Assembly (NCBI GenBank): GCA_009773565.1
Contig: WSXY01000002.1
Location: 357,805 to 381,804, forward strand
Direction of reading: 5' to 3'
DNA length: 24,000 bases
DNA from: Actinomycetota bacterium
Lineage (GTDB): Bacteria > Actinomycetota > Coriobacteriia > Anaerosomatales > Anaerosomataceae
Position 1 is the first letter of the stretch. Each line of letters starts with the position of its first letter. Below, one piece after another: positions 1 through 24,000 of the stretch. A program made the translations under genes and the position numbers. Below the pieces are notes generated by a model, which saw only the letters and a program-made list of their open reading frames with translations, was not told the origin of the DNA and ran no database searches.

Positions 1-11025: not shown

Positions 11026-11929
11026 TCTCGGATACTTCCTCAAGGAATCGGTTGTAAGCTTCCGCCGCAACTGGGTGATGAGCCTCGGCGCGGTCATCAC
11101 GATCTACCTGTCACTTCTGCTCGTCGGCGCATCTGTGGGCAGCAGCATGATCGTTTCTCAGGTCGTTCGCTCGGTCGAGGAGAAGGTGTCGATTCGAGTC
11201 TTCCTGAAAGACGGAGCTGCTCCGGCCGATGTCGACTCTCTGCAGGCCGCGCTCGTTGCCGATGCACGGGTGAAGAACGTCAAGTACACGTCCAAGGAGC
11301 AGGCGCTCAAGGACTTCGGCGCCACGATGGTCGAGAGCCCGGAACTTGTGGACGCACTCGAGGTCAATCCGTTGCCCGCATCGCTTGATGTCGACCTCAA
11401 GACTCCGCAAGACGTGAACGCCGTCGTCGCGATGATCAAGGCCAACCCGACGTTCCTTAAAGTCGCGGATCGCCCCGATAAGCCCGAGAAGTCGCTCAAG
11501 TACGGTCAGCAGATCGTCAACCAGCTCTTCGCGTTCACACGGGTGCTGCGTGCAGTCGGGGCCGTGTTCATCATCATGCTCGCCATCATCAGCCTGATCT
11601 TCATCAACAACACGATCCGACTTGCAATCTATGCACGGCGCAAAGAGATCGGAATCATGCGTCTCGTTGGCGCGTCGAACTGGTTCATTCGCACGCCGTT
11701 CCTCCTGGAAGGCACGCTCCAGAGCCTTCTCGGAGCATTGCTGGCGCTGCTCACGCTTGGCTCTATCCAGTGGTTTGTCATGCCAAAGGTCAGGGAGACG
11801 ATCTCCTTCTTGCCCGTGACGCTGTCAGCCGGGGCCGCCGCACAGATTTCTGCGATTCTCATCCTGAGCGGCGTCGTCATCGGCCTCGGTGGATCTGCGT
11901 TCGCACTTCGTCGCTACCTCAAGGTCTAG
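11015..11929 (+). CDS. ftsX: Cell-division permease-like protein FtsX
   Basis: [20 protein letters not shown] is a typical FtsX N-terminus. One TM is followed by an extracellular domain and then 3 C-terminal TMs ([21 protein letters not shown]). It overlaps the ftsE stop by 11 nt. Confidence 0.9.
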
Positions 11930-11933
11930 CCGC

Positions 11934-13124
11934 ATGAACAAGGCGCTCAAGGTCACGTTCGCTGTCGCGATTGTTCTTATCGTTGGGTTTGGCGGTTTTG
12001 CGGGTGGCGTGCTGTTCGACCGTATGGTCGGCGCTCCCGCAGCACTGCCCGGCGTAAGCGACGCCGCCGCGACGCCCGAGCAGGCAGCGCGGGAAGTTCG
12101 GGACATCATCAACCGCGAGGCGCTTGCCCCGAGCGATGATGCTTCGATGGCGGCCGGGGTCGTGAGTGGCATGTTGCAGTCGCTCGATGACTCATATGCG
12201 GTGTACTTCGACAAGCAGCACTATGCGTACTTCAACGAGCAGACCACCGGCGAGTTCTACGGCATCGGAATCACGATTTCCGACAAGAACGGCAAGCCGA
12301 CGGTCGTGTCCGTGATCAAGGGCACCCCGGCCGAGAACGCAAAGCTGAAAGCCGCGGACGTTATCGTCTCGATCGACGGCGTGACGCGCGATAAGTGGGA
12401 CCTCGATGAGGTCGTGAAGCGCGTGCGCGGTCCCGAGGGTAGCAAGGTTAAGCTACAGATAGCGCGCAAAGGCGCCCCCGGGTTGCTCGAATTCACCATC
12501 ACTCGTGCCAAGATCGATGTGCCGAACGTCGAGCAGGAGCTTGTCGGCAAAGACGTCGGCTATATCCGCCTCTACTCGTTCAACCAGCGCTCGGGCGATG
12601 ATCTCCGTGCGGCCATAAAGGAACTGACCACGAAGGGTGCTAAGGGCTTCGTGCTCGACTTGCGGGATAACCCCGGCGGGCTCCTGAGCGCATCGGTCGA
12701 CGTCGTGTCGCTCTTCGTGAAAGACGGCGTGGTCGTGAGCGTTGACGGTCGTGCACCGCAAGTGGATGAGACGTACCGCGCCTCGGGAAGCATCGAAACC
12801 AAGGCACCGGTCGTGTTGCTTGTGAATGAGAACTCCGCCTCGGCAAGCGAGATCGTCGCGGGCGCACTCCAGGACTACAAGCGCGCGACCATCGTCGGCG
12901 TGACGACGTTCGGCAAGGGGAGTGTTCAGCAGATCGAGGAACTCAGCTTCGGCGGTGCCATGAAGCTCACGATCGCGCACTACCTGACGCCGAAAGGTCG
13001 GATCATCGACAAGAAGGGCGTCGTGCCCGAGGTGCTTGTGAAGATGGATCCCGAGAAGCAGATAGACAAGAAGACCGATACTCAGTACGAGCGTGCGCTC
13101 ACCGAACTGAGGAGACTCTTCTAG
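11934..13124 (+). CDS. S41 family C-terminal processing peptidase with PDZ domain
   Basis: N-terminal TM anchor, PDZ segment (GIGITISDKNGKPTVVSVIKGTPAENAKLKAADVIVSIDG), catalytic-Ser region NENSASASEIVAGALQD and Lys region TFGKGSVQ. Confidence 0.9.
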   Translation: MNKALKVTFAVAIVLIVGFGGFAGGVLFDRMVGAPAALPGVSDAAATPEQAAREVRDIINREALAPSDDASMAAGVVSGMLQSLDDSYAVYFDKQHYAYFNEQTTGEFYGIGITISDKNGKPTVVSVIKGTPAENAKLKAADVIVSIDGVTRDKWDLDEVVKRVRGPEGSKVKLQIARKGAPGLLEFTITRAKIDVPNVEQELVGKDVGYIRLYSFNQRSGDDLRAAIKELTTKGAKGFVLDLRDNPGGLLSASVDVVSLFVKDGVVVSVDGRAPQVDETYRASGSIETKAPVVLLVNENSASASEIVAGALQDYKRATIVGVTTFGKGSVQQIEELSFGGAMKLTIAHYLTPKGRIIDKKGVVPEVLVKMDPEKQIDKKTDTQYERALTELRRLF

Positions 13125-13543
13125 TCTTCGTCTTCTTCGTCATCCATGGTCACGAATGATCCCGCGTCGAACGCCGGGTCCTCCATGAAGCGCATGACCG
13201 GACGCCCCTCACGGCCCTCGGCATCTTCCACAGGACGCAACTCCAGGACGACTCCGTCGCCATAGAGCTCGATGGCGGTATCGCCATCATCCGCTGTGGT
13301 GAAGTTGAGGTAGCGGAAGCTCGCAACATTCAGGAAGAGGCATCCGTTTACGAGCAGCGTGGATGAGTCCGGGTCGGCCATGATCTTCACAAGCGTGGCA
13401 CGACCTTCAGCGATACCCTCGCCGTCGACGGCATAGCGATACTCGAACGCTTCGACGGTCTCCATGGCGCGAACCATGTCGCGCAGGCCGCTGACTGTTC
13501 CGGTGCCGATGAGGCACGGTGTGAGGTCTCTGGGGTGCTGCAT
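13121..13543 (-). CDS. Hypothetical small cytoplasmic protein with a strongly acidic C-terminal tail (DDEEDED)
   Basis: 140-aa ORF with GGAGAA 4-5 nt upstream of the ATG and coding-like composition. I recognise no motif. Its stop shares the CTAG at 13121-13124 with the convergent peptidase gene. Confidence 0.6.
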   Translation of the reverse strand: MQHPRDLTPCLIGTGTVSGLRDMVRAMETVEAFEYRYAVDGEGIAEGRATLVKIMADPDSSTLLVNGCLFLNVASFRYLNFTTADDGDTAIELYGDGVVLELRPVEDAEGREGRPVMRFMEDPAFDAGSFVTMDDEEDED

Positions 13544-13664
13544 GTGTTCTCCGAACGCTCAGGTGTAGAGTTGCACCATACAGAGATTGTAGCATCGGGG
13601 CAAGCGAAAGCAGGCTCCGTCGGTCGGGCTCAAGGGCCATCGATGCAGGTCGCAAGGAGGGGTC

Positions 13665-15773
13665 GTGCGCCCGGAGAAACTTGTGGTCAAAGCCCTGCGC
13701 GCGGGCGGGGGTCGACCCATGACCGTGGGAGAGCTTGCCGCTACGCTTGAGGTCGACGGCATGCCTGAGGACCGCATTGCGAACGTCCTGGCGAGTCTCG
13801 TTCGGGCGGGCTCTGTCGCCGCGCTCCCGGGCGAGAAGTACATCGCACTCAAGGAGCGAAACCTCCTCATTGGCCGTCTGAGTATGAACCGGCGCGGCTT
13901 CGGTTTCGTGTCGACGCCGGCGGGTGAGATCTACATCGGCCGACGCGATTCAGCGGGAGCGATGCACGGTGACACCGTCTCAGTGCGACTCAACTCGCAG
14001 CGCTCGAAGGAGGGTCGCTCTGGTGAAGTCGTGCAGGTCGTCGAGCGGAAGCTCACCTCGATCGTAGGCGTGTTCCAGCGGCATGGCGGTCTCGGGATCG
14101 TCACGCCGACCGACCCGCGCGTGAGCACCGACGTATTCGTCGACCTGAAGCGCGGGCTGCAGCCGAAGCAGGGCGACGTCGTCGTCGCTCGCATCACGCG
14201 GTACCCGACGCAGCATGATTCGATGCAGGGCGCTATCGAGGAGATCCTCGGCAAGCCGGGCGCACCCGGTGTCGACGTCGAGATAGTGATTCGCGAGCAT
14301 TCGCTGCCGACTGCGTTCCCCGCAGAAGTCGAGGTGGCCGCGAACAGCCTGGGGCAAGACGTCGAGGGCGAGCTCGCGCGCGGCCGTACTGACGTGCGCG
14401 ACATTCTCACCATCACCATCGACCCGACCGACGCGAAGGACTTCGACGACGCAATCTCGGTCGAGCGCCGCGAAGGCGGCTTCCGGATGTGGGTGCACAT
14501 CGCGGACGTGAGCCACTACGTCCCCTGGGCCTCCACAATCGACGAGGAGGCTCGCAAGCGGGCCACCTCGGTGTACCTTGTCGACCGCGTCATTCCGATG
14601 CTCCCGGAGCACCTCAGCAACGGCATCTGCTCGCTCAACCCTGACGAGGACCGCCTCACCTTCACGGTCGAGATGGACCTCGACAAGACGGGGCTGGTGG
14701 AAGGCGCGCGGCTCTACCCCTCGGTCATCCGAAGCAACTACCGGTTCGACTACGACAGCGTGGACCGCTGGCTGGCGGCAGGCGACGGCTACCCGAGTCC
14801 CGAGTCAAAGCAGCTGATCGAGGATTTCCGGCGCGTCGCCGACGCCATCCACACGCGGCGCATCGCACGTGGGGGGCTCGATTTCGACACGGTCGAGGCG
14901 CGCGTTCGACTTGACGACAAGGGTAAGCCGCTCGAAGTCGTTGTGCGCAAGCGCACCGTCGCCACCAACATGATCGAAGAGGCGATGGTGCTCGCCAATG
15001 AAGTCGTCGCGCGCCACATGCGTGACGCGAAAGTGCCGATGGTTTACCGGATCCACGAGGATCCCGATCCGGATGCGCTCGGGCAGATCGCTGTGATCCT
15101 CAAGGAGTTCAACTACCCCATCAAAGAGATTCACGGAGCGACTCCGCAGACATTTCAGAAGATCGTGAAGTTCGCGAAAGGCCGCCCCGAGGAACTCCTC
15201 ATCAACTCGCTGTTGCTTCGCGCACTCGAGCGCGCGCGCTACTCGGACATCCTCTCGGGGCACTTCGGGCTTGCGAGCGGTGCGTACTGTCACTTCACGA
15301 GTCCGATCCGTCGGTATCCGGACCTCATCGTGCACCGGCTCCTTAGAGCCCAGCTCACCAAAACGCTCGGCAAGGAGCCTACTGCGAGCATGGTGGGGGA
15401 GCTCGAGTGGCTGACCGAGCACTGCTCGATCATGGAGCGCGAGGCCGAGTCGGCCGAGGTCACATCGCAGCGCGTGAAGCTGACGGAGCTCATGAGCGCA
15501 CACCTCGGCGAGAAGTTCGACGGAATCATCACCGGCGTGATGTCGTTCGGGTTCTTCGTACAGCTCGACAACACTGCCGAGGGACTCGTCCACGTGCAGA
15601 CGATGAAGGACGATTACTACCGCTTCGAGCCCGAGCGCTTCCTGTTGCTCGGCGAGAACCGCGGTGCGGTCTTCCGGCTCGGCCAGCGTGTGCGCGTCCG
15701 CCTGCTCGACGTGAGCGTCAGTGAGCGTAGGATCGACTTCGAGGTGGTTACGGCGCGTCAGAAGCTACGCTAG
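13665..15773 (+). CDS. rnr: Ribonuclease R (RNB-family 3'-5' exoribonuclease with C-terminal S1 domain)
   Basis: The GTG is preceded by AAGGAGG. RNB motifs TIDPTDAKDFDDAISVE, VYLVDRVIPMLPE and HFGLASGAYCHFTSPIRRYPDLIVHR are present, as is the S1 domain GIITGVMSFGFFVQL. Confidence 0.95.
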   Translation: MRPEKLVVKALRAGGGRPMTVGELAATLEVDGMPEDRIANVLASLVRAGSVAALPGEKYIALKERNLLIGRLSMNRRGFGFVSTPAGEIYIGRRDSAGAMHGDTVSVRLNSQRSKEGRSGEVVQVVERKLTSIVGVFQRHGGLGIVTPTDPRVSTDVFVDLKRGLQPKQGDVVVARITRYPTQHDSMQGAIEEILGKPGAPGVDVEIVIREHSLPTAFPAEVEVAANSLGQDVEGELARGRTDVRDILTITIDPTDAKDFDDAISVERREGGFRMWVHIADVSHYVPWASTIDEEARKRATSVYLVDRVIPMLPEHLSNGICSLNPDEDRLTFTVEMDLDKTGLVEGARLYPSVIRSNYRFDYDSVDRWLAAGDGYPSPESKQLIEDFRRVADAIHTRRIARGGLDFDTVEARVRLDDKGKPLEVVVRKRTVATNMIEEAMVLANEVVARHMRDAKVPMVYRIHEDPDPDALGQIAVILKEFNYPIKEIHGATPQTFQKIVKFAKGRPEELLINSLLLRALERARYSDILSGHFGLASGAYCHFTSPIRRYPDLIVHRLLRAQLTKTLGKEPTASMVGELEWLTEHCSIMEREAESAEVTSQRVKLTELMSAHLGEKFDGIITGVMSFGFFVQLDNTAEGLVHVQTMKDDYYRFEPERFLLLGENRGAVFRLGQRVRVRLLDVSVSERRIDFEVVTARQKLR

Positions 15774-16189
15774 TCGAGCGTTCGCACGTCGCAGGCACCG
15801 CTCGCGGCTAGTTGGCGGTCGTCGGTGACGAGTTCGCAGCCCAGCGATACTGCGAGCGCCGCAAAGACCGCGTCGTAGATGGTCAGCTTGTGGCGTCCGG
15901 AAAGCGCAATGGCTGCGCGGGTCAGCGGCCCGTCCACCGAGAACCACGCCAGGTTTGCGAGCTCCAGACGTTCAGCAGCTTCGATCAGATGTACGTCGCT
16001 GAGTCGTCTGCACCTGAGCGCGTTCAGGACTTCGAGACGCAGATGGTCGGGGGCGGCGAGTACGTGCGAGCCATCGAGATGCTTCTCGAGCACGTCGAGT
16101 GCGGCCGGGACGTGGTTCTCGTTCTCGTGCACGAACCACTTAACAACAACCGACGAGTCAACGACGAGCAGTGGGGGACTAGCGTCCAT
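15770..16189 (-). CDS. vapC: PIN-domain ribonuclease toxin VapC
   Basis: MDASPPLLVVDSSVVVKW... carries the PIN acidic set (D in VVDSS, E in RLEVLNA, D in IYDAVF, D in VTDDRQL). The ATG is embedded in the vapB 3' end (11-nt overlap) and preceded by GGGAGG. Confidence 0.85.
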   Translation of the reverse strand: MDASPPLLVVDSSVVVKWFVHENENHVPAALDVLEKHLDGSHVLAAPDHLRLEVLNALRCRRLSDVHLIEAAERLELANLAWFSVDGPLTRAAIALSGRHKLTIYDAVFAALAVSLGCELVTDDRQLAASGACDVRTLD

Positions 16190-16466
16190 CGGGTGTCCGC
16201 CTCCCGTGGTCGCTATCGCGGTCAGCGCGAATGATCGCCGTCGTGTCCTCTCCATCGGGCAGGTGCTTCGCAAGCTCTCGCATACCGGTGATCGCCTGCT
16301 GAATGCTTACGCGACGCTCCTCAGCAGCCCGTTCGTCACGAACCCGCGCCACGTACAGTGCGGTCGCCTCCTGCACGAAGCCGCTGCGCGAGCGCCCGAG
16401 CGACGTCGCGAGCTCGTCGACCTCGTCAAGCAGACTATCGGGGAGTGAGACGTTCACCTTGGCCAA
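16179..16466 (-). CDS. vapB: Ribbon-helix-helix (CopG/VapB-type) antitoxin
   Basis: A TTG start follows GGAGG. (M)AKVNVSLPDSLLDEVDELATSLGRSRSGFVQEATALYV is a classic RHH fold signature. The remaining 5' part of ORF 16179..17753 is antisense shadow of the M42 gene. Confidence 0.75.
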   Translation of the reverse strand: MAKVNVSLPDSLLDEVDELATSLGRSRSGFVQEATALYVARVRDERAAEERRVSIQQAITGMRELAKHLPDGEDTTAIIRADRDSDHGRRTPDGR

Positions 16467-16480
16467 AGTAGTCCTCCATG

Positions 16481-16517
16481 GTAGTGCCAGACAGTAGTGC
16501 CGTGATGGAGTATAGCA
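16481..16517 (-). promoter_or_regulatory. Candidate vapBC promoter (extended -10 TGCTATACT on the minus strand, 16509-16517) with two direct repeats GGCACTAC (16481-16488 and 16494-16501) as a likely antitoxin operator
   Basis: The minus strand reads TGCTATACTccatcacGGCACTACtgtctGGCACTACcatGGAGGactacTTG. The repeats are 13 bp apart, between the -10 and the RBS. Confidence 0.45.
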
Positions 16518-16637
16518 CGTACGCGTGGATGATGCGCTGGAGATCAGCCTACAAGAGACGTGCCCCGTCTGGCGCGTGTCACACCTCGGCGGTACACTGT
16601 ACGCCCACCTGCGTCTATGCACCGAGGAGGCCGATTC

Positions 16638-17699
16638 ATGCGCGAAGCTTCGTTCACATTCCTGAAGACCCTCATCGAGGCCCCGTCGCCGTCCGGCTAC
16701 GAGCAGCCTGCAGCGAAGGTATTCCGTGAGTACGTGACGCCGATGGCCGACACGGTCTCGACCGACGTCATGGGTTCGGTGCATGCGGTGCTCAAGGGCA
16801 CGGCGGACGGTCCTTCCGTCATGCTCGCGGGACATATCGACGAGATAGGCTTCATGGTCACCTACATCACCGACGACGGATTCTGCGCGTTCGCACCCAT
16901 TGGTGGGCACGACCCGCAGATCCTTCCGGGTGCCCGTGTCACCGTCCACACTACCGAGGGCCCGCTCCTCGGGGTTATCGGCCGGCTCGCCGTCCACCTG
17001 CTCGATGACGAAGAGCGCAAGCAGGTCGTCAAGATGCACAAGATGTTCATCGACCTCGGCATGCCGGGGGATGTCGTGAAGAAGCGCGTTCGCATCGGTG
17101 ACCCGGTCACATATGCCGTTGGCATGGAGACGTTCGGCGACGGCATGGCCGTTTCGCGCGCGTTTGACGACAAGATGGGCGCCTGGGCTGCCGCCGAGGT
17201 CATCCGGCTCGTAAAGAAGGCCGGAGGAGCGAAGGGCAATCTTATCGCGGCCGCGACGGTGCAGGAAGAGATCGGCCTCCGAGGCGGTACGACGTCCGCG
17301 TACAGCGTGGACCCGGTCATCGGCATCGCACTCGAGGTCACGCACGCCACCGATTACCCCGACGTGGACAAGCGCAAGCACGGCGAAGTGAAGTGCGGAT
17401 GCGGTCCGGTCATCGCCCGGGGCGCCAATATCAACCCGATGGTCTTCAAGCTTCTCTGCGAGGCAGCTGAGGCCGAGAAGATCCCGTACCAGGTCGAGGG
17501 TGCGCCTCGCGGCACTGGCACCGACGCGAACGCCATCCAGCTCTCGCGCGGCGGCAAAGCTGCGGCGCTTGTGAGCGTGGCGCTCCGCTACATGCATACA
17601 CCCACTGAGGTCCTGTCGCTCGAGGATCTGGAGAACACCGCGAAGCTGCTCGCAGCGTTCGTGCTCCGACTCGAGCCCGGGACCGACTTCACACCCTAG
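16638..17699 (+). CDS. M42 family metallopeptidase (FrvX/YsdC-type aminopeptidase, often annotated endoglucanase)
   Basis: ATG follows GAGGAGG. MREASFTFLKTLIEAPSPSGYE, metal-ligand motifs AGHIDEIGF, RAFDDKMG and VQEEIGLRG, and the C-terminal RYMHTPTE match the family. Confidence 0.9.
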   Translation: MREASFTFLKTLIEAPSPSGYEQPAAKVFREYVTPMADTVSTDVMGSVHAVLKGTADGPSVMLAGHIDEIGFMVTYITDDGFCAFAPIGGHDPQILPGARVTVHTTEGPLLGVIGRLAVHLLDDEERKQVVKMHKMFIDLGMPGDVVKKRVRIGDPVTYAVGMETFGDGMAVSRAFDDKMGAWAAAEVIRLVKKAGGAKGNLIAAATVQEEIGLRGGTTSAYSVDPVIGIALEVTHATDYPDVDKRKHGEVKCGCGPVIARGANINPMVFKLLCEAAEAEKIPYQVEGAPRGTGTDANAIQLSRGGKAAALVSVALRYMHTPTEVLSLEDLENTAKLLAAFVLRLEPGTDFTP

Positions 17700-17718
17700 A
17701 ACCGAGGACGAACCGACA

Positions 17719-18189
17719 GTGCCCCGCGAAGAACGCCTCATAGCGTCCAACAAGAAGATCTTCTACGACTACACAGTCGACGAGACCTTCGAGGCAGGCA
17801 TCGCTTTGACGGGTACCGAGGTGAAGTCGCTTCGGGAGAGCCGGACGACGCTGCGCGACGCATTTGCGGCCGTTCGCGCGGGTGAGGTGTGGCTGCACAA
17901 CGTGCATATCGCGGCGTACAGTCACGGTAACCGCAGCAACGTGGAGCCCAACCGCAAGCGGAAGCTGCTCCTGCACAAGAACCAGATTCGCTATCTCCTC
18001 GGAAAGACGAAGGAGAAGGGGTACACGCTTGTACCCCTCAAGCTCTATTTCGCCGAGAACGGCCTTGTGAAGGTCGAGCTGGGCCTTGCCCGCGGAAAGA
18101 AGAACTACGACAAGCGTGACGCCGAGGCCGCGCGCGACTCGAAGCGCGACGTTGAGCGGGCGCTCAAGGACCGCACGCAGGGCCGCTGA
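17719..18189 (+). CDS. smpB: SsrA-binding protein SmpB
   Basis: IASNKKIFYDYTVDETFEAGIALTGTEVKSLRE...HIAAYSHGN...RKRKLLLHKNQI...GYTLVPLKLYF...VELGLARGKKNYDKR is the canonical SmpB sequence. It lies directly upstream of ssrA. Confidence 0.95.
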   Translation: MPREERLIASNKKIFYDYTVDETFEAGIALTGTEVKSLRESRTTLRDAFAAVRAGEVWLHNVHIAAYSHGNRSNVEPNRKRKLLLHKNQIRYLLGKTKEKGYTLVPLKLYFAENGLVKVELGLARGKKNYDKRDAEAARDSKRDVERALKDRTQGR

Positions 18190-18211
18190 CGGCACGACGC
18201 TTGCACGCAAG

Positions 18212-18240
18212 GTGACGTGCCGCTCACGCGGGGATATACT
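18212..18240 (+). promoter_or_regulatory. Candidate ssrA promoter (-35 GTGACG, 17-nt spacer, -10 TATACT)
   Basis: The hexamers at 18212-18217 and 18235-18240 would give a ~40-nt leader ahead of the mature tmRNA 5' end. This is a by-eye match only. Confidence 0.3.
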
Positions 18241-18287
18241 ACGCATCCGCGCACGTGGCGGGCAGAACGTTGACAACGCTTGAATCC

Positions 18288-18636
18288 GGGGGCGACTGGA
18301 TTCGACACGATAGGTCCGAGGGTAGCAGCAGGCCGAGGTCCCCTCGCCTCGTTAAACAGGGGGAAAGACGCCTAAGCGTCGACACTAATTACGCTCTCGC
18401 TGCTTAATAAGTAGCGACGTCGTCCGATGAGCGTCCCCGTCATCGGGTACGACGTCACTCAGGGGACTTGCGCGACGGATGTGGGCTGTATGCCGTGAGC
18501 GCGAGACTGAACAGCCAGGGCACGAGCACGCGGGTCACCGGGTGTCGCTCGTGCTGACGATAACCGGTGTCTGAGCCTGGAGATACTCCCCGGGGATCTG
18601 TTGTGGACCGGAGTTCGATTCTCCGCGCCTCCACCA
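18288..18636 (+). ncRNA. ssrA: Transfer-messenger RNA (tmRNA, SsrA)
   Basis: The 5' GGGGGCGACTGGATTCGAC and 3' GGACCGGAGTTCGATTCTCCGCGCCTCCACCA form a 7-bp acceptor stem with a G3:U pair, a T-arm CGGAG/TTCGATT/CTCCG and an encoded CCA. The internal tag frame reads ...GAC ACT AAT TAC GCT CTC GCT GCT TAA TAA (..DTNYALAA**). Confidence 0.93.
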
Positions 18637-18646
18637 CAATCTATCG

Positions 18647-18676
18647 CAGGGATTCGTCGCAACCGACGGGTCCCTG
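18647..18676. terminator. Hairpin between convergent ssrA and arfB, likely a bidirectional terminator
   Basis: CAGGGATTCGTCG-CAAC-CGACGGGTCCCTG forms ~13 pairs including 2 G:U. It is followed on the plus strand by TTCTGCGTT, and lies 11 nt after the tmRNA CCA and 32 nt after the arfB stop. Confidence 0.5.
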
Positions 18677-18707
18677 TTCTGCGTTATCGGAAGCACCACG
18701 GGCAGGT

Positions 18708-19076
18708 CTACTCCTCCGCGGGATCGACCTTGCGTCGCGTCGCCTTGCGCCGTGCCGTGATGTGCTTCACGCGCAGGACAGTCTCTTTCGCGGCACGCGT
18801 CTTTCGCGTGGCGATTCGCTCCGGTGCTTCGTAGGCGGCTTCGGCGATCTTGAGGCGCAGGCGGGCGAGCGCCGCCTTCTTGTTGAGGTACTGGCTGCGT
18901 TCGCGTCGTGCGACAACGACGATGCCAGTCGGCAGATGCTTCAGTCGAACTGCGCTGTCAGTCGTGTTGACGCTCTGTCCGCCCGGTCCCGTGGCGCGAA
19001 ACGTCGTGACGTCGCACTGTGCGAGCAACGCGCTGTCGGTCTCGGGGATGCGGTAGTCGGAATCCATAGCGACCAT
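18708..19076 (-). CDS. arfB: Alternative ribosome-rescue factor ArfB (YaeJ-type peptidyl-tRNA hydrolase)
   Basis: 122 aa. A GGQ domain without codon-recognition domains ([29 protein letters not shown]) is joined to a basic C-terminal tail ([26 protein letters not shown]). An alternative start is ATG 19067. Confidence 0.88.
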
Positions 19077-19138
19077 TGTAACGCCCCGTTACCGTCACGT
19101 TGACAGTGCACCGCGCCGCAGTGTGGCATACTTTCCAA

Positions 19139-19513
19139 ATGCCAACTGATACCCGATATGGATTCCCTCGCGATGCCTGGGCAACGGCAAAGCGTCAGGC
19201 GCGTGACTTCCTTATCGGACGGGCACAGGAGCGTGGTACCACAACGTACTCCGAACTCTGTGAGGTCGTTTCTGCAGTACAGCTTCGCCCGTATTCATTT
19301 GCGATGATGGCGTTTCTGAACGAGGTTTGCGCCGAGGAGGACGCCGCTCATGGCGTCATGCTCGCGTCGCTTGTGACCCGGCGCGATACCGGATTGCCCG
19401 GCAACGGGTACTTCAAGTTCGCGGCCGGCCTCGGTCGCGAAACCACTGACCGCGAGGCGTTCTGGCGCTCCGAAGTCGAGCGTATCTACGCCGCATTCCC
19501 CGCCAAGGAGTAG
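19139..19513 (+). CDS. Hypothetical protein, possibly a winged-helix fold; function unknown
   Basis: ATG 19139 is preferred over the TTG at 19100, because that TTGACA looks more like a -35 box. The product is MPTDTRYGFPRDAWATAKRQARDFLIGRAQERGTTTYSELCEVV...ASLVTRRDTGLPGNGYF. AAGGAG in its last codons serves the next gene. Confidence 0.55.
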   Translation: MPTDTRYGFPRDAWATAKRQARDFLIGRAQERGTTTYSELCEVVSAVQLRPYSFAMMAFLNEVCAEEDAAHGVMLASLVTRRDTGLPGNGYFKFAAGLGRETTDREAFWRSEVERIYAAFPAKE

Positions 19514-19520
19514 ATCATCT

Positions 19521-19985
19521 ATGCCTGCATTCGTCGCTGACCTTCCCGCATGGCTCAAGTACATCGTCATCACCATCATTCCGTGGATCGAGTTGCGTGG
19601 TGCGATTCCGCTCGCGTTCCAGCAGCACGAGCAGCTGTACCTGCCGCTCATCTTGCTCTCCAACCTCGCCATCTTCTGGCCGGGCTACTACTTCCTCGAG
19701 CTCGTCTATCATCGGCTTCCTGAAGGCGGCTGGGTTCACCGCAAACTCGAGAGCGTCCGCGCGAAGGCGCATCCTCTTGTCGAGAAGTACGGCGTCGTTG
19801 GACTTGCCGTGTTCGTGGCGATTCCGCTGCCGGGAACAGGCGCGTACTCGGGTACTGCGGCCTCGTGGTTGCTCAAGATGGAGCCCAAGAAGGCGTTTCT
19901 TGCCGTCTCACTTGGTGTTGTGGGCGCGTTCCTGATCGTCTGGGCAGCCACTGCGGCCGTTGCCGCCGGCATCAGCCTCTTCTGA
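19521..19985 (+). CDS. Small membrane protein of the putative small multidrug export family (Sm_multidrug_ex-like)
   Basis: IIPWIELRGAIPLAF and AIPLPGTGAYSGTAASWLL are the motifs I associate with this family. It has 4 predicted TM segments, and an RBS AAGGAG lies 9 nt upstream. Confidence 0.7.
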   Translation: MPAFVADLPAWLKYIVITIIPWIELRGAIPLAFQQHEQLYLPLILLSNLAIFWPGYYFLELVYHRLPEGGWVHRKLESVRAKAHPLVEKYGVVGLAVFVAIPLPGTGAYSGTAASWLLKMEPKKAFLAVSLGVVGAFLIVWAATAAVAAGISLF

Positions 19986-20004
19986 GCCGCGGTCACATCG
20001 GGGC

Positions 20005-20853
20005 ATGGGTACGCGACTCCCATATGGCACACCCTTTGGATTCGGGCTGACGTTCGTTTCGCCGGAAGCACTGGCGGCCTTTGCGCCTGAGGGTGTGTCT
20101 CCAGTCGAGGCGCTCGTCGGCGCCTGCAAGGAGCTCGACGCGGCCTTTGCATTCGTTCCCTCGTGGGAGACGTGGGCGCCCGATGCTGTGACGGCGCTTC
20201 GTACTGCGGGCGTGAGCGTCTTCTGGGCCGTCGAGGGCCCGCTCTGGCCCGTGCTCGAGGTGCGAGGACTCCAGGACGGTCTTCGGGCTACCCTGACCCA
20301 TCCGGATGACGTTGCGCGCGAGATGCGCGATGGTGTCGAGCAGGTCATCGCGGATGTACACCGCGGACTCGTGCTGGGCGTCTCGGCGGTCGTCATCGCC
20401 GAGGACCTTGCGGGCTCCGAGGGGCCGCTCGTTGCGCCGGACTTCGCCATAGACGTTCTCACACCGATGCTCGCGGAGATCGTGGGCGTTGCGAACGGCT
20501 TCGGTGCGCCGACAGTCCTGCATTCCGACGGCGAGATCCGCTGGCTGCTTCCGGCTATCAAGCGCGCCGGGTTCGCCGGCATCCATGGCGGTGGCGGACT
20601 GTCGTTTGATGCATTCGAGCGCCTCTTTCGGGCCGCTCACGCTCTCGAGATCGCGGTCATCGGCGGGCTCCCGACCGCGGACCTCCTCGGAGGAACCGCT
20701 CAGGCTGAGATGCTTGGCAGCCGCGTGGGTATGCTCGCCCGCGCCGGTGGACTCCTCGTTGCCGATGATGGCGGCATCACGACGAAGGATGAAGTTCTCT
20801 CATTGCGAGATGCGCTTGTGGTTGCTCGCGCGGCCGCGGGCGGTCGATCCTAA
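20005..20853 (+). CDS. Uroporphyrinogen decarboxylase (URO-D)-like / methyltransferase-like TIM-barrel protein (weak assignment)
   Basis: Coding-like composition. The segment ...VLHSDGEIRWLLPAIKRAGFAGIHG... resembles the HSDG/HSCG region of URO-D-family proteins. The start is uncertain (ATG 20005 versus ATG 19960, which overlaps the upstream gene). Confidence 0.5.
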   Translation: MGTRLPYGTPFGFGLTFVSPEALAAFAPEGVSPVEALVGACKELDAAFAFVPSWETWAPDAVTALRTAGVSVFWAVEGPLWPVLEVRGLQDGLRATLTHPDDVAREMRDGVEQVIADVHRGLVLGVSAVVIAEDLAGSEGPLVAPDFAIDVLTPMLAEIVGVANGFGAPTVLHSDGEIRWLLPAIKRAGFAGIHGGGGLSFDAFERLFRAAHALEIAVIGGLPTADLLGGTAQAEMLGSRVGMLARAGGLLVADDGGITTKDEVLSLRDALVVARAAAGGRS

Positions 20854-20902
20854 GCGCGTCCTGTAGGCCGCAGCCTGTGCGTCTGAATCGGGACTTGATG
20901 CA

Positions 20903-20930
20903 AACGGGGCACCCCTGAGGGTGCCCCGTT
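20903..20930. terminator. 12-bp GC-rich hairpin between convergent genes, likely a bidirectional terminator
   Basis: AACGGGGCACCC-CTGA-GGGTGCCCCGTT lies between the URO-D-like stop (20853) and the in-frame-restored dsrK-like stop (20955). The frame-A ORF of dsrK-like would read straight through it. Confidence 0.55.
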
Positions 20931-20954
20931 GTGGTTCTCGGTCGCGTGGCTCGT

Positions 20955-22155
20955 CTATGCGTGCGTGGGCTTCTTGCCCTTGAGCGGCATCGCTTCGACC
21001 ACGAGGTCGATGACCTGACGTACATCGATACCCAGATCGTGGAGTGTGTTGAGTTCCTCGATCGAGACGCGTCTCGGTGAACTCCTCCATCGCGACGATG
21101 CCACCGCCGCCACCGCAGCACCATTGCTGCTCGCGGTTGGGCGTAAGGTCGACGAAGTTGTCGGTGAGCGACTGCACGATATCGCGCGGCTGCTCGAAGA
21201 TGCCGCCGTTGCGACCGATCTGACAGGGGTCGTGATAGGTGACGGTGCCTGTGAGAAGGCCCTTCTCGACGGTGATGCTGCCATCTTTGATGTACTCGTC
21301 TACCTTCTCAAGGATGTGGCTCACCTTGAAGGGCATCTTCTCCTTCGACCACGCCTCGTAGAAGAGTTCGAGCACCCGGTATGCGTGTCCGCACTCGGGA
21401 ACCACGATCTCCTTCACGCCGAGACGCTTGGCCTCGTCGATGAAGCGCTTTGTGATGAGACGCGCCTTCTCGATATCCCCGTCGAAGAAGCCGTAGTTGG
21501 CCGCTTCGAACATCGAGATCGTCCAGTTGGCGCCGGCCTCTTCGAAGATGACGGCTGCAGGTCGGATCGAGTGCGCGCCGGCAAGCGCGACGTAGAGGAT
21601 GTCGGCGCCCTGCTTGTCCACCGGGACCTGCGCGTTCGGGTTGCCCGTGATCTCCTGCACCTCGACTTCGATGTCCTTGAAGCCGCTTACGATAACGTCT
21701 TTGAACATCTCGACGTTGTCGCCCTTGAAGAGCGCGGCGTCGGCGAGCTGTCCGAGCATCTCGTTACCGCGCCCGGCCGCGATGAGGATCGCCTTGGCGA
21801 CCGAGAGAATCCATGCGGTGTCGATCGAGAATGGGCAGTAGTACATACAGCGACGGCAGCCGGTGCATGCATACGTGGAGTCGTAGAGTTCGTCGAGAAG
21901 GTTGTCATCGGGATCGCGGGCTTCGTAAAGCGCCGGCACGAACTCGCCGGTCTTCGTGAAGTACTTCTTGTAGATCTGCCGGATGAGTTCTGCACGGCGG
22001 GCGGGGAGGTACTTGAAGTCGCCGGTTCCCACGTACTGGTGACACGCATCTTTGCAGATCGCACATCGCGCGCAGATGTCCATGTACTGCTTGAGCTGGC
22101 GGTTCATCTTCTTGTCGATGACGCCCGTGAGGGTCGTGAGCTGCGTTGAGTCCAT
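20955..22155 (-). pseudogene. DsrK/HdrD-like Fe-S oxidoreductase (2x[4Fe-4S] ferredoxin motifs plus CCG domain), frame-disrupted near 21063. The track calls it as one ORF 20800..22164
   Basis: CARCAICKDAC and CTGCRRCMYYCP are followed by HDPC-X34-CCGGGGG. After ...EEFTETRL the called frame becomes R/G/S/P-rich nonsense, crosses the terminator hairpin and overlaps the convergent gene. Another frame (ORF 20955..21284) continues with the plausible ending IEELNTLHDLGIDVRQVIDLVVEAMPLKGKKPTHA. The expected CxxC about 35 aa after CC is missing. ATG 22155 (RBS GAGGAG 8 nt upstream) is preferred to GTG 22164. Confidence 0.6.
21063..21076. repeat. Perfect 14-bp palindrome CGAGACGCGTCTCG at the dsrK-like frame break, overlapping a second palindrome CTCGATCGAG (21057-21066)
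   Basis: Read directly from the sequence. The frame switch maps to the G at 21063. Confidence 0.9.
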
Positions 22156-22156
22156 G

Positions 22157-22882
22157 CTACTCACTCCTCACAAGGTTGGACGAGAAGGCGCCGATCGAAT
22201 GCACCAGCTTGCTGAACGGGAAGTACATCAGAAACAAGTCCGTGAACAGCATGTGCGTGCCGAGCGAGATCCCGACGTTGCTCTCAAGCAGCTTAGCCGG
22301 GAAGGCGGGCTTGAACGTCATCACGCTCATGAACCACTCGCGATAGGTTGCAGCGTGCACGATGTCGCCGTACACGAACCGCATGTGGTCGCCCATGGCT
22401 ATCACGCCGAGCAGCAAGAAGAGCAGCAGGTAGTCCTCGGGGACCGAGAGGTTCTTGAACGGGCCGTAGGTGCGGCGACCGATCCAGTACAGCACGCCGA
22501 CGAGCATGATGATCCCGGCAATGCTGCCGGACCATGCGGCAAACGAGTTCATGCCCGCCTCGCCGAGCAGCTCGGGCAGGATCGGGAACTCTCGGAAGAG
22601 GCGTGCGTGCCCCACGAACGCGCCCAGTGCTGCGATGTGAAACGCGAAGGCGAACAGCCACATCGTCGGCTCGATCTTGAATGACTGAGGCGCGATGAAC
22701 GTGTCGGTGAGCATCTTGCTGAAACGACCGGCGCCAGTCTTTGGCTTCGGGAACATGCCAAGGCGTATGGGCGACTTAGGGGTCGTCGCCCACTGATAGA
22801 TGCGCCAGGCCATCCCGCCGAAGAACACCACGGCCGTCAGGTAGATGCCCCAGACGGAGGTGATCCAGAGGTAGGTTTCCAT
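22157..22882 (-). CDS. DsrM/HdrE/NarI-like integral membrane cytochrome b (quinol-interacting subunit)
   Basis: 241 aa with ~5-6 TM helices and conserved His pairs (FAFHIAALGAFVGHARL, GDHMRF, LGTHMLF) as in the nitrate-reductase-gamma fold. Its TAG lies 1 nt before the dsrK-like ATG. Confidence 0.8.
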   Translation of the reverse strand: METYLWITSVWGIYLTAVVFFGGMAWRIYQWATTPKSPIRLGMFPKPKTGAGRFSKMLTDTFIAPQSFKIEPTMWLFAFAFHIAALGAFVGHARLFREFPILPELLGEAGMNSFAAWSGSIAGIIMLVGVLYWIGRRTYGPFKNLSVPEDYLLLFLLLGVIAMGDHMRFVYGDIVHAATYREWFMSVMTFKPAFPAKLLESNVGISLGTHMLFTDLFLMYFPFSKLVHSIGAFSSNLVRSE

Positions 22883-22890
22883 GGTTGTCT

Positions 22891-23133
22891 CTACTTGACG
22901 CGCTTGACGAGGAAGACGAACTCTCCGCCGACCTTCTCGGCCTGCAGGACCTCGTTACCGGTCGACTTCGCCCACGCGGGGATGTCGGCCATCGCGCCCG
23001 GGTCGGTTGCGACTGCACGGATGACGCCGCCTACCTCGACCTTGCCGATGTTCTGGCTGACTTTCACCATCGGGAGCGGGCAGAGCAGGCCTTTGAGGTC
23101 GAGTTCCAGGTCGACTTTGGTCTCATCGGACAT
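22891..23133 (-). CDS. TusA/SirA-family sulfur carrier protein
   Basis: 80 aa with LDLKGLLCPLPMVKVSQNI (the CPxP active-site motif) and ...DPGAMADIPAWAKSTGNEV. The RBS is AAGGAGA. Confidence 0.88.
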   Translation of the reverse strand: MSDETKVDLELDLKGLLCPLPMVKVSQNIGKVEVGGVIRAVATDPGAMADIPAWAKSTGNEVLQAEKVGGEFVFLVKRVK

Positions 23134-23151
23134 GGTGGTCTCCTTTCACGG

Positions 23152-23169
23152 GTCGCGCGTTCGCGCGAC
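23152..23169. repeat. 18-nt palindrome GTCGCGCGTTCGCGCGAC in the dsrE-like/tusA-like spacer (intercistronic hairpin or operator)
   Basis: Read directly from the sequence. It lies 19 nt upstream of the tusA-like ATG, just 5' of its RBS. Confidence 0.6.
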
Positions 23170-23205
23170 GGTGCGCTGACTGTGCAGTGGGGTTCGCTTT
23201 TGCGG

Positions 23206-23694
23206 CTAGATGAACAGAGAGATATCCGCTTCCTGGGCCTTCAGGAGGAAGAAGCCGACACCAACAGGCTCCTTGACGCCCCCAATGAAGGACTCCTGCG
23301 GAATCTCCATTACATCCATGGACATCTGGCACCCGTACATGTTGACGCCGAGGTCGATGGCAAGGTCGCGAAGGTCGATGAGTTTGCTTACGTTGTGATT
23401 ACCCATCATCTTCCCGAACATCCAGCGACCCATCCCACCGAAGCCGAATTTCGAGGGGTTTGACTTGGTGATGTCCCCGCCGTACATCAGGCCGAGCATA
23501 CGACCGAAGAATGTCTTGCCAGTGCTGACGTTCTTCTTGAGCGCGCGCAGGCCCCAGAATGTGAAGAACATGGTGACTTCCATGCCCATCGCGGCCGCGC
23601 CCGTTGCAATGATGAAAGCGCCGAACAGCTTGTCCATATCGCCGCTCATGACCACCATCGCGAGACTCTTCTGATGGCTCTCTTCTTCCGACAT
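23206..23694 (-). CDS. DsrE/DsrF-like (DrsE_2 / YrkE-type) sulfur-transfer family protein
   Basis: LAMVVMSGDMDKLFGAFIIATGAAAMGMEVTMFFTFWGL...NMYGCQMSMDVMEI...EADISLFI matches the family, including the conserved Cys in YGCQMSMD. The RBS is AAGGAGG. Confidence 0.85.
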   Translation of the reverse strand: MSEEESHQKSLAMVVMSGDMDKLFGAFIIATGAAAMGMEVTMFFTFWGLRALKKNVSTGKTFFGRMLGLMYGGDITKSNPSKFGFGGMGRWMFGKMMGNHNVSKLIDLRDLAIDLGVNMYGCQMSMDVMEIPQESFIGGVKEPVGVGFFLLKAQEADISLFI

Positions 23695-23735
23695 CGTGCG
23701 GTCCTCCTTTGTGACTCAGGGTATTTCCACGGCCC

Positions 23736-24000
23736 TCAGGCCGTTTTTGCCTTCTCAGATTCGTCGGTTCCGGCGGTTCGAGCCTGTTCTCCAAGTGATT
23801 CTCGGAGAACATCGGTGATGAGATCGAATGCTGTGATGATCTTAGGGTTCGCGATCGCGTAGTAGATGCTGCTTCCCGCGCGCCGGGTTCGAACCACACC
23901 GCGACTGCGGAGGATGGAGAGGTGTTGGGAAAGCGTCGCCTGGGGGATGTCCGTTTGGCTTGCGATCTCACCGACGGAAACCTCCCCGTCTCGCAGGCGG
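23736..24000 (-). CDS. ArsR/SmtB-family HTH transcriptional regulator, 5'-truncated by the window edge (absent from the ORF track because no start codon lies in the window)
   Basis: The minus-strand frame from 23999 reads RLRDGEVSVGEIASQTDIPQATLSQHLSILRSRGVVRTRRAGSSIYYAIANPKI...EKAKTA and stops at TGA 23736-23738. The HTH-wing pattern is typical ArsR. The stop lies 41 nt upstream of the dsrE-like ATG. Confidence 0.8.
   Translation of the reverse strand, partial: RLRDGEVSVGEIASQTDIPQATLSQHLSILRSRGVVRTRRAGSSIYYAIANPKIITAFDLITDVLRESLGEQARTAGTDESEKAKTA

Follow-up and report, generated by a model that had tools for sequence, protein, structure and literature searches.

The window, meaning the whole 24,000-nt stretch of Actinomycetota DNA analyzed here, contained five co-directional minus-strand genes at its high-numbered end, separated by spacers of 1–72 nt. 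The initial annotation had described an ArsR regulator, DsrE-like and TusA-like carriers, a NarI-type/DsrM-like cytochrome b, and a DsrK-like CCG protein at this place, and all five were located there. The features of the operon were as follows.

20906–20927, minus strand: likely operon terminator, a hairpin (GGGGCACCC...GGGTGCCCC) followed by a T-run (sequence reading)
20955–21063, minus strand: 3' remnant of the DsrK-like gene in another frame (IEELN...KKPTHA; stop TAG 20955–20957; DNA alignment with L002 and L003)
21064–22155, minus strand: 5' part of the gene for the DsrK-like CCG iron-sulfur protein, residues 1–364 of 427 (Fer4_8 8e-10, CCG 7.5e-10)
22157–22882, minus strand: NarI/DsrM-like dihaem cytochrome b membrane subunit, 241 aa (PF02665 6.1e-16)
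22891–23133, minus strand: TusA-family sulfur carrier, 80 aa (PF01206 5.1e-20, 71.5 bits)
23152–23169, no strand: GC-rich perfect palindrome GTCGCGCGAACGCGCGAC, 18 nt, in the dsrE-like/tusA spacer (sequence reading)
23206–23694, minus strand: DrsE_2-family (DsrE2-like) putative sulfur carrier, 162 aa (PF13686 1.8e-43)
23736–24000, minus strand: 3' 264 nt of an ArsR/SmtB-family repressor gene (HTH_5 1.7e-9)

The full arsR ORF, encoding 114 aa, extends to 24080, past the window end (L001 3736–4080). The upstream sequence beyond 24000 contained a divergent chemotaxis/pilus-like cluster and no larger known operon. At the other end, the hairpin and T-run lie 3' of the TAG stop codon, an equivalent hairpin also trails the stop codon of L002 and L003, and the downstream neighbor gene (19960–20853, plus strand) is convergent to the operon.

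The gene order ArsR-DrsE_2-TusA-NarI-like-CCG was fixed in 60+ independent loci from Coriobacteriia, Dehalococcoidia, Desulfobacterales, and Humimicrobium, and the linkage to TusA and DrsE_2 was invariant across phyla. No flanking gene family was common to different phyla among the loci compared. Recurrence in so many independent loci of several phyla places this order far beyond chance. By our own count, 54 of the 99 near-complete genomes of the order, about half, carried a strong orthologue. The cassette hosts were anaerobes from sulfidic subsurface habitats. The initial annotation knew of no characterized system with this composition; our literature search likewise found no published description or characterization of the five-gene cassette.

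Both small carriers have conserved cysteines. The DrsE_2-family protein aligned over its full length with the soluble crystal structure 3PNX, the match taking in the active-site YxCQxS, and Cys122 (in YGCQMSMD) was invariant in 63/63. Its score against the DsrE2 model NF047629 was 84 bits, under the cut-off of 210, and the genome contained no second DrsE_2 gene. Cys18 of TusA (CPLP) was kept in 63 of 64 proteins. This genome has no TusA outside the cassette, although most relatives carry a second one there. DsrE/TusA modules are known to take part in the handling of sulfane sulfur.

The membrane subunit scored 77 bits against the DsrM model NF038037, under the cut-off of 300. Its His82, His92, His210, and His228 were kept in 64–65 of 65 proteins, and their 10- and 18-residue spacings are those of the NarI haem ligands. 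The DsrK-like gene starts at ATG 22155, 1 nt past the stop of this subunit. Its intact, 95%-identical orthologue P0001 scored 298 bits against DsrK (cut-off 400), 235 against TmcB, and 200 against HmcF with the NCBIfam models. A non-sulfur family for the two large subunits, which the initial annotation had named as a possible refutation, was not borne out by these scores, which assigned them to the DsrK/HmcF/TmcB and DsrM/NarI groups. They are not of the GlpC/GlcF/LldE type (GlpC 55 and GlcF 18 bits vs DsrK 298). Two CxxCxxCxxxC motifs and C311/C346/C347 were kept in 60–61 of 61 DsrK-like proteins, and the Cx34CCx38CxxC motif is complete in the orthologues. The cassette DsrK-like proteins formed a single clade (SH-aLRT 99) in a 108-protein tree, and this clade adjoins both a clade with true DsrK (P0140 622 bits, P0156 418, P0131 413) and an HmcF/TmcB-like clade.

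The DsrK-like gene of this genome, however, was not intact as first assumed. DNA alignment with 95%-identical relatives (L002 and L003) showed one 83-column gap at the junction 21063/21064, so that the frame reaching 20955 differs from the frame starting at 22155. The lost 28 codons encode ASG..LACPCENCRLQ and include C386 and C389, conserved in 60/61, so the deletion takes out the last CxxC of the catalytic motif and shifts the frame. All other orthologues were intact, including that of the same-genus genome G043. Judged from the sequence, the frameshift and the lost terminal CxxC probably leave the system inactive in this genome, and the physiology of this host is therefore uninformative on the function of the cassette.

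We consider the gap to be probably a real deletion. Clean 83-nt internal deletions in unique sequence are rarely made by short-read assemblers, and no Ns were present in the window or within 65 kb. In relatives, a CGTCTC-type hexamer at the left edge of the gap recurs near its right edge, which fits a slippage deletion, and the beta-propeller neighbor gene of the closest relative is missing here too. There is a smaller but appreciable chance that an assembly or consensus artefact hides an operon that the living cells possess whole and working. In favor of this, the assembly is a draft of 25 contigs with scaffold Ns, no other metagenome contig showed the deleted allele, every other orthologue is intact, and the remainder of the operon shows no decay.

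The regulator scored 82.7 bits against NF033788, over the cut-off of 55, and 66 bits against the BigR model, under the cut-off of 155. The initial annotation had seen no Cys in its visible part; Cys8 and Cys14 were found in the portion beyond the window end. Cys14 was invariant in 59/59 cassette regulators, whereas Cys8 was restricted to Coriobacteriia, so that elsewhere the regulator has one conserved Cys. Among its closest relatives of solved structure are the persulfide sensors BigR, SqrR, and HlyU, but it lacks the BigR/SqrR cysteine pair, and its invariant Cys is at neither of those positions. The conserved Cys14 thus makes a thiol switch plausible, with a geometry other than that of BigR/SqrR. 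The candidate operator ATTCGAATATTCGCAT, at about 24103–24118 in window numbering, is the sole copy in the 2.27-Mb genome at ≤2 mismatches. A ACATTCGCATATTCGAATGT-like palindrome was kept upstream of arsR across phyla (Coriobacteriia, Dehalococcoidia); the spacer palindrome GTCGCGCGAACGCGCGAC did not match this motif.

NF033788 places the regulator in the ArsR/SmtB metalloregulator subfamily, which would suit a metalloid sensor. The carriers and the CCG enzyme could then act on another chalcogen or metalloid, such as selenium, tellurium, or arsenic species, or the DsrMK-like pair could serve as a general electron gate like EtfD, the precedent for the same architecture in a non-sulfur use. TusA also scored nearly as well on YedF, a model linked to selenium (40.7 vs 44.1 bits). 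We regard such a function as very unlikely. Neither an ArsR-type CVC nor a CadC-type metal site was present in the cassette regulators, whose cysteines were limited to Cys14, joined in some by Cys8, and no ars, selenium, or etf genes were found in the cassette or its conserved flanks. The invariant linkage to TusA and DrsE_2 and the HMM affinity to DsrK/HmcF/TmcB also argue against it.

In aerobes, persulfide-responsive detoxification operons such as S. aureus cst and B. subtilis yrk combine BigR/SqrR/HlyU (ArsR family) or CstR with SQR, persulfide dioxygenase, rhodanese, and TusA/DsrE-type domains. The cassette resembles them in its small dedicated ArsR-family repressor with a conserved Cys and in its TusA and DrsE_2-type carriers. 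It differs in having no SQR, persulfide dioxygenase, or rhodanese, and its disposal enzyme would be reductive and membrane-bound.

According to PMC10504309 and PMC13293266 (citing Barbosa et al. 2024), DsrMK is the minimal form of DsrMKJOP, the menaquinol:DsrC-trisulfide oxidoreductase of sulfite and sulfate reducers. The cassette shares its core, a NarI-type dihaem cytochrome b with a cytoplasmic protein that has one complete CCG motif besides two [4Fe-4S] motifs. The top-scoring curated families of the cassette are likewise DsrK and DsrM, and the expected substrate is sulfur between or on protein cysteines. Unlike DsrMK, the cassette falls under both equivalog cut-offs in its own clade and is always tied to TusA, DrsE_2, and an ArsR repressor, while DsrC and DsrAB are missing from genome and order alike. 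The absence of dsrC and dsrAB that was first seen in the window held for the whole 98.5%-complete genome, which encodes no DsrC and no sulfite-reductase (NIR_SIR) domain; DsrC was found in 0/99 near-complete genomes of the order.

A b-type cytochrome with an HdrD-type CCG protein is also found in HdrDE of cytochrome-containing methanogens and in Hme, Hmc, and Tmc. In HdrDE-type chemistry, a cytoplasmic-side disulfide is reduced by electrons from a membrane carrier, and a structure model of the cassette protein matched the HdrB fold (TMt 0.60–0.67). However, the HdrDE substrate is CoM-S-S-CoB, HmcF and TmcB belong to multihaem cytochrome c complexes, and none of these systems is linked to TusA or DsrE.

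The only solved structure of the same overall architecture was mycobacterial EtfD (Rv0338c)/EMO, the ETF:menaquinone oxidoreductase (PDB 9OJN; PMC13083937, PMC8593149; TMq 0.67, E 8.7e-12; sequence match 1.7e-12). It likewise connects the quinone pool, via haem b and Fe-S/CCG domains, with a redox partner in the cytoplasm. However, EtfD is one fused protein of ~1000 aa, 17% identical, that takes ETF electrons in fatty-acid oxidation and has no sulfur chemistry, so the fold fixes neither direction nor substrate. A separate ~1050-aa EtfD-like gene was present in many genomes of the order (weak matches).

Two soluble systems use similar carriers. In flavoproteins such as Pcar_0429, as proposed in PMC3543383, sulfane sulfur passes via TusA/DsrE cysteines and a reductase frees sulfide; those are soluble NAD(P)H flavoproteins, whereas here the putative reductase is membrane-bound, with haem b and Fe-S centers, and each carrier is a protein of its own. 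The sHdr-LbpA system (PMC11094781, PMC4175335) also encodes TusA and DsrE-family carriers (there DsrE3) next to an Hdr-type CCG enzyme, but that complex is soluble and HdrABC-like, comes with lipoate-binding proteins, works oxidatively, and is found in sulfur oxidizers. None of its other genes occurred in the cassette.

Tentatively, we infer a self-contained operon under its own repressor that encodes a membrane-bound enzyme, linked to quinol, for the reduction of sulfane sulfur on carriers. Sulfane sulfur in reactive form, as persulfide or polysulfide, would be caught as Cys-persulfide on TusA Cys18 and DsrE2-like Cys122, with a TusA-S(n)-DsrE bridge as a possible additional form; relative to DsrMK, these carriers would fill the place of DsrC. 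Menaquinol may supply the electrons, which would travel via both haems b of the NarI/DsrM-like subunit and the two [4Fe-4S] clusters. On the cytoplasmic side, the CCG-bound iron-sulfur site of the DsrK-like subunit would then reduce the carrier-bound sulfur, so that H2S and free carriers leave. The ArsR repressor is predicted to sit on the conserved palindrome over its own promoter and to be released, probably, by sulfane-sulfur modification of Cys14. Against this reading, menaquinol is a weak reductant for persulfide/sulfide couples.

The complex might also run in the oxidative direction, with sulfide or a carrier dithiol oxidized and electrons passed to menaquinone; TusA/DsrE would thereby receive sulfane sulfur for biosynthetic use, or the reaction would be a minor electron source. 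DsrMKJOP has been proposed to run in reverse in sulfur oxidizers and cable bacteria (PMC10504309, PMC13293266), EtfD delivers electrons to the quinone pool, and TusA is a general sulfur donor whose sole copy in this genome lies in the cassette. This direction is nevertheless quite unlikely: the downstream oxidizing machinery, DsrAB/DsrC, is missing, and the second TusA of most relatives would allow biosynthesis independent of the cassette. An essential biosynthetic role is also hard to reconcile with the lost catalytic gene here and with the roughly half of the order that has no cassette.

Both cultured relatives, Anaerosoma tenue and Parvivirga hydrogeniphila, carry an intact cassette (exact protein look-up). 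Respiratory quinones were "not detected" in either (PMC9686372), and A. tenue has no MqnA-family gene, which renders the quinol link uncertain; an MqnA-family quinone pathway gene is present in the genome studied here (260 bits). A. tenue reduces S0 and thiosulfate, and its authors saw no clear thiosulfate reductase except an FdnGHI-like complex (PMC9686372). The cassette could therefore be a terminal, cytoplasm-facing reductase of S0, polysulfide, or thiosulfate-derived sulfane in energy-conserving respiration, with TusA and DsrE delivering the substrate and outer-face quinol oxidation building proton-motive force, like NarGHI or DsrMK. The respiratory DsrMK, Hmc, and Tmc modules as nearest families and the sulfidic habitats would agree with this, but we consider it unlikely. 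P. hydrogeniphila reduces neither S0, thiosulfate, sulfite, nor sulfate (PMC9686372), so the cassette is insufficient for sulfur respiration. A small dedicated repressor with a single genomic operator is typical of stress and detoxification operons. Only about half of the order has the cassette, and it is broken in this genome, which also has no YeeE/YedE-type sulfur importer.

The intact cassette of P. hydrogeniphila thus argues for a homeostatic role and against a respiratory sulfur reductase. A detoxification function for reactive sulfur species has been proposed for DsrE4 proteins (PMC11094781). The carrier-bound sulfane-sulfur reductase that we favor would most likely serve sulfane-sulfur homeostasis or detoxification, rather than growth by sulfur respiration, in strict anaerobes, to which the O2-dependent persulfide dioxygenase route is closed.

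The five genes of the cassette (ArsR, DrsE_2, TusA, NarI/DsrM-like cytochrome b and DsrK-like CCG Fe-S protein) lie at the end of the window, in a genome of 2.27 Mb (25 contigs, completeness 98.5%, contamination 0.5%) from the same order as Anaerosoma. The features were as follows.

23736 to past the window end, minus strand: ArsR-family regulator (ArsR/SmtB NF033788, 82.7 bits against a cut-off of 55; HTH_5, 1.7e-9)
23206-23694, minus strand: DrsE_2-family protein (PF13686, 1.8e-43, 148.6 bits against a cut-off of 25)
22891-23133, minus strand: TusA (PF01206, 5e-20, 71.5 bits against a cut-off of 28.6)
22157-22882, minus strand: NarI-like membrane protein (PF02665, 6e-16, 59 bits against a cut-off of 22.9)
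ATG at 22155, 1 base past the NarI-like stop, minus strand: Fer4/CCG iron-sulfur protein (Fer4 and CCG domains)
After the TAG at 20955: hairpin and T-run, with the next gene convergent (from reading of the sequence)

The dsrE-like/tusA spacer also contains an 18-nt perfect GC-rich palindrome, GTCGCGCGAACGCGCGAC (23152-23169), just 5' of the tusA ribosome-binding site. It bears no resemblance to the operator upstream of arsR and could be an mRNA hairpin.

The initial annotation had pointed to the sequence beyond position 24000 as a place where a larger operon might appear. The extended flank completed the ArsR gene and then entered a divergent chemotaxis/pilus-like cluster, with no further sulfur genes and no larger sulfur operon. 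This cluster (4378-13664 of L001, the flank extended past the window end) encodes a PatA_N-domain protein, CheR-TPR, a response regulator, an MshEN/T2SSE ATPase, two CheW, an MCP, CheA and CheB, and it adjoins the cassette in close relatives too. The cultured relatives are reported to be non-motile and to bear pili-like appendages. On the other side of the cassette, a co-directional PQQ-like beta-propeller gene (about 550 aa; 9386-11068 of L002, a JGI contig of the closest relative, DsrK-like protein 95% identical) precedes the convergent URO-D-like gene, and it does so at about 10 other Anaerosomatales loci too. This gene is missing from the window, since only about 100 nt are present at that place (20853-20955).

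The operon was confirmed as five genes, but its DsrK-like gene is disrupted. DNA alignment with two relatives revealed a single 83-nt gap at 21063/21064. With it 28 codons (ASG...LACPCENCRLQ) are lost and the reading frame changes, and the native C-terminus (IEELN...KKPTHA), with its stop at 20955, is out of frame with the start. Orthologues are 419-439 aa long, and the closest, P0001, is an intact protein of 427 aa with 95% identity. Among the lost residues are C386 and C389, which form the final CxxC of the CCG motif and are kept in 60/61 orthologues. The DsrK-like gene is intact in a same-genus genome. The window's assembly has no Ns near the gap, and exact-junction scans of other metagenome contigs returned no match to the deletion junction, a result that points neither way. 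Between a real deletion and an assembly error, a real deletion is favoured. If the deletion is real, the window's broken copy represents a natural loss-of-function case.

The family of the DsrK-like protein was evaluated with HMMs. The intact orthologue P0001 scored 298 bits against DsrK (NF045796), below the cut-off of 400 bits, and the cassette-clade proteins P0121, P0122 and P0124 scored 235-269 bits, compared to 413-622 bits for true DsrK representatives. P0122 and P0124 are remote relatives with 36-45% identity, and the distant part of the clade also includes a fused form of 661 aa. DsrK was nevertheless the best family for P0001, ahead of TmcB (235 bits), HmcF (200), GlpC (55) and GlcF (18). 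A glycolate, lactate or glycerol-3-phosphate type of CCG enzyme, the placement that the initial annotation had named as fatal to its reading, is ruled out by the GlpC and GlcF scores. The two large subunits fall in sulfur-linked groups instead, with DsrK (298 bits) and DsrM (77 bits) as their best families. In a tree of 108 sequences, collected from a search of 1.84 billion representative proteins, the cassette CCG proteins formed one clade (SH-aLRT 99) outside the DsrK clade. The tree splits three ways, into the cassette clade, the true-DsrK clade and a HmcF/TmcB-like clade (NCBIfam labels), and does not settle their branching order. The cassette protein is thus assigned to a distinct subfamily and not to DsrK itself.

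DsrK/HdrD-type proteins are defined by two CxxCxxCxxxC motifs and, for the catalytic cluster, a complete CxnCCGxnCxxC. Both ferredoxin motifs (C28/31/34/38 and C97/100/103/107) and the CCG residues C311, C346, C347, C386 and C389 are kept in 60-61/61 orthologues. The window copy lacks the full CCG motif, as the segment with C386 and C389 is deleted. The AlphaFold model (pLDDT 84) matched mycobacterial EtfD best (TM 0.67), followed by LutA and HdrB, in a library that contains no DsrK structure.

The membrane subunit scored 77 bits against DsrM (NF038037), under the cut-off of 300, and DsrM was still its best-scoring family. His82, His92, His210 and His228 are kept in 64-65/65 proteins with the spacing of the NarI haem ligands, and they are the expected candidate ligands of two haems b. 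TusA matches PF01206 and has the CPxP cysteine, with Cys18 in CPLP kept in 63/64, and it scored 44 bits against the 78 of the E. coli-type TusA equivalog. In the DsrE-like protein Cys122 is invariant; the protein reaches PF13686 and remains at 84 bits against DsrE2 (NF047629, cut-off 210). A. vinosum-type DsrE2A has two transmembrane helices. The DsrE-like protein aligns full length to the crystallised soluble protein 3PNX, and this match argues against a membrane form.

Recurrence of the DrsE_2-TusA-NarI-like-CCG cluster, which the initial annotation had left to a neighbourhood search, was borne out across several phyla. Scanning a single genome of each species gave 66 loci, and the order ArsR-DrsE_2-TusA-NarI-like-CCG was identical wherever the flank was available; L066 holds the NarI-like and CCG pair only. 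Identity of the CCG protein was 71-92% in Coriobacteriia, 56-59% in Dehalococcoidia, 54% in Humimicrobium and 52% in a Desulfobacterales MAG. The residues kept in the cassette proteins were TusA Cys18, DsrE-like Cys122, C311, C346/C347, C386/C389 and the two CxxCxxCxxxC motifs. ORF clustering of the 66 loci, performed with a crude ORF caller that gives many antisense artefacts in GC-rich DNA, identified no flanking gene family common to different phyla. The flanks are lineage-specific: Anaerosomatales have the chemotaxis/pilus-like cluster, the URO-D-like gene and the beta-propeller gene, none of them common with Dehalococcoidia. Within the order, a strong orthologue was present in 72/146 species genomes; among the 99 with a completeness of 90% or more, 54 had one.

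In one Dehalococcoidales locus (L059 4717-5246) the cassette contains two TusA genes in tandem, with 74% and 56% identity to that of the window. A further TusA paralogue outside the cassette is found in most relatives that carry the cassette, and the window's genome has the cassette copy only. All near-complete genomes without any TusA (18/18) were also without the cassette, a comparison that is confounded because most relatives carry the second TusA.

The absence of dsrC and dsrAB noted for the window extends to the genome. DsrC (PF04358) and the sulfite-reductase domain (PF01077) had no match in the 98.5%-complete genome, and DsrC was found in 0/99 near-complete genomes of the order. Therefore, the DsrMK-like enzyme must use another partner. 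TusA and the DsrE-like protein, each encoded by a single gene of the genome that lies in the cassette, are the obvious candidates in place of DsrC because they are invariably linked to the enzyme. The genome's one rhodanese gene is outside the cassette. The lack of any gene of the YeeE/YedE transporter family led to rejection of a thiosulfate-import reading for this genome.

The genome's only other CCG-domain protein (C2:10363-11775; L005 979-2391) is a 470-aa fusion of an HdrB-like and then an HdrC-like ferredoxin part, which scored 259 bits against TIGR03288, below the cut-off. In addition, a separate EtfD-like fused NarI/Fe-S/CCG protein of about 1050 aa matches weakly (about 1e-20, 30% identity) in most genomes of the order, with or without the cassette (e.g., G017:C1:415713-416720 and G115:C8:134304-135413).

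The full regulator has 114 aa. Regulators of the BigR/SqrR/HlyU type are recognized by the BigR HMM cut-off and two conserved Cys, in alpha2 and alpha5, which together make a di-/tetrasulfide switch. The cassette regulator scored 66 bits against BigR (NF040642, cut-off 155), which was its nearest named type nonetheless, and its solved relatives include NolR, Rv0081, HlyU, BigR and SqrR. The initial annotation had seen no Cys in the visible part and no evident dithiol switch. The second statement held, since alignment with HlyU places Asp27 at the position of the HlyU ILC Cys and there is no C-terminal Cys. The first applies to the window only, as Cys8 and Cys14 are present in the portion outside it. 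Cys14, in the N-terminal helix, was found in 59/59 cassette regulators, and Cys8 in Coriobacteriia only.

Coriobacteriia and Dehalococcoidia share an AT-rich ACATTCGCATATTCGAATGT-like palindrome upstream of arsR; in the latter it comes immediately after a TTGACA/-10 pair. The 16-nt core of the palindrome occurs once in the window's genome, about 22 nt 5' of the arsR start, even when up to 2 mismatches are allowed (0.0006 expected by chance). The palindrome is a candidate operator. Because it is conserved upstream of arsR and has a single genomic copy, the operon looks auto-repressed, with a regulator dedicated to the cassette.

Among known systems, DsrMK with DsrC is the closest working likeness, with TusA and the DsrE2-like protein in the place of DsrC here. 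The cassette proteins fall short of membership in DsrK, DsrM, DsrE2 and BigR. HdrDE, persulfide-responsive operons of aerobes, sHdr with TusA/DsrE3 (PMC11094781) and fused rhodanese-TusA-DsrE persulfide reductases (PMC3543383) follow a related logic. The YTD cluster (YedE) and DsrEFH type II (a DsrEFH-like trio) were rejected, as their composition differs. EtfD/EMO (ETF:menaquinone oxidoreductase) is one fused NarI-like and Fe-S/CCG polypeptide that works with EtfAB in beta-oxidation, whereas the cassette has two separate genes. Identity to EtfD over the structural alignment is only 17%, the cassette protein lies outside the EtfD/EMO definition, and neither the cassette nor its conserved flanks contain etf genes. 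A full-text literature search found no published description of the cassette. It is read here as a DsrMK-type module, so far uncharacterised, that comes with carriers and a regulator of its own and has a putative function. The interpretation in the initial annotation is partly supported, by HMM and tree for such a module with its own carriers, not of glycolate type, but it has to accommodate a catalytic gene that is broken in the window.

Exact protein matches showed that two genomes of the family are those of the type strains of Anaerosoma tenue (M08DHB) and Parvivirga hydrogeniphila (Es71-Z0120), and both have the intact five-gene cassette. A. tenue respires S0 and thiosulfate, whereas P. 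hydrogeniphila does not reduce sulfate, sulfite, thiosulfate or S0; quinones were undetected in both, and the cassette goes unmentioned in that report (PMC9686372). Because P. hydrogeniphila has the intact cassette and reduces none of the sulfur compounds tested, the cassette is insufficient for sulfur respiration. Sulfane-sulfur homeostasis or detoxification is favoured over respiration, because of this non-sulfur-reducing carrier, a repressor that has a Cys and looks dedicated to the operon, a distribution with many gaps, and what looks like a loss in the window's genome. From the NarI/DsrM-type subunit we infer a quinol link of the enzyme, which the failure to detect quinones in the two strains makes less secure. 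The window's genome and P. hydrogeniphila have an MqnA-family gene and A. tenue has none; all three have UbiA-family genes. Substrate and direction of the enzyme do not follow from its architecture, because EtfD uses the same architecture for non-sulfur electron transfer.

It is possible, though we stop short of calling it probable, that the cassette encodes a membrane enzyme that uses quinol to reduce protein persulfide (or a TusA-S(n)-DsrE hetero-polysulfide), with two free carriers standing in for DsrC. A new single-Cys ArsR subfamily would control it, through an operator kept from Actinomycetota to Chloroflexota. Such a cassette would be a widespread and as yet unnamed anaerobic counterpart of SQR/persulfide dioxygenase, and a missing route for strict anaerobes to dispose of intracellular sulfane sulfur or gain a little energy from it.

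This analysis newly adds the broken copy, the absence of DsrC throughout the order, the placement of the cassette proteins in a clade of their own, the operator and the regulator with its single Cys, and two cultured carriers whose sulfur phenotypes are opposite. DsrMK-type modules are usually taken as markers of dissimilatory sulfite reduction. Predictions of metabolism based on metagenomes can be led astray by these genes, because here the machinery is coupled to TusA and DsrE2 in lineages without any DsrC/DsrAB. To our knowledge, it is not known how strict anaerobes in sulfide handle intracellular persulfide or polysulfide without oxygen-dependent enzymes. The question is directly testable, since two type strains with the intact operon and opposite sulfur phenotypes, a unique operator and the single invariant Cys14 of the regulator are defined. 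If true, the proposed function of the cassette would fill this gap in O2-independent persulfide and polysulfide handling.
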